NCBI GenBank assembly: GCA_035473115.1
Contig: DATION010000007.1
Span: 41,734-105,733 of the forward strand
Origin: Candidatus Udaeobacter sp.
GTDB lineage: Bacteria; Patescibacteriota; Patescibacteriia; Magasanikbacterales; GWA2-37-8
Length of the DNA: 64,000 nucleotides
Direction: 5' to 3'
The position numbers and the translations under genes were made by a program. Below the pieces are notes generated by a model. The model searched no databases, was not told the DNA's origin, and worked only from the letters and a program-made list of their open reading frames with translations. Of the stretch, positions 1 through 64,000 are shown piece by piece. Each line of letters opens with the position of its first letter. Within the stretch, counting starts at the first letter, position 1.

Positions 1-897
1 GCCACCGTTGGCACCGTCAGCCAAATCGTTGCCATCGGCAATGACCTGTCCGGCGGTAATGCCAAGCTGAAAGTTGACGATGGAATTGACTTCATCCGGA
101 GTCAGGTCTCGGGTCGCTTGAGCGTGTCCACGAGTTGCGTCATTGGCCTGACGCGTCAGCATGCCTTGGATATCAGTCGCAGACGATGGGCCAGCGATAC
201 CCGTTGGATCGGGAGCGCTGGTGTTCGCTCGGAGCTTGTTCTCGCGGCCGTCCCACATGATCGTGCTGTCGAACTTAAGGTTCGCAGTCGGCAGAGGGCG
301 CCGGAATAGTGACAGCTCCGCAGCGCTTGCAAAATGGTAAGGATCATCGACTGCATCGAGAGCGAATTCGGCGCCAGCTGGAATTGGTAGGCCGACGCGA
401 ATCAACCCCTTGGTCAGCAGCATGCTGAAAGCCTTTTTCCTCTTTCCAAGCGTGGAAAGGTCCGCATTTGGCGAGTTTGACCCGTCATTGGTGCGGAAGA
501 TCGCGCAGAATCCGGAAGTGTCCGTGTCGTTGGCCTCGCCGACTCCTCCGTTGCAGAGCTTGAAAAACAGCGTCGTGAACTTTGGAGTGATGGTCCAGCC
601 AGTGAAGGGAGCGTGACAGCTGACACAGCGTCGTCCGTTTGACCCCAGACTCTGAAAGAACAGGTTGCTTGAGTCGATGGAACCAGACGAACTGACCGAA
701 GCAAAAAACCCATTTGGGCTGGTGATCGGTAAGTGATCTCCAACCTGCTGGGCAAAGTTGCTCACGATCGTAACCATCTGATCGGTCTGACCCATCTGGG
801 GCGTATTGCCGCCACCAGCTTGGGTATCACACCCAGATGATCCGAAAAACAGTCCGAGACCAAACAGCCATGCAAGAACATACGATTTTCTCAACAT
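1..897 (-). CDS. Secreted lipoprotein with CxxCH haem-c motif (RCVSCH) and WDGR motif; putative di-haem cytochrome c peroxidase/MauG-like c-type cytochrome. 5' part only; the ORF runs off the window start.
   Basis: Manual minus-strand translation is open from 897 to position 1. It begins MLRKSYVLAWLFGLGLFFGSSGC (signal peptide plus lipobox-like Cys), then CVSCH and IMWDGRE. GC ~57% against ~38% elsewhere. This frame is absent from the ORF track, presumably because it is truncated at the window edge. Confidence 0.45.
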   Translation of the reverse strand, partial: MLRKSYVLAWLFGLGLFFGSSGCDTQAGGGNTPQMGQTDQMVTIVSNFAQQVGDHLPITSPNGFFASVSSSGSIDSSNLFFQSLGSNGRRCVSCHAPFTGWTITPKFTTLFFKLCNGGVGEANDTDTSGFCAIFRTNDGSNSPNADLSTLGKRKKAFSMLLTKGLIRVGLPIPAGAEFALDAVDDPYHFASAAELSLFRRPLPTANLKFDSTIMWDGRENKLRANTSAPDPTGIAGPSSATDIQGMLTRQANDATRGHAQATRDLTPDEVNSIVNFQLGITAGQVIADGNDLADGANGG

Positions 898-1123
898 TCT
901 GTGTATCCTGCCTTCTTTTTACCGCTCTGTACTCCTGGTTTTACTTCTTACTTTTTTCTCTTGAGGATTCAAGAGTGAGAGGATAGTATCATAAAAGCTA
1001 ATATTAAGCAAAGGTAGGGGTGTGGATGAGTTTTTTATGTTTTATTTTATTTTGACCAGCAAATTATAATATGGTACAAAAGATATTCGCGAGAACGTTG
1101 ACAACAATCAGAGAGGATAAGTC

Positions 1124-1990
1124 ATGACCAGATTTCTCAGGCAGTTGGTAATTATTGGAATGGCATTATTGCTTGTTGGTTCGTGCGGTTCGCACCGAAA
1201 CCATCCAATAAATGTGCACAGGCTTTGCGACCATAATTCTGCGACAGCTCAATTGCGTCCGTCAGAAGCAGCGGTATCACCAGAAAATCTGCTTACATAT
1301 CGAGGCGGTCGGTTGCTAACTTCCGTAGTAGTTCAACCTATTTTTTGGGGATCAGTAGCTTGGAGTAGTCCTCAGATTAACACTGTACCAAAAAAGATCG
1401 CCGATTTTTTTGCCGCGATCTTGAAGAAGGGCAGTGTTTTCAATGCACAGTTAGCTGAGTACAGTCTGTCTGGCCGTCCGCAATTTGGTCCCGGCAGTTT
1501 GCTGGCTAGTGTAGTTGTAAATTCAAGCCCGCCCAAGCGAGTTTCTGATGCGGCGATTCGTACTGCACTTGCTGGCTGGATTCGTCAAGGAGTTGTGGCT
1601 GCCACTCGTCAGCAGACTTTCTATGCCATATATTTGCCGCCCGGAACTGTTTCGGTCAATGGCCGAGAGATGTCTTGCCGTGATTACTGTGGTTATCACG
1701 ATTCGTTTGTAAGTAATGGTGTCAGTGTTTTTTACGCTGTACTGCCGTACCCATCTTGCCAGGGCTGTTTGCCAAGAGTTTCTTTTGAGAGGCTGCTTGA
1801 TCCGGCCAGCGCGCTCATGGTAGTCAGTTCGCATGAGCTGGCCGAAGGACAGACAGATCCAATTCCAGGAGAGGGTTGGTATAACGATATCAATGGAGAA
1901 AATGGAGATTATTGCGTTGGCCAGATACGCCAAGAGGGAAACTTCTTCATCCAAAAAGAATGGTCCAACCGGGCCGGCGCCTGTCTTTAA
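1124..1990 (+). CDS. Hypothetical secreted lipoprotein
   Basis: 288-aa ORF with N-terminal signal and lipobox (LLVGSCGS); no catalytic motif recognised; intermediate GC. Confidence 0.5.
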   Translation: MTRFLRQLVIIGMALLLVGSCGSHRNHPINVHRLCDHNSATAQLRPSEAAVSPENLLTYRGGRLLTSVVVQPIFWGSVAWSSPQINTVPKKIADFFAAILKKGSVFNAQLAEYSLSGRPQFGPGSLLASVVVNSSPPKRVSDAAIRTALAGWIRQGVVAATRQQTFYAIYLPPGTVSVNGREMSCRDYCGYHDSFVSNGVSVFYAVLPYPSCQGCLPRVSFERLLDPASALMVVSSHELAEGQTDPIPGEGWYNDINGENGDYCVGQIRQEGNFFIQKEWSNRAGACL

Positions 1991-2051
1991 AAAGGCGCTA
2001 AATAGTTAGGCTAGTCAAGACGAATCTATCATGGCTAGCAATCGCAGTAGA

Positions 2052-2120
2052 AAACCACCTCTGTACTCATTGTTTTTCATTAAAAAATGGAAAATAGCGA
2101 GCAGGTGGTTTTTTGTTTAT
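2052..2120 (+). terminator. Putative rho-independent terminator / structured leader upstream of mgtE
   Basis: 10-bp stem aaaaccacct / aggtggtttt enclosing an inner hairpin, followed by a T-run (ttttttgttt). Confidence 0.35.
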
Positions 2121-2177
2121 AAATAAAGGTATGTTGTAAAAATAAGTAAAATGGAGTAAGCTATAGAAAATTTTAAT

Positions 2178-3530
2178 ATGGAACTATCTCTAATTGAACA
2201 TTTAGAAAATTTAGTACGGGAAAAAAATAATCAAGAACTGCAGCAGTTTTTGGAACACGAAGATGCCAGATCAGTGGCCGAAATTATTAATGAAATTCCC
2301 AGCGGAAAGCTAGAGATTTTTGTTCTGCTTCCTCCAGAAAAACAGGCTGCAGTGCTCAGGCTTTTTTCTGATTCCACTCGAGAAATTGTGCCTCCGCAAC
2401 TACCAGATTCTATGCTTGCCCGCCTGTTTCATTTTTTGGATGAAGATAACGCGACCGATATTTTACAGCAGCTGCCAAGCGAACGTCAGAACAATATTTT
2501 AAAAGGTGTTAGTGAAGACCGCCGTTTGCGCATTGAAAAATTATTAAAGTTTGGACCGGAAACAGCTGGCGGTTTGATGGACTTGAATTTTATTGAATTG
2601 CCAGCCGCAACCAAAATTAATGAAGTGATCGATGCTGTGCAAAAATATGCCAAGCAGCATAAGCAGGTGCCAATTGTTATGCTGCAGACAAAAGATGGTG
2701 TGCGTTGGGCGCCGGCTCGCAAGCTTGTTTCTGCTCCAAAAAATGTTGAAATAGTTCGTGTATCGCGCGAAGTACCGACAATTTTACATACTGCGGATCG
2801 AGAGGAAGTGCTTGAGCTAATGGGCAAAGAAAATGGTGATATTATCTGTGTTATTGATGAGAATAAAAAAATGCTTGGTATTATTCATATTAAAGATCTT
2901 TTGCGTATTGCCCGGGTGGAAGCCAGTGAAGATCTTTACCGCATGGGTGCGGTTGGTCATATCGATACCAGCTATTTAGAAAGTAAATTTTTTACTATTT
3001 GGAAAAAAAGATTTGGCTGGCTTTCCGTTCTTTTTATTGCTGAACTGTTTACTTTTACCGCTTTATCCAGATTTGAATCATCTATTGCTGCTGTGACTGC
3101 TTTGGCTTTGTTTGTTCCTCTGGCTATTTCGACCGGCGGCAATAGCGGCTCTCAAGCTGCTACTATTATCACTCGCGCTATGGCTTTGGGTCATATCAAT
3201 CTGCGCGATTGGTGGAAAGTTTTTCGTCATGAATTTTTTATGGGGATTGTCCTCGGTTTATCTTTAGGAGTTATTGGTTTTTTTCGAGCTTCTCTTACTC
3301 CGCAGCATATTCTGGGTTCAGCCAATCGTTTAATTATTGGGTCAGTCATTGGACTATCAGTTGCCGGTATCTGTCTTTGGGGAACATTAGTTGGTTCCAT
3401 GTTGCCAATCGCTTTCAAAAGGCTGGGAGTTGATCCCGCCTATGCCAGCAGTCCGTTTGTGGCCACGTTTGTGGATGTGACGGGAATTATAATCTATTTT
3501 TCCATTGCTAACGCGTTTATTTTAGGTTAA
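2178..3530 (+). CDS. mgtE: Magnesium transporter MgtE
   Basis: MgtE N-domain, CBS pair and C-terminal TM domain with the PFVATFVDVTGIIIYF signature. Confidence 0.9.
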   Translation: MELSLIEHLENLVREKNNQELQQFLEHEDARSVAEIINEIPSGKLEIFVLLPPEKQAAVLRLFSDSTREIVPPQLPDSMLARLFHFLDEDNATDILQQLPSERQNNILKGVSEDRRLRIEKLLKFGPETAGGLMDLNFIELPAATKINEVIDAVQKYAKQHKQVPIVMLQTKDGVRWAPARKLVSAPKNVEIVRVSREVPTILHTADREEVLELMGKENGDIICVIDENKKMLGIIHIKDLLRIARVEASEDLYRMGAVGHIDTSYLESKFFTIWKKRFGWLSVLFIAELFTFTALSRFESSIAAVTALALFVPLAISTGGNSGSQAATIITRAMALGHINLRDWWKVFRHEFFMGIVLGLSLGVIGFFRASLTPQHILGSANRLIIGSVIGLSVAGICLWGTLVGSMLPIAFKRLGVDPAYASSPFVATFVDVTGIIIYFSIANAFILG

Positions 3531-3581
3531 TATTTTCTTGCTTAAATTTTTATAGTTTAATTTTTTTAATATTTACTATCT

Positions 3582-3893
3582 ATGAAAACTTGTATAACTT
3601 GCGGTATGCCTTTTGAGGGGGATCATGCTAATGATGTCGCTCTAGAATTAATTGAAGGTCCGGTCTGTAAATTTGACTGTGAAAATGGAAAAATAAAAAG
3701 TGGTGATGAGATCTTCGCGGGTGGAGTCAGTTTTTTTGCCGAATCAGTTACTGATGGCGATCTTGATTTAGCAACTCGCTTAACCAGAAAGAACATGAAG
3801 TCTTTGGCTTACTGGCAAGCTCATCCTTTTGCCAAGCTTGTCGGCGATGAAGCTACAGATGCCGAATTCCAAGTTGCCATGGCAAAATTATAA
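3582..3893 (+). CDS. Hypothetical zinc-ribbon protein
   Basis: 103-aa ORF with CxxC...C..C (MKTCITCG...CKFDC). Confidence 0.4.
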   Translation: MKTCITCGMPFEGDHANDVALELIEGPVCKFDCENGKIKSGDEIFAGGVSFFAESVTDGDLDLATRLTRKNMKSLAYWQAHPFAKLVGDEATDAEFQVAMAKL

Positions 3894-3904
3894 AATAGCT
3901 TGCT

Positions 3905-6511
3905 ATGTCAGAAAAACCTAGTTGTCTTTTGCCAAACTCAATTGTTCCGGCTCATTACGAAATTCATCTTCAGCCGGATTTTGTTAACTTTACATTTGCC
4001 GGGACTGTTTCTATAAACATTAATATTCATGAGTCAGTTGATAAAATAATTCTTCATGCAGCTGATCTGGAAATTAAAAGTTCTGATGTAGCTGTTTGGT
4101 TTGACGAAAATAATTCTGTTGTCTGTAAAGAAATAAATTTTGACGCGGAAGCCCAAACCGCCACTTTTGCTTTTCCTAACCAGCTGCCAAAAGGCGAAGC
4201 TATTTTAAAAATAAAATATACCGGTATTTTAAACGACAAAATGGTTGGGTTTTATCGCAGTAAGTATGTTACGGCTAGCGGTCAGGAAAAATATTTGGCC
4301 ACCACCCAGTTTGAAGCCACCGATGCTCGCCGCGCTCTGCCTTGCTGGGATGAACCGGCACGCAAAGCTACTTTTGATGTCAATTTAATTGTGCCAAAAA
4401 ATTTGGTCGCTTTATCCAACATGCCAGTAAAGTCGACCAAAGTTTTGGAAAATACTGACTTACAAACTGTAAGTTTTGAACGCACGCCAATAATGTCTAC
4501 ATATTTATTGGCCTTTGTAGTTGGTGAATTTGAATTTGTGGAAACCAAAACTAACAACGGTACTCTAGTTAGAGTTTATACGATGTTAAAAAAATCTCAT
4601 CAAGGCATGTTTGCTTTAGATGTCGGCCGCAGATCTTTGGAACTATATAATAATTATTTTGCTTTCCCTTATCCTTTGCCAAAATTAGATATGATTGCTA
4701 TTCCGGATTTTGCTTCGGGAGCCATGGAGAACTGGGGACTGGTAACTTACCGAGAAAATGCCTTATTAATTGATGAAACTAATTCGTCTTCGGCCAGCAA
4801 ACAGCGAGTGGCTGAAGTTGTGGCCCACGAATTGGCGCATCAATGGTTTGGTAATTTAGTCACCATGCAGTGGTGGACTAATTTATGGCTAAACGAAGGC
4901 TTTGCTTCTTGGATGGCCAGTTTTGTTTTAGATAAATTATTTCCGGAATGGGATATCTGGACTCAGTTTTTGGCCGATGATTATGCTGATGCTTTGTCAC
5001 TAGATGGTCTGCGTTCCACTCATCCGATTGAGATTCCAGTTAATAACCCCAACGAAATCAGCCAGATTTTTGACGCCATCAGTTATTCCAAAGGCGCCAG
5101 TGTGATACGTATGATTCACGATTTTCTTGGCGCTGATATTTTTCGCGATGGTTTGCGAGTTTATTTAAAGCGGCATGCCTATAGCAATGCTGTAACCGAA
5201 GATTTGTGGCAAGCTTTGGCAGAAGTTTCTGGTCAGCCGGTGCAAAAAATTATGAATACTTGGACCAAGCAGGCTGGTTATCCTCTTATCCAAATAATTC
5301 AGGAAAATGAAAATATTTGCGCGTTTTCTCAAAAAAGATTTTTGGCTAGCGGCCAGCCGTTAACCAAAGACGAAGCTGATCAGAATTGGCATATTCCGCT
5401 GGCCGCAGAATTAAACCACGAATCTGGCCAATCAGATTTTACCAAATATATTTTTTCTGATACTAGTCCAAAAATTAATATTGATAAAATTAATTTTATA
5501 AAACTTAATAGCGCTCAAATCGCTTTGGCTAGAGTTAATTATTTGCCCCAGCAGTGGCAGAAACTTGCCCAAGCAGTTACCAACGGTTTGTTAAGTCCGG
5601 CAGATCGTTATGGTATTCTTAGTGACGCTTTGGCACTAGTTATTGCTGGCCACTTGTCGTCGGCAGAATTAATTAATTTATTATCAGCTTATAAAACCGA
5701 AGATAATTTTGTGGTTTGGGCGGTAATTTTAAGATCATTGGGCGTATTAGGAAATGTTTTGGAGGAAACTCCGGAAAAAATTTATTTTGAATCTTTTGCT
5801 AAATCCACTCTGGCGCCGATTGTGAGCAGATTGGGTTGGGAGGAATCTGCTGATGAATCTCATACCACCAAACTTTTGCGCGGCAATGTATTATCTTCTA
5901 TGGGCAGCTACGGACATGACCAAACGGTTGCCGAAGCTAAATCTCGTTTTAAAAATCATGCTGCTAATATTTCTCCTGCCGAGCCAAATCTGCGTCATGC
6001 CATTTATGGTACTGCTGCCAAACATGGGGACAAAGAAGTTTTTGCTAGCGTAGTTGGTTTATACCAAAAAGAAACTTTTCAGGAAGAAAAAGTTCGTTTG
6101 TTGTCGGCTCTGGGAAGATTCGCTGATTCGGAATTTTTACCAACTGTGCTTGAGTACGGTTTTAATTCCGGAGAAGTGCGTTCCGGAGATTTTATTTATC
6201 TGCTTGGTTCAATGGGCGGGCATGCTAATGGCCGCCGGGCCGCTTGGAATTTTTTGACCAGTAATTGGTCTAGTTTTACTCAGCGTTATGCTGCTGGCGG
6301 TCTTAAAATGTTGGGTCGGATTATTTCTTTGATTTGCGATGGTTTTATAAATAAAGAAGATGCAAAAATAATTGAACAGTTTTTTAAAGATAACCCCGCG
6401 CCTAGCGCCGATAGATCGATCGCTGAAGCTATTGAACGAATTAATGTCAGAGCCGCTTGGTATGAGCGTGATAAAGATATAATTATTGAAGCGCTTAAAA
6501 AATTACAATAA
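3905..6511 (+). CDS. pepN: Aminopeptidase N (M1 family metallopeptidase)
   Basis: GAMEN motif (GAMENWGL) and the HELAHQWFGNLVT...WLNEGFA zinc-binding HExxH-(18)-E motif. Confidence 0.9.
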   Translation: MSEKPSCLLPNSIVPAHYEIHLQPDFVNFTFAGTVSININIHESVDKIILHAADLEIKSSDVAVWFDENNSVVCKEINFDAEAQTATFAFPNQLPKGEAILKIKYTGILNDKMVGFYRSKYVTASGQEKYLATTQFEATDARRALPCWDEPARKATFDVNLIVPKNLVALSNMPVKSTKVLENTDLQTVSFERTPIMSTYLLAFVVGEFEFVETKTNNGTLVRVYTMLKKSHQGMFALDVGRRSLELYNNYFAFPYPLPKLDMIAIPDFASGAMENWGLVTYRENALLIDETNSSSASKQRVAEVVAHELAHQWFGNLVTMQWWTNLWLNEGFASWMASFVLDKLFPEWDIWTQFLADDYADALSLDGLRSTHPIEIPVNNPNEISQIFDAISYSKGASVIRMIHDFLGADIFRDGLRVYLKRHAYSNAVTEDLWQALAEVSGQPVQKIMNTWTKQAGYPLIQIIQENENICAFSQKRFLASGQPLTKDEADQNWHIPLAAELNHESGQSDFTKYIFSDTSPKINIDKINFIKLNSAQIALARVNYLPQQWQKLAQAVTNGLLSPADRYGILSDALALVIAGHLSSAELINLLSAYKTEDNFVVWAVILRSLGVLGNVLEETPEKIYFESFAKSTLAPIVSRLGWEESADESHTTKLLRGNVLSSMGSYGHDQTVAEAKSRFKNHAANISPAEPNLRHAIYGTAAKHGDKEVFASVVGLYQKETFQEEKVRLLSALGRFADSEFLPTVLEYGFNSGEVRSGDFIYLLGSMGGHANGRRAAWNFLTSNWSSFTQRYAAGGLKMLGRIISLICDGFINKEDAKIIEQFFKDNPAPSADRSIAEAIERINVRAAWYERDKDIIIEALKKLQ

Positions 6512-6519
6512 AATAACAA

Positions 6520-6553
6520 AATCGACTGTGTACGGCAGTCGATTTTTGTTTGG
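6520..6553 (+). terminator. Rho-independent terminator after pepN
   Basis: aatcgactg-tgtacgg-cagtcgatt hairpin followed by a T-run. Confidence 0.6.
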
Positions 6554-6583
6554 TGTTTTTTCTCCGTACAAGAGGTTTGGTGT

Positions 6584-7147
6584 CTAGTTCGGATCAAGGG
6601 CGTCTGTGGAAGAGACAGCTTGTTGATGTGATTGGCCAAGTTTTATAATGACCATCTTTAGCAGGCGTGCCGCTTCATATTGATCCATCATACCGCCGTC
6701 AAACAGTTCGTTACAGGCATGGTACACCGAAAAAATATCTTCCACATAGCCGCACTCCAATTCGATATCTCTGGATACGCTTACTAGAGTAGCATGTAAA
6801 GAAGCGCTAGGCTCATTTTCATCATCCTCATCATCATATTCGTCTTGTTCGTTTCCCCATTCTATTTCCCAGCTTGGAGTAAAATCATCTGGTATGGCAA
6901 CGTTGAGAATTCTTTCTAGCACCTCCGCCATGTCAGTGCATAGGCCTGCACTTTTGGCAGTTTCAAAGATAGTTTCCTCTTGCGCGGGAGTAATGGTATT
7001 GGCTTTAACCATCTCTACGGTAGTTGCCGTTACTCCAGACAGAGCGAATACACAGACGGGGTTAAAATCCTCAGCGCCGATAAATCCAAACATAATCCCC
7101 AAGGCTCGCAGTATGTCTTTAGGGCTGCCTTTTTGAAATTGGGCCAT
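6584..7147 (-). CDS. Hypothetical acidic protein
   Basis: ORF track gives 6584..7198; the ATG at 7147 is preceded by a GGAGAAAA Shine-Dalgarno and is preferred. Contains a DEYDDEDDENE acidic stretch; no known domain recognised. Confidence 0.4.
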   Translation of the reverse strand: MAQFQKGSPKDILRALGIMFGFIGAEDFNPVCVFALSGVTATTVEMVKANTITPAQEETIFETAKSAGLCTDMAEVLERILNVAIPDDFTPSWEIEWGNEQDEYDDEDDENEPSASLHATLVSVSRDIELECGYVEDIFSVYHACNELFDGGMMDQYEAARLLKMVIIKLGQSHQQAVSSTDALDPN

Positions 7148-7215
7148 GAGTGTTTTCTCCTGTAAAGAGTTTTTAACATGGTCGAGAAAAACTGTCAATT
7201 AAAAAAAGTTTTATT

Positions 7216-7722
7216 TTATTCTATCTTAATAATTTTATATTCAACTTCTTTAGTATTTGTTTTAATTTTTATTATTTCGCCAACTTTGTGTCCCATCAGT
7301 GCCGCGCCGATCGGGGAGTTATGAGAAATAATTCCTTGTTGCGGATTGGTTTCTACAGATCCTAGAATTTGAAAAGTTACGACCCCGCGTTCGTTTTGAA
7401 TTGTTACTTTATGTCCAAGTTCAACAGTGTCAGTATGTTTCTGATTAGGAATAACAACTGCATTTTTTAACTGATTTTCTATTTTTAAAATATTATCATT
7501 TATTCCGCGCAAGCGCCCTTTGGCCAGTTGATATTCCACATTTTCCGAAAAATCTCCCAGTTCAGCCAGTCTTTTTACTTCTTCGGCTGCTTTCGGTCTG
7601 GTAAAGTTTTTTAATCTATCTAGTTTATTTTGTAATTCCAAAATTTTCCCCTCAGTTAAAAGTGGGTCAGATTTAATTTGGCTATATTTTCCCGGTTTGC
7701 GGTAGGGGACTTGCATATCCAA
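7216..7722 (-). CDS. greA: Transcription elongation factor GreA
   Basis: N-terminal coiled-coil plus C-terminal FKBP-like domain typical of GreA (…AELGDFSENVEYQLAKGRLRGI…SPIGAALMGHKVGE…). Confidence 0.85.
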   Translation of the reverse strand: MDMQVPYRKPGKYSQIKSDPLLTEGKILELQNKLDRLKNFTRPKAAEEVKRLAELGDFSENVEYQLAKGRLRGINDNILKIENQLKNAVVIPNQKHTDTVELGHKVTIQNERGVVTFQILGSVETNPQQGIISHNSPIGAALMGHKVGEIIKIKTNTKEVEYKIIKIE

Positions 7723-7788
7723 AATTGTAATCTATTTTTGGTACTTTATCAATTGCTAGGCTTAGGCTGGCCTCTTGTTTTAATTTGA

Positions 7789-7817
7789 TTGACACTTTGT
7801 TAATTTCCCTCTATAAT
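7789..7817 (+). promoter_or_regulatory. Consensus sigma70-type promoter upstream of infB
   Basis: TTGACA (7789-7794), 17-bp spacer, TATAAT (7812-7817); lies 27 bp upstream of the infB ATG. Confidence 0.6.
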
Positions 7818-7843
7818 AAGGGAACTTTATTATCTTTGTTTAC

Positions 7844-9862
7844 ATGAATGTCTCTGAATTAGCCAGACAACTCAAAATTCATCCGCAGAAACTTTTGCAA
7901 ATTTTGCCTGAGTTTGGTTTTGATATCGGCGCAAAGGCTGTAAAGATAGATGATCGCGTTGCCCAACAAGTCACTCGACAGTGGAAGCGCATCAAATTTA
8001 TTTTGGAAGAAAGAGAAATAAAAGAAAAAGAAAAACAGAAAGAATTAGAAAAAGAAGCTCGTCAAAGCAGCGGCCTTACTGTTTCTATTCCCAATAAAAT
8101 TACCGTTCGTGAATTGGCCGATTTGTTGCAAGTGCCGGTTACCAGACTCATAATGGAATTCATGAAAAATGGTATTTTGGCTACGCAAAATGAAAACATT
8201 GATCATGACACTGCCGCGCTCGTAGCTCAAGACTTAGGGTTTGGCGTAGCAGAAGCTCAAACTGAAACTAAAGAAGAAGAGCCAACTCAACATGTAGAAA
8301 ATTTAGAAAATATTTTAAATACCGATGCCACTGTTTCTCGTCCGCCCATTATAGTGGTAATGGGTCACGTTGATCATGGTAAAACCAAATTACTCGATGC
8401 TATTCGAAGTACAAATGTGATGGCTCAAGAAGCTGGGGGTATTACCCAGCATATTGGCGCCTATCAGGTTGTTTGGACAAATCCAAAGACCAAAGAAAAA
8501 TCGCCACTTACCTTTATTGATACTCCTGGTCATGAAGCGTTTACCGTTATGCGCGGCCGTGGCGCCAAAGTTGCCGATATTGCGGTGTTGGTTGTAGCTG
8601 CCGATGATAGCGTGAAGCCGCAGACAGTCGAGGCAATCAAAATTATTAAAGCGGTAAAATTACCAGTAGTGGTAGCGATAAATAAAATTGATAAAGCGGG
8701 CGCTGATGTAAAAAAGGTGCGCGCTGATTTGGCTCAGTACGATATTATTGCCGAAGAATGGGGCGGGGATACGCCAATGGTAGAAATTTCAGCTAAAGAT
8801 AACTTAAATATTGATAAACTTTTGGATGTTTTGCTTTTGGTGGCCGATGTTCATGCCGATGATGTCAAAGCCAATCCTAGCCGACCGGCCGCAGGTACAG
8901 TTATTGAAGCGCATGTTGATAAAGGCGAAGGCCCGGTAGCCACTATTTTGGTCCAGACCGGAACCTTAAAATTAAACGATCCTTTGGTAGTTAACGGCGA
9001 AATTTATGGCAAAGTCCGCGCCATGAAAAATTATAAAGGCGAAAATTTACAAGAAGCGCCGCCAAGTTGTCCGGTCAGAATTTTGGGCTTTAAAGTTGCT
9101 CCGCAAGTGGGAGATATTTTGGATGTGGGCAGCGCCAGCTCGGCCACGGAAATAAATTTAAAAGAAAAAAGAAATAAACAATCCGGCGCGGAGAAAAAAG
9201 TAATTTCAGCCACCGCCGATGTTGAGGAAGAAGAGAAAAAGAAAGTTTTAAATTTAGTTATTAAAGCTGATACACTCGGGTCTTTAGAAGCGATCATTGG
9301 ATCTTTAGAAAAAATTAAACATGACGAAGTTGGTGTTCGTATAATCGGTAAAGGTTTGGGAAATATTATGGCCGATGATGTGGCTAAAGCCGAAACTGCC
9401 CAAGCGATTATTTGCGGGTTCAATGTATTGCCGGCGCCAACCGCTCAACGGATGATTCAAGATAAAAATATACAGTTTTTACAATTCAGTGTAATATATG
9501 CTTTGCTGGATTTTGTGAAAGGCGAATTAAAGAAGCTTTTGAATCCGGAAAAAATTGTTATCGAACTTGGCAAGATGCGCGTGGCTGCTATTTTCCGCAC
9601 GGCCAAAGGCAGTATGATTGTTGGTGGACGAGTGGAAGATGGAAAGTTGAAAAAAGACGCCAAAGTACGCGTACGCCGAAGCGGAGAAGTTGTTGGTTTG
9701 GGTAAATTAGCTCAATTGCAATCTGGAAAACAGACAGTTAACGAATTACCGGAAGGCAATGAAGGTGGTTTGCAATTTGACGGTAAGGTAAAATTGGAAG
9801 TTGGGGATTTGTTAGAAGCTTATACGGAAGAAGAAAAAGAAAAGAAGTTGATTTTAGAATAG
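7844..9862 (+). CDS. infB: Translation initiation factor IF-2 (short N-terminus)
   Basis: G-domain motifs GHVDHGKT and DTPGHEAF; IF-2 domain architecture. Confidence 0.9.
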
Positions 9863-9890
9863 TTTATTTATATTTTAATTATCTTTAAGT

Positions 9891-10214
9891 ATGGAGCAAG
9901 TATTTACCGACGCAAATTTTGAGGAGGAAGTTTTAAAATCAAATGTACCGGTGTTTGTGGATTTTTGGGCAGTTTGGTGCGGTCCTTGCCAGATGATGAG
10001 TCCGATTGTTGAGGGTTTTGCGAAAGACTATGAAGGTAAAAATATCAAAATCGGCAAATGCAATGTGGATGAAAACCAGGAAACCGCCACTAAGTACAGT
10101 ATTTTAAGTATTCCTTCTTTTGTTGTATTTAAAAATGGCGAAGTCGTAGATCAGGTGGTTGGCGGTATGCCCAAAGAAAAACTGCAAGCGATGTTAGAGA
10201 AGCATTTAGGTTAA
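9891..10214 (+). CDS. trxA: Thioredoxin
   Basis: WCGPC active site; 107 aa. Confidence 0.9.
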   Translation: MEQVFTDANFEEEVLKSNVPVFVDFWAVWCGPCQMMSPIVEGFAKDYEGKNIKIGKCNVDENQETATKYSILSIPSFVVFKNGEVVDQVVGGMPKEKLQAMLEKHLG

Positions 10215-10227
10215 ATTTCTTAAATAT

Positions 10228-10262
10228 TTAAAAACAGATTGCCTAAAAGCGGTCTGTTTTTG
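10228..10262 (+). terminator. Putative rho-independent terminator after trxA
   Basis: aaacagat...gtctgttt stem followed by a T-run. Confidence 0.45.
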
Positions 10263-10341
10263 TTTAAATAAATCTATCATATTTAGAGTTGATTTTTTAT
10301 CCTGTTTTAGGTAAGATATCTAAGATATAGATAATTTATTT

Positions 10342-13300
10342 ATGAAGAAATCTGTTCAATATAATCCAAAAAAAATAGAAAAAAAGTGGCAAAAATATTG
10401 GGAAACCAACAAGACTTTTGAAGTAACTGAAGATAAAACAAAAGATAAGTTTTATTCGCTAATTGAGTTCCCTTACCCAAGCGGCGAAGGCTTGCACGTC
10501 GGTCATCCGCGGCCGTTTACCGCTATGGATGTAGTTTCCCGCAAAAAAAGGATGGAAGGCAAAAATGTTTTGTTTCCAATCGGTTTTGATTCTTTTGGTC
10601 TGCCCACCGAAAATTACGCTATCAAAACCGGACAGCCTCCGGCAAAAGTTACCAAGAAAAATATTGCCAACTTTACCCGTCAGCTAAAAATGCTCGGTTA
10701 TAGTTTTGATTGGTCGCGCGTGGTTGATACTTCTGATCCAAAATATTATAAATGGACCCAGTGGCTGTTTTTGCAATTTTTTAAACATGGCTTGGCTTAC
10801 AAAAAAAATCAACCGATAAATTGGTGTCCAAAAGATAAAATCGGTCTGGCCAACGAAGAAGTGGTAAATGGCTGCTGCGAACGCTGCGGTACGGCTGTGG
10901 AAAAAAGAAATAAAGAGCAATGGATGCTGGCAATCACCAAGTATGCCGATAAACTTTTAGATGGTTTAAATGATGTAGATTACATTGATCGCGCCCGAGT
11001 GCAGCAGGAAAATTGGATCGGCAAAAGCGAAGGAGCGGAAATTGTTTTTCCACTGCGCATGATCCCGGGCCAGTCAGATGACAAACATTCGGTAAAAGTA
11101 TTTACTACCCGGCCGGATACAATTTTTGGCGCAACTTTTATTGCCATTTCTCCGGAGCTGGCCAAAAAATGGCTAGAAGTTGGCTGGCAAACAAATGATA
11201 AAGTAAAAAAATATATTGAAGAAACCATATTGCTGCGCGCTGCCGTAACCGACAGAGAAGAAAAAGCTAAAACTGGAATTGATACGGGTATTAAAGCTGT
11301 AAATCCGGTTAATAACCAAGAGGTTCCGGTTTGGATTACCAATTATGTTTTGGGTGATTTTGGCACGGGCGCAATTATGGGCGTGCCGGCGCATGATGAG
11401 CGTGATGGTGATTTTGCCAAAAAATTTGATTTGCCAATTACGGAAGTAATTCAATTAAAAGAAAACAAAACTAAGCATTTGATTTTTGATTTTGATGGAG
11501 TAATTGGCGACACTTGGGAGGCTGGGATTGAAACCAGAATAAAAATGGGAGATGTAAAAAACAGAGAAGAGGCGATTGAAGCTAATAATTTATATTTTAA
11601 TAGAAAACCGGTTCATACCAAGAATCATAATTTAACCGAAGAAGAAATGAAGGGTCTTCACTTATGGATGCAGAGGTATGGTGAAATTATGGCCAAAACC
11701 ACCTTTCCTTTGTTTGACGCTTTTATTAGCGAAATAAAAAAGATTCCCAATACAAAAATTGCTGTTATTTCTGCTGGTTCCGGACTTTATATGAGAGAGC
11801 GCAGTGCTAACAGTGGACTAAATCCTACTCATGTTCTTTCTTTTGAAGACCATCACTCCAAAGAAGAAAAAATTGAACAGGTCTGCAAAGACTGGGGAGT
11901 AAACATAAAAGATATATATTATTTTACCGATTCCAAAGCTGATGTTTACGAATTGGAAGGCTGTATGGATCAAAAAAAATTAATCGGCTGTGCTTGGGGT
12001 TATTGCGGCTATGATGCCTTACGTGAATTGTTGCCGGAAAATCAAGTTTTAAAGGAAGCCAAAGATATAAGCAAACTTTTTGCTCAGGAAAAATTGGTGG
12101 AAAAAGAAGTTATGGTTAATTCTGATTTCTTAAATGGTTTATCTGTTACCGAAGCCAAAGAAAAAGTTATTTCTTGGCTGAAAGAAAAAAGTTTTGGTAA
12201 GGGCCAAACCCAATACAAACTGCGCGATTGGGTATTTTCTCGTCAGCGTTATTGGGGTGAACCGATTCCATTGGTATTTTGCGAAAATTGTAAAAATAAA
12301 AAACAAAAAGTTCTAATGATCCATGGTTTTGAATCATCGGGCGATAATATTTGGTTTCCGTGGATGAAGAGTGAATTAGAAAAAAATGGCTACGAAGTTT
12401 TTGCGCCGACTGTCAGGAATCCAAATCATGGCAGTGTGAAAGATTGGGTTGCTGACTTGCTTCCTTATATGGAACAGCTTGACGAAAACGATGTTATCAT
12501 CGGACATAGTTTGGGCAGTAAAGCTGCTTTGCACTTGTTAGAAAAAACTGGTAAAAAAATTGGGCATTTATATTTGGTAGCTTCGGCTATCGGTACTATC
12601 CAGAATAGAGATTGGGATGAGCTGCGAGCTAAATGGCCAAAATCTGATATTGATTCTTTGCAAGCTTTTTGGCATGCGCCGGTTGATTATAAGAAAATTT
12701 CCAAATTGGTTAGAAGTATTAATTTAATCCGATCTAGCGACGATAAGAATATTCCTGCTTCTACTCACACAGATTTGCCGCCAGGCTGGCTGGTGCAAAC
12801 CTGGAATGGTTTTGGCCATTTCATGCACTTGGAAATACCGGAATTATTGCGCGAAATTTTAACTAGTAAAAATACCGGCTGGATTCCTTTGCCTGAAAGT
12901 GAATTGCCGCTTAAATTGCCAAAAGTAGAAAAGTATCAGCCGACCGATAATGGTGAATCGCCTTTGGCTGCCATGGAAAAGTGGGTTAATACCAAATGTC
13001 CGCAATGCGGTGGTTCGGCCAAACGAGAAACTGATACAATGCCAAATTGGGCCGGATCAAGCTGGTATTCTTTGCGTTACGCCGATCCGCACAACGACCA
13101 AGAATTTGCTTCTCAAGAAAAATTAAATTACTGGGCTCCGGTAGATTGGTACAATGGTGGAATGGAACATGTGGTTTTACATCTTTTGTATTCTCGTTTT
13201 TGGAATATATTTTTGCATGATATCGGACTAGTGCCGCATTCCGAACCGTATGCCAAACGCACCGCCCATGGAATGATCCTGGCCAAAGGCGGAGAAAAAA

Positions 13301-13962
13301 TGTCTAAATCCAAAGGCAATGTTATCAATCCGGACGATATGGTTGAGCAGTTTGGCGCGGATGCACTTCGGACTTATATTATGTTTATGGGTCCGTTTGA
13401 TCAGGCCGTTGAGTGGGATATCAATGGTTTGATTGGTGTAAAACGGTTTTTGGATAAGGTTTGGAATTTGCAAAGTAAGATCGCCAAAGAAAACGAAAAA
13501 AGTTCAACTGTCAGTTTGATTGCCAAGGCGACCAAAAAAGTAACTGATTGTATTGATATGATGAAATTCAATACAGCTGTGTCAGCTTTAATGGAGCTTA
13601 GCAATGAACTTTATAAGGAAGAAAAGATTGATCTGTATGCTTATCAAAATTTTATCAAACTTCTATCTCCATTTGCGCCTCATTTGGCTCAAGAGCTTTG
13701 GGAAAAATTTGGTGATAAAAATGAATTGGTGTTTTCTTCTTGGCCTAAATATCATGAGGAAGATCTTAAAGAAGAGACTCTAACTCTGGCAGTACAAATA
13801 AATGGCAAACTACGTGATACTATTTTGGTAAGCGCAGAAATTTCCGAAGACGAAGCTAAAAAAATAGCTCTGGCCAGTGAAAAAGTCCAAAAATGGCTGG
13901 AAGGCAAAGAGCCAAAAAAAGTAATTTATGTAAAAGGAAAGTTAGTTAGCATCGTTGTTTAG
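10342..13962 (+). CDS. leuS: Leucyl-tRNA synthetase carrying two inserted domains: a HAD-like hydrolase and a YdeN/RBBP9-type alpha/beta serine hydrolase
   Basis: HIGH (HVGHPRP) and KMSKS motifs, the CP1 editing motif VPAHDERD and the return to the catalytic core (RLRDW..RQRYWGEPIP). A HAD fold (FDFDGVIGDT motif I, VISAGS, FTDSKAD) sits between ITEVIQ and NSDFLNGL. A GHSLG serine hydrolase sits between the FCENC and KCPQCGG zinc-knuckle halves. Confidence 0.85.
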   Translation: MKKSVQYNPKKIEKKWQKYWETNKTFEVTEDKTKDKFYSLIEFPYPSGEGLHVGHPRPFTAMDVVSRKKRMEGKNVLFPIGFDSFGLPTENYAIKTGQPPAKVTKKNIANFTRQLKMLGYSFDWSRVVDTSDPKYYKWTQWLFLQFFKHGLAYKKNQPINWCPKDKIGLANEEVVNGCCERCGTAVEKRNKEQWMLAITKYADKLLDGLNDVDYIDRARVQQENWIGKSEGAEIVFPLRMIPGQSDDKHSVKVFTTRPDTIFGATFIAISPELAKKWLEVGWQTNDKVKKYIEETILLRAAVTDREEKAKTGIDTGIKAVNPVNNQEVPVWITNYVLGDFGTGAIMGVPAHDERDGDFAKKFDLPITEVIQLKENKTKHLIFDFDGVIGDTWEAGIETRIKMGDVKNREEAIEANNLYFNRKPVHTKNHNLTEEEMKGLHLWMQRYGEIMAKTTFPLFDAFISEIKKIPNTKIAVISAGSGLYMRERSANSGLNPTHVLSFEDHHSKEEKIEQVCKDWGVNIKDIYYFTDSKADVYELEGCMDQKKLIGCAWGYCGYDALRELLPENQVLKEAKDISKLFAQEKLVEKEVMVNSDFLNGLSVTEAKEKVISWLKEKSFGKGQTQYKLRDWVFSRQRYWGEPIPLVFCENCKNKKQKVLMIHGFESSGDNIWFPWMKSELEKNGYEVFAPTVRNPNHGSVKDWVADLLPYMEQLDENDVIIGHSLGSKAALHLLEKTGKKIGHLYLVASAIGTIQNRDWDELRAKWPKSDIDSLQAFWHAPVDYKKISKLVRSINLIRSSDDKNIPASTHTDLPPGWLVQTWNGFGHFMHLEIPELLREILTSKNTGWIPLPESELPLKLPKVEKYQPTDNGESPLAAMEKWVNTKCPQCGGSAKRETDTMPNWAGSSWYSLRYADPHNDQEFASQEKLNYWAPVDWYNGGMEHVVLHLLYSRFWNIFLHDIGLVPHSEPYAKRTAHGMILAKGGEKMSKSKGNVINPDDMVEQFGADALRTYIMFMGPFDQAVEWDINGLIGVKRFLDKVWNLQSKIAKENEKSSTVSLIAKATKKVTDCIDMMKFNTAVSALMELSNELYKEEKIDLYAYQNFIKLLSPFAPHLAQELWEKFGDKNELVFSSWPKYHEEDLKEETLTLAVQINGKLRDTILVSAEISEDEAKKIALASEKVQKWLEGKEPKKVIYVKGKLVSIVV

Positions 13963-13967
13963 GTCTT

Positions 13968-15497
13968 ATGAAGGAGGAGCTGCAGCGCATAATTAACTCA
14001 AAAAGCAAAACGTTTCTCGCGTTTTGTTTTTGTTTTATCCTTGGTGCGTCTCTGTTTTCTTTTTTTAATAATAAAGCCTGGTTATTTTATGTGTATATCA
14101 GTTTGTTTCTAATTTTATTTTTTGCCATAATTTTTTGGCAGGATAAATATAAACGATTTTTTATTTTGTGTTTATTAGTTTTTATTTTTGGAGGTTTAAG
14201 ATTTTTAATCAGTATTCCTGCTTATAATTCATCAAGAATAGAATATTACAATGGCAATAAAATAAATTTGCAAGGTTGGGTTTCGGCCGAACCAAGTATT
14301 GGTTTAAGTGATGCCGGTTATATTATTAAAGTACTTTGCCAAGGCAGTCCATGCAATAAAGTAAACGGTAAAATAATTATCAAAACCAGACTTTATCCTC
14401 AATACAATTATGGCGATGAATTAAAAATTAGCTGTCTGTTGCAGCAGCCGGAAAATTTTACTGATAGTAATTTTAACTACCAAAAATATTTAGCCAAACA
14501 AGGCGTCTGGTCTATTTGCTTTAATCCAAAAGTTATAGCCACTGGCAACAACAAAGGAAATTTTTTATTCAAAACAATGTTTTTGCTAAAAGCAAAAATT
14601 CAAACCCAGATGGCTCGTCTTTGGCCAGAGCCGGCCAATAGTTTGATGGCTGGAGTTTTGTATGGCAGCAAAAGCGGTCTGCCGCAAAGTTTAATTGATA
14701 ATTTTACTCGCACCGGAGTTACTCATATTATTGCGGTGTCTGGCTATAATGTCAGTATCATTGTGGCCATGCTTAATATTTGTTTGATTTATTTTGGTTT
14801 GTCGCGGCGGCAATCATTTTGGTTTTTAAACTTTTTAATTTTAGCTTTTGTGTTTTTTAGCGGTGCCACGGCTTCGGTGGTGCGAGCGGGGATAATGGCC
14901 GCTATAGTTTTATTTGCTCAGTACGCAGGCAGATTATCGGCAGTCGGCAGGGTCTTGGTGTATACCGCCGTAATCATGCTGCTATTTAATCCCTATGTTT
15001 TAGTCTGGGACGCTGGTTTTCAGCTTTCATTTTTATCTACGTTCGGATTGGTATATCTGTCGCCAGTTTTACAAAATTTTGCGACAAATAAATTTAAAAC
15101 TCCAAGCTGGTTATTGTCAATCATAGAAGTTTTAGTTACTACTATCTCGGCTATAATTGCCACTCTGCCACTAATTCTTTTTCAGTTTGGCAGATTGTCA
15201 CTAGTAGCGCCGCTAGTTAATGTTTTAGTTTTATGGCTGGTGCCGTGGTTGATGCTGCTTGGTTTTATTTCCTTAATTTTAAGCTGGCTAGTTTTTCCTT
15301 TGGGGCAACTAGCCGCTTGGGTAGCTGGCTTGGGTTTAAATTATGTTATAATTATTGTCGGTTGGTTTGGCAATAAAAATTGGAGCGCAGTTAGTGTTCG
15401 GATCCCTTTATGGTTCATGTTGACTGTATATCTAGTATTAATATTTTTTCTAATCAAAAATTTATATGGCCAAAAAAGCAAAAGTTCTGTCGTCTGA
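13968..15497 (+). CDS. comEC: ComEC/Rec2 competence protein, N-terminal part (DUF4131 plus competence channel domain)
   Basis: THIIAVSGYNVSII, SVVRAGIMA and DAGFQLSF motifs of the ComEC competence domain; polytopic. Confidence 0.8.
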   Translation: MKEELQRIINSKSKTFLAFCFCFILGASLFSFFNNKAWLFYVYISLFLILFFAIIFWQDKYKRFFILCLLVFIFGGLRFLISIPAYNSSRIEYYNGNKINLQGWVSAEPSIGLSDAGYIIKVLCQGSPCNKVNGKIIIKTRLYPQYNYGDELKISCLLQQPENFTDSNFNYQKYLAKQGVWSICFNPKVIATGNNKGNFLFKTMFLLKAKIQTQMARLWPEPANSLMAGVLYGSKSGLPQSLIDNFTRTGVTHIIAVSGYNVSIIVAMLNICLIYFGLSRRQSFWFLNFLILAFVFFSGATASVVRAGIMAAIVLFAQYAGRLSAVGRVLVYTAVIMLLFNPYVLVWDAGFQLSFLSTFGLVYLSPVLQNFATNKFKTPSWLLSIIEVLVTTISAIIATLPLILFQFGRLSLVAPLVNVLVLWLVPWLMLLGFISLILSWLVFPLGQLAAWVAGLGLNYVIIIVGWFGNKNWSAVSVRIPLWFMLTVYLVLIFFLIKNLYGQKSKSSVV

Positions 15498-16071
15498 AGA
15501 AGGCTATAATTTAGCCGCTGATGTATATGATGAAAATGAAAATTATTTAAATAGCTTTGAACAAGGAGAGTTTATTCCTTTGCTTGGCGCTTTGGCCGGT
15601 AAAAAAGTTTTGGATGTCGGAGCCGGTACAGGCCGCCTATCTTTGTCTTTGGCAAGCAGAGGCGCGCAGGTTACCGCCCTGGATGTTTCACCGAAAATGT
15701 TGGAATTAGTAAAAAGAAAAAATGGCAAGATTGAAACAGTTGTTGGTGATGCGGAAAGTCTGCCTTTTGAAAACGAAACTTTTGATATTGTCACAGCCGC
15801 GTTTTTGATTGTGCATCTAAAAAATCCAACTAGGTTTTTTGATGAGGCGTATCGAGTTTTAAAGGACGGGGGAATTTTGGCTGTCACTAACATTAATCAG
15901 AAAGATCCGCCGCAAGTAAAAACAAAATCAGGCAAAATAATTATAGAATCATTTTATCACCGCCCGGAAAAAATAATAGAAATATTAGAGTCATTGGCTT
16001 TTAGTGTGGAAGAAGTTTTTGTAAAAGAAAAGGATCTTTGGATAAATCAGATTTTAGTGGCCAAGAAGTAG
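15466..16071 (+). CDS. Class I SAM-dependent methyltransferase
   Basis: Motif I VLDVGAGTGRLS; overlaps the comEC 3' end by 32 nt. Confidence 0.7.
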   Translation: MAKKAKVLSSEEGYNLAADVYDENENYLNSFEQGEFIPLLGALAGKKVLDVGAGTGRLSLSLASRGAQVTALDVSPKMLELVKRKNGKIETVVGDAESLPFENETFDIVTAAFLIVHLKNPTRFFDEAYRVLKDGGILAVTNINQKDPPQVKTKSGKIIIESFYHRPEKIIEILESLAFSVEEVFVKEKDLWINQILVAKK

Positions 16072-16098
16072 AAGCAAAAAGGTCTCATTTTAATCTCA

Positions 16099-16959
16099 AT
16101 GCTCAAAAACCGAAAAATTATTTTTATCTCCATCATAATCCTGGCTCTATTATCAGGCTGTATTTTTTATTTTTATTATTCCCAGCGCCATCCGCATAAA
16201 TTTCAGGTTACTTTTTTTGATATTGGCCAAGGTGATTCGGCTTTAATTCAATTTGGCAATGGTCAAAAAATGCTGGTAGATTGCGGGCCAGATAAAAAAA
16301 TCCTGGCCAAGTTGGGTCAGGCGCTGCCTTTTTATGACCGCACCATAGATTATGTTTTAGCTACTCATCCAGACTTAGATCATTATGGTGGCTGTGTGGA
16401 TGTTTTAAAAAAATATAAAGTCAAAGAAATTGTTATTAATGGCCGCAAAAAAGAGAATGATCCGTATTGGCGAGCATGGGACAAGGCGGTAAAAGACGAG
16501 CCGGGAGGAATTGTAAAAATTATGGATAGCCCGGAAGAATGGGTGATTGCCAGTTCTACTTTAGATTTTTTGTCTCCAGATGCTTCTTTACCTTTAGACG
16601 TGGCGGCGGCAGATAGTAATAATTATTCTATAGTTTTTAAATTAAAAAATGACCGTACAAGTTTTTTATTCACCGGCGATATGGAAGAGCCTTTAGAAAA
16701 AGCGCTTGTACAAAAATATTGTTCAACGAATTCTACTTGTTCAAAATTGCAAGCAAATATACTTAAAGTTGGTCATCATGGCAGCGGCAGTTCTTCCGGT
16801 CAGGAGTTTTTAGATTTGGTCCAGCCGCAAATAGCAGTTGTTTCAGTGGGTAAAAACAATCATTATGGCCATCCATCTCTGCGGGTATTAAAAAAATTAG
16901 AAAGAGCTGGAGCGGATATTTTGCGAACAGATAAGAGTGGAGATATTATTGAAAACTGA
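16099..16959 (+). CDS. ComEC C-terminal metallo-beta-lactamase domain encoded as a separate ORF
   Basis: N-terminal TM helix, HPDLDHYGG (HxHxDH) and KVGHHGS MBL motifs typical of the ComEC nuclease domain. Confidence 0.75.
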   Translation: MLKNRKIIFISIIILALLSGCIFYFYYSQRHPHKFQVTFFDIGQGDSALIQFGNGQKMLVDCGPDKKILAKLGQALPFYDRTIDYVLATHPDLDHYGGCVDVLKKYKVKEIVINGRKKENDPYWRAWDKAVKDEPGGIVKIMDSPEEWVIASSTLDFLSPDASLPLDVAAADSNNYSIVFKLKNDRTSFLFTGDMEEPLEKALVQKYCSTNSTCSKLQANILKVGHHGSGSSSGQEFLDLVQPQIAVVSVGKNNHYGHPSLRVLKKLERAGADILRTDKSGDIIEN

Positions 16960-16972
16960 TTAATTTGGCCTG

Positions 16973-17045
16973 GTTTGACAGGGGTGCTTTGGTATGGTAT
17001 AGTATTCTCATAAAAGAGCTTCCTTATAGGAATGCTCTTTTTTGT
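16973..17045 (+). promoter_or_regulatory. Promoter-like TTGACA-17-TATAGT followed immediately by a hairpin plus T-run, upstream of nusA
   Basis: ttgaca ggggtgctttggtatgg tatagt, then aagagcttcc-ttata-ggaatgctct followed by tttttt. Confidence 0.3.
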
Positions 17046-17092
17046 TAGCAATTTTTGTGTTATCATATTATTATTAATTTTTAGACTAATAT

Positions 17093-18304
17093 ATGTCCGA
17101 AATTACAAAAGCGATCCAATTTCTCTGTGATGAAAAAAATCTTCCTTACGAATCAGTAATGGAAGCGATAGAGTATGCTTTAGCAGCTGCTTACCGCAAA
17201 GATTTTGGCAATAAACAGCAAAATATTAAAACCAAATTTGACCCGGAAACCGGCGATATGAAAGCTTGGGATGTTAAGACTGTGGTTGAAGATATTGCTG
17301 AAGCCGAACTGGAAGCGGCTCAGGAAGAGACAACCAAACGCCGCGAACAGGCCAAAACCGAAGGTCGGGAATTAACTGAAGAAGATACTGCTGATCTGCC
17401 TCATTTTAATCCAAAAACCGAATTAATGCTCAGTGCAGCTAAAGAAATAAATAAAAAAGTTAAGGTTGGAGAAGTAATGGAAATTCCTTTGGAAATTCCA
17501 AGTGAATTTGGCCGTATGGCTGCGCAAACTGCCAAACAGGTTATTATCCAAAAAATTCGTGAAGCTGAAAGAGGGATTGTCTTTAATGATTTCAAAGGCC
17601 AAGAAGGACAATTAATGACCGGCACGATTCAACGAGCTGAAGCTCGCAAAGTATTGGTAGATTTTGGTAAAGTTACCGGTGTTTTGTTGGCCGATCAACA
17701 AATTAGCCGCGATCATTATCGTCCAGGTGCTCGCATGAAGTTTTTGTTACTGGCAGTACAGATGTCTCCGCGCGGTCCGGAAATAATTTTGTCACGCAGC
17801 GATGTTGGTATGGTGCGAGAAATTTTTAAACAAGAAATTCCCGAAATCAGCGATGGCTTAATTGAAATAAAAGGCATTGCCCGTGAAGCCGGTTTCCGCT
17901 CCAAAGTAGCGGTAGCCACTAGCGACGATTCCATTGACCCAATTGGTTCCTGTATTGGTCAGCGCGGCGGCAGAATAAATACCATCATTGAAGAATTAGG
18001 CGGCGAAAAAATAGATGTAATCAAATATAGCGATAATGCCAAAGAATATATTTCTCACGGTTTATCTCCGGCTAAAGTTTTGAGTGTTGAGTTAGACGAA
18101 GCCAATAAGACTGCTCAAGTTAGTGTTGCTCCGGATCAATTTTCTTTGGCTATCGGCCGCAACGGGCAAAATGTCCGCTTGGCCGCTCAACTTACCGGTT
18201 GGAAAATAAATGTCGTAGAAGAAGGTGGCGGTCAAAAAGTTTCCAGCGAAGAAATAAAGCCAGAAGTTGAAGTCGAAGCCGAAGCCGAAGCTGCTCAAGA
18301 ATAA
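17093..18304 (+). CDS. nusA: Transcription termination/antitermination factor NusA
   Basis: S1 domain plus two KH domains (IGSCIGQRGGRI, LAIGRNGQNVRLA); acidic C-terminus. Confidence 0.9.
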   Translation: MSEITKAIQFLCDEKNLPYESVMEAIEYALAAAYRKDFGNKQQNIKTKFDPETGDMKAWDVKTVVEDIAEAELEAAQEETTKRREQAKTEGRELTEEDTADLPHFNPKTELMLSAAKEINKKVKVGEVMEIPLEIPSEFGRMAAQTAKQVIIQKIREAERGIVFNDFKGQEGQLMTGTIQRAEARKVLVDFGKVTGVLLADQQISRDHYRPGARMKFLLLAVQMSPRGPEIILSRSDVGMVREIFKQEIPEISDGLIEIKGIAREAGFRSKVAVATSDDSIDPIGSCIGQRGGRINTIIEELGGEKIDVIKYSDNAKEYISHGLSPAKVLSVELDEANKTAQVSVAPDQFSLAIGRNGQNVRLAAQLTGWKINVVEEGGGQKVSSEEIKPEVEVEAEAEAAQE

Positions 18305-18314
18305 AATATTTTTT

Positions 18315-19058
18315 ATGTTCAAAACTATTTTGTATCAGCCGATATTTAATCTGTTTGTTTTTTTGTATAACATTCTTCCCGGACACGATGTGGGCGCGGT
18401 TATTTTGGTTATTACAATTTTGGTGCGTTTAGCGCTCTATCCGCTTACCGGATCTTCCATTAAATCTCAGCGCGCTTTGCAGGAGTTGCAGCCAAAAATG
18501 GAAGCTGTCAAAAAACAGTTTGCTGATGACAAACAAAAACAGACCCAAGCGATAATGGAATTGTATAAAACAAATAAAGTAAATCCGATCACTTCTTGTT
18601 TGCCGATGTTAATTCAATTACCAATTCTAATTGCTCTATATTCTGTTTTGCGCGATGGCTTGGCTTCAAAAAACTTAGCCAGCTCTTTGTATCCGTTTAT
18701 CAGCAATCCCGGCACTATCAACCAGATTTCTTTGCATATCTTTAATATGGCTCAGCCAAATTATATTTTGGCTGTTTTGGCCGGCGCTGCCCAGTATTTG
18801 CAGGCAAAAACTTTGAGCCGAAAAAATCCGCCAGCTAATGCCGGTGAAGGATCTAAAGACGAAGCCATGATGACTATGATGAACAAGCAGATGCTGTATT
18901 TTATGCCAATTATGACTATTATTATTGGTTTGCGTCTGCCGGCGGGTCTTACATTATATTGGTTCTTCGGTACTTTGCTTATGGCTTTACAGCAGATGGT
19001 TCTCTTCAAAAAACCAATTGCTAGTGGTAAAATCATAGAAGGAGAAATAGTTAAATAA
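18315..19058 (+). CDS. yidC: Membrane protein insertase YidC/Oxa1 (short Gram-positive type)
   Basis: CLPMLIQLPILIALY and YWFFGTLL motifs. The ATG at 18315 is preferred over the track start at 18267, which overlaps nusA. Confidence 0.8.
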   Translation: MFKTILYQPIFNLFVFLYNILPGHDVGAVILVITILVRLALYPLTGSSIKSQRALQELQPKMEAVKKQFADDKQKQTQAIMELYKTNKVNPITSCLPMLIQLPILIALYSVLRDGLASKNLASSLYPFISNPGTINQISLHIFNMAQPNYILAVLAGAAQYLQAKTLSRKNPPANAGEGSKDEAMMTMMNKQMLYFMPIMTIIIGLRLPAGLTLYWFFGTLLMALQQMVLFKKPIASGKIIEGEIVK

Positions 19059-19113
19059 ACAGAGGCGTTATTGCGTTTTTGTTGGCTATTGTGAATTATT
19101 TCACTCATTCATT

Positions 19114-19374
19114 ATGATTGTTAATCTACAAAAACTTTTGCGCCTGCCGGTTTATACCGAATCAGAAATAAAATTGGGACGAGTTTTTGATTTGGAGCTG
19201 GATGTTACTTCTCAATCTGTATTGCGCTATTTGGTCAGGCCAAATTTTTTAAGCCCTAAATCTTTTTTGATTAGCAGTTCTCAAGTTAAAGAAATTAAAA
19301 ATGACCGGATTGTTGTTTATGACGACACGCTTAAAGTTGAAGCAACAGCCGGGCAAATCGCCGCAGAAGAATAA
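19114..19374 (+). CDS. Hypothetical small protein (PRC-barrel-like?)
   Basis: 86-aa ORF following yidC; no strong motif. Confidence 0.35.
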   Translation: MIVNLQKLLRLPVYTESEIKLGRVFDLELDVTSQSVLRYLVRPNFLSPKSFLISSSQVKEIKNDRIVVYDDTLKVEATAGQIAAEE

Positions 19375-19379
19375 AATTT

Positions 19380-20327
19380 ATGTCTTCAGAACCAACGCTT
19401 CGCCAGTCGATAATTAATACTTTGGCTTATTTTGATTTAGCCGATTTTCCTCTTACCAGAGAAGAGCTTTTTTCTTGGTTGTGGCTCCCGCCAGCTTCTC
19501 TAAATTATCCTGAGTTTTTAGCGGCTTTAGATAAGCTAAAACTAGATTATAAATTTGGTTATTATTTTTTGCCCGGACAGGAAAAAATTATGGAAGAACG
19601 TCGGCAGAAATTTTTAATTTCCGCACAAAAATTAAAAATGGCTCGGTTAGCTATTAGAGTTATAAAATCAATTCCGTACCTCCGAGCTGTATTTATCTGT
19701 AACACCGTTGCTTCCGAACAAGCTGATGAAAATAGTGATATTGATTTTTTTATTATCACAGCGGCAAAACGAATCTGGATCGTGCGGTTTTTTACGAATT
19801 TAATTTTGCGCCTCTGCGGTCTGCGCACTTATGGAAAGAAAAATAAGAACAAAATTTGCTTAAGTTTTTATGTAACAGTAGAAAGTTTGAATCTGGTAAA
19901 TTTACGCATAGCCGATGATGATATCCATTTGGCATATTGGCTAAATCAGATGTTGCCGATTTTTGATCCGGATAATCTTTATGCCAAATTTTTGCAGGAA
20001 AATTCTTGGACAAAATATTACCTGCCAAATTTAGCTGCCGATAAAAATGCTTCGTATTTGCCAAAAATTTCGGAATCTTTTCTGGACAAGCTTTGGAAGA
20101 AGGCTTGGGAGAAAATGTGGCAAGGGAAATATGGCGACTTAATTAATAATCAGGTGAAAAAAATTCAATTATTGAAGATGAAATTTTCTGGTAAACCGGC
20201 TGATCACGGTATAGATAAAGGTGTAGTTATATCTGATCAAGTTTTGAAATTCCATGAAAAAGATACCAGGATTCCTTATCGCCAAGCCTGGCAACAAAAA
20301 ATTTATGAACTGGAAAAAAATATCTAA
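19380..20327 (+). CDS. Nucleotidyltransferase-fold protein
   Basis: NTase signature ...SEQADENSDIDFFII (G/S-x(n)-DxD). Confidence 0.45.
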   Translation: MSSEPTLRQSIINTLAYFDLADFPLTREELFSWLWLPPASLNYPEFLAALDKLKLDYKFGYYFLPGQEKIMEERRQKFLISAQKLKMARLAIRVIKSIPYLRAVFICNTVASEQADENSDIDFFIITAAKRIWIVRFFTNLILRLCGLRTYGKKNKNKICLSFYVTVESLNLVNLRIADDDIHLAYWLNQMLPIFDPDNLYAKFLQENSWTKYYLPNLAADKNASYLPKISESFLDKLWKKAWEKMWQGKYGDLINNQVKKIQLLKMKFSGKPADHGIDKGVVISDQVLKFHEKDTRIPYRQAWQQKIYELEKNI

Positions 20328-21720
20328 TTTATTACTATCATTGCTTTTATTCCTCCTGCCTTGGCAAACTAGATATATTTGGCAATCGGGAGAATTAAAC
20401 AAAGGCTACTGGGAGTACGGAACCTTTAGTATCTATGGAACCGAGATTTTGCTCTGGATTATTTTAATTATATTTTTTGTTAATCATTTTTTACGCAAAG
20501 ATTTTCTGGCTAATTTTAAAGAGAAAAGCAATATTTTGCGAAGCGTATTTATTCTGTTTTTACTTACTTTCGGTTTGGCGATGGTTTTTAGTAAAAATTT
20601 CTGGGTCTCTTATTACTTTGTTTTTAAATTTTTGGAAGCCATAGCTTTGTTATCTGTTTTGCTTTGGGAAGAAGAGAAGACAAAGTATAAAATCGCGCTT
20701 TGGCTGGGCGGAGTGGGGCAGGGTATTTTGGCCATTGTTCAATTTTTGACTCAGTATGTTTGGGGAAATAAATGGCTCGGAATGGCCCAGCAGAAAGGCG
20801 AAAACTTAGGAACGAGCGTCATTGAGTTTGCCGATCAAAGATGGCTGCGGGCTTATGGCAGCTTTGGATCGCCAAATTCGTTGGGAATTTATTTGGCAGT
20901 TTTGTTTGTGCTCGGTTTAGTTTTGTACTTAAAAATAGAATCAGCCAGAACAAGAATACTTATTAGTATTGGTCAGTTATTTATTTTATCCGGATTGGTT
21001 TTATCTTTTTCGCGCGGCGCTTGGCTAGCAGGCGGGCTTGGAGCATTATCTTTATTAGTAATTTTAATTAAAGATTGTCATTCCCCGCTTGGGCGGGGTA
21101 GGGGTGGGTTGGAAACGATTCATCAACAATTGAGTATTAGCCAACCCACCCCTGGCCTTGAGGCCTTCCCCGCCCAAGCGGGGAATTCCAAACAGCAGAC
21201 CACCACCTCGCTCGGGAGGACAAACATAAAAGATTTTGCCAAACAAATATTTTTTGCTTTGGCAGTAATTATTTTTTGGCTGGTAATTTTTTATCCGGTA
21301 TTTACAGCCAGGTTTAATCTTAGTAATCGTTTGGAAGCAAAATCAATTACGGAAAGAAAAAGCCAATATATTGAAGCATTATCTTTCATTCAATCAAAGC
21401 CTGCTTTAGGAGTCGGGCCCGGAGCCTATACTTACGCTTTATATAAAAAATATCCAACCTTAGAATCGTGGCAATTCCAGCCGGTGCATAATATTTATTT
21501 ATTAGCTTTGGCAGAAGTGGGTCTGGCTGGCACCATAGCTTTGTTTTTTATCTTTAAAAAATTATTCTTATTAGTGCTAAAAAATAATTATATTTATGTT
21601 CCGGTTCTAGTTGTTTTAGCCGCCGCCGGGATTTTTGATCACTGGTTGTGGAGTATGTATACCGGAGTTTTGTTATGGTGGGTAATTTTTGGTCTAATTA
21701 GCAAAGAAAAATTAAATTAA
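20305..21720 (+). CDS. O-antigen ligase/Wzy-like polytopic membrane protein with an in-frame insertion of a GC-rich palindromic element
   Basis: Many TM helices and the FSRGAWLAGG motif of the O-antigen ligase family. Residues ~CHSPLGRGRGGLETIHQQLSISQPTPGLEAFPAQAGNS are encoded by the palindromic element. Confidence 0.65.
   Translation: MNWKKISNLLLSLLLFLLPWQTRYIWQSGELNKGYWEYGTFSIYGTEILLWIILIIFFVNHFLRKDFLANFKEKSNILRSVFILFLLTFGLAMVFSKNFWVSYYFVFKFLEAIALLSVLLWEEEKTKYKIALWLGGVGQGILAIVQFLTQYVWGNKWLGMAQQKGENLGTSVIEFADQRWLRAYGSFGSPNSLGIYLAVLFVLGLVLYLKIESARTRILISIGQLFILSGLVLSFSRGAWLAGGLGALSLLVILIKDCHSPLGRGRGGLETIHQQLSISQPTPGLEAFPAQAGNSKQQTTTSLGRTNIKDFAKQIFFALAVIIFWLVIFYPVFTARFNLSNRLEAKSITERKSQYIEALSFIQSKPALGVGPGAYTYALYKKYPTLESWQFQPVHNIYLLALAEVGLAGTIALFFIFKKLFLLVLKNNYIYVPVLVVLAAAGIFDHWLWSMYTGVLLWWVIFGLISKEKLN
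21075..21195. repeat. GC-rich palindromic element (RPE-like) inserted in-frame in a CDS
   Basis: Inverted repeats ccccgcttgggcgggg...ccccgcccaagcgggg and taggggtgggttgg/ccaacccacccc, with termini tgtcattcc...ggaattcc; local GC far above the surroundings. Confidence 0.6.
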
Positions 21721-21732
21721 TATTTACATAAT

Positions 21733-22029
21733 ATGCCAGATAGAGAAACATCAAAAGAAATAATTTTTGCAGAAGAGTTAAAGCATCTCATTGCCGATAA
21801 GCCGCGTATTTATAAAATGACAAAAGAAGGTGAGGATGATTTTTATTTTGATAATACGGATCTGCTTAATCATAAAGATAATTTTTTTGATATGAGAAGT
21901 GGCGGCTGGGAAGTCAGCAAGGATGTATTTGAAGAGCTTCCTAATTACTTGCCAGCTCGTCGGCAATCTATAGCTGACGCTGGTTTTGATTCATTTGATT
22001 GGGGTTATAAGAAGGCTGAAAACCCTTGA
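21733..22029 (+). CDS. Hypothetical protein
   Basis: 98-aa ORF; no motif recognised. Confidence 0.4.
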   Translation: MPDRETSKEIIFAEELKHLIADKPRIYKMTKEGEDDFYFDNTDLLNHKDNFFDMRSGGWEVSKDVFEELPNYLPARRQSIADAGFDSFDWGYKKAENP

Positions 22030-22065
22030 CAGTTTTGCTGGGTTTATAGTAAAGTGGGGTAGTAA

Positions 22066-22092
22066 TTATCACTCTATTATTTTGAGTGATAA
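22066..22092 (+). promoter_or_regulatory. CIRCE-like HrcA operator upstream of groES
   Basis: TTATCACTC-N9-GAGTGATAA is a perfect 9-bp inverted repeat with a 9-bp spacer, one substitution per arm from the CIRCE consensus TTAGCACTC-N9-GAGTGCTAA; a TTGACA -35 lies at 22026. Confidence 0.7.
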
Positions 22093-22123
22093 CACTTAAT
22101 TAATTTAATTTTTTATTTATAGT

Positions 22124-24084
<1,961 letters not shown>

Positions 24085-24117
24085 AAAGAAAGTTATAAAT
24101 TTATTTAGAATTTTTTA

Positions 24118-24150
24118 GGGCGCCTCTCGCGAATGCGGGGCGCCCTTTTG
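24118..24150 (+). terminator. Rho-independent terminator after groEL
   Basis: gggcgcc...ggcgccc stem followed by ttttg. Confidence 0.6.
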
Positions 24151-24194
24151 GTTGGATCTCCTTGGAAATATAGTGCCGTCGTCAGCCACTTGGT

Positions 24195-24341
24195 TTAGAG
24201 TGGCTTTCCTTCGATAACGAAGGCGCGGATGACCTCTCTGAGGTCCAGCATTTTTTCCCTGAGATCGTCAATCAGATTGATCACGGCGATGAGTAGCTTG
24301 CCGACGATGTCGTCGATCTTTTTTCCTAGATCCAGGTCCAT
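24195..24341 (-). CDS. Small 48-aa ORF in a GC-rich patch (hypothetical)
   Basis: ATG preceded by GGAGGA inside the perfect palindrome cctcctagaggaggag; peptide MDLDLGKKIDDIVGKLLIAVINLIDDLREKMLDLREVIRAFVIEGKPL; not in the track (<60 aa). Confidence 0.3.
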   Translation of the reverse strand: MDLDLGKKIDDIVGKLLIAVINLIDDLREKMLDLREVIRAFVIEGKPL

Positions 24342-24480
24342 ATATCCTCCTAGAGGAGGAGATTACTATAATAATTAAATTTTGTCAAAGGTTATTAAGG
24401 TAAGAAGTCTTTTGTTTGTCAAACAGATAATTATGGTGTAAAATTGTATTAAATAATCAACGTTCAATCATACTTACAAT

Positions 24481-24972
24481 ATGGCCGATATAATTCTTAA
24501 TTTTTTCTCTTCATTTCCGCCGGCGCTGGCAACTCTTTTTATTTCCATGCTGCCAATTGTGGAAAGATTTGCTGTGCCGGTAGCTATCGTCGGCTATCAT
24601 TTACCGGTTTGGGAAGTTTTGCTTTTGGTAATTTCCGGCAATATGGTGCCAATTATTATAATTCTTACTTTTGCCGGCAAATTTCATGATTGGGTCTCCA
24701 AAAACTCTCATCATTTTTTTGCCAAAGCCTGGATAAAAACTTTGGCTCATGCCCAGAAAAAATTTGCCCGCTATGAAAAATATGAACTTATTGGCCTAAT
24801 GATTTTTATGAGTATTCCTTTGCCGATTAATGGCGGTTTTACCGGCGCTTTGATTGCGTTTATTTTAGGTTTGCGTTTGGGCAAGGCTTGGCCATATCTG
24901 TTTGGCGGAGTGGTTATCGCCGCCTGTATTACAGTCGGTATTATTGCCGGTTTAGATAAAATCTTCTTCTAA
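24481..24972 (+). CDS. Small polytopic membrane protein (COG2426-like putative small multidrug export protein)
   Basis: 163 aa with 4 predicted TM helices. Confidence 0.4.
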   Translation: MADIILNFFSSFPPALATLFISMLPIVERFAVPVAIVGYHLPVWEVLLLVISGNMVPIIIILTFAGKFHDWVSKNSHHFFAKAWIKTLAHAQKKFARYEKYELIGLMIFMSIPLPINGGFTGALIAFILGLRLGKAWPYLFGGVVIAACITVGIIAGLDKIFF

Positions 24973-24981
24973 TAAAAAAGT

Positions 24982-26058
24982 ATGTCTCTGGAAGATTTAA
25001 AACAGTTGCAATCCAAAATAGCCAATACAAAAAAACTTCTCAACATCGAAGATCTGCAAAAAAAGATGGCGCAACTGGCCACAGAAATGAATGCGACTGA
25101 TTTTTGGAACACGCCAGAAAACGCTCAAGCTATTTCTCAAGATTATCAAGATATAAAAAAAGAAATAGAAAAATTTGCTGATTTGGAAAAAAGAACCAAT
25201 GATATTTTGGAATTAGCCGAAGCTAAAGATGAGTCGTTATTGTCAGAAATAGAACAGCAGGCAAAAAAATTAGAAAAAGAATATTCCGAATATGAACTCT
25301 ATGTTTTGCTAAACGGAACTTACGACAAAAATAACGCTATTATCGCTATTCATGCCGGCAGCGGCGGTACCGAAGCGCAAGATTGGGCAGAAATGTTACT
25401 AAGGATGGTAATGCGTTTTTGCGATAAGATGGGTTGGAAAATAAAAGTAGTAGATGAGTCGCGCGGCGCTGAGGCTGGATATAAATCAATTATGTTTGAA
25501 GTTTCCGGTCGGTTTGCTTATGGTTATCTAAAATCAGAACATGGCGTGCATCGCTTGGTGCGTATCTCTCCATTTGATGCCGAAAAAATGCGCCATACTT
25601 CTTTTGCTTTAATTGAAGTTTTACCGGAAATAAATGATGAGCTAAAAATTGAAATTGACCCCAAAGATCTGCGGATTGATACTTTTATGTCTGGCGGCCA
25701 TGGCGGGCAAAGTGTCAACACCACTTATTCAGCCGTGCGGATTGTGCATATTCCAACCAATATTACAGTTCAATGTCAAAACGAAAGATCGCAGCAGCAA
25801 AACAAAGAAATGGCCATGAAAGTTTTAAAAGCCAAGTTGTTGCGCTTGCAAGAAGAACAGCAAGCCAAAGAGCGCCAGGAATTGCGCGGTGAATATAAAT
25901 CAGCTGAGTGGGGGAATCAAATTCGTTCTTATGTTTTGCATCCCTATCATTTGGTAAAAGATCATCGCACCGAGTATGAATCCACCGATCCGGAATCCGT
26001 ACTGGAAGGAGAATTATTGCCGCTTTGCGAAGCTTATTTGCGGTGGATTAAAAAATAA
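24982..26058 (+). CDS. prfB: Peptide chain release factor 2, encoded without a programmed frameshift
   Basis: GGQ motif and SPF tripeptide (RISPFDAEK), which distinguishes RF2 from RF1; single uninterrupted ORF. Confidence 0.85.
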   Translation: MSLEDLKQLQSKIANTKKLLNIEDLQKKMAQLATEMNATDFWNTPENAQAISQDYQDIKKEIEKFADLEKRTNDILELAEAKDESLLSEIEQQAKKLEKEYSEYELYVLLNGTYDKNNAIIAIHAGSGGTEAQDWAEMLLRMVMRFCDKMGWKIKVVDESRGAEAGYKSIMFEVSGRFAYGYLKSEHGVHRLVRISPFDAEKMRHTSFALIEVLPEINDELKIEIDPKDLRIDTFMSGGHGGQSVNTTYSAVRIVHIPTNITVQCQNERSQQQNKEMAMKVLKAKLLRLQEEQQAKERQELRGEYKSAEWGNQIRSYVLHPYHLVKDHRTEYESTDPESVLEGELLPLCEAYLRWIKK

Positions 26059-26062
26059 ATTT

Positions 26063-26662
26063 GTGAAAATTATTTCTCCAGACAATTTATCCGAAGCGGT
26101 CGAAGCACTGCAAAGTGGCCAAACTATTGTTTTTCCGACCGAAACTTCTTATGGGCTGGGTTGTGATGCCGCCAATCAAGAAGCCGTGGATAAAATTTTT
26201 AAAATAAAACAGAGAAAAAGCGATAAGCCGCTTTTGGTAGTGGTGCCAAATGTAACTATGGCAAAGAAATATTTAGTTTGGAATGATTTATTAGAAAATT
26301 TAGCAAGTAAATTTTGGCCAGGAGCTTTAACAATAGTAGGTGAGTACAATAAAAAAGAAGACTTAGCCAGCGGCGTGGTGGCTGCGGACAACACTATTGC
26401 TGTGCGAGTTACTGATTTTTTATTAACAAAATTTTTGTCAGAAAAATTAGGCCGTCCACTTGTAGCCACTTCAGCTAACTTGGCAGATGCGGGCAATATT
26501 TATGATGCAAAACAAACTTTGGCTGTCTTCTCGGATAAAATAGAAAAACCTGATATAATACTAGACACAGGAGAACTGCCGATTAATCCGCCGACAACCA
26601 TTGTTAGTGTGGTTGATAATAATTTACAAATTTTGCGGCAAGGACAGATCAAGATAAACTAA
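26063..26662 (+). CDS. tsaC: L-threonylcarbamoyladenylate synthase TsaC/YrdC
   Basis: VFPTETSYGLGCDA signature. A GTG start at 26063 is preferred over the track ATG at 25976, which would overlap prfB by 83 nt. Confidence 0.75.
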   Translation: MKIISPDNLSEAVEALQSGQTIVFPTETSYGLGCDAANQEAVDKIFKIKQRKSDKPLLVVVPNVTMAKKYLVWNDLLENLASKFWPGALTIVGEYNKKEDLASGVVAADNTIAVRVTDFLLTKFLSEKLGRPLVATSANLADAGNIYDAKQTLAVFSDKIEKPDIILDTGELPINPPTTIVSVVDNNLQILRQGQIKIN

Positions 26663-26664
26663 AT

Positions 26665-27834
26665 ATGGAGGCGCAGGCTGAGAGTTTTATTAAACATCAA
26701 CATAAATTATTTCTAATTTTAGCAATTAGCGCTTTTATTTTTGCTTCTACTGCAGTTTGGTTATTCTGGACAGGAACGGTTGAAACTATAGAAACTGCCA
26801 CTAATACGCCGAGTGGGTTAATTTCCGGCCAGTCTCAGTCTTTGTTAACTGACAGGGTAAAACCAAATCCGGCAGAAATTAAGGGTCTGTACTTAACTGC
26901 TTTTTCTGCCGGCAGTCCAAAAAAAGTTGCTGAAATTATCGATTTAATAAATAAAACCGAATTAAACGCGGTGGTGATAGATATAAAAGATTATAGTGGA
27001 AAAGTTTTGTATGATAGCCAAAATAAATTGGTAAATGATTTAAAAACAGATGAAAACAGATTGGGAAATGTGCCGGATTTGATTAAAAAATTTCATGATA
27101 AAAATATTTATGTCATTGCTCGCCAGACTGTATTCCAGGATCCGATTTTAGCTGCTAAAAAACCAGAGTGGGCCATCAAAAATAAATCGGGTAATTTATG
27201 GCGAGATAATAAAGGCCTGTCTTGGGTTGATCCGAGCAAAAAAGAAGTATGGGCCTACAATGTTGCTATAGCCAAAGAAGCGATTGGTCTAGGTTTTGAT
27301 GAAATTAATTTTGATTATGTTCGTTTTCCTTCCGACGGCAATATGTCGCAAGCTGTTTATGCTACTGGCAATGAAAAAAAGTATAAAGTAATGGGTGAGT
27401 TTTATCATTTTTTAAATACCAAATTAAAAGACGAACCGGCTTTAATATCTTTGGATATGTTTGGTTTTGTAATGGAAAAAACCGGCGAGGATGACATGAA
27501 TATCGGCCAGAGAATAACTGATGCCGTAGATCAGGTTGATTATATTTCTCCTATGATGTATCCCTCACACTATCCGAGCGGTCATTTGGGACTGGCTAAT
27601 CCAGCGCAGTACCCGGGATTGGTGTTTGAACACGGATTAAAATTGGGTGTGCCAAAGTTTGTGGATAAACGCGCTCAAGTTCGGCCGTGGATACAAGCAT
27701 TTAATCTGGGGGCTGTATATGACAGCGGGAAAATAAGAACTCAGATAGATGAAGTAGAAAAGTACACCGAGGCTGGTTGGCTGATGTGGAATGCGTCTAA
27801 TAGATATAGCGAGAGTGGATTAAAGAAAGAGTAG
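26665..27834 (+). CDS. Putative glycoside-hydrolase-like TIM-barrel protein (DUF4015/GHL family) with N-terminal membrane anchor
   Basis: GFDEINFDYVRFP motif characteristic of the GHL/DUF4015 family; N-terminal TM. Confidence 0.55.
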   Translation: MEAQAESFIKHQHKLFLILAISAFIFASTAVWLFWTGTVETIETATNTPSGLISGQSQSLLTDRVKPNPAEIKGLYLTAFSAGSPKKVAEIIDLINKTELNAVVIDIKDYSGKVLYDSQNKLVNDLKTDENRLGNVPDLIKKFHDKNIYVIARQTVFQDPILAAKKPEWAIKNKSGNLWRDNKGLSWVDPSKKEVWAYNVAIAKEAIGLGFDEINFDYVRFPSDGNMSQAVYATGNEKKYKVMGEFYHFLNTKLKDEPALISLDMFGFVMEKTGEDDMNIGQRITDAVDQVDYISPMMYPSHYPSGHLGLANPAQYPGLVFEHGLKLGVPKFVDKRAQVRPWIQAFNLGAVYDSGKIRTQIDEVEKYTEAGWLMWNASNRYSESGLKKE

Positions 27835-27836
27835 TT

Positions 27837-28664
27837 ATGTCTTCTTTATATAACACTGATTATTTACAGCATCTTTGTAAAAAATATGGCCTTATTCCTT
27901 CCAAAAAATATGGCCAAAATTTTTTAATAAACGAAGAGGTGATAGATGGAATGATTGTGGCAGGGGATTTAAAAAAAGATGATTTGGTAGTTGAGGTCGG
28001 TCCGGGTTTTGGTGTGCTCACTTTGGCTTTGGCGGAAAAAGTAAAAAAAGTTATTACTTTTGAAATTGAAAAAAGATTGGAAAGTTATTGGTCGGAGGAG
28101 ACAGAAAGAATAAAAAATATAGAAGTGGTTTGGGGTAATGTTTTAAAGCAGGATATAAACTTTGATAAGTACAAAGTTGTCGCCAACTTGCCGTATCAAA
28201 TTACGGCCAATGTAATCCGTAAATTTTTGGAAGCAGCCAATAAACCGGAATCAATGGTTTTGATGGTACAAAAAGAAGTGGCCGAAAGAATTTGCGCTGT
28301 GCCGGGCGATATGTCAATTTTGGCTGTTTCGGTTCAGTACTACGCGGAGCCAGAAATAGTTATACAAGTTCCGCGGTCATATTTTTGGCCGGTGCCGGGA
28401 GTTGATTCAGCGGTAATAAAATTAACAATTAAAAAAAACACTGAGTCAGACAAAGAATTTGATGATAGATTTTTCAAGTTAGTTAAAGCCGGCTTTGCCA
28501 ATCGTCGCAAAATGCTCCTTAAGAATTTGGGGTCTGTTATTGATAAGAAAAAACTGCCGGCAATTTTTCAGGAATTGGGCATAAACGATAAAGTTCGAGC
28601 TCAAGAGCTATCGGTAGAGCAGTGGCGAGGTTTGGCCGTTAGGGTGGGTCACTTATCCCCATGA
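27837..28664 (+). CDS. rsmA: 16S rRNA (adenine1518/1519-N6)-dimethyltransferase RsmA/KsgA
   Basis: YGQNFLINEEV and VVEVGPGFGVLT motifs; ends with a TGA stop. Confidence 0.9.
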   Translation: MSSLYNTDYLQHLCKKYGLIPSKKYGQNFLINEEVIDGMIVAGDLKKDDLVVEVGPGFGVLTLALAEKVKKVITFEIEKRLESYWSEETERIKNIEVVWGNVLKQDINFDKYKVVANLPYQITANVIRKFLEAANKPESMVLMVQKEVAERICAVPGDMSILAVSVQYYAEPEIVIQVPRSYFWPVPGVDSAVIKLTIKKNTESDKEFDDRFFKLVKAGFANRRKMLLKNLGSVIDKKKLPAIFQELGINDKVRAQELSVEQWRGLAVRVGHLSP

Positions 28665-28712
28665 ATTTTATTTGGATTTATGGTACACTAAAGGCAATAA
28701 AGTGAAGTAAAT

Positions 28713-29312
28713 ATGTCAGCAGATCAGGGAAGGTCTGGTTTATCAAAAGAGCAAAAGATAGGCGTAATTTTACTATCTATTTTTTCCGTATTTGCGATTG
28801 GTTTAGGTATTTTGCAAATTAGAAATACCATGTATGCTCCGTTTGCTTTAAATAATAACGTTCCGCCACTAGCTAAAGACGATATAAGTAGCAATGAAAC
28901 TTTAATGTATCGTGATACTGATAAAGACGGTTTAAATGATTTTGATGAACTTTATGTTTACTCTACCAGTCCATATTTGGCAGATACTGATTCCGATGGA
29001 ATTAGCGATAAAGCTGAAGTAGATAGCGGGACTAATCCTCTCTGTCCGGAAGGACAAAGCTGTGCTGAAGTGGGAGCCAACGCCGACGCTGTGCCGGGTA
29101 ATGCTTCTATGACTGCCAGCAGTTCGGTGTTAGGAATTGGTTCTGCGCCGCAGGATCTAGATAAAACTTTAAACGATCCGGCTCAAGTTCGAAAAATTTT
29201 AGCTACTTCCGGATTAGATCCTAAAGTTTTAGAACAGACAACAGATGCAGATTTAATGAAAATGGTAAAAGAAATTTTAAGTTCTGCCAGTTCTACATCT
29301 AAACCTCAATAG
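28713..29312 (+). CDS. Membrane-anchored calcium-binding protein with thrombospondin-type-3-like Asp-rich repeats
   Basis: N-terminal TM helix; repeats DTDKDGLNDFDE and DTDSDGISDKAEVD; stop lies 2 nt before the start of the giant gene. Confidence 0.55.
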   Translation: MSADQGRSGLSKEQKIGVILLSIFSVFAIGLGILQIRNTMYAPFALNNNVPPLAKDDISSNETLMYRDTDKDGLNDFDELYVYSTSPYLADTDSDGISDKAEVDSGTNPLCPEGQSCAEVGANADAVPGNASMTASSSVLGIGSAPQDLDKTLNDPAQVRKILATSGLDPKVLEQTTDADLMKMVKEILSSASSTSKPQ

Positions 29313-29314
29313 TT

Positions 29315-32300
29315 ATGCAAAAATTTAATAAATTTGCCCTTAAAATTTTATTGCTCATATTTACTTTTGTAACTATAGCCGGTTCTTTGTCTTTTGTTCA
29401 GCCAGCCCAAGCAATTCCAGTAGAAGTAGTTGCCGACGCGCCTAGTACTATGGATAAAGTACTAGATCAGATCGCGTTATTTTTAAAAACCGCTACGGTA
29501 AATATAGCTGTGCAGTCCTTCGCTTATTTTATGCGCCGGGTATCTTATGATTCAGCGGTTTGGTTAGCTTCCGGCGGCAAAGGTGAAACTCCATTTGCCC
29601 ATACCAAAACTTTTGGCAATTATATTTCCGATGTAGCTGACAATGCTGCCGGAGTAGCTATAGAACAATTAGGTAAACCTTATGGTTTAAATTTATGTAA
29701 AATTCCTGACCCAAAAATTGATTTAGCTATGCGTATTGGGTTGAACTATCAGTTTTTAAGTCAAACAGTAGTTAAGCCGACTTGTACCTGGCAAAGCTTT
29801 CAAAAAGATGTTTTAAATGCCGATAATTGGAAGAGCCAGTTTGGCAGCGTTGATGACGTCGCCAAAAAATTTAATGTTGCTTTTTCTGTAGACCAAAGCG
29901 ATATTGGTATTTTGTTAAGTGCCACAGAAAAAATTGATAATATAGTAGCCCAACAGACAACTGCCGAAACACTGCAAAGACAGGAAGGTCAAGGTGTCAA
30001 AGATAAGAAGACTTTGATTTCTGATAATATTTCTACAAACGGTAACTTGATCGCTCATGATATACAATCCTTAACCCCTTCTGAGCAGCAAAAAAAAGCT
30101 GAACAAGGTTTTTGGTCCACAGTTGGTACAGGACTAACGGGGGCAATCAGTGGAGCTGGTTCGTTGTTTTTAAATACTCTGCTTAATAAAATGGTGGAGA
30201 ATTACAGAAATAAAGGAATGTTTCCTTTTGGGGCTTGTATTGGCGACAGCGGAGATCCTAGCTGCAAAGGAGTACAAAATAATCTTCTTAATGCCGAAGG
30301 CCAAATAAGCCAAGGTGGGCGCCAGGGCGCGCAAGCGTTATTCGCCGATTTTCTTACTCCGCCTAATGTTCAAATTGATCGCTATGATATTTTGGGTAGT
30401 TTTTCCAGTTGTCCGCCAACCTCTCCTGGTCCGGAAAATTGTGTGGTTGATAGCGGTTTGGCTCAAGCGGCTCAGGAAACTAGTGTTGGCAAGCCAATTA
30501 CTATCGCTGACGCGTTGGCCAAAAATTGGCTCCATGGCGAATGGAAGTTACTTTCTCCGGAACGCAGCGCTGATCAAACAGATGTAAATTGTTACCAGCG
30601 AGCTTATTGTTATGCCAATATTGCCAAGCTGCGTAAATCTAGAATTTTGCCTTTAGGTTTTGAAATTGCCGCTTTAAACAGCAATCCGGATACTCCTTGG
30701 ACTTTAAAACAAGTTGTTGACGGCTTTAATGATTGTAATTTCATCAAAGATGCTAATGGTAATGTGGTAGGCGTAGATAATGATCCAATTAATAAACCAT
30801 TTTGCCATCTGATTGATCCAAACTGGGTAGTAAAAGCTCCGGCTTTGAAATGTAACTTTTTAGCGTTTGGCGCCACGCCATTTTTTAGAGGCACACCCAA
30901 TCGCGCTCAAGAATGCGCTGATCTCAGTACCTGTGTAGCTTATGATAAAAATGGCAATTGTTCTAACCAAGGTTATTGTACTCGCGAACGCAATGTTTGG
31001 AAGATAGATGCTGCTAAATGCGATTCTCAATTTCGTACCTGTCAATCTTTCCAAGACAGCACCGGTAAAGATGTCAGTTATCTTTATCGTACGCTTGATA
31101 CTGCTTATTGTAATCAAGACAATGTCGGTTGCGCGGAGTATAGTCTGAAACAAGATAACAATGGCAGCTGGACTAATTATGCAAAAAATGATTTAAATAG
31201 CGCTGGTGAAAATTCAGCTATATATTTGAATAATAAAATTTCCACCAATTGTTCTGCTAACTCTGATGGCTGCGCGTCTTTTCAGGTAGCCAGCACTTCG
31301 GATAAACTTTATTTACGTCAGGCTCCATATTATTTACAGTGTTATGACACAAACCCAAGTACGCTGGCAATAGACTGGCCTCAAACAAACTCTGATCTGG
31401 CCAAATTACCGACCAAATCAGCTTGCAATAATTTTTCTCAAGCCTGTATTCCGGATGAAGTAAATTGTAATAGTTACAACCCAGTCAGTTATGTGGGAAC
31501 TGCGATTCCTGGCAAGTTTACGCCAGCTACAGTTGTAGAGAATCAGATAGTTTGGAATGATCAATGTGATAAAAGATGTGTTGGTTATTCAGCTTATCGA
31601 GAAATACCAAGTAATTATTCTGATGGTCAGGCAGTCAGTTATATTATTCCTTCTTCCGGTTCAAAATGCAGCGCCATTGATGAAGGCTGTACAAGCTTTA
31701 CCAATCTTAGTGCCACAGTTGGCGGTTTAGAAAAAGTAGAACACTTTTCTTATTTGCGACCTTGTATTTTGCCAGATACGACCAAGCAGAAAAACTTTTA
31801 TACTTACGAAGGTTCGGCTGTCGGCGGATATCAGTTAAAAGGTTTTGTCTTAGAAAAAAATTCTGACGGCAGCCCTAAATATTTTTATCGAACTAACGAA
31901 GATTTAGTTGGCTATGATTCAGTTTGCAGTGAGTCTTTGTATAAGCAAGGTTTGGCTAGTCCGGATTGCCGCCAATTTAATGACGATAAAGGTGCGGTAT
32001 ATTATAAATTATTATCAAAAACTATTGCTGTTTCTCAGTCTTGTACGCCGTATCGCTTAAATGACACTGAACTTCGTCCGGTAAATTTATCACAGGCTGA
32101 TTGTCTGACACAAAAAGGAAACTGGGATAGTGCCGCTGGCAAATGCAGCGTCTGTTTCCAAAACGGCGAATATCGCGACGGACAATGTTTTTATTCCGGT
32201 CTGCCTGGTGATGTGCAAAATACCGCCGGCATCAGTAAAACTTGCGCTGCGGAAGTAAACAGCTGTCGAGCCTACAAAGGCAATGCGGGCAATAATGTCA

Positions 32301-35300
32301 AAAATATTTTTAATAATAATTTTGAAGAAACCCCGGCAGCTATGGCTCTAAAAGATTGGGGACCGGCAGCCAATATCTCTGTATCTTTAGAATCTACTCA
32401 TGCGGGCGAACATTCTTTGTCTTATAACGGCACAGCCGCGGTCTATAAAAATCTATCTTTAACTCCAAGCAAAAGTTATGACATAACTTTTTGGGCTAAA
32501 GGCAGCGTTGGAGCTAAGGCGACTGTTATTTTGCAAAATGACAGTGTTGTCACTTTGGGTGACGCTAGCGTAGGTGACGTTTGGCAATTTTATCACTTTG
32601 GTCCGGTAGAACTGGGCGGAACAGCTACCAGCACTCAGCTTAAGTTTTCGATCAACGGACAGTTGTTTATAGATAATGTTAGCCTAAAAGAAGTTACTGA
32701 TTATACTTATTTAGTTAAAAATACCTTAAAAGTTAATCCGGTTTGTGACAGCAATTTAGATGATAATTTACCGGGCGAAGCGCTGGGTTGTTCGGCTTAC
32801 AAAACTCCGGATGACAAACCAGCTTACTTAACTAAGTTTACTTCTCTTTGCCGAGAAAAAGCTATCGGTTGTACAGCTCTATACGATACGCGTAAAACTC
32901 CGGATGAACCTGGTCCGCGCGCTTATAATGTTTGGTTCTCCGGAGAAGGCGGTACTAGTGTTGCCAAAACTATTGGCGGTCAAAATTATAGTTGCCAAGT
33001 TCCGGTCGGCCAAATTGGCTGTTACGTTAATACAGTTGGCGCTACTTTAAGTACAATTACTGCTGCTGGCGGAGAGGTTGTTACTTCCACAATTTATGTT
33101 CAGCCAGACACACCTTTATCATCACCGATATATTTGGTTGCCAATCAAGAAGCTACTTGTAACGCAGTTGATTTAGGCTGTGTATCTGCTGGCAGATTGG
33201 TACAGACTCCAACCGGAGCAACTTATGAAAATATTCTTATAAAAAATGATCCGGCTTTGTACGATACTACCCTTTGTCAGAAAGAAGCGGTTGGCTGTAA
33301 TACTTACACCTCGGCCAATGGCGCTTTGTACTTTAAAGATCCAGCTACTATCGGACAAAAAATTTGCGCTTACAGAGAAAATGTTTTCCTTAACGGCTCA
33401 AATTATAGCGGCTGGTTCTGGAAAAATGTTGGCAAATGTTCAGCGAGCGGTAATTTATGTACGACCGATAAAGATTGTGGCAGCAGCGGCGGCACTTGCG
33501 CTGGTTTAGACGAGCAACCATGTTATCCAAATTATCTACAGACGGGTAATAATTATGGCCTGTGGTCGTACGGTGTAACCAGTTCATATAATAATTTTGT
33601 AGGTGAATGTCCTTCAACACAAAGCGGCTGTACCGAATTTATTGATCATAATGATAATAATAAAGTCTATGATTTAATTAATGATGATCGAATGAAAGCA
33701 TTGCAAAGCGGCTGCAATGGACAGATTAGTGAAAAATCTGGCTGTATCTTGTTTGATAAAACAGATTTGCCAAATAAATTATGGAATACTGCCCAGTCCT
33801 ACGCCAATAGCGTCAAATTAAATAATAGTCTAGTTGGGCCGGTGGCCAGCAATTCCGGAGATCCTAATGATGCTAATATAATTTTGAAAGTAGATCGGGA
33901 CAGAGAATGCGGTGAATGGCTGCAATGTCGATCATCACATCGCGTATTTGATTCTCAAACCGGAAATTATAAAGAAATCTGTGATGCTATTGGCAGGTGT
34001 AATAAGAGTCCGGAATCAGCCGAAAAAGGCGATATTACCAACTGTGCCAACTGGGTCAGTTCGCAAGAATTAGTTAATCAGGTTTTAACCGACGATGCTT
34101 ATCGTAACCGAAACACGGATTGGACCGGTCAAGAGTTTAGTGGTTACAGTATTTTGAATTATTATCCAGTAGAAGAACTATCAGAAGTAAATTTTGGTGG
34201 TAATTCCGCGACCGATCAACAGTGGAGGTTGGCAAAAAAAGTTCCATGCGGCGGCGGATCTAACTGTGCTTCCAGTGTTTTCACCGAAGATTTTGCTTGT
34301 AACACGACCGGCTTAGCTTGCGGACGAGGCAATGCTGGAATTTGCCAAAACCATATTTGTTTGTCTAACCCTAATGGAACTACTGCCGATGTTACTCATC
34401 AATCGATCGGTCAATCTTGCCGCGCCTATCCGGAAGAAACTTCTCCATTCCCTAATTCCGAACCAATTGGCAACTCCTCAGTATATGGATCTGTAAATTT
34501 ATGCAATGAAACTGCCGGTTTTATTACCGACAAAACCAAAGCGGCGGCTTGTGATTGTAATTACACCAAGATTAATTATGGTGATAGCTTTACCAAGTAT
34601 TGGGATTTTAATAACCCAAATAGCAATGGTATTCTGAAACCGGATGGAACTTTGGCCAAAGGAATAGTTAGTGGTATCTGTTCCGGCGGAGTTAGCGCCG
34701 GACTAGTATGCGGTACAGACAGTGATTGTACTGGCGGCAGCTGTCAGAAATTAGGCAAGCAGGCTCGCCTGATCGGCTGGCACGGCTATTGTATTGAGCC
34801 GGATATTTCTAGGCCGTTAAATGCGGAACCGAATAATTTTGCTTGTTTAACCTGGTTCCCGGTTGATACTATTATGGGCTCTCCGGACATTAATAGTCAG
34901 CACGTAGAAGCTGGTTTCCAGGCATCAAGCGCTGGTGGAAAATATTATTGTTTGGACGCGCAAGGAAATCAGCAATTTGACTCCGCCGCTCAGCAAAATA
35001 ATTATGATAAACTTTTAGGTACAAAAACTATTGCTCGTCCCGGTAGTGTAAATAACAGCTGTACTGATACTAGTGGCCCTTGCTCAAGTTGTGTTAGCAA
35101 TGGCTGTTTTACCAATCCTTTTACCAGAGAAAAAAGAGTCATCGGTAATCTTTCCTCACAAAATATTTTCTTAGATGGTATTGATTATATTAAGATAGTC
35201 ACTAAGAGTGGAGATAATAACTGGTTGGGCAACAGAACTTTTTATATTAGAAATGGTTTAAAAACAAAATATAATGGCCCGCAGTGGAGTGTGGTCGGCA

Positions 35301-37009
35301 AAGAAGCGCCACCTGCGCAGCAGCTTAAGGGTGAATCTCTTAATTTAGGATTTGGTCCATACGCTGCATCCGACGGTACGGATCAAAGCAAAAATGCGGA
35401 GTGGTTTTTAAGATACGATGATGGTGAAGGTGATGGTACTGATAATTGGCAATTTGGCGATCCGGCCCAACAAGACATAACGGCTGCCGGATTTACCGAC
35501 CTTTTAATTTCCAATAACTCCGTTCCACCACCAGTGCCAGTAAATGGTGGAAGTAATTGTTCTGTAACCGGAGGAGTAGTAGGTAATCTAGATGCAGAAG
35601 GCAGAGATAATATACAGCTTTGTGTTGGTGATCACGATGATCATGATGATGGCTGCGCGGTAAGAGTTAAATTTAATAATGGAAAATTAGATAGAGTAAA
35701 CTTGGTATGTTACACCGATGATAATGGAGACACCGAATCCGCTACTGCTGATGTTTATGTTGGTTTGCGTGAAACCTGTACCCGTATTGCTCAAACTGAA
35801 GCAGTGCCTTATAGCAGTGTAGGCTGGACAGATCATTTATGGAAAAATACGAATTATATAGTAAGCCAGCCCGATCTGCCATATTTGATTTTTATACCAA
35901 ATATTCTTAATTATCCATTTTCGTTATTAAACGAACCGTTTGGCAGTCTGGCTGTAAATTCATTAGCTCCAAACAAATTAATTAACATATTTACTCACTA
36001 CAATAAAACCACTTTTGATCCGCCGCCAGCGATTACAGGTTTTCCGTATGGCTGTGATGGTGTTTGTGCAGATTTAAGATCTGCCAATCCGGAAGGAACA
36101 CCTGGTCCGGCAAGTAATCAAGGAATAGTCGAGGGAAAATTATTTCTGTCAACTATTTTTGCTAAAATAGATAGTGTTTGGAGTTGGAATCAATCAGTTG
36201 GTGGTTATGAACAAGACAGCAACTGGGAAGATACATTTAATCCTAACCCAACCAATAGGCCATATAATTTTACTGCTGAAACAAACTGGACATCCCAAGG
36301 CCGAGCGCCAAAAATTCATTCTCTAGGCACTTGTAAAAAAGGCGATAAATGTTTGGAAACTAATACCGATGGTTTTACTTTAAACGGAAAATCATCCGGA
36401 GACGTTGTATTCCCGGATAGAGTCGCTCCGGTAAATATTAAATTCTTTGGATTTGCCGACAAAAACCAAATGCCAATTAAGAAGATGCAAGTAGATTGGG
36501 GAGATGGCGATAAAGTTTCTTTAGATGGTTATTTCCGCAATAAACGAGGAGAAGTAAATGGTGTTTGCGGAACCAATAATACCTGTTTTGTTTCCAGTTC
36601 TGCCGGAGATATTAACACCAAGCAATCTTGCGCTTCTAACAATGATTGCCGCTACTTGGATAACTGTTTTGCCGAAAATATATCTCCAAATTTTGGTCAG
36701 ATAGCCGGTCGAACTTGTGATAGTGCTTATTTCCGTTTTGATCACGTTTACCAATGTTTGCGCGGCGGCTCTGGTTGGACAAGTTCTTGTCCCGATGCTC
36801 AAACTCAATCTTTATCTGGCGGCTGTTGTGTTTTCAAACCAAAAGTACAGATAAAAGATAATTGGGGCTGGTGTAATGGAACTTGTGTCGGAGGACCGGG
36901 AGGAAATGGTTGTTATGATAAAAGTTGGCTGCCAGGAAACCAGGATGAGTGTCAAACTTCTGGAGCTTACACAACGTTTAATGGAAAAGTTATAGTAGCT
37001 CCGGAATAA
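29315..37009 (+). CDS. Giant (2564 aa) secreted cysteine-rich surface protein with a CBM-like beta-sandwich module
   Basis: Signal peptide ending VQPAQA; uninterrupted 7.7-kb ORF; hundreds of Cys/Gly/Asn residues; a CBM4/9-like segment (…YKNLSLTPSKSYDITFWAKGSVGAKATVILQN…QLFIDNVSLKEV). Confidence 0.7.
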   Translation: MQKFNKFALKILLLIFTFVTIAGSLSFVQPAQAIPVEVVADAPSTMDKVLDQIALFLKTATVNIAVQSFAYFMRRVSYDSAVWLASGGKGETPFAHTKTFGNYISDVADNAAGVAIEQLGKPYGLNLCKIPDPKIDLAMRIGLNYQFLSQTVVKPTCTWQSFQKDVLNADNWKSQFGSVDDVAKKFNVAFSVDQSDIGILLSATEKIDNIVAQQTTAETLQRQEGQGVKDKKTLISDNISTNGNLIAHDIQSLTPSEQQKKAEQGFWSTVGTGLTGAISGAGSLFLNTLLNKMVENYRNKGMFPFGACIGDSGDPSCKGVQNNLLNAEGQISQGGRQGAQALFADFLTPPNVQIDRYDILGSFSSCPPTSPGPENCVVDSGLAQAAQETSVGKPITIADALAKNWLHGEWKLLSPERSADQTDVNCYQRAYCYANIAKLRKSRILPLGFEIAALNSNPDTPWTLKQVVDGFNDCNFIKDANGNVVGVDNDPINKPFCHLIDPNWVVKAPALKCNFLAFGATPFFRGTPNRAQECADLSTCVAYDKNGNCSNQGYCTRERNVWKIDAAKCDSQFRTCQSFQDSTGKDVSYLYRTLDTAYCNQDNVGCAEYSLKQDNNGSWTNYAKNDLNSAGENSAIYLNNKISTNCSANSDGCASFQVASTSDKLYLRQAPYYLQCYDTNPSTLAIDWPQTNSDLAKLPTKSACNNFSQACIPDEVNCNSYNPVSYVGTAIPGKFTPATVVENQIVWNDQCDKRCVGYSAYREIPSNYSDGQAVSYIIPSSGSKCSAIDEGCTSFTNLSATVGGLEKVEHFSYLRPCILPDTTKQKNFYTYEGSAVGGYQLKGFVLEKNSDGSPKYFYRTNEDLVGYDSVCSESLYKQGLASPDCRQFNDDKGAVYYKLLSKTIAVSQSCTPYRLNDTELRPVNLSQADCLTQKGNWDSAAGKCSVCFQNGEYRDGQCFYSGLPGDVQNTAGISKTCAAEVNSCRAYKGNAGNNVKNIFNNNFEETPAAMALKDWGPAANISVSLESTHAGEHSLSYNGTAAVYKNLSLTPSKSYDITFWAKGSVGAKATVILQNDSVVTLGDASVGDVWQFYHFGPVELGGTATSTQLKFSINGQLFIDNVSLKEVTDYTYLVKNTLKVNPVCDSNLDDNLPGEALGCSAYKTPDDKPAYLTKFTSLCREKAIGCTALYDTRKTPDEPGPRAYNVWFSGEGGTSVAKTIGGQNYSCQVPVGQIGCYVNTVGATLSTITAAGGEVVTSTIYVQPDTPLSSPIYLVANQEATCNAVDLGCVSAGRLVQTPTGATYENILIKNDPALYDTTLCQKEAVGCNTYTSANGALYFKDPATIGQKICAYRENVFLNGSNYSGWFWKNVGKCSASGNLCTTDKDCGSSGGTCAGLDEQPCYPNYLQTGNNYGLWSYGVTSSYNNFVGECPSTQSGCTEFIDHNDNNKVYDLINDDRMKALQSGCNGQISEKSGCILFDKTDLPNKLWNTAQSYANSVKLNNSLVGPVASNSGDPNDANIILKVDRDRECGEWLQCRSSHRVFDSQTGNYKEICDAIGRCNKSPESAEKGDITNCANWVSSQELVNQVLTDDAYRNRNTDWTGQEFSGYSILNYYPVEELSEVNFGGNSATDQQWRLAKKVPCGGGSNCASSVFTEDFACNTTGLACGRGNAGICQNHICLSNPNGTTADVTHQSIGQSCRAYPEETSPFPNSEPIGNSSVYGSVNLCNETAGFITDKTKAAACDCNYTKINYGDSFTKYWDFNNPNSNGILKPDGTLAKGIVSGICSGGVSAGLVCGTDSDCTGGSCQKLGKQARLIGWHGYCIEPDISRPLNAEPNNFACLTWFPVDTIMGSPDINSQHVEAGFQASSAGGKYYCLDAQGNQQFDSAAQQNNYDKLLGTKTIARPGSVNNSCTDTSGPCSSCVSNGCFTNPFTREKRVIGNLSSQNIFLDGIDYIKIVTKSGDNNWLGNRTFYIRNGLKTKYNGPQWSVVGKEAPPAQQLKGESLNLGFGPYAASDGTDQSKNAEWFLRYDDGEGDGTDNWQFGDPAQQDITAAGFTDLLISNNSVPPPVPVNGGSNCSVTGGVVGNLDAEGRDNIQLCVGDHDDHDDGCAVRVKFNNGKLDRVNLVCYTDDNGDTESATADVYVGLRETCTRIAQTEAVPYSSVGWTDHLWKNTNYIVSQPDLPYLIFIPNILNYPFSLLNEPFGSLAVNSLAPNKLINIFTHYNKTTFDPPPAITGFPYGCDGVCADLRSANPEGTPGPASNQGIVEGKLFLSTIFAKIDSVWSWNQSVGGYEQDSNWEDTFNPNPTNRPYNFTAETNWTSQGRAPKIHSLGTCKKGDKCLETNTDGFTLNGKSSGDVVFPDRVAPVNIKFFGFADKNQMPIKKMQVDWGDGDKVSLDGYFRNKRGEVNGVCGTNNTCFVSSSAGDINTKQSCASNNDCRYLDNCFAENISPNFGQIAGRTCDSAYFRFDHVYQCLRGGSGWTSSCPDAQTQSLSGGCCVFKPKVQIKDNWGWCNGTCVGGPGGNGCYDKSWLPGNQDECQTSGAYTTFNGKVIVAPE

Positions 37010-37023
37010 AAATAACTAAATAA

Positions 37024-37052
37024 AAAATCTCGCTAGTATTGGCGAGATTTTT
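37024..37052. terminator. Bidirectional rho-independent terminator after the giant gene
   Basis: aatctcgc-tagtattg-gcgagatt perfect hairpin flanked by A- and T-runs. Confidence 0.7.
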
Positions 37053-37162
37053 TATTCTACTCAATAGAAGATTTTCTTCTGCTAAGTGGATGTGTGCGCT
37101 ACTGATTTCTCAGCAGCGCACGGGTTGATGGTGGAGGGTGGATGTGGAAGGAACGAGGGGGT

Positions 37163-37660
37163 CTAGTTGGCATTTTGGAAGCAGGTGAGAGTCGTATCTT
37201 GACTCACCACCATCACCAGTTTGTTGACGAGATTATCGTCACTCCTGGTGATTGTCACCTGACTCATCTCCTTGGCTCCGCTACCGGCGATGCTCAAAGA
37301 GCAAATGCCGTTGTTAGACGACGTCAACGTGACATCGTAGTTCCCGCTCCAGTTGGAGCAGGTCCATTGTCTCGTCATCATCCAGCTGTAGCTGGCACAT
37401 GGATTGGCTTGGGGTGCATCAGGTGCACCGGCGTCGGGGGGCGTCATCGCTGAGCCCGATCCGGAGCCGGTCATCACGCTGCCATTGCCGTCGTCGTCAT
37501 CGCCGCTGGTCGTGCTGTCGGTAGCACAGCCGCTGCTGAATGCCATGGCACAGATGCCGAGGATCAGCACTCCGATCGAGACCACACGTGCCCATGTGTA
37601 GTAGTTGTGGATCTCTTCGGTGGTCTGGTTGCTCGTGCTGTAACCGTTCGGGTTCTTCAT
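37163..37660 (-). CDS. Hypothetical lipoprotein in a GC-rich patch
   Basis: Strong SD GGAGGA 4 nt before the ATG (MKNPNG...); TM/signal then AFSSGC lipobox; Asp/Gly/Ser-rich; ~55% GC. Confidence 0.5.
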   Translation of the reverse strand: MKNPNGYSTSNQTTEEIHNYYTWARVVSIGVLILGICAMAFSSGCATDSTTSGDDDDGNGSVMTGSGSGSAMTPPDAGAPDAPQANPCASYSWMMTRQWTCSNWSGNYDVTLTSSNNGICSLSIAGSGAKEMSQVTITRSDDNLVNKLVMVVSQDTTLTCFQNAN

Positions 37661-37715
37661 CGTATCCTCCTGAGTTTGTGTGCCGGTTGGCACGTTGGTT
37701 GCTATGTCGTTGGTA

Positions 37716-37857
37716 TTCGAGCTTGAATCTAATTAGCACTTTTGCTAAGCAAACTTAAGCTCGAATATCTTGTTTTTTCCACCATCTTATTGGCTAATCT
37801 TAGAGAAATCTCTAATCTTAGCACTTTTGTAAAGAGCGGTTGTCAGTAACTGACAAC
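37716..37857. promoter_or_regulatory. Divergent control region with operator-like palindromes between the lipoprotein gene and the T4SS-like cluster
   Basis: ~52-bp near-perfect palindrome centred on TTAGCAnnnnTGCTAA (37733-37748), a second ttagcacttttg copy at 37818, and the perfect 19-bp palindrome gttgtcagtaactgacaac (37839-37857). Confidence 0.4.
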
Positions 37858-38050
37858 AAGGTATATTACACCTTTTTTGGGTTTTTGTCAATGTCTGTTT
37901 TTTGTTCCCAATTTTATTCTTGTGTAAGGCAAAATAGAAGAAAAATAGCTTTACAACTACGTTGGGTTTTAAAAGTGGAAAAAAATACTTTTCCACTTTG
38001 CTCGTACCTAGTAATTGTGGTACAATTAAGTTGATAATTTTTCTTTTTTC

Positions 38051-41000
38051 ATGCTTGTCATACTCAATAAATTAAACTCTTATTTTTCTAAGTTTTGGCT
38101 GCTTTTAAAGCCGCGCCGCAGGCTCGGATTGGTTAGTTTTGTTATCTTAACTTCTTTGCTATTGGTAGTTTGGTTTGTTAGTACCAGTACAGCTCAGGCC
38201 GGAGTTATTGATGGCATAAGAGATTTATTTACCAGTTTGATATTTTTGGTAGCCGGTTTATTTATTAAACTGACGTTTTTTTTATTAAAATTTGTTATCG
38301 AAATTGCCGGCTATAACAGCTTCATAGATTCCTCGGCGGTGATTGTCGGCTGGGTAATGGTGCGCGATATAACCAATATGTTTTTTGTGGTTATTTTGCT
38401 GCTCATATCTTTTGGCACTATCCTAGGTTTAGAACAATACGAATATAAAAAATTATTAGTCAAACTGCTCATTGCCGCTATTGTGGTAAATTTTAGTCGA
38501 ATCATTTGCGGTATTATTATTGATATTGCTCAAGTGGTAATGATTACTTTTGTTAATGGTATTGCTGCTACTGCCGGAGGTAATTTAGTCAGTATGTTTG
38601 GGGTAGACAAGATTTTTAAATTAACCGGCAGCGCCCAAGGTATAGCGCAGCAAGGCTCCACATTTTTGGCCGCGGTGGCTGCCATTGGATTTTCTTCCAT
38701 CATGATGATGACGATGTTAACTTTTCTGTTTTTATTATTGGCACGCATGGTGGCATTGTGGATTTTAATTGTACTTTCTCCATTTGCTTTTGTTTTAAAT
38801 GTTTTGCCGCAAACCCAAAAATATGCGGGTCAATGGTGGGACGAGTTTGGCGGCAATGTCGTGGCCGGACCGATTGTCGCTTTTTTTCTTTGGTTAGCTT
38901 TTGTTACCGTCGGCAATGGTCGAATAAACAATGAGATTTCGGCCGGTAGTTCTCAACCACTTACTCAAGAAGGCGCAGAAAATTCTCCGGAAACTTCTAC
39001 TGGTATTACCGATATAATGAGTTGGGCCCAGATGGCTAATTTTGCGATTGCTATCGGTATGTTGCTTACCGGCGCTAAGGTGGCTCAGCAACTTGGCGCG
39101 GCTGGCGGATCTTTAATGAGTAAAGCCGGTGATTTTGGCAAGAGAGTGGCAATGGTTGCTTCTGGTCTTACTGCGGCACGCTGGGCTGGTGGCAAAGCTT
39201 TGGCAGCTGGAAAGGCGACTGGCAAGTTTGCTTTAATGAAAGCGCCATTGATTGGCGGTGAGGCTTGGCAGCGAAGAGGTCGTAGAATTAGAGCTGAAGC
39301 TTCTGGCAGATATTATGATTGGGTAGGAAAAAGAACAATTAAGGCTGGTAAAATTGCAAAACAATTGGCTGTTAATGAAAAAGGTAAATATATAATAAAA
39401 GGTACAGCAGAAAACTCTACTCCAGAATTAGACAAAAATGGCAAGCCTATTCTTGATGAGCATGGTGAGATTAAGTATAAAGATATAAAGCAGAGTGGTC
39501 CTATGGATTGGTTTAGAAGAATGAAAGCCAGGGCGCAGTTAGCTGTTGGACCAGGTTTTTCGACATATAACGATGAGTATCTTACAGATATGGAAACCAC
39601 TGTAAAATATAAAAAGGAACGCTTAGAGCATATGGTCAGCACCAGTAGCTTAAGGGTTGGTTTAGAAAAACGTAAAGCTGAAGAAATGCTTCATGGCTAT
39701 GAAGAAACTGGAAAAGAGATTAAATCTGGTAGAACTGCCAGAATGCAAGCCAGAAGACAAGAAATAAACGAGATAATTGAAAATGGGGTTGATGTTGATT
39801 CTAAACTACGTAAAAAAGGCTTAAATAGTAATGAAATATTTGAAGCTAAAGAATTTTATCAGAGAACAAGAAAAGCTGAGTCTGGTAAGGCTACAGCTAA
39901 AGTTACCAGTGAAGAAACTAATGCCATAAAAAACCTTAAGGAAGCGGAAGTGTTAGAAGGCTATATGGCTTCTAAAGGAGCTGCTCAAGAATCTCGAACT
40001 GCTGCTTTGAAAGCGGAAACAAAACAGATTGATGATAAGTTAAATGCGGAGAGAGAAATAAAAGAATTAGAAGCCATACGAGAATTGATTAGAGAAGGTG
40101 GATTTGGACATGAAAAGCAGAAAGATATCACAGCCAGCAAAGCTATGTTAGAGCAGATTACTTTTGATATCAATCAAGATAAAGATTTGGCTTTAGCTAT
40201 TGCCAGAGATCAGTATTTAAAAGCTCAATACAGAGACAGTGAAGCTCTAAACGAGCAGAATGTGTTGGCAAAACAAGCAAAAGAAAGAATTGAAAAACAA
40301 TCGGTTGGTACCGATTACCCAAGATCAAAAGCCAGAGTAGCCAGCTTGTTAAACCAAAAAAACGATGCATTTGCCGAATTGGAAGCTGCCAAGTTAGCCG
40401 GTGATTCTGATAAAATTAAAATAGCTACTAAAAAATTTGAGCAAAGCGAAAAAAGTTTATCCGAAATGCAGATCGGTAACTGGGAGCAGCACGGTTCGAT
40501 CGGAGCTGGTAATATGGCCGAAGTCGTCTCCAAAATTGATCCCGAGTTGTTAAAAGGCGTAAGCATTGATCCTGCAGATACTAAATCTGTCAGAAAAGTC
40601 CAAGCCGCTATATTTACATCTTTAACTGGAGATAAAGTAGACGCGTCAGGCGCAGGTGTTAATGCCGCAGTTGAGAAATTTAACAAAATGCATGGTGCCC
40701 GTTCGCAGGCAATGTTGGAACAGCTCAGATTGGCGCTCGATAAAGCTGCTGGTCAGGGTGTATTTTCGGTAGCTGGAGTATTGCAAACAGAATTAGGCAG
40801 TGACGGCAGAATTTCAACTAAAGTAGCCGATGTAGACAATGCGGATGAAAAAATAAGAGATAGAGTTGTATCTTATATAAAAAGCCGAAGAGAAGCAGCC
40901 AGATCAGCCGCAAAAATAACAACCATCAGCGCCGGTTTGGATGGAACAGTTGATATCAATAGCGAAGGTAAAGCAGTAGTTGAATCGCCAGAATCAATAA

Positions 41001-41293
41001 AAATTATTACTAACTTATTATCGCCGCTTACTTCTACCAGATTAGATAGTGTCGACGAATACGTCAGAAGCGGTTTGGCTGGAATATTAAAAAATTCAAC
41101 TGATAAAGCATTGGCAGAGTTAAAAAATAGTCTAAGTCAGCAAGGAGTTGCCAGAGATAAGGGAGCTTTGGCTACCTTGCTAAGCGATGCTTTGCGTAAG
41201 GCAGGGGATGATATTAAAAAAGAAAACAAAGAATTGATAGAAAATTGGATTAAAGAATTCGGTCCAAGCGTAAAAGCCAAAAAAACAAAATAA
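38051..41293 (+). CDS. VirB6/TrbL-like polytopic membrane protein with a ~700-aa coiled-coil/Lys-Glu-rich C-terminal extension
   Basis: ~7 TM helices in the first ~330 aa (the Gram-positive T4SS VirB6-like pattern), then a long hydrophilic tail. Confidence 0.6.
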   Translation: MLVILNKLNSYFSKFWLLLKPRRRLGLVSFVILTSLLLVVWFVSTSTAQAGVIDGIRDLFTSLIFLVAGLFIKLTFFLLKFVIEIAGYNSFIDSSAVIVGWVMVRDITNMFFVVILLLISFGTILGLEQYEYKKLLVKLLIAAIVVNFSRIICGIIIDIAQVVMITFVNGIAATAGGNLVSMFGVDKIFKLTGSAQGIAQQGSTFLAAVAAIGFSSIMMMTMLTFLFLLLARMVALWILIVLSPFAFVLNVLPQTQKYAGQWWDEFGGNVVAGPIVAFFLWLAFVTVGNGRINNEISAGSSQPLTQEGAENSPETSTGITDIMSWAQMANFAIAIGMLLTGAKVAQQLGAAGGSLMSKAGDFGKRVAMVASGLTAARWAGGKALAAGKATGKFALMKAPLIGGEAWQRRGRRIRAEASGRYYDWVGKRTIKAGKIAKQLAVNEKGKYIIKGTAENSTPELDKNGKPILDEHGEIKYKDIKQSGPMDWFRRMKARAQLAVGPGFSTYNDEYLTDMETTVKYKKERLEHMVSTSSLRVGLEKRKAEEMLHGYEETGKEIKSGRTARMQARRQEINEIIENGVDVDSKLRKKGLNSNEIFEAKEFYQRTRKAESGKATAKVTSEETNAIKNLKEAEVLEGYMASKGAAQESRTAALKAETKQIDDKLNAEREIKELEAIRELIREGGFGHEKQKDITASKAMLEQITFDINQDKDLALAIARDQYLKAQYRDSEALNEQNVLAKQAKERIEKQSVGTDYPRSKARVASLLNQKNDAFAELEAAKLAGDSDKIKIATKKFEQSEKSLSEMQIGNWEQHGSIGAGNMAEVVSKIDPELLKGVSIDPADTKSVRKVQAAIFTSLTGDKVDASGAGVNAAVEKFNKMHGARSQAMLEQLRLALDKAAGQGVFSVAGVLQTELGSDGRISTKVADVDNADEKIRDRVVSYIKSRREAARSAAKITTISAGLDGTVDINSEGKAVVESPESIKIITNLLSPLTSTRLDSVDEYVRSGLAGILKNSTDKALAELKNSLSQQGVARDKGALATLLSDALRKAGDDIKKENKELIENWIKEFGPSVKAKKTK

Positions 41294-41303
41294 TTATTAG
41301 TTT

Positions 41304-42302
41304 ATGAAATTGTCGGTTAGAGAAATGACAATGGAAGCGTTTGAAAATCTTGAAAAAGAATTAAGAGCTTCGCATATTGATATTTCAGCCATGCAAGAAA
41401 CATGGCAATCTTTGGATGCGTACTTTAGAAATTCCTCATTGGCTGAAGATGAAAGATTTAGATGGACTTATTTTAGAATTTATACTGAACTAACCTGGAA
41501 AATGTTTGGCGCTCAGAACCCGGATTTTATAGTCAATATGGCTATAGCTAGGCAAATTCCGATGGCGCTGCAGCTTGATTTTAATGTTTTTGAAAGCATT
41601 GTTAGTTATCTCGGATCACAAGCTTTGGTTGAAGCGGAAGTACAAAGCCTGTATCTGAAAATTCAGAAAGCATTTTTGGAATCAGAGGCTGTTATTGGGG
41701 TTTGGCAAGGAGAGAATATTACCGTCTCAGAAGTGATCAAAGAAATTAATTCCGTTTATAACAGCGGTGATTCTTTGGAACAAGCTGATTTTGAGAGCCG
41801 GTTATTGCAAATAATGTTTTCTAATGAAGAAGCGGAAAAATACTCCACGGTTGATCCGGAAGATGGTAAAGGTAGATTTTTAGATCTAGTCAGTTTTTTT
41901 CAAACTTTTGCCCAAGAAGATATCTCATATATTGTTGATAGTTTGTTAAATCCGGAAAAATATGAAAATAATGCCGCTGCTCAAGAGGAACTTTCACCAG
42001 AGTCCGAAATTGAAGAAACTTCTGAGTCTGCAGCTGTCGCGCCGCAACCAGCTTCTTCTCGGCTAGAATCAAAATCAGCTTTTGAGCAGACTTCGGTAGT
42101 AGAGCCGCCAGCCCGACTTGCTATGGCGCAGATTAAATCCCAGATTGAATCGCAATTTAAAAAAGATACAGAAGGGAACTTTGTTGATTTAGAAGGAGTT
42201 ATGGCCAAGTTAAGCGAGCTGGCTGATAAGTATAATGATCCAAAAATTGTCGAAGCAATATATTTTGATGAGCAAGACAATAAATTTAAATGGAATATAT
42301 AA
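41304..42302 (+). CDS. Hypothetical acidic cytoplasmic protein within the T4SS-like cluster
   Basis: 332 aa, no TM, no recognisable motif. Confidence 0.5.
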   Translation: MKLSVREMTMEAFENLEKELRASHIDISAMQETWQSLDAYFRNSSLAEDERFRWTYFRIYTELTWKMFGAQNPDFIVNMAIARQIPMALQLDFNVFESIVSYLGSQALVEAEVQSLYLKIQKAFLESEAVIGVWQGENITVSEVIKEINSVYNSGDSLEQADFESRLLQIMFSNEEAEKYSTVDPEDGKGRFLDLVSFFQTFAQEDISYIVDSLLNPEKYENNAAAQEELSPESEIEETSESAAVAPQPASSRLESKSAFEQTSVVEPPARLAMAQIKSQIESQFKKDTEGNFVDLEGVMAKLSELADKYNDPKIVEAIYFDEQDNKFKWNI

Positions 42303-42306
42303 AAAT

Positions 42307-43305
42307 ATGTCTGAGCCAATGGTTACAATAAAAAAACCGGATGGAACTTTTGCCAAAGTTTCTCTTAGCGAATTTAAAAAAGCACAGTCTGCACAGACAA
42401 AACCAAAAGAAGCTGCGAAGCCAAAGATGCCGGCTAGGAGTGGTTCTTTATTAGAAGAAAAATTAAAGCTAACAAATTCAACTCCTTTATTTAGTCCAAA
42501 GCGCGAAAAACAAGTTGAAGAAGTGATTTCTAAGTTAGGTTTTTCCGTCGCTTTAGAAATTTTGGGCAGATTAAAGAGTTTGGTTTTAGCTAAATTAAAA
42601 GATATAAAAAGTGAAGAAGAGATTCGTGAATTAATGTCTCGTTCCATAAAAAACGGCGGTTTAGGATTAACAGCTCAGCAAGTAGAAAAAATTATCAATC
42701 TTTGCGCAGAAGTGGATAGCCAAGAAGATGAGAAAATTTCTCAGACACCAGTTTTAAAAGGCAAGCCAGCGAATTTGGCCTTAATGGTAGAACCGCCCGA
42801 ATTGCCGGCTCTTATTGACGCTTTGCCCGCTGCGGCAAATAAAATGAAAATGCCTGAGCAAAAACAAACAAGACCTTTTGCCGCAGATTCCGATCCGATT
42901 TCTAATTTAATTAATAAAAGTATCGCCAGTGAGCCGGTTTTTAAGATTGATACTCGTCCTGCTGTAAAGCAATCCATGCAAGATATTACCGCTACTAGCG
43001 TGGAAATGGGGCCGGTAGAAGAGATTAGATCTGTGACTCTAGCTGATTTTAGAAGATTTTCCAGTAAGCCGGAAGAGGCGGCCAAAAGATTGCAGCAAAA
43101 AATGTTTAATCTGCAGGATGAATCTTTTGTTTGGTATTTGGAGGCTTTGGCTGGGTATCATGCCTCACCTTTATATACCGAATACGTTCAGGCAGTTTGT
43201 CAGTCTTTGGCTGAAAGAAAGTCGTTAGCCAATGTACTTACTATCAAAAATGGTATAAAATTAAACGAGGTAATAGCTCTGATTGAGATGGAGAAAAGTC
43301 TGTAA
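42307..43305 (+). CDS. Hypothetical protein within the T4SS-like cluster
   Basis: The ATG at 42307 lies just after the previous stop and is preferred over the track start at 42235; no known domain. Confidence 0.5.
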   Translation: MSEPMVTIKKPDGTFAKVSLSEFKKAQSAQTKPKEAAKPKMPARSGSLLEEKLKLTNSTPLFSPKREKQVEEVISKLGFSVALEILGRLKSLVLAKLKDIKSEEEIRELMSRSIKNGGLGLTAQQVEKIINLCAEVDSQEDEKISQTPVLKGKPANLALMVEPPELPALIDALPAAANKMKMPEQKQTRPFAADSDPISNLINKSIASEPVFKIDTRPAVKQSMQDITATSVEMGPVEEIRSVTLADFRRFSSKPEEAAKRLQQKMFNLQDESFVWYLEALAGYHASPLYTEYVQAVCQSLAERKSLANVLTIKNGIKLNEVIALIEMEKSL

Positions 43306-43325
43306 TTTTTTAGAACAGTAAATAT

Positions 43326-43751
43326 ATGGAACAATTTGTTGTCCCACAATTTATAGAAGTAGAAGATAAAATTTTTGGACCAGTAACTACTCGGCAGTTT
43401 CTTATTTTATTGTCTGCCGGTCTAGTTTTGTTTATAATTTTCAAATTAGCGGATGTAGCTTTATTTATTTTTTTAACCGTGCTTATCGGCGGCTCTGCTT
43501 TGGTATTAGCTTTTATCAAGATCAACGGACAGCCTTTTCATTATTTTTTACTGAATATAGTGCAAACAGTTCGCCGGCCTAGCCGCCGTCTTTGGTATAA
43601 AAGTTTTAGTAAAATTGAATTAGCAGAATCAATTAAATCTGGAAAAGTAGAAATAGTAGAGGTGGCTAGAGAAATTCCCAGAATGTCTTATAGCCGAATA
43701 CGGGATTTGTCTTTGGTGGTAAACACAGGAGGGTACTACAAGCCGGAATAA
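43326..43751 (+). CDS. PrgI/VirB3-like small membrane protein
   Basis: 141 aa with two adjacent TM helices (FLILLSAGLVLFIIF / VALFIFLTVLIGGSALVLAFI), immediately upstream of VirB4, as in Gram-positive T4SS. Confidence 0.55.
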   Translation: MEQFVVPQFIEVEDKIFGPVTTRQFLILLSAGLVLFIIFKLADVALFIFLTVLIGGSALVLAFIKINGQPFHYFLLNIVQTVRRPSRRLWYKSFSKIELAESIKSGKVEIVEVAREIPRMSYSRIRDLSLVVNTGGYYKPE

Positions 43752-43760
43752 TAAATTATT

Positions 43761-44438
43761 ATGGAAGAAAAACCTAAACAAAAGAAAATAAAATTTCCCA
43801 GCACTCAGCAGCACCTGCCCTTTGCGGAAATAAAATTTGATACAGTAATAATGAAAGACGGAACTTTACGCGCCGTGCTTATGGTTTCCAGTATAAATTT
43901 TGCTCTCAAAAATGAAGATGAGCAAAATGCCATTGTTTCATCCTATGTATCTTTTTTAAACGGTATTGATTTTCCTTTACAAATAGCTATTCAGTCTCGG
44001 CAGCTTTATATCAAGCCTTATTTAGAAAAATTATTAAAATTAGAGCGGGAACAGACAAATGAATTATTGCGGGTTCAGATAGCCGATTATCGTTCTTTTG
44101 TATCCGAACTTGTTAGTCTGGGCAAAATTATGAGCAAACAATTTTTTGTGATTGTGCCTTATGATCCGCTGTCCAACAAAAAACGAGGTTTTTGGTCAAG
44201 GATTGGTGAAGTCATTAACCCGGCTGTGACGGTGAAACTCAAAGACGAAAGATTCCAGCAGCGTAAACATGACTTGGATATGCGAGTCAGGCAAATTGAA
44301 TCTGGGTTAACTAGTATGAACTTGGAAGTAGTTCGTCTGGACACGCAATCGCTTATTGAATTATTTTATTCCACCTATAATCCGGATATTGCCTTTAGCG
44401 AGTTTTTAGCTCCGGTTAATCAATTACAAGTGGAGTAA
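43761..44438 (+). CDS. virB4: VirB4-like ATPase, N-terminal domain (separated from the C-terminal ATPase by two in-frame stops)
   Basis: VirB4 N-domain pattern (LPFAEIKFDTVIMKDGTLRAVLMVSSINF...); same reading frame as the next ORF, with TAA codons at 44439 and 44448. Confidence 0.6.
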   Translation: MEEKPKQKKIKFPSTQQHLPFAEIKFDTVIMKDGTLRAVLMVSSINFALKNEDEQNAIVSSYVSFLNGIDFPLQIAIQSRQLYIKPYLEKLLKLEREQTNELLRVQIADYRSFVSELVSLGKIMSKQFFVIVPYDPLSNKKRGFWSRIGEVINPAVTVKLKDERFQQRKHDLDMRVRQIESGLTSMNLEVVRLDTQSLIELFYSTYNPDIAFSEFLAPVNQLQVE

Positions 44439-44456
44439 GTGAGTTAAATTTATATT

Positions 44457-46325
44457 ATGGCTTTTAAACCAAAATTTGCGACTGGTCCAATGAAAAGAAA
44501 GGAAGACCTAGACGCTAAAAAATCCGCAGTGACCAAAAAAACTACTGAAGAATTAGTGACTCTTGAAGAAGAGAGAGTTTATCGTGAAGGCACAGTTTCC
44601 ATTAAAGATTTATTGGCGCCGTCGGCTTTTAATATTGAATCTAATTATTTAAAATTAGGCGACATATTTTGCCGGACAATTTTTGTGGTGACTTATCCGC
44701 GCTATATTTCTGTCGGTTGGAGTTCTCCCATTTTAAATTTATCCATCACTATGGATATAGGGATGTTCTTTTATCCGGTAAAATCCACGATAATTTTGAA
44801 GCAGTTAAGAAACAAAGTCGGAGCTTTGGAAGCTCAGCTTAATGCTGACTCAGAAAAAGGCGCGCCGCGAGATCCAACCCGCCAAACCGCTTTACGTGAT
44901 ATTGAACAATTACGCGATGATCTTACCCAAGGTACGGAACGGTTTTTCCAGTTTGCTTTTTACGTCACTGTTTATGCGAAGACTAAAGAAGAATTAGATC
45001 AAACATCGGAAGATGTAGAAAATATATTTGGTTCCAAGCTTATCAACAGCCGCAAGGTTTTGTATCAAGCAGAACAAGGCTTTAATTCTACTTTGCCTTT
45101 GGCTAACGATGAATTACTGATAGCTTTTAACCTTAATTCATCACCGATTGCAGCATCCTTTCCTTTTATTTCAGCCGAACTGACTTCAGATGATGGTATT
45201 TTGTACGGAGTTAATCGCCACAATAACAGCTTGATTCTTTTTGATCGGTTTTCTTTGCAGAATGCGAATATGGCTGTGTTTGCTACTTCCGGTGCTGGTA
45301 AAAGTTATGCTATTAAGTTAGAAATTTTGCGAACCATGATGATGGGTTCGGATATTATTGTGATTGATCCGGAAATGGAATATAAGCATTTGGCCGATGC
45401 CGTAGGCGGAACCTATATAAATATTTCCCTTTCTTCCGAAAGTAAAGTTAATCCGTTTGATTTACCGCGGCCTACCGGTGGCGAAGAATTTTCCACCGAA
45501 GATGTTATTCGCGGAGCGGTTATAACGGTAAAGGGTTTGTTGCGTATTATGCTTGGTAATTTAACTACTGAACAGGATTCAATAATAGATCGGGCTTTAA
45601 TAGAAACTTATGCCAAGAAAGATATTACGCCCGAAGCGGACCTAAGTGTCGTGCAGCCGCCGATAATTCAAGATCTACAAGAAATTTTGGAAGGTATGGA
45701 AGGTTCCGGAGATTTGGTTTTAAGGCTACAAAAATATACTCAAGGCACATTTAGCGGCTTGTTTAATTCCCCGACCAATGTTGATATGAAGAATCAACTA
45801 GTGGTTTTCAGCGTGCGTGATTTAGAAGATGAACTTCGGCCAATTGCTATTTATGCTATAATTAATTATATTTGGAATGTTGTCCGTTCCGAACGCAAAA
45901 AACGCATCTTGGTAATTGATGAGGCCTGGTGGCTGATGCAGCATGAAGACAGCGCCAGATTTATTTTTGCCTTAGTCAAACGCGCCCGTAAATATTACCT
46001 CGGTGTCACTACCATTACTCAAGATGTTAATGACTTCTTGCAATCTCAGTATGGTCAGGCGATTGTTACCAATTCCGCTTTGCAATTATTATTGCGTCAA
46101 TCTCCGGCAGCTATTGATCTGGTGCAGAAGGTCTTTATTTTAACCGAAGGTGAAAAGTATTTGTTATTAGAAAGCGGAGTCGGAGAGGGGATTTTCTTTG
46201 CCGGCAATAAGCACGCTGCTATTAAAGTGGTCGCTTCTTATACGGAAGACCAATTGGTAACCACCAATCCGGAACAGCTTTTGGAAATAGAAAGATCAAA
46301 AAAAGAATTTGAAAAACAAACCTAG
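44457..46325 (+). CDS. virB4: VirB4/TrbE/ConE-like type IV secretion ATPase, C-terminal ATPase domain
   Basis: Walker A FATSGAGKS; Walker B RILVIDEAWWLM (VirB4 hhhhDEAW signature); 622 aa. Confidence 0.8.
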   Translation: MAFKPKFATGPMKRKEDLDAKKSAVTKKTTEELVTLEEERVYREGTVSIKDLLAPSAFNIESNYLKLGDIFCRTIFVVTYPRYISVGWSSPILNLSITMDIGMFFYPVKSTIILKQLRNKVGALEAQLNADSEKGAPRDPTRQTALRDIEQLRDDLTQGTERFFQFAFYVTVYAKTKEELDQTSEDVENIFGSKLINSRKVLYQAEQGFNSTLPLANDELLIAFNLNSSPIAASFPFISAELTSDDGILYGVNRHNNSLILFDRFSLQNANMAVFATSGAGKSYAIKLEILRTMMMGSDIIVIDPEMEYKHLADAVGGTYINISLSSESKVNPFDLPRPTGGEEFSTEDVIRGAVITVKGLLRIMLGNLTTEQDSIIDRALIETYAKKDITPEADLSVVQPPIIQDLQEILEGMEGSGDLVLRLQKYTQGTFSGLFNSPTNVDMKNQLVVFSVRDLEDELRPIAIYAIINYIWNVVRSERKKRILVIDEAWWLMQHEDSARFIFALVKRARKYYLGVTTITQDVNDFLQSQYGQAIVTNSALQLLLRQSPAAIDLVQKVFILTEGEKYLLLESGVGEGIFFAGNKHAAIKVVASYTEDQLVTTNPEQLLEIERSKKEFEKQT

Positions 46326-46343
46326 TAATTTATATTTTAGTAT

Positions 46344-46943
46344 ATGTCACTTCGCGCCCGTATTTTTATCATAGTTAGCATCCTGGTATTTTTTGTTTTG
46401 GTAGTCAGTATTTTTTTGATAGTCAGACAAAAAAAAATAAACGCTCCAGTTCCTCAAGTTGGAGTATCAGGCAATAGCTCAAGCGCCCAGAATAATGGGC
46501 AGCCAAGCAATCCCAATGCGGTGGGCGAGCAAGCGCCAGCCGGAGTATCAATTAAAAAACCAACTTCAATTGAAGTTGAAAAGAACGCGGTAGAGCAACT
46601 GGCCAAAGTTTTTATTGAACGTTACGGCACTTTTTCAACCGATAATAACTTTCAAAATATTAAGGATGTTTCCACTTTGGTTACTCAGTCTCTATGGTCA
46701 AAAATTAGCGCTTCTATTTCTTCTAAACCTGCAACCGGTTCTGCACAAAGTTTTGATGGTGTGACAACTAAAGTTATTAACGCTGATTTAACTGCTTGGT
46801 CAGATAGTAAAGCTTCGGTAGAGTTAAAATTAACTCGTACAGAAGAAAAGAACGGTTCAGTTAGCACTCGTTATCAAAATGTTTCTTTAGAATTGGTAAA
46901 AACAGACTCTCTTTGGTTGGTGGACAAGGTAACCTGGCATTAA
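46344..46943 (+). CDS. Bitopic membrane protein, putative VirB8-like (NTF2-fold) T4SS component
   Basis: N-terminal TM (IFIIVSILVFFVLVVSIFLIV) plus a ~130-aa C-terminal domain; position and topology match VirB8-like proteins (inference). Confidence 0.35.
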   Translation: MSLRARIFIIVSILVFFVLVVSIFLIVRQKKINAPVPQVGVSGNSSSAQNNGQPSNPNAVGEQAPAGVSIKKPTSIEVEKNAVEQLAKVFIERYGTFSTDNNFQNIKDVSTLVTQSLWSKISASISSKPATGSAQSFDGVTTKVINADLTAWSDSKASVELKLTRTEEKNGSVSTRYQNVSLELVKTDSLWLVDKVTWH

Positions 46944-47599
46944 TTATGCTGTCTAAGTTGGTAAGTATTATAAAGGATATATTTTTTCCTCGATTTTGTG
47001 TTAGTTGTGGACAAGAAGGCAACTGGTTTTGCAATAGTTGTTTCCTTATTAATAAAAATTTATTTCAGAAGAACAGCTTAACTGTTCAAGCTTTAGACCC
47101 TGCTTGTTTAGACGGAATAACAGCACTGTTTGCTTATGGAGAAAATGATATTTCAAAACTTATCAAGCTGTTGAAGTATAATTTTTTATTGGAGATAACC
47201 GATGTTTTTACTAAAATTTTTAACAATATTTATTTAAATAATGCTTGGCAAGATTTTGTTATTATTCCGGTGCCGCTGCACTTGCGCCGAGAGCGCGAAC
47301 GAGGTTTTAATCAAGCAGAAATTATTGCCAACCTGTTTGCAAAAAAGCTTGGGTTAAATATAAATAAAAATTTACGTCGGTCAATTTATACTGCGCAGCA
47401 GGCAAGACTAACCGGCCAACAAAGACAGGTAAATCTAAAAGGAGCTTTTAGTTGGAGTAGTAATATTAAAAATATTCCGGAAAAAGTTTTATTGGTAGAC
47501 GATGTTTTTACTACCGGAGCGACCATGCAAGAGTGCGCTAAAGTTTTAAAAAGTAACGGTGCTAAAATTGTCTGGGGACTAGCTTTGGCAAGAGGTTAA
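46913..47599 (+). CDS. comFC: Competence protein ComFC (phosphoribosyltransferase-type)
   Basis: N-terminal CxxC..CxxC zinc finger (FCVSCG...CNSCF) and PRTase motif VLLVDDVFTTGATM. Confidence 0.85.
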   Translation: MVGGQGNLALIMLSKLVSIIKDIFFPRFCVSCGQEGNWFCNSCFLINKNLFQKNSLTVQALDPACLDGITALFAYGENDISKLIKLLKYNFLLEITDVFTKIFNNIYLNNAWQDFVIIPVPLHLRRERERGFNQAEIIANLFAKKLGLNINKNLRRSIYTAQQARLTGQQRQVNLKGAFSWSSNIKNIPEKVLLVDDVFTTGATMQECAKVLKSNGAKIVWGLALARG

Positions 47600-47607
47600 G
47601 TAGCTTT

Positions 47608-47937
47608 TTAAATTCCCATCATAGCTCGCACATCGGGGTTTATTCTGTCCGCAGTCCAAGCCGGATCCCAAACCAAATTTATAGAAACTTTTTTTACACC
47701 CTCAATCTGTTCCGCCTCTTCTTCAACTCCATGGATAATAGTTGGTCCCACTGGGCAGGCGGTGCTGGTCAGAGTCATAGTAACAGTCGCTTCTTGGTCT
47801 TTTATTTCGACATTATATACCAGCCCCAAGTCCACAATTCCAATTCCGATTTCCGGATCAATAACCGTATTAAGCAGCGCCCAGTATTTTTCAGTGCGTT
47901 TTTCCGGTGGAATAATTTTAACTTTTTTATTATCCAT
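47608..47937 (-). CDS. sufT: Fe-S assembly protein SufT (DUF59/MIP18 family)
   Basis: DPEIGIGIVDLGLVY...TSTACP motif. Confidence 0.8.
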   Translation of the reverse strand: MDNKKVKIIPPEKRTEKYWALLNTVIDPEIGIGIVDLGLVYNVEIKDQEATVTMTLTSTACPVGPTIIHGVEEEAEQIEGVKKVSINLVWDPAWTADRINPDVRAMMGI

Positions 47938-47938
47938 A

Positions 47939-48304
47939 TTATTTAATTTCTTTTAAAGCCTGTTGCAGAGCTGAAAAGCCGAGCAGGGCGCATTTTGTTC
48001 GTCCGGGGCTGATGGGAATATGTAAAAGCTTATAGATTTTAGCGGTTGTTATTTTTTTTAAGGAAGCTATTTTTTTACCTTGGACCTCGTCTGTCAATAA
48101 AGACATAGCTGCTTGGCTAATGGCGCAGCCGGTACCGATAAAACCAATATCTGTGACTGTGCCATTTTTAATTTTTAACTCCAGAGATATCTTATCACCG
48201 CATAAAGGATTATCAGCCTTTATTTTTATAGTTGGATCAGAAATTTCTCCGGCGTGGTGCGGATGCTGATAATGATCAAGAATTGTTTCTGTATAGATGT
48301 CCAT
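47939..48304 (-). CDS. sufU: SufU/IscU-type Fe-S scaffold / sulfur-transfer protein
   Basis: NPLCGD, GTGCAIS and KCA motifs. Confidence 0.85.
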   Translation of the reverse strand: MDIYTETILDHYQHPHHAGEISDPTIKIKADNPLCGDKISLELKIKNGTVTDIGFIGTGCAISQAAMSLLTDEVQGKKIASLKKITTAKIYKLLHIPISPGRTKCALLGFSALQQALKEIK

Positions 48305-48315
48305 ACAAATTTGGC

Positions 48316-49536
48316 CTATTTAACTTTAAAGATTTTCAGAACTTTTTTTAGGGCGCGTTCGGCCGCATCAACATCTTTGGTTGTATTATACAAATAAAAA
48401 CTCATTCTGGCCGTAGCGGTAACGCCAAGACGAGCAGCGAGCGGTTCGGCACAATGCAAGCCAGAGCGAATAGCTATGCCTTCCTCGTTAAAGATAGTGG
48501 CAATATCGTGCGGGTGAACTCCGGATACAGCAAAAGAAAGCACGCCGTTTGTGTCCGTTATTTTTGATGGTGAGAAGATTTTAACACTGGAATATTTTGC
48601 GAATTTTTGTTTGGCGTAAGCCAACAGCTGACGGCTGTGAGTAGAAATATTTTTCAAGCCTATTTTATTCAAGTATTCAATTGCCGCACCAAAAGCAATA
48701 ATATCGGCAATATTTGGCGTGCCAGCTTCAAATTTCCACGGACCGGAGCGATAAGTGGAAGAAAATTCAGCAACAGTTTCCACCATATCTCCGCCATACA
48801 TAAATGGCGGCATCTCTGCCATTAAAGATTGTTTAATGTACAAGATACCCACGCCGGTTGGACCAAGCATTTTGTGGGCGGAAAAAGCTAAGAAGTCGCA
48901 GCCGATATCCCGGATATTGATTGGCGAGTGGCCGACAATTTGCGCGCCGTCAACCAAAACTTTGGTGCCCACAGCCTGCGCCATAGCGGTAATTTTTTTG
49001 ATTGGTGTAATTGTGCCGGTTACATTGGATTGAGCGGTAATACATACCAGTTTTGTTTTTGGTGACAGTAATTGCTGATAAGCTGTTAAATCCAGTGTAT
49101 AATCCGCAGTTAAAGGAATAACTCTTAAAATAGCTTTTTTTTCTTTGGCCAGTTCTTGCCAAGGAACTAAGTTGGCATGGTGTTCCAGAGCGCTAACAAT
49201 AATTTCATCGCCGGCATTAATGTTTTTTTTGCCCCAAGAAGCGGAAACGCAGTTAATCGCTTCCGTGCAATTTTTGGTAAAGATTATTTCTTCTGTTGTT
49301 TTGGCATTAATAAATTTGGCTACTTTTTTTCTGACATCTTCGTAAGCAGCAGTAGCTTCTTCGGAAAGAGTGTGGATACCGCGATGAATGTTGGCATTAC
49401 TGGTAGTGTAGTATTTTTGTAGAGCTTTTAAGACAGCCGTCGGTTTTTGGCTAGTGGAAGCATTATCTAAATAGACTAGCGGTTTGCCGTTAATTTTTCT
49501 TTTTAAAATAGGGAAGTCCTTTTTGATGTTTTTCAT
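48316..49536 (-). CDS. sufS: Cysteine desulfurase SufS
   Basis: PLP-lysine motif SAHKMLGPTGVG; RSGLHCAEP (class II SufS). Confidence 0.9.
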   Translation of the reverse strand: MKNIKKDFPILKRKINGKPLVYLDNASTSQKPTAVLKALQKYYTTSNANIHRGIHTLSEEATAAYEDVRKKVAKFINAKTTEEIIFTKNCTEAINCVSASWGKKNINAGDEIIVSALEHHANLVPWQELAKEKKAILRVIPLTADYTLDLTAYQQLLSPKTKLVCITAQSNVTGTITPIKKITAMAQAVGTKVLVDGAQIVGHSPINIRDIGCDFLAFSAHKMLGPTGVGILYIKQSLMAEMPPFMYGGDMVETVAEFSSTYRSGPWKFEAGTPNIADIIAFGAAIEYLNKIGLKNISTHSRQLLAYAKQKFAKYSSVKIFSPSKITDTNGVLSFAVSGVHPHDIATIFNEEGIAIRSGLHCAEPLAARLGVTATARMSFYLYNTTKDVDAAERALKKVLKIFKVK

Positions 49537-49547
49537 ATATTATAGGT

Positions 49548-49632
49548 TGTCATCCCGAGCGAGCCGTAGCGACGAGGGGTCTATGCTCTAATGATTAGAT
49601 TCCTCACCCTCTTGTGAGAGGGGTTCGGAATG
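49548..49632. repeat. GC-rich structured palindromic element between sufS and sufD, possibly related to the 21075 element
   Basis: Termini tgtcatcccga...tcggaatgaca (11-bp imperfect inverted repeat); internal ccctct-tgtg-agaggg hairpin; GC far above the flanks. Confidence 0.5.
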
Positions 49633-49636
49633 ACAG

Positions 49637-50257
49637 TTATGATTTTGTCTGAGAAAGAAACTCAGTCACAGTCTCACGGATTGTATTTTTTATTTTTTCA
49701 TCGTTGATAGCGTTTAATTCAGTCTCAAAAAAACCTTGCACTAACATCATCCGAGCTTGTGTTTCCGATAAGCCGCGAGAAAGCAGATAGAAAAGAGCTT
49801 CGTCATCGACTTTGCCTACGCTGGCCGCATGACCGGCTTTGACATCGTCTGTTTTAATTTCTAAAAACGGCGCAGTTTTGGCGGAAGCGTTTGGCGACAA
49901 AAGCAAAGTGTGATGAGCAAAATAAGTGTCTGTGCCAGAAGCAGTTTTTTCAATGCTCCACGCGCCTTCAATGGAACAGGAAGAACTGTCAGTTAAAGCG
50001 GAACGAATTCGGGCTTTAATTTGCGTTTTTGGCGCTTGGTGGTTAGCTTCTATTTTTGCCAAAAAAGAATCATTATTTTTTCCTAAAATAAAAAAAATAC
50101 AGCGGCAAACTGCGCCGCGGCCTTCAGTTTTTATAATTAAATGGCGAGTTCCATCCCAGCCTTTAGTGATCAAACCAACAACAGTTAATTCTTCATCATT
50201 TTTTAAAGCAATGGTTTGGTTAGGGATGGTATCGATGAACAAAATTTTTTCAGACAT
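49637..50257 (-). CDS. sufD: Short SufD-like Fe-S assembly protein (206 aa)
   Basis: Operon position between sufB and sufS and a SufBD-like C-terminal beta-helix region; the length (206 aa) is well below a full-length SufD. Confidence 0.6.
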   Translation of the reverse strand: MSEKILFIDTIPNQTIALKNDEELTVVGLITKGWDGTRHLIIKTEGRGAVCRCIFFILGKNNDSFLAKIEANHQAPKTQIKARIRSALTDSSSCSIEGAWSIEKTASGTDTYFAHHTLLLSPNASAKTAPFLEIKTDDVKAGHAASVGKVDDEALFYLLSRGLSETQARMMLVQGFFETELNAINDEKIKNTIRETVTEFLSQTKS

Positions 50258-50283
50258 ATATTTTTAACAAAACCGTTTTAGCT

Positions 50284-51702
50284 TTATCCAACCGAACCGG
50301 TCATTTCTAAAGCCAGTAAACGATTTAGCTCAAGAGCATACTCCATTGGCAGCTGCCGCACAATTGGGTTGGCAAAACCATTCACAATTAGGGTGGCTGC
50401 CTGCTCTTCAGAAAGTCCGCGGCTCATTAAATAGAAAAGTTCATCCTCACCGATACTGGCCACAGTTGCTTCATGAGCGATGGCTACATCTTCTTCTTTT
50501 ATATCCATGGTTGGATAAGTATCCGATCGGGATGCAGGGTCAAGCATTAAAGCGTCGCAGACCACACGAGTTTTGACATTTTTTGCTCCTTTGATAACTT
50601 TAACAAGCCCGCGATAAGTAGAGCGCCCGCCGTTTTTGCTGATTGATTTTGAGACAATTGTGGAGCTGGTGTCTGGAGCCAGATGAATTACTTTGCCGCC
50701 GGCATCTTGGTGCTGGCCAGTGGAGGCAAAAGCCAGAGATTGGATTTCTCCTTTGGCGCCGCGTTCTCGCAAAATGATGCTCGGGTATTTCATGGTTACT
50801 TTTGAGCCCAAGTTGCAATCAAGCCAAAACATTTCGGCGTTTTCGTGGGCCATAGCTCTTTTGGTAACCAGGTTGTAAACATTACCTGACCAATTTTGGA
50901 TAGTGGTATATTGAACTCGCGCGCCTTTTTTGACAATAATTTCTACCACAGCCGAGTGTAGAGAGTCGCTGGAATAAGTTGGGGCAGTGCAGCCTTCAAC
51001 ATAATGCACGGAGCTGCCTTCATCGGCAATAATTAGAGTGCGTTCAAATTGACCCATGTTTTCTATGTTGATACGGAAGTAGGCTTGTAAAGGCAATTCA
51101 ATATGTACGCCTTTGGGTACATAGATAAAAGATCCACCAGACCAAACTGCAGAATTGAGAGCGGCAAATTTATTATCTCCCGGAGGAATAACAGTGCTAA
51201 AATATTTTTTAAAAAGTTCCGGATGATTTTTTAGGGCGTCATCGGTAGATTCAAAAATCACGCCTTGTTTGGCCAGGTTTTTGGCCAAGGAATGATAGAT
51301 CATTTCTGATTCAAACTGAGCACCGGTTCCGGCTAAGAATTTTTTTTCCGCTTCGGGAATTCCTAGTTTATCAAAAGTGTCTTTGATTTCTTTTGGTACC
51401 TCATCCCAGCTGCGTTTGGCTTTATCTTGCGGGCGAACATAATAATGAATGTTGTCAAAATCAATTCCTGATAAATCAGCACCCCATTTTGGCATCTCTT
51501 TTTTTAAAAATATTTCGTAGGCATGCAGGCGAGATTTAAGCATCCATTCCGGTTCGTTTTTTTGGCGAGAGATTTCTCGGATAATATTTTCGTTTAATCC
51601 TTTTTGAGAAGCAAAAAAACTTTTGGTTTCGGTACGAAAACTAAAAGCCGAATTATCTCCGGTTTGGGTAAGCATCTTTTTTGTTTTTATCGGTACTGCC
51701 AT
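50284..51702 (-). CDS. sufB: Fe-S cluster assembly protein SufB
   Basis: 472 aa; SufB family motifs throughout the ORF. Confidence 0.9.
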
Positions 51703-51705
51703 ATT

Positions 51706-51806
51706 TTTTTAATTGATAATGATTTTTTGGCGTCAAAACGACCCATAAATGGGTCGCCCCTGTGGGGGTTTTTGATTGACGCGGCAAAAATCATTATCAA
51801 TTAACA
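51706..51806. repeat. Inverted-repeat structured element between sufC and sufB
   Basis: Perfect arms ttgataatgatttt / aaaatcattatcaa; internal gacccat-aaa-tgggtc and gcgtcaaaac/gttttgattgacgc pairings. Confidence 0.45.
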
Positions 51807-51810
51807 TAAT

Positions 51811-52575
51811 TTAAGATTTCTTTAAAAAAGAATCGTATCCACCCTTTTCTATCTTTTTAATAATTTCGGTTCCGCCTTGAGCGATGATTTTGCCTTTGCG
51901 CATGATATGAATCTTGTCTGGTTTGAGGAATTTAAGAATTTTTGGATTATGGCTGACGATTACTATACCCATGCCTTGTTTTTTTTGTACAGCGCCGATT
52001 TCTTTGATGACAATTTTGAGCGCGTCTATATCTAAGCCAGAATCTATTTCATCCAAAAAAGCAAATGACGGTTCCAGCATAGCCATCTGCAAAACTTCGG
52101 ATTTCTTTTTTTCTCCGCCGGAGAATCCTTCATTTACGGAGCGAGAAATAAAAGCGGGATCTATTTTTAATTTCTCCATCTGAGCGCGCATTAATGCGGC
52201 AAAATCAGCCGGACCAATCGGCGGTGTTTTTACTTTCTTGGCTTTGTCGGTAGTATTGCGAGCCAAACGCAAGAAATTACCCAAACCTACACCAGACACC
52301 ACCTGAGGGTGCTGGAAGCCCAAAAACAGGCCCGCTTGAGCGCGTTCCGTAGGGGACAGGTCAAGAATCTCTTTTTTATCCAGAGTTACAGAACCGGAGG
52401 TTACGGTATATTTTGGGTTGCCCATTAACACCGAAAGCAGAGTGCTTTTGCCGGAGCCATTTTGACCCATGATAATATGAATTTCTCCCAGAGCTATATT
52501 TAAAGAAACGCCATTTAATATTTTGGTGTTGCCGATAGAGGCGTGAAGATTTTTGATTTTAAGAGTATTTGCCAT
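51811..52575 (-). CDS. sufC: Fe-S cluster assembly ATPase SufC
   Basis: Walker A GQNGSGKST; ABC signature; 254 aa. Confidence 0.9.
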   Translation of the reverse strand: MANTLKIKNLHASIGNTKILNGVSLNIALGEIHIIMGQNGSGKSTLLSVLMGNPKYTVTSGSVTLDKKEILDLSPTERAQAGLFLGFQHPQVVSGVGLGNFLRLARNTTDKAKKVKTPPIGPADFAALMRAQMEKLKIDPAFISRSVNEGFSGGEKKKSEVLQMAMLEPSFAFLDEIDSGLDIDALKIVIKEIGAVQKKQGMGIVIVSHNPKILKFLKPDKIHIMRKGKIIAQGGTEIIKKIEKGGYDSFLKKS

Positions 52576-52738
52576 AGAGTTTTTAACTGTAGTTACAGCG
52601 GTATTTTATAATCGAAATGAGTGAGTGAAATATCTAGCTTGCCAGTATATTTCCGAACGAGTGAGATTATATGTAAAACTATATAGGAAAACAATGCCAA
52701 AGTCAATTATGCTTAGCAAAGTGAAGAAGTTCATTTTT

Positions 52739-53323
52739 TTATCTTTTTATTAATTTTTGGATATATTTGGCCAGAATATCTGTTTCGATATTTACCAAAT
52801 CTCCCTTTTTGGTATTTTGAAAAGCAGTGTGGGCAATTGTGTAGCTCACCAGAGATACTGTGAACCAATCTTTGCCAGTATCAACGACTGTTAAGCTTAC
52901 GCCATCTACAGCAATTGACCCTTTATCAACGATAAATTTCATGAATTTTACCGGCAGTTTGAATTTTAAAATTTTGGAATCTTTTGCAGGTTTAATATCA
53001 ATTACTTTCGCGGTTGTGTCCACATGGCCTTGCACAATATGACCATCCAACATGGTATTTAAATTTAAACTTGTTTCTAAGTTTACCAGCAGTCCTTTTT
53101 GGTATTTTCCCACTGAAGTTTTTTTAATAGTTTCCGGCATATACTCAACCAAGAAACTATTTTGATCAAAGCTTTTAACTGTGGAACAGACGCCGTTAAT
53201 GGCGATGCTTTGGCCCAGTTCTGTTGGCCAATCTTTTTCTTTTTTTATGGAAACAAATTCGCTACCATTTTTTTCGGTTACGTCAGTTATGATCGAAGTT
53301 TTTTTAATGATGCCGGTAAACAT
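52739..53323 (-). CDS. ribE: Riboflavin synthase (alpha subunit)
   Basis: MFTGII...AINGVCSTV N-terminal lumazine-binding repeat, duplicated. Confidence 0.85.
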   Translation of the reverse strand: MFTGIIKKTSIITDVTEKNGSEFVSIKKEKDWPTELGQSIAINGVCSTVKSFDQNSFLVEYMPETIKKTSVGKYQKGLLVNLETSLNLNTMLDGHIVQGHVDTTAKVIDIKPAKDSKILKFKLPVKFMKFIVDKGSIAVDGVSLTVVDTGKDWFTVSLVSYTIAHTAFQNTKKGDLVNIETDILAKYIQKLIKR

Positions 53324-53332
53324 ATTAAAATT

Positions 53333-53677
53333 TTAAAGTTCATTGTTAATTAAACGGACATAGGCAATATCGATAGCTATCTGTTTTTTTAATTCTTCTT
53401 CACTAGTAAATTTTTTTGAATCTCTAATTTTTTCTCCCATCTCTATTTCCAAAAATTGGCCATAAAGATCGCCGGTAAAATCTAAAAAGTGTATTTCAAA
53501 CAAATCTCCTCCGGGGTAAATAAAAATGGCCCCCAAGTATTGTTTGCCAAGAATATTTGCCTTGCCGGCATAAATACCGCCGGATATATTTTCTGTCAGT
53601 TTGATATTGGCGGTAGGGAAGCCAAGTTCACGGCCTTTTTTTTGGCCGGGAATAACTGTTCCGGAAATTATTTTCAT
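53333..53677 (-). CDS. Riboflavin kinase domain protein (RibF C-terminal-like)
   Basis: GRELGFPTANI motif of the flavokinase domain; 114 aa. Confidence 0.6.
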   Translation of the reverse strand: MKIISGTVIPGQKKGRELGFPTANIKLTENISGGIYAGKANILGKQYLGAIFIYPGGDLFEIHFLDFTGDLYGQFLEIEMGEKIRDSKKFTSEEELKKQIAIDIAYVRLINNEL

Positions 53678-53705
53678 ATTTTTGACAGAAGAAAATATTT
53701 ATCTT

Positions 53706-54635
53706 TTAGCCGCGCTTGCCGATATGTCTGAAAACCATAAACATATTTCTGAATTTATTTATCAAAGCGCAGCGCCAAGAACAGAATGGTTCGCCCTTTG
53801 CATTTAAACAATTTTGGCAGCAGATAAAATGATCATGGCAGGTTGGTAAGAGGCAGTTAACAAAATTTTCATTAGATGTGCCGCATTTTCGGCAATGGCC
53901 GACTATTTCGTGTTTATTATTCTCGCTGCTAAAAGCCATAGTTACTCGGCCGTCAAAAACATATAATTTGCCGGCAAAATCTTCATCCGGATATTTTTCC
54001 ATATAGGACACAATGCCGTTGTGGAGCTGGTAAACATCGTTAAAGCCATTTTCCACCAAAAATCCGGAAGCTTTTTCACAGCGAACACCGCCGGTGCAGA
54101 CTGTAACCACTGTTTTATTTTTTAAATGCGCTAATTTCGGCAGAATTTTTGGCAAATCACGGAAGTTCTTTAGCGGTGGTAAAATAGAATTTTTAAAAAA
54201 TCCGACGCAGTGTTCGTAATCATTACGCATATCCACAATATAAAATTCTTTGGAGCTGTGGATCCATTCATGCAATTGTTCCGGTGCTAAATATTTTCCG
54301 GTAGTAATTGCCGGATTAACATCTTTTTCGCCTAAATGAGCGCTGACAATTTCTGAGCGCGCTTTGACAGAGAGCTTGGGAAAAGCATTGCCTGTGCCGA
54401 TACTGCGTTTGAAATTCATATCGGTAAAACGTGGATCGCTTATCATTTTATCAATATATTTTTGGGTATTTTCTTTTAGACCTTCAACTGTGCCATTGAT
54501 TCCTTCCGGAGCGATAATAATTCGGCCGGTTAAACCAAGCTGCTCGCAGAGTGATTTTTGCGCATTACAAAATTCGCCAGGGTTGGCGATATTTGTATAC
54601 TTATAGTATAAAAGAATTTCGTACATATTAAGCAA
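53706..54635 (-). CDS. trhO: Rhodanese-domain protein TrhO/YceA (UPF0176) with a C-terminal Cys-rich zinc-ribbon extension
   Basis: IIAPEGINGT signature; rhodanese Cys; C-terminal CRKCG...CCQNC...CSWRC. Confidence 0.7.
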   Translation of the reverse strand: MLNMYEILLYYKYTNIANPGEFCNAQKSLCEQLGLTGRIIIAPEGINGTVEGLKENTQKYIDKMISDPRFTDMNFKRSIGTGNAFPKLSVKARSEIVSAHLGEKDVNPAITTGKYLAPEQLHEWIHSSKEFYIVDMRNDYEHCVGFFKNSILPPLKNFRDLPKILPKLAHLKNKTVVTVCTGGVRCEKASGFLVENGFNDVYQLHNGIVSYMEKYPDEDFAGKLYVFDGRVTMAFSSENNKHEIVGHCRKCGTSNENFVNCLLPTCHDHFICCQNCLNAKGEPFCSWRCALINKFRNMFMVFRHIGKRG

Positions 54636-55416
54636 GTTTGCTTAGCATCACACCGACAATATAAGCGGCAGTGGCAGCCAGACCACCCAACAAAAGCATT
54701 TCCAGTCCAGCTCGATACCAAACTTCGCGGGTGAAATATATTTTTAGAGTGCCAAGAATAAACAGAGTCAGACCGGTAAGAACACAGGCAGTAGCAAAAG
54801 TATGGATAGCAAAAAAAGGAATAAATTGAGCGATAATATAGATTAGGATTGGAATTGAGCCAAATAGCGTAAATGATCCAAAAGTCACCAAAGCATTTTT
54901 GAGCGGTGACTCATAGTTTTCCACTAGTCCCAACTCTTCCACCATCATAATATCTACCCAAGGTTTTTCAATTTTTGATAAAGCTTCAACTGCAATTTTG
55001 GCGTCTTGGGGCGCAATGCCTTTTTCTGTGTAAAGTTCAACCATTTCTCGCTTTTCTCCTTCCGGATAATTTTGTACTTCCCAAGTTTCGCGGACCCGTT
55101 CGGCCGCCATGTATTCGTTTTCCGCCTTTGTGCTTAGGTAGTCACCAAAAGCCATTGAGATGCCATCGGCAATAAGATTAGCAATACCAAAAATAAAAAT
55201 CAAGCCCGCTGACAGATGAGCGCCGGCTACTCCGGCCACTACGGCAAAAGTGGTAACAGTACCATCTAGTCCGCCATAAACAAAACTTTTAAGGTATTGT
55301 CCATTGCCAGTTTGGTGTTCTTCGGGAGCGCTGCCGCTTTCGTGGGCTTGGCGGCTGGCTGCCAAATCGTTATGGCGAAAAGCGTTTCGCGCTTTTTCCA
55401 AATTACGAGTGAGCAT
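54628..55416 (-). CDS. VIT1/CCC1-family iron/manganese transporter
   Basis: GGLDGTVTTFAVVAG and ANLIADGISMAFGDYLS signatures. Confidence 0.8.
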   Translation of the reverse strand: MLTRNLEKARNAFRHNDLAASRQAHESGSAPEEHQTGNGQYLKSFVYGGLDGTVTTFAVVAGVAGAHLSAGLIFIFGIANLIADGISMAFGDYLSTKAENEYMAAERVRETWEVQNYPEGEKREMVELYTEKGIAPQDAKIAVEALSKIEKPWVDIMMVEELGLVENYESPLKNALVTFGSFTLFGSIPILIYIIAQFIPFFAIHTFATACVLTGLTLFILGTLKIYFTREVWYRAGLEMLLLGGLAATAAYIVGVMLSKLA

Positions 55417-55419
55417 AAA

Positions 55420-55809
55420 TTATTCAGTAACTTTTAAAGTTCCCCATTGTCCATTTTGTCTGTGTCCTGGTTTTGAGCAGTAATAAATAAATTCTCCGGC
55501 TTTATCAGCGGTAAATTCAACCACTACTTCTTTATTCATAGGCAATTCTTCTTTTATTTTGAATTCATCAATCGTAAAATCGTGCATACCCATGGTGTTG
55601 GTTACTTTAACTTTTACTTTGTCTCCCTTTTTGACAATCATTTGCGGCAAAGAAAATACCGGTTTTTTTATAGCCGGATCATAATAGGCGGTCATGGAGA
55701 ATTCTTTGTTGGTATTGGTAACGACATTCATTGGTTTTGATTTCCAGACAAATAGAGCGGCTCCGGCGATTAGAGCAACTGCCAAGACAATAAATATAGA
55801 TTTACGCAT
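55420..55809 (-). CDS. Secreted cupredoxin-like (blue-copper) domain protein
   Basis: Signal/TM anchor; His in MGMHDF and the C..PGH..N/Q ligand pattern in YYCSKPGHRQNGQWG (stellacyanin-like). Confidence 0.5.
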   Translation of the reverse strand: MRKSIFIVLAVALIAGAALFVWKSKPMNVVTNTNKEFSMTAYYDPAIKKPVFSLPQMIVKKGDKVKVKVTNTMGMHDFTIDEFKIKEELPMNKEVVVEFTADKAGEFIYYCSKPGHRQNGQWGTLKVTE

Positions 55810-55832
55810 ATATTTTTAATATTTTAATTAAA

Positions 55833-56087
55833 TTAATTAATAGCTTTTTCTTTTTTAAGTATCAGTTTTTTTTGTTCAGCGCCGCGATTATAGCTGCCCA
55901 GTTTTCCGTCGGACCTAATAACTCGATGGCAGGGGATGTCTGGCGCGTAATTTTTGCTTAAAGCCGTACCGACCGCTCGATAAGCTTTTGGTTGGCCGAT
56001 TTTTTGTGCCACTTGCTTATAAGTTAGCGTTTGACCTTTGGGGATTTTTTTAACTACAGCGTAAACTTTTTGTTGGAACGGAGTCAT
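55833..56087 (-). CDS. MGMT-family DNA-binding domain protein (stand-alone Ogt C-terminal domain)
   Basis: PCHRV active-site motif; 84 aa. Confidence 0.75.
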   Translation of the reverse strand: MTPFQQKVYAVVKKIPKGQTLTYKQVAQKIGQPKAYRAVGTALSKNYAPDIPCHRVIRSDGKLGSYNRGAEQKKLILKKEKAIN

Positions 56088-56260
56088 ACTTGCAGTTGCT
56101 AATATTTTTAAATTTATATTGCTAACTTAAAATTATTATAAGATAAAATTGTTATTTTGTACAGTTAGTTAAAAGTCTTTATAAAAATTTTAAGCCCGTC
56201 AACCAGTGTTTGGTTGCGGGCTTGATGGCCGGCTAAAGCTCCTTATATTTCTGGGTGTGG

Positions 56261-56760
56261 TTAGAGTTTTTGTCGCAGTGCTTGGAGTATTTTCTCTCCC
56301 TTTGCGACCGTAAACTCGGCTTGGGCACACAGCCTGCTGCCAAACATATTACAGCTAAGTGTGCCAAGTCTGGCGGCAAGTCTGGGCTTCAGCCATAGCG
56401 CGAATCCTCGCGGGGCTTTATCCGTCTTTTGTCCACCCCTACCTTTGCCTTTTTCTTCGATCTCTTCGAGAGATCGGATCAGCCGCAGAATGCTGGCGCG
56501 CATCTTTTCTGCGTCTAAAACTGATAGACCGTTGATGTGTGCAGTCCGAGCTGCTGAGCTGGGGTTTTCGTCCCAAAACCCAATTGTGCAAAGCTCAGCC
56601 CAGATCATTTCTCCCAGGGCTGCCCGCAAAGCTCCACGCTCGGCGCGGTCTTTAAACCAGTCAGCCTGTTTGGTTTTTTACCACTTCGGGTCTTTTTTGC
56701 CTTTGGTTTCACGAACGCTCCTTTAGCCGGTTTAATGGGAAACTACCATAATTTAATTAA
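56261..56760 (-). pseudogene. GC-rich frameshifted gene fragment of unknown family
   Basis: Two overlapping minus-strand frames (VKPKAKKTRSGKKPNRL... and ...ADWFKDRAERGALRAALGEMIW...) meet at a poly-A tract; ~55% GC. Confidence 0.4.
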
Positions 56761-56773
56761 TAAGTCAACCCTA

Positions 56774-56802
56774 TTGACACTAGAGTTAACTCTGTGATAA
56801 AT
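56774..56802 (+). promoter_or_regulatory. Putative promoter TTGACA-17-ATAAAT for the 56878 gene
   Basis: ttgaca at 56774, 17-bp spacer, ataaat at 56797; SD AAGGAGAG precedes the ATG. Confidence 0.4.
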
Positions 56803-56877
56803 TATTCAGCTATCTTGGGATTCTCCAAGAAGCGCGGCAGGTTGTAGCAACACGATAAGTAACAAGGAGAGTTCCAG

Positions 56878-57465
56878 ATGCGTATCATCGTTTCCATCGT
56901 CATTATTGTCGCATGCTTCGGCTTCGCCTCTGCTGTCCAGGCCGACGTGAAGTCCAATGGCCAGCTCCTCGTTGTCCATGGCGAGCACTTTGGTGATGAT
57001 AATTTCGGTGGATATCTCCACCTTGCAGGTATGGCTTCGACAGGCGGAAACTTGTCTATGCCAATCTATATTGGCGGGGAATACCGCGCCAAAGGAGTAA
57101 ACTTCAAGCTGCTCACCGGGCTTTCTCTATCAGGGAATGGTGGAACATCTGTCATTGCCAGTACCTGGTTTTACGATGAGCTGAGCTCAGATATCAGTTT
57201 GTTTGTCCAAGGAGACGTTTATTTGCCAACCAAACCTGCTGGCAATCACGTTTCACTTTACACTTATGCTAGTTTGTCCAAAGTGAGAGCAGGTTCTGAT
57301 TCAGGCTTTGGTCTGATTTACGAGAATTTTTTCTTTGGACGGGATTGGGTGAAGGCTGCTGTCGGACCAACAGTGATTCTCAGCAACAAGAATTCTCTCT
57401 GGGTTGCCTACGACTTCCAGCCTGATGGATACAACCTGCTTGTCAGGTGGGTAGTCAAGCTCTGA
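56878..57465 (+). CDS. Secreted beta-rich protein (outer-membrane-protein-like) in a GC-rich patch
   Basis: Signal peptide ending AVQA; alternating hydrophobic pattern; ~50% GC. Confidence 0.45.
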   Translation: MRIIVSIVIIVACFGFASAVQADVKSNGQLLVVHGEHFGDDNFGGYLHLAGMASTGGNLSMPIYIGGEYRAKGVNFKLLTGLSLSGNGGTSVIASTWFYDELSSDISLFVQGDVYLPTKPAGNHVSLYTYASLSKVRAGSDSGFGLIYENFFFGRDWVKAAVGPTVILSNKNSLWVAYDFQPDGYNLLVRWVVKL

Positions 57466-57540
57466 GACAACAACAGCTGCTCCAATTCGGCTCAAGCCGA
57501 GCGGGGCGCTGCGGCCAAGGTCGGCAGATTCGCTGTTCGG

Positions 57541-57608
57541 CCAGACCTCTACCATTATCTATGGTACTGATGAGTCCATATAAAATATTTGAAAGGACGA
57601 AAGGTTTT
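57541..57608 (+). ncRNA. Candidate type III hammerhead ribozyme
   Basis: Stem III agaccU/Aggttt (6 bp, one G-U pair); cleavage triplet CUC with C17 at 57549; stem I taccat-tatct-atggta; core CUGAUGA; stem II gtcc-(17 nt)-ggac; GAA; A15.1-U16.1 pair. All invariant core positions are present. Confidence 0.5.
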
Positions 57609-57611
57609 AAA

Positions 57612-57650
57612 AAATAACCCCGCCTCTCACGAGAGGCGGGGTTATTTTTT
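57612..57650. terminator. Bidirectional rho-independent terminator
   Basis: aaaaaataaccccgcctctc-acga-gagaggcggggttattttttt, perfect 13-bp stem. Confidence 0.8.
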
Positions 57651-57670
57651 TGTATGAATTTTTTATAGAA

Positions 57671-60517
57671 TTAAAGCGTTTGGAATTGTTGGCCAGAAAC
57701 ATTTCCTGCCGCATCAAAAGATAAAATGAAATAAGAATAGAAAGTTGCCGGAGATAATCCGGTATCAGAATAATTATTTGTGGCTGATGTTCCTACTTGA
57801 ACACCGTTGCGGAATATTTTATATCCAATTACGCCAACATTATCTGTCGAAGCTGTCCAAGTTAAATTAATTTGCGAAGAGGATATAGCAGTACCAGATA
57901 AGTTTGTTGGCATTGATGGTGCAACAGTATCTGGAGGAACTACAACTGCCGGCGCAGGAATAGAACCAGTTCCTGGTGAAGCAAGTTGCAAAGCATTATC
58001 ATCAAGAACTAGAACCCAATCACCGCTGGCTGGAGGATTAAATACGCGGCTGCCAGTAGTTGGGAATACACCGATTAAACTTTCCGCGCCAGTGGTTGGA
58101 TTGTACCACCATGCATTTGCGTTAGCACCGGAAACTTTAGTCATGTTGATTGTCAAATTTCTTTGGCTAGGAGTATAGACTATCACTGTGCCTCCATTTG
58201 CAGTTCTGGCTGCGGCTGCAAAGGTGTTATTACTAATATTTCCGAATCCGGCAGTCAGTGTTAAATGGTTACTATCTGGCAATAAATCTTGCCAAGGACG
58301 AGAACCAAAAAGTTGATGAGCAAATTTGGCGCCAACTGATCCCTGACTGTTTAAAGCTGTTTTCCAGCCGCCTTGAAATTGACCGTCACCAAAACTCCAA
58401 CCTGGATTGCCATCGCTTGGGTTGTTGCCGAAGAACCAGATTGGATCATTACCAAACAGTGATCCGTCTGCTCCCATTAAGGTTGGCCAATATTCTTGGC
58501 CGTGAAGACAGGCTAGAGAGGTAGTATGTTCATTCTCATACCAGGCTTCAACCATAAAGGTTGGGAAAGGTCCCGAGTGGTTATAATCACTAGCAATTCG
58601 ACTTGGCAAAGTGTTGCAGGTTGTATAAGTGGAATTAAAATTAATCCAAGAATCATTTGCTGGATAAGCATCCATTTGTGAGTTATCTCTGGTGCCATGA
58701 ATAGTTATTAGTTGGTTGGAACCGGAATCTTTAATGCCTTGAACCATAGCTTCAACTTCAGGCAGAGCCAAATCTGGTTCGCGATCACCGCCGATAACCC
58801 AAATTAGATTGTTATAATTTTTATAACGATTGCCTAAATATTGTCCGTAAGCGCGCATTTTCGTAGTACCGTTAGCAATTACTTCGTTATACCAGCCTTC
58901 ATCGGTATTTGGAAAACCAAGATAAGCCGGTGTTAACAGCACCAGCATATTTTTTTGCGCAGCCATTGATAATAAATTGTCTACGTGAGCAAAGTAGGCT
59001 TCGTTGGGAGTAGAGAAGTCGCCCGGAGAAGTAAATGGAGCCACTCCAAAAGCATTAAGCGGAGCTTGCGGAACAAATTTATGTTCAATGATTGAAGCTA
59101 GCACGGTATTAAATCCTTTTTGTTGGCGATCAGACAAGAATAAGTCCGCATCTTGATCATTTAAGCCAGCTACCAGCGACCAGGCTGAATCTCCTTTTAT
59201 TAAGAAAGGTTGTCCGTTGTTATCTTCCAGTCGGCGGCGGTCGGCGCTTACATGAAGCGGGAATGGGAAAGTAGAAGAAGCGCTTACTACGTTAATAGTT
59301 GCTATGCTTGTTTTTGCAGGGTTGGCATTACTGGAAGCTACTAAGTGGTAAATACTAGGCACAGAAGGAGCAGTGTATAAAGAAGAGGAACTGCCAGTTG
59401 GAGTTACCAAACCTCCAACAGAGCCTTCTTGAATTGACCAAGAGCAAGAAGTGTCTGTTGAGCCCGTAACAGTACAAGTAAATGTCTGAGTGGAATTAGT
59501 AATTAAAGTTTTACTGCTCGGGCTAACAGTAATTGTTATTGGCAGTGCTTGGGTAGTCGCATTTGCGGAAATTGACAGAGCTGAAGTATTCCCAGCTGCA
59601 TCAAAAGCAGCCACAGTATATGAATAGTCTGTTGAAGGAGTTAAACCAGTGTTAGAGAAAGAGGTAGCTGCAGTAGTAGCAATTTGTACACCGTCACGGA
59701 ATATTTTATATCCGGTTACGCCAACGTTATCTGTAGCAGCTGTCCAAGCAAGATTTATTTGAGAAGCAGAGACTGCGTTGGCGGATAGGTTGGTTGGAAC
59801 TGTTGGAGCTTGAGTGTCAGAAGTGATTGCTGCTGGTCGTAGAGCCACCATTTGCATTGTCCAGCCTCTAGTAGCTGATCCTGTAGCCGCAAATACTCCG
59901 GCTGTTCCAGCAACTTTATCTTCAGAAAGATTGCTGTTCATGGTAGAGCGAGCGGTAAAACCTGAACCAATAGTACAAGCATCGTCTCCAATACAGAAAC
60001 CATAAATAATATCACCAGCAGAAGTTGTAGTAACATTACCGCTGGTTACTGTTCCTGTATTTCCGGTTCTGCCAGCGCTGGCGTCGATAGGATTTACATT
60101 ATCTATACCTCTATAAGCGGTAATATATGCTTCAATAAAACTTGAGCCAGCTGTTAGATTAACTGTTACTGTATCTGTTCCGGCAGTAGTGTTTTTAGCA
60201 TAATACAGACGAGTGTGAGCTCCGCCCGGAGTGGTTAGTTCAGTGCCGATCTGAGTAAAAGTATTGCCGCGTGAATCGGTAACCGAAGCTACATTGGCAT
60301 TTTGGCTTTTATCATAATCAAAACCAACCAGAATAATATCACCCGCAGCCACACTAGAAGTAAATGTGGTCGCCAGAGAGCTGGCTCCGCTGGCTGCAGC
60401 GGCAGCTTTTTGCTGTACAAAGGAAGCGGCGGCGCTGGATTCATTGCTAGTAAGCAATAAAAATACGGCGATAAAAATCGCTACTGCGGACAGGCTTATT
60501 TTTTTGATATTATACAT
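57671..60517 (-). CDS. Secreted multidomain glycoside hydrolase (DUF4038/GH140-like catalytic region) with fibronectin type III domains
   Basis: Signal peptide; two FN3 modules (…TNLSANAVSASQINLAWTA…GYKIFRDG…); central FLIKGDSAW...FNTV...WVIGGD region resembling DUF4038. Confidence 0.55.
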   Translation of the reverse strand: MYNIKKISLSAVAIFIAVFLLLTSNESSAAASFVQQKAAAAASGASSLATTFTSSVAAGDIILVGFDYDKSQNANVASVTDSRGNTFTQIGTELTTPGGAHTRLYYAKNTTAGTDTVTVNLTAGSSFIEAYITAYRGIDNVNPIDASAGRTGNTGTVTSGNVTTTSAGDIIYGFCIGDDACTIGSGFTARSTMNSNLSEDKVAGTAGVFAATGSATRGWTMQMVALRPAAITSDTQAPTVPTNLSANAVSASQINLAWTAATDNVGVTGYKIFRDGVQIATTAATSFSNTGLTPSTDYSYTVAAFDAAGNTSALSISANATTQALPITITVSPSSKTLITNSTQTFTCTVTGSTDTSCSWSIQEGSVGGLVTPTGSSSSLYTAPSVPSIYHLVASSNANPAKTSIATINVVSASSTFPFPLHVSADRRRLEDNNGQPFLIKGDSAWSLVAGLNDQDADLFLSDRQQKGFNTVLASIIEHKFVPQAPLNAFGVAPFTSPGDFSTPNEAYFAHVDNLLSMAAQKNMLVLLTPAYLGFPNTDEGWYNEVIANGTTKMRAYGQYLGNRYKNYNNLIWVIGGDREPDLALPEVEAMVQGIKDSGSNQLITIHGTRDNSQMDAYPANDSWINFNSTYTTCNTLPSRIASDYNHSGPFPTFMVEAWYENEHTTSLACLHGQEYWPTLMGADGSLFGNDPIWFFGNNPSDGNPGWSFGDGQFQGGWKTALNSQGSVGAKFAHQLFGSRPWQDLLPDSNHLTLTAGFGNISNNTFAAAARTANGGTVIVYTPSQRNLTINMTKVSGANANAWWYNPTTGAESLIGVFPTTGSRVFNPPASGDWVLVLDDNALQLASPGTGSIPAPAVVVPPDTVAPSMPTNLSGTAISSSQINLTWTASTDNVGVIGYKIFRNGVQVGTSATNNYSDTGLSPATFYSYFILSFDAAGNVSGQQFQTL

Positions 60518-60619
60518 ATCCTTATCTTAATGAGTTAGTGAATTAAAGTTATACGCTAAAATATAGCACTAGGCAACAGTCTAGCACAGATTAAAATAAA
60601 AATCTAGTTGCCTAAGACT

Positions 60620-61138
60620 CTATTTTTCTATATTTATCTGTATCTCATGAGTGAGGGGTTGAACTACTTTCATTGAAGCCAAAACGTCATCCCAATATGG
60701 AGATTGATAATTATTCCAGCGCCGCATGTTTACCTGAATGCCATCGGAGGAAAAAACAAATTGCGGTGAACTAGTTGCTTTAGGATCGTCTGGACAAACA
60801 ATATAGATAGAGCCAGCTCCGGCATCAGAATTACAGCTGGCAGGAACTTGAAAATTGACAATTCCGCCGATAGAGTATGTTTTTAGTTTGTTTGAATTTT
60901 GAGGTTCGTTATTGCCTGTGCAGTTGCCATTTTGGCAATTTTTTTCCAAAGAGCAAGGAGTAAATTCACAGTTTGGTCCTGTGCGGCCAACATAACTACC
61001 ATCTGGGCATAGTTTGGCATCTTGAGTACAGTAAACTGGTTTAGCAGGAGAGATTGGTTTGGTGGTACTTTGGGCAATAGTGCAGCCCGCGCCGGTTAGA
61101 AGCAGCAAGGGTGCTAGTAGTAGGAAAGTTTTTTTCAT
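60620..61138 (-). CDS. Hypothetical Cys-rich lipoprotein
   Basis: MKKTFLLLAPLLLLTGAGC lipobox; multiple Cys. Confidence 0.5.
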   Translation of the reverse strand: MKKTFLLLAPLLLLTGAGCTIAQSTTKPISPAKPVYCTQDAKLCPDGSYVGRTGPNCEFTPCSLEKNCQNGNCTGNNEPQNSNKLKTYSIGGIVNFQVPASCNSDAGAGSIYIVCPDDPKATSSPQFVFSSDGIQVNMRRWNNYQSPYWDDVLASMKVVQPLTHEIQINIEK

Positions 61139-61162
61139 ACCTTTAATAATTATTTTCAAAAT

Positions 61163-61612
61163 TTATTCCAAATCAAATCGGTAATATTCTTGGTGATTAA
61201 CAGGATCAGTGGTTTCTTCAAAGCCAATTCGTTCCAAAAAAGATTTACCCGATGAAGTTTCGGCTTTAGCCGAGATATGAGTGCAGTGGGCCGCGTTAGC
61301 AATTGATTTTATTTCTGCAAATAACTCGTCCGATAATCCGTCTCCACGTCCATCTTCCTCTATTACTATAACACCTAAAGCGCAATAATTTTGTTTTTTA
61401 TTATCTGACCCGATAGTATAAGTCAGTAAGCCAATTAATTCATTATTTTTATTTCTTCTTTCAAGTACTTCAAATCCATCTAAGGCCGTTTCAATTATAT
61501 GTTGATTGGCGAGTTCATTTTTAGAGTAATTATTTTCAATAAACTTAGAATATTCAGTAAACCTGTCTTCGCTATTGTCTTGTTCAATATGAGGGTGTTC
61601 GAAGCTGTGCAT
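61163..61612 (-). CDS. GNAT-family N-acetyltransferase
   Basis: Acetyl-CoA-binding region ...GVIVIEEDGRGDGLSDELFAEI... Confidence 0.55.
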   Translation of the reverse strand: MHSFEHPHIEQDNSEDRFTEYSKFIENNYSKNELANQHIIETALDGFEVLERRNKNNELIGLLTYTIGSDNKKQNYCALGVIVIEEDGRGDGLSDELFAEIKSIANAAHCTHISAKAETSSGKSFLERIGFEETTDPVNHQEYYRFDLE

Positions 61613-61842
61613 AAAACTATATTAGTAATTAATTATTTTAACAAGTTATGATTGTAATCATTGTAAGGTTTTCTAAGTATTATGTCCAGATGAATTTAAG
61701 GCGTTTAGTTTGGATTGGTTAAAGCCAAACAGATATATAAATTGACACCAAGTTGTTTTTATGCTAGATTATATAGTCAAAATTATTAGACAGCTAAGTA
61801 TGAGTTTGATTATTTTTTAGTAATTAAACCCATGCTCAGCGG

Positions 61843-62217
61843 TTGAGCAGCAATAAAAAAGGAGGGCAAATGAAGACCGTTGGTAATTGTGATCTCTGTG
61901 GTCAACCCGTAGAGGATTGTAATGATTCTACGAGATTCACAGTAATTTTGGAAATGGTTAGGATTTATGGCGATAGTTATCAACTAGAGCATGAACAGGC
62001 TCATAGGGATGATGATTGGATGATAGTTTTACGAAGAAAGAGCCCACGTCATCTGTTACCTGTAGATGGGTGTAAAGGTTCTCCTAGTCGAGCGCAGTAT
62101 CTGCCGTGCCAGCCAAAAGATACACGGGAGGATGCCACCTTTTACCCTGAAGCGGTACCAAGTTTTCGTATTGCATACGGTATTCTCTTGCTACAGACCA
62201 TGAAATCCGAAAAGTAG
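61843..62217 (+). CDS. Hypothetical protein (higher GC)
   Basis: 124-aa ORF, Cys pairs near the N-terminus; stop overlaps the next start. Confidence 0.35.
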   Translation: MSSNKKGGQMKTVGNCDLCGQPVEDCNDSTRFTVILEMVRIYGDSYQLEHEQAHRDDDWMIVLRRKSPRHLLPVDGCKGSPSRAQYLPCQPKDTREDATFYPEAVPSFRIAYGILLLQTMKSEK

Positions 62218-62552
62218 TGGTTATCCTGTCTCATAATATAGAGGAGTGGATAAAGATGAACAATCAGTTTTCTGGCTATCACAGCTCCAATGCCTTTCAG
62301 AGCGTGATGGACATACTGCGTGCCTTACATGCCGTTGGAGTTTTTCAGAGAAGCGGGTATAGGTATGAAGAGCTAGCAGATTTAGACACAGCTGAAAGGC
62401 TCGGAGTTGCTCAAGCAGTTTGTGATAACGAAATATTTTGGCGCAGAGTTGTTCCGGCAGACTTTGGACTTGAAGGTTCAACTCATGCTACCAATCGGGA
62501 AAATTCATGGGACTGGCTGGAGCAATTATTGAATCAGCTGGCTGACAAGTAA
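62217..62552 (+). CDS. Hypothetical protein
   Basis: 111-aa ORF translationally coupled to the previous one. Confidence 0.35.
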   Translation: MVILSHNIEEWIKMNNQFSGYHSSNAFQSVMDILRALHAVGVFQRSGYRYEELADLDTAERLGVAQAVCDNEIFWRRVVPADFGLEGSTHATNRENSWDWLEQLLNQLADK

Positions 62553-62675
62553 TAATCAAGAATATATCCGTTTGTCTTTTAGACGGCGGGAAGGAAAGTT
62601 AAGCATCAGACTACCAACTCGTTAGTATTATATTATTTATAATATTGGCGAGTAGCCTGATGTTAAAATTAAAGA

Positions 62676-62707
62676 AAAACCTCTATTTCATAGAGGTTTT
62701 TCTTTTT
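62676..62707. terminator. Rho-independent terminator
   Basis: aaacctcta-tttca-tagaggttt followed by tcttttt. Confidence 0.7.
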
Positions 62708-62830
62708 ATATATTTCAATTTTTTGAGCATGTCATTAATCTCGTTTATCCACAAATAACAATAAATATATATTGACAAACGATAAATATAAGATTAAAGT
62801 ATATTTATTAATAATTTAAAATTAATATTT

Positions 62831-63307
62831 ATGAAACGCAGCTCAACAATATTTCTTCAGGCAATAATCATCCTTATCGGCATTGGCGCTTTTGCCCTTT
62901 TGCTTTGGGAACCTCGCGTCGAAGGCAGAAACGCCCATGCCACAAACTTCGAAATATATTTTAAGGATCCTTTCTTAGTTCTTGTTTACTTAGGCTCTAT
63001 TCCTTTTTTTGCAGCCCTCCATCAAGCATTTAAAGTACTTGGATGCATTAGGCAAAATAAAATATTTTCTAAAGGAGCTGTCAAAGCTTTGCGAACTATA
63101 AAATATTGCGCGCTAGCTATCATTGGTTTTGTGATAGTAGAAGAAATATTTATTATGTCAAACACCAGTGATGATCGGGCCGGTGGAGTTTTTATGGGCG
63201 TCCTAATAACCTTCGGTTCAATCGTGATCGCCACCGCGGCAGCAGTATTTGAGCGGATCTTGCAAAACGCCGTAGATATAAAATCCGAGAACGATTTAAC
63301 TGTTTAA
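62831..63307 (+). CDS. DUF2975-family membrane protein
   Basis: 4 TM helices; typical partner of a YozG-like HTH regulator. Confidence 0.55.
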   Translation: MKRSSTIFLQAIIILIGIGAFALLLWEPRVEGRNAHATNFEIYFKDPFLVLVYLGSIPFFAALHQAFKVLGCIRQNKIFSKGAVKALRTIKYCALAIIGFVIVEEIFIMSNTSDDRAGGVFMGVLITFGSIVIATAAAVFERILQNAVDIKSENDLTV

Positions 63308-63311
63308 TGCT

Positions 63312-63515
63312 ATGTCAATCATTATTAACATTGATGTCATGTTGGCAAAAAGAAAGATGAGCGTCACCGAACTGGCTGAGAAAGTAGGCATCACGATGGC
63401 CAATATTTCTGTATTAAAAAATGGAAAGGCCAAAGCGATACGGTTTTCAACTTTAGAAGCTATTTGTAAAGCTTTAAGGTGTCAGCCGGGAGATATTTTG
63501 GAGTATAACGGTTAA
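63312..63515 (+). CDS. XRE-family (Cro/C1-type, YozG-like) HTH transcriptional regulator
   Basis: MSVTELAEKVGITMANISVLKNGK helix-turn-helix; 67 aa. Confidence 0.7.
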   Translation: MSIIINIDVMLAKRKMSVTELAEKVGITMANISVLKNGKAKAIRFSTLEAICKALRCQPGDILEYNG

Positions 63516-64000
63516 CCGATTTTACTCAGTGCCTTTAAAATTTTTTCTGCTAATTTTTTTGCTGACAGGGGATTCTGTCCAGTTATAAGTCTATTATCAG
63601 AAACTGTATATGAGGAAAAGGGGATGAATCCCTTTGAATAAATCGCGCCGCGATCTGTTAGTTCTTTTTCCAGTTTAAATGGCGCCAGTTTATTTTTTCC
63701 AGCCAGAATTTCTTCCGGCCAAGAATAACCTGTAACTTTTTTATTTGCGACTAGAGGCTGATTATCAATTTTTATATTTAATAGACCAGCGCTGCCGTGG
63801 CAGACAGCTGAAATTATCCCGCCGTTTTGATAAATTTTTTCGGCGATTTTAGCAATCTGTTCATTGTTTGGAAAATCCCACATAGCTCCGTGTCCGCCGG
63901 CATAGCAAATTGCTAAATAATTTTCTGGATTAATTTGCGCGGGGTTTAAAGTATTTTGCAGTAATTTTTGGAAATCTTCGTTTAAATAATATGATTTGGT
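63512..64000 (-). CDS. DJ-1/PfpI-family (class I glutamine-amidotransferase-like) protein; the N-terminus lies beyond the window end
   Basis: AICYAGGHGAMWD and ISAVCHGSAGLL motifs; the ORF is open to the window end. Confidence 0.6.
   Translation of the reverse strand, partial: TKSYYLNEDFQKLLQNTLNPAQINPENYLAICYAGGHGAMWDFPNNEQIAKIAEKIYQNGGIISAVCHGSAGLLNIKIDNQPLVANKKVTGYSWPEEILAGKNKLAPFKLEKELTDRGAIYSKGFIPFSSYTVSDNRLITGQNPLSAKKLAEKILKALSKIG

What the first reader, a model, noticed from the sequence alone, without database searches (positions are those of the whole stretch)
57541..57608. Sequence matching a complete type III hammerhead ribozyme upstream of a bidirectional terminator
The plus strand reads: stem III strand agaccU, C17 (cleavage after 57549), stem I hairpin taccat-tatct-atggta, CUGAUGA, stem II gtcc-[17-nt AU loop]-ggac, GAA, A15.1 and the stem III partner ggttt. 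Every invariant core nucleotide and the A15.1-U16.1 pair is present with correct connectivity. The motif sits in the 3' region of a GC-rich, possibly horizontally acquired gene, 4 nt before a strong terminator hairpin.
Basis: seen in the sequence. Interest (0 to 1): 0.7.

Follow-up and report, generated by a model that had tools for sequence, protein, structure and literature searches.

The report
Hammerhead ribozyme in a gene's tail
The sequence is a complete, evolutionarily conserved self-cutting RNA (a type III hammerhead ribozyme) sitting between a gene and its terminator in a tiny-genome (CPR/Patescibacteria) bacterium; it is a new example of a known ribozyme class, but it belongs to a widespread subfamily that standard annotation misses.

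Summary
Observation confirmed and interpretation supported. Window 57543-57607 (+) has every invariant hammerhead core nucleotide, C17 (cleavage after 57549), the A15.1-U16.1 and G10.1-C11.1 pairs, and three helices in type III topology. It is the only such site in the window. In 300 shuffles, 0 sites matched it at equal stringency.

Rfam RF00008 scores 35.1 bits, below the 48.5 gathering score. That reflects the cut-off: none of the hammerheads in the 18 related loci scanned reaches it either.

Pattern scans retrieved about 85 other unique hammerheads of the same design, mostly from Patescibacteria genomes and from metagenomes. Stems I, II and III covary. U1.7 and the last loop-2 A, the known tertiary contact, are near-invariant. 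A covariance model built without the window sequence scores it 67.4 bits, mid-range for true members.

The ribozyme lies 77 nt past the stop codon of an orphan secreted-protein gene and 1 nt before a bidirectional terminator. It most likely cuts the transcript in cis, leaving an mRNA that ends in a GC-rich hairpin.

Family-wide, the upstream gene is unusually GC3-rich. This is unexplained.

Cleavage and biological role are untested. This is a new member of a known kind.

The parts
56774..56803 (+). Promoter-like site (TTGACA-18-TAAATT, with TG) that would drive the ORF plus ribozyme transcript.
   Evidence: Consensus scan, 10 of 12 matches. This is inferred, not shown.
56878..57465 (+). Upstream gene: a 195-aa orphan protein with an N-terminal signal-peptide-like segment. 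AAGGAG lies 8 nt before the ATG. The gene is GC3-rich (0.52) compared with host genes (about 0.33).
   Evidence: The only database hit is itself. There are no Pfam, PHROG or NCBIfam hits.
57466..57542 (+). GC-rich structured 3' UTR spacer. A stable hairpin spans 57474-57511. An alternative hairpin spans 57496-57541 and ends 1 nt before the ribozyme. After cleavage this spacer would be the 3' end of the mRNA.
   Evidence: Folds. A hairpin ending 0-4 nt before the hammerhead occurs in most of the 44 genome-set sites and in 26 of 42 metagenome loci.
57543..57607 (+). Type III hammerhead ribozyme.
- Stem III: 57543-48 / 57602-07.
- C17: 57549; predicted cleavage between 57549 and 57550.
- Stem I: 57550-55 / 57561-66.
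- U1.7: 57556.
- Core CUGAUGA: 57567-73.
- Stem II: 57574-77 / 57595-98.
- Loop 2: 57578-94, with the conserved terminal A at 57594.
- GAA: 57599-601.
57609..57650 (.). Bidirectional intrinsic terminator. It is a perfect 20-nt palindrome (AAAAAATAACCCCGCCTCTC / GAGAGGCGGGGTTATTTTTT) with A- and T-tracts. It is shared with the convergent gene.
   Evidence: (inverted repeat I1).
57671..60517 (-). Convergent neighbour: a 948-aa apiosidase-like glycoside hydrolase with fn3 domains. This is context, not part of the ribozyme unit.
56261..56629 (-). Divergent small ORF in the same GC-rich stretch (about 56230-57610). It may be frameshifted at an A6 run and matches no family. This is context.

Best explanation
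Window 57543-57607 (+) encodes a genuine cis-acting type III hammerhead ribozyme. It belongs to a conserved subfamily that, in the sets retrieved here, is found mainly in Patescibacteria (CPR).

Proposed mechanism:
1. The ribozyme is co-transcribed with the 195-aa gene 56878-57465, probably from the promoter-like site at 56774-56803.
2. It folds as soon as it is made, before the terminator is transcribed.
3. It cleaves after C57549 by internal transesterification.
4. The 5' product is an mRNA of about 740 nt. It ends in a GC-rich hairpin followed by ...AGACCUC with a 2',3'-cyclic phosphate.
5. The 3' product is a roughly 100-nt fragment with a 5'-OH that carries the ribozyme core and the terminator hairpin.
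6. The short stem III (4-6 bp) should dissociate after cleavage, making the cut effectively irreversible.

Inferred role: a 3'-end processing or insulating element. It detaches the coding RNA from the shared bidirectional terminator and from any read-through into the convergent gene. In family members that sit between co-directional genes, it would cut a polycistronic RNA into separate units.

What is shown: motif completeness, conservation, covariation, and placement at the end of a transcription unit.

What is inferred: transcription, cleavage in vivo, and the processing/insulation role.

The confidence value applies to the claim that this is a genuine, conserved hammerhead that cleaves in cis. 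The specific processing/insulation role on its own I would put at about 0.4.
For: Motif and statistics:
- All core nucleotides and helices are present, and the MFE of the 68-mer is the hammerhead fold.
- It is the only descriptor hit in the window. Shuffles give 0.007 loose hits per window and none at 5/4/5 bp or above.
- RF00008 scores 35.1 bits, E = 8e-4 against all families over the whole window, and is the top hit.

Family:
- In the GTDB scan, 43-44 of 48 loci that matched a pattern covering only the core, stem II and the 3' half of stem III are complete hammerheads. Each has an unimposed 5-7 bp stem I, a non-G residue at position 17 (C in all but three) and a matching 5' strand of stem III.
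- In the metagenome scan, whose pattern left stem II free, 45 of 64 unique matches are complete hammerheads.

Covariation:
- Stem I is 97.6% paired, and 6 of its 7 pairs change on both sides.
- The fourth stem III pair occurs as AU, CG, UA, GC and GU.
- The covariation score is 0.49 against 0.11 in shuffles, exceeded in 0 of 500 shuffles.
- Stem II occurs as GUCC/GGAC, GAUC/GAUC, GUUC/GAAC, GCCC/GGGC, GGGC/GCCC, GACC/GGUC and GUUU/AAAC.

Tertiary contact:
- U1.7 is invariant in the set where the pattern did not impose it.
- The A closing loop 2 occurs in 44 of 45 unimposed cases.
- This is the Hoogsteen U1.7-A(L2) contact seen in the Schistosoma and sTRSV crystal structures (PMC11875169). The window has both residues.

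Membership:
- Model R1, built without the window sequence, scores it 67.4 bits. True members score 42.9-78.2 and chance pattern matches 26.8-32.8.

Context:
- A same-strand ORF ends tens of nt upstream in most loci. The median gap is 57 nt in the metagenome set.
- A terminator lies within 70 nt downstream in at least 16 of the 44 genome-set sites, the window among them.
- Roughly half of the loci have a convergent ORF ending within about 170 nt.
- The site is conserved at an orthologous position, the end of the rnpA-yidD-X operon facing ychF, in four species. Stem I shows compensatory changes there.

Folding:
- The hammerhead fold is within 1.2 kcal/mol of the MFE, with probability 0.2-0.4 in contexts up to the 193-nt 3' UTR plus terminator (0.03 with 240 nt more upstream), without tertiary energy.
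Against: - There is no experimental cleavage data and no transcript-end data.
- The Rfam score is below gathering.
- The thermodynamic z-score of the 68-mer is unremarkable, at -0.98.
- A competing hairpin (57560-64 / 57576-80) appears in the MFE of the longer context.
- With 240 nt of upstream mRNA included, the equilibrium probability of the hammerhead fold falls to 0.03.
- The relatives were retrieved with patterns derived from the window sequence. This fixes about 20 nt, inflates the R1 score, and biases the apparent taxonomic range.
- The processing/insulation role is an inference from position only.
- A hairpin abutting the ribozyme is frequent, but its stability barely exceeds that of the GC-rich background: -11.9 vs -10.4 kcal/mol.
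- It is not obvious why a gene that already has a terminator would need a ribozyme 1 nt before it.
Confidence: 0.72

Rival explanations
1. The motif is a chance match. It is an AU-rich sequence next to a terminator that happens to satisfy the hammerhead descriptor and has no ribozyme function.
For: - The Rfam score is below the curated cut-off.
- The fold z-score is -0.98.
- The first-stage scan presumably examined many windows, so multiple testing applies.
Against: - No shuffle of 300 gave a match at equal stringency.
- L011, from a related Magasanikbacteria genome, carries a hammerhead that is 84% identical, with compensatory stem I changes and a near-identical loop 2.
- About 85 other hammerheads of the same design show covariation in all stems.
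- The leave-one-out model scores the window sequence 67.4 bits, against at most 33 bits for chance pattern matches.
Confidence: 0.01
2. The sequence is a true hammerhead by descent but an inert passenger here. It was carried in with a horizontally acquired GC-rich gene, or belongs to a selfish or mobile unit, and does nothing for the host gene. It may be inactive in vivo because of misfolding.
For: - The upstream gene is an orphan with foreign-looking codon usage.
- The most similar hammerhead (L011) sits at a non-syntenic place behind an unrelated gene, although the two genomes share a 71%-identical NusA operon.
- Across 86 loci the 700-800 nt upstream are 7-10 GC points above the local mean.
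- Tandem gene-hammerhead units occur in several contigs.
- The literature notes bacterial hammerheads flanking small, non-conserved ORFs (PMC6155905; PMC3088659).
Against: - The core and the tertiary-contact residues are all intact.
- The same module is kept at the end of a housekeeping operon (rnpA-yidD-X) across four species, with compensatory changes. This indicates purifying selection at a fixed host locus.
- No terminal repeats or target duplications flank the window's GC-rich stretch.
- There is no integrase, transposase or phage gene nearby.
- There are no matches in phage or plasmid collections, and the subfamily is nearly absent from 2.9 million viral contigs.
Confidence: 0.15
3. The functional product is the downstream fragment, not the mRNA. 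Cleavage would release a roughly 100-nt RNA with a 5'-OH (ribozyme core, variable AU-rich loop 2 and terminator hairpin) that acts as a small RNA. Where a gene follows the ribozyme, cleavage would instead free the GAAAGG of stem III to serve as a ribosome-binding site.
For: - Loop 2 is long, single-stranded and highly variable.
- A terminator that would stabilise the 3' fragment follows in at least 16 of the 44 genome-set sites.
- In several loci an ATG follows the ribozyme by 4-15 nt.
Against: - Loop 2 is not conserved, so no common target is apparent.
- In the window nothing follows the ribozyme except the terminator, so the ribosome-binding-site idea cannot apply here.
- The perfect inverted copy of loop 2 at 57813-57824 would not pair with the convergent mRNA, because that mRNA carries the same sense. 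The match is AT-rich and likely chance.
Confidence: 0.1

Closest known systems
Hammerhead ribozyme type III (Rfam RF00008, clan CL00010), e.g. the sTRSV and viroid hammerheads
   Same: - Identical catalytic core (C3-A9, G12-A14).
- A15.1-U16.1, C17 and G10.1-C11.1.
- Stems I and II closed by loops, stem III open.
- A 4-bp stem II whose loop ends in A, together with U1.7. This is the Hoogsteen tertiary pair seen in the sTRSV and Schistosoma structures.
   Different: - It is encoded in a bacterial chromosome rather than in a circular RNA replicon.
- It is a single copy of one polarity.
- Loop 2 is long (17 nt) and variable, and stem III is short.
- It scores 35.1 bits, below the family's 48.5-bit gathering score, as do the hammerheads in all 18 related loci scanned.
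Bacterial and prophage hammerheads (de la Pena and Garcia-Robles 2010; Perreault et al. 2011, PMC3088659; Jimenez et al. 2011)
   Same: - Intergenic location.
- They flank small, non-conserved ORFs.
- They sometimes occur in tandem, with one ribozyme per gene.
- Their proposed role is to process long transcripts, and their function is still open.
   Different: - This subfamily is not linked to integrases or prophages.
- It is nearly absent from IMG/VR.
- It is found mostly in Patescibacteria chromosomes, including at the end of a housekeeping operon.
- It shows a recurrent arrangement of GC3-rich gene, hairpin, hammerhead, then terminator or convergent gene.
- No paper in the searchable library links hammerheads to CPR/Patescibacteria.
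Mammalian Clec2 3'-UTR hammerhead (Martick et al. 2008) and the glmS ribozyme's effect on mRNA decay (Collins et al. 2007). Both are cited from my own knowledge.
   Same: - A self-cleaving ribozyme within an mRNA untranslated region whose cut changes the RNA's ends.
- The cut leaves a 2',3'-cyclic phosphate upstream and a 5'-OH downstream, and so alters the fate of the RNA.
   Different: - Clec2 is a discontinuous hammerhead in eukaryotes.
- glmS is a different, metabolite-dependent fold in a 5' UTR.
- Here the ribozyme appears constitutive, with no ligand-binding domain evident, and it sits just before a terminator.
Synthetic ribozyme insulators (RiboJ, derived from the sTRSV hammerhead). Cited from my own knowledge.
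   Same: - A type III hammerhead used to sever a transcript so that neighbouring sequence no longer influences the coding unit.
- A hairpin adjacent to the ribozyme.
   Different: - RiboJ is engineered and is placed in the 5' UTR.
- The element here is natural and lies in the 3' UTR.
- An insulating role here is only inferred.

Membership tests
Hammerhead ribozyme, type III (RF00008) | Conserved catalytic core: C3 U4 G5 A6 N7 G8 A9 and G12 A13 A14. | tested here: met
   CUGAUGA at 57567-73 and GAA at 57599-601. They align to the Rfam consensus without mismatch.
Hammerhead ribozyme, type III (RF00008) | Cleavage-site nucleotide H17 (not G), preceded by U16.1 paired to A15.1. | tested here: met
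   C57549, with U57548 paired to A57602. In the family, C17 occurs in all but three genome-set sequences (two U, one A) and the U-A pair in 35 of 35 aligned sequences.
Hammerhead ribozyme, type III (RF00008) | Three helices around the core, with stems I and II closed by loops and stem III open. Pairs adjacent to the core must be intact (N1.1-N2.1, G10.1-C11.1). | tested here: met
   The stems are 6, 4 and 6 bp. U57550-A57566 and G57574-C57598 are paired. The MFE equals this fold.
Hammerhead ribozyme, type III (RF00008) | Helices supported by covariation among homologues. | tested here: met
   - Stem I: 6 of 7 pairs change on both sides, and 97.6% of cells are paired.
- Stem III: the fourth pair covaries.
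- Stem II: 7 pair combinations in the independent set.

Caveat: the homologues were retrieved with patterns that fixed part of the sequence.
Hammerhead ribozyme, type III (RF00008) | Stem I / stem II tertiary contact needed for fast cleavage at physiological Mg2+. | tested here: inconclusive
   The residues of the known U1.7 / terminal loop-2 A Hoogsteen pair are present (U57556, A57594). They are near-invariant in the family where the pattern did not impose them. The structural precedent is described in PMC11875169. Formation of the contact cannot be computed with these tools.
Hammerhead ribozyme, type III (RF00008) | Score at or above Rfam's gathering threshold (48.5 bits). | tested here: not met
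   The score is 35.1 bits. None of the subfamily hammerheads in the 18 related loci scanned reaches it either. The cut-off therefore excludes this whole branch rather than singling out this sequence.
Hammerhead ribozyme, type III (RF00008) | Site-specific self-cleavage that yields 2',3'-cyclic phosphate and 5'-OH ends. | not testable with these tools
   This needs in vitro transcription or RNA end mapping.
Patescibacteria-type hammerhead subfamily defined here (model R1) | A 17-nt stem I hairpin with U1.7, a 4-bp proximal stem II preceded by A, a short stem III, and a position at the 3' end of a transcription unit behind a GC3-rich gene. | tested here: met
   - R1, built without the window sequence, scores it 67.4 bits, E = 3e-17.
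- The stem I hairpin is 17 nt.
- The upstream ORF stop is 77 nt away, and a terminator follows.
- The upstream ORF has GC3 of 0.52, against about 0.33 for host genes.
Prophage-associated bacterial hammerheads (Perreault et al. 2011) | Proximity to integrase or phage genes, and multiple ribozymes flanking genes. | tested here: not met
   - No phage or integrase families were found among the neighbours.
- There is a single hammerhead in 64 kb.
- There is no match to the phage or plasmid collections.

The most novel reading that the evidence does not exclude
The hammerhead may not be a generic processing site. It may be the RNA hallmark of a previously undescribed way in which CPR bacteria handle a special class of genes.

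Across 86 loci it marks the sharp 3' boundary of a 0.7-1 kb stretch of GC3-rich, mostly orphan coding sequence in otherwise AT-rich genomes. It recurs behind unrelated genes at non-syntenic places in related genomes, and it sometimes forms tandem gene-ribozyme units.

That pattern would fit two ideas. One is a ribozyme-delimited gene cassette, meaning a mobile or capture system for foreign genes. The other is a dedicated expression or insulation signal for acquired genes.
Probability: 0.15. Interest if true: 0.75.

Novelty: new member of a known kind. Interest (0 to 1): 0.5.

Why it matters
The biological role of bacterial hammerheads is still an open question (PMC6155905, PMC3088659). This site, and the roughly 85 relatives it led to, matter for four reasons.

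- **Distribution.** A canonical, probably fast-cleaving hammerhead is widespread in the chromosomes of ultra-small Patescibacteria, outside prophages.
- **Annotation gap.** Rfam's gathering threshold misses it, so it is absent from standard annotation.
- **Fixed placement.** It occupies a stereotyped position: gene, then GC-rich hairpin, then ribozyme, then a terminator or a convergent gene. One instance lies at the end of the rnpA-yidD operon in four species.
- **Composition signal.** The upstream gene is unusually GC3-rich.

The fixed placement and the composition signal together give concrete, testable hypotheses (3'-end processing, insulation, or a cassette marker) for a ribozyme class whose function in bacteria has resisted explanation.

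Tried and rejected
- **Rfam at gathering threshold.** No hit anywhere in the window.
- **GC-rich stretch 56200-57660 against phages and plasmids.** blastn found nothing.
- **Homologues of the 195-aa ORF.** The search returned only the protein itself. An exact look-up of its contig found nothing on record.
- **Family scans of the stretch's ORFs.** Pfam, PHROG and NCBIfam gave nothing.
- **A shared gene family upstream of the ribozymes.** Rejected. The upstream proteins are unrelated apart from small syntenic groups. Most have no Pfam hit, and there is no phage or defence theme. Only about a third look secreted or membrane-bound.
- **The GC-rich upstream segment as a non-coding RNA.** Rejected. 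The ORFs show normal codon periodicity, with GC2 the lowest of the three positions.
- **Phage association.** The two viral-contig scans with stem II fixed as GUCC/GGAC gave 0 hits. The looser pattern gave 6 loci, of which only one or two are convincing family members.
- **A narrow metagenome pattern built on the window's loop 2.** 0 hits.
- **Apparent four-copy contig JGI24729J20445_1000001.** The four loci are the same place stored four times.
- **Terminal inverted or direct repeats around the GC-rich stretch.** Only short matches at chance level.
- **Pairing of loop 2 with the convergent gene's mRNA.** Rejected, because the mRNA would carry the same sense.
- **Other ribozymes or hammerhead copies in the window.** None found by descriptor, by Rfam at E <= 0.05, or by model R1.
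Full report
**1.

The plus strand at 57543-57607 reads as follows:
- AGACCU, the 5' strand of stem III
- C, which is C17 at 57549
- UACCAU-UAUCU-AUGGUA, stem I and its loop
- CUGAUGA, the core
- GUCC-[17 nt]-GGAC, stem II and its loop
- GAA
- AGGUUU, which is A15.1 plus the 3' strand of stem III

The minimum-free-energy fold of the 68-mer is exactly this three-way junction, at -12.3 kcal/mol.

I wrote a hammerhead descriptor that requires CUGANGA, GAAA, U16.1, H17 and three helices. It finds this site and nothing else on either strand of the 64-kb window. In 300 dinucleotide-preserving shuffles, loose matches (stems of 4, 3 and 4 bp) occurred 0.007 times per window. None occurred at 5/4/5 bp or at the observed 6/4/6 bp.

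Rfam finds nothing in the window at gathering thresholds. With E-value reporting, Hammerhead_3 (RF00008) aligns end to end at 35.1 bits. That gives E = 4.6e-6 for the local stretch and E = 8.3e-4 for the whole window against all 4227 families, where it is the top hit. The other sub-threshold hits there are terminator-hairpin look-alikes.

Two details need correcting. The motif lies 77 nt past the stop codon of ORF 56878-57465, so it is in the 3' UTR and not in the gene. The terminator's perfect 20-nt palindrome begins at 57609, 1 nt after stem III.

**2. It is a member of a conserved family.**

*Genome scan.* I scanned one genome per GTDB species with CTGATGAGTCC-N(8-30)-GGACGAAAGG. This pattern fixes only the core, stem II and the 3' half of stem III. 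It returned 48 loci, against roughly six expected by chance (my own estimate).
- In 43-44 of these loci the unconstrained upstream sequence supplies what a hammerhead needs. It has CCU to pair with AGG, a non-G residue at position 17 (C in all but three), and a 5-7 bp hairpin abutting CUGAUGA. That hairpin is 17 nt long in most.
- The remaining loci lack these features and behave as chance matches.

*Covariation.* On a 35-sequence alignment that includes the window, I counted pairs.
- Stem I is 97.6% paired, and 6 of its 7 pairs change on both sides.
- The fourth pair of stem III occurs as AU (12), CG (8), UA (8), GC (2) and GU (2).
- The covariation score is 0.49 against 0.11 in shuffles, exceeded in 0 of 500 shuffles.
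- Sliding the partner columns collapses pairing from 88% to 27-45%.

*Metagenome scan.* A second, differently constrained scan used CCTC-N6-T-N10-CTGATGAG-N(12-40)-CGAAAGG, which leaves stem II free. It gave 78 loci and 64 unique sequences, of which 45 are complete hammerheads. Nineteen unique sequences were chance matches, against about 26 expected by my own estimate.
- Stem II covaries in this set: GUCC/GGAC 26, GAUC/GAUC 8, GUUC/GAAC 4, GCCC/GGGC 3, and GGGC/GCCC, GACC/GGUC and GUUU/AAAC once each.

*Conserved unpaired positions.* Two positions are conserved without being imposed by the search pattern.
- The seventh nucleotide after the cleavage site is U in 35 of 35 sequences of the genome-set alignment, the window included.
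- The nucleotide closing loop 2 next to the 4-bp stem II is A in 44 of 45 metagenome sequences.
- These are the partners of the U1.7 / terminal loop-A Hoogsteen pair described for the Schistosoma and sTRSV crystal structures (PMC11875169).
- The window has both residues (U57556 and A57594). Here U1.7 faces a U, so it is free to make the contact.

*Leave-one-out test.* A covariance model built from 34 relatives without the window sequence finds a single hit in the window, 57542-57608, at 67.4 bits and E = 3e-17. On the GTDB loci, true members score 42.9-78.2 bits, and the chance pattern matches score 26.8-32.8 bits. The window sequence is therefore a typical member.

*Caveat.* About 20 nt were fixed by the retrieval patterns. 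This inflates the model scores and biases which lineages were found.

*Rfam threshold.* None of the hammerheads in the 18 related loci scanned reaches Rfam's gathering score. The failed threshold is a property of the cut-off for this branch and is not evidence against this site.

**3. Whose genome is this?**

The only database hit of the upstream ORF is the protein itself, labelled Candidatus Udaeobacter. However, the window's ComEC and NusA gene block is syntenic with L011, a Candidatus Magasanikbacteria MAG. NusA is 76% identical at the protein level, and the region is 71% identical at the nucleotide level. The gene content also fits a Patescibacteria genome: IF-2, GroEL, a LeuRS with inserted domains, ComEC, a VirB4/TraG-like ATPase and a 2564-aa protein, at 40% GC.

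Of the 43-44 true GTDB members, at least 26 are labelled as Patescibacteria lineages. Two records labelled 'uncultured Gammaproteobacteria' (L023, L030) are syntenic with Magasanikbacteria loci, so such labels are unreliable.

The subfamily is nearly absent from 2.9 million viral contigs. The two scans with stem II fixed as GUCC/GGAC gave 0 hits, and only one or two convincing members turned up with the looser pattern.

**4. Context and likely mechanism.**

*In the window.* The ribozyme follows a 195-aa orphan gene that has a signal-peptide-like N-terminus and a good ribosome-binding site. A promoter-like site lies at 56774-56803. The 77-nt spacer is GC-rich and folds into stable hairpins. A bidirectional terminator, shared with a convergent glycoside-hydrolase gene, follows immediately.

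*Across the family.*
- A same-strand ORF ends tens of nt upstream in most loci. The median gap is 57 nt in the metagenome set.
- A hairpin ends 0-4 nt before the ribozyme in most of the 44 genome-set sites and in 26 of 42 metagenome loci. Its stability barely exceeds the GC-rich background there, at -11.9 vs -10.4 kcal/mol.
- A terminator follows within 70 nt in at least 16 of the 44 genome-set sites, the window among them.
- About half of the loci face a convergent gene. Others are followed closely by a co-directional gene.
- In four Magasanikbacteria-type species the ribozyme sits at the same place, the end of an rnpA-yidD-X operon facing ychF. Stem I shows compensatory differences among these sites. 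This argues for selection at a host locus.

*Most likely mechanism.* The ribozyme is co-transcribed with the gene and folds before the terminator emerges. It then cuts after C57549. This leaves an mRNA that ends in a hairpin plus a 2',3'-cyclic phosphate, and a roughly 100-nt ribozyme-plus-terminator fragment with a 5'-OH.

*Folding.* Equilibrium folding does not contradict this. Forcing all 16 hammerhead pairs costs no more than 1.2 kcal/mol relative to the MFE. The probability of the full fold is 0.42 alone, 0.26 in the 3' UTR and 0.20 with the terminator, but it falls to 0.03 when 240 nt of upstream mRNA are added. None of these figures includes tertiary energy. A competing hairpin (57560-64 / 57576-80) needs sequence that is made after stem I has formed.

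*Function.* The purpose is inferred from position only. The candidates are 3'-end definition, and insulation of the coding RNA from the shared terminator and from convergent read-through. Between co-directional genes it would dissect an operon transcript. The literature likewise treats the role of bacterial hammerheads as open.

**5. An unexplained regularity.**

I averaged GC content over 86 unique hammerhead loci.
- The 700-800 nt immediately upstream are 7-10 GC points above the local mean.
- The excess decays to baseline by about 1.2 kb upstream.
- GC drops sharply right after the ribozyme, and downstream coding sequence sits at baseline.

The upstream ORFs are truly coding. They show mean GC1 0.60, GC2 0.42 and GC3 0.63. 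Their codon usage differs from the host's. The window ORF has GC3 of 0.52, against 0.33-0.35 for IF-2, NusA, GroEL and LeuRS.

These proteins are unrelated to one another and mostly match no family.

The closest hammerhead to the window's, in L011, is 84% identical. It sits at a non-syntenic position behind an unrelated methyltransferase gene.

Tandem gene-ribozyme units 1.3-1.5 kb apart occur in several contigs.

This pattern suggests that the module travels with, or is preferentially kept behind, compositionally foreign genes. Against a simple recent-transfer reading, the vertically conserved rnpA-yidD-X case is also GC3-rich. I found no terminal repeats or mobility genes in the window.

**6. 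Comparison with known systems, and verdict.**

The site meets every sequence-level criterion of a type III hammerhead. It fails only Rfam's numeric threshold, and activity cannot be tested here.

It resembles the bacterial hammerheads of Perreault et al. and de la Pena et al. in flanking small, non-conserved ORFs. It differs from them in four ways: it has no prophage link, it occurs mainly in Patescibacteria, its position at the end of the transcription unit is stereotyped, and the upstream gene is GC3-rich.

No paper in the searchable library links hammerheads or self-cleaving ribozymes to CPR/Patescibacteria.

I rate it a new member of a known kind. Interest is moderate for the single site, and higher if the association with foreign-looking genes proves to be functional.

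Noticed in passing
Window 56230-57610, and 86 hammerhead loci (L001-L126): The 700-800 nt upstream of these hammerheads are 7-10 GC points richer than the local mean, and GC drops sharply right after the ribozyme. The upstream ORFs have a mean GC3 of about 0.63, against about 0.33 for host genes in the window. This is unexplained.
   Followed up: partly
Window 13968-19058 compared with L011 2352-7995: The window's ComEC and NusA gene block is syntenic with a Candidatus Magasanikbacteria MAG, at 71% nucleotide identity. The source MAG's protein is labelled Candidatus Udaeobacter. This points to mislabelling or mis-binning. Some GTDB records labelled 'uncultured Gammaproteobacteria' (L023, L030) are likewise syntenic with Magasanikbacteria loci.
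   Followed up: partly
Window 10342-13962: The leucyl-tRNA synthetase is 1206 aa long. It has extra Pfam matches inside the synthetase: HAD_2 at aa 380-535 and serine hydrolase / alpha-beta hydrolase at aa 657-818.
   Followed up: no
Window 56261-56720 (-): The small ORF divergent from the ribozyme-linked gene appears to continue upstream in another reading frame across an A6 run near 56678. This could be a frameshift, a pseudogene or a sequencing error. No family matches it.
   Followed up: partly
L025 (5349-5401 and 6702-6756), L071, L104, L113, L062, L007/L083: Pairs of same-strand hammerheads lie 0.4-3 kb apart, each behind a small gene. L040, from the same contig as L025, carries a third copy. 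The arrangement resembles the clustered hammerheads described in prophages, but no phage genes were seen among the ORFs scanned in L025 and L040.
   Followed up: partly
L002, L008, L019, L029, L042, L044, L047 (just 3' of the hammerhead): An ATG that opens a long ORF follows the ribozyme by about 4-15 nt. The GAAAGG of stem III could therefore double as a Shine-Dalgarno sequence that is unmasked by cleavage.
   Followed up: no
L040 3972-4089 (+): A LOOT RNA (RF03000) scores 73.9 bits, above its gathering threshold. It lies about 300 nt from a hammerhead in a Saccharibacteria contig.
   Followed up: no
L020, L023, L030, L031: The hammerhead is conserved at the end of an rnpA-yidD-X operon facing ychF in four species. 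X is a 103-201-aa GC3-rich protein with no Pfam hit (homology by BLAST shown only among the L020, L030 and L031 copies). Two conserved hairpins precede the ribozyme.
   Followed up: partly
Window 57578-57589 and 57813-57824: The first 12 nt of loop 2 (ATATAAAATATT) have a perfect inverted copy inside the 3' end of the convergent glycoside-hydrolase gene. The gene's mRNA would carry the same sense as loop 2, so the two would not pair. The match is AT-rich and probably chance.
   Followed up: partly
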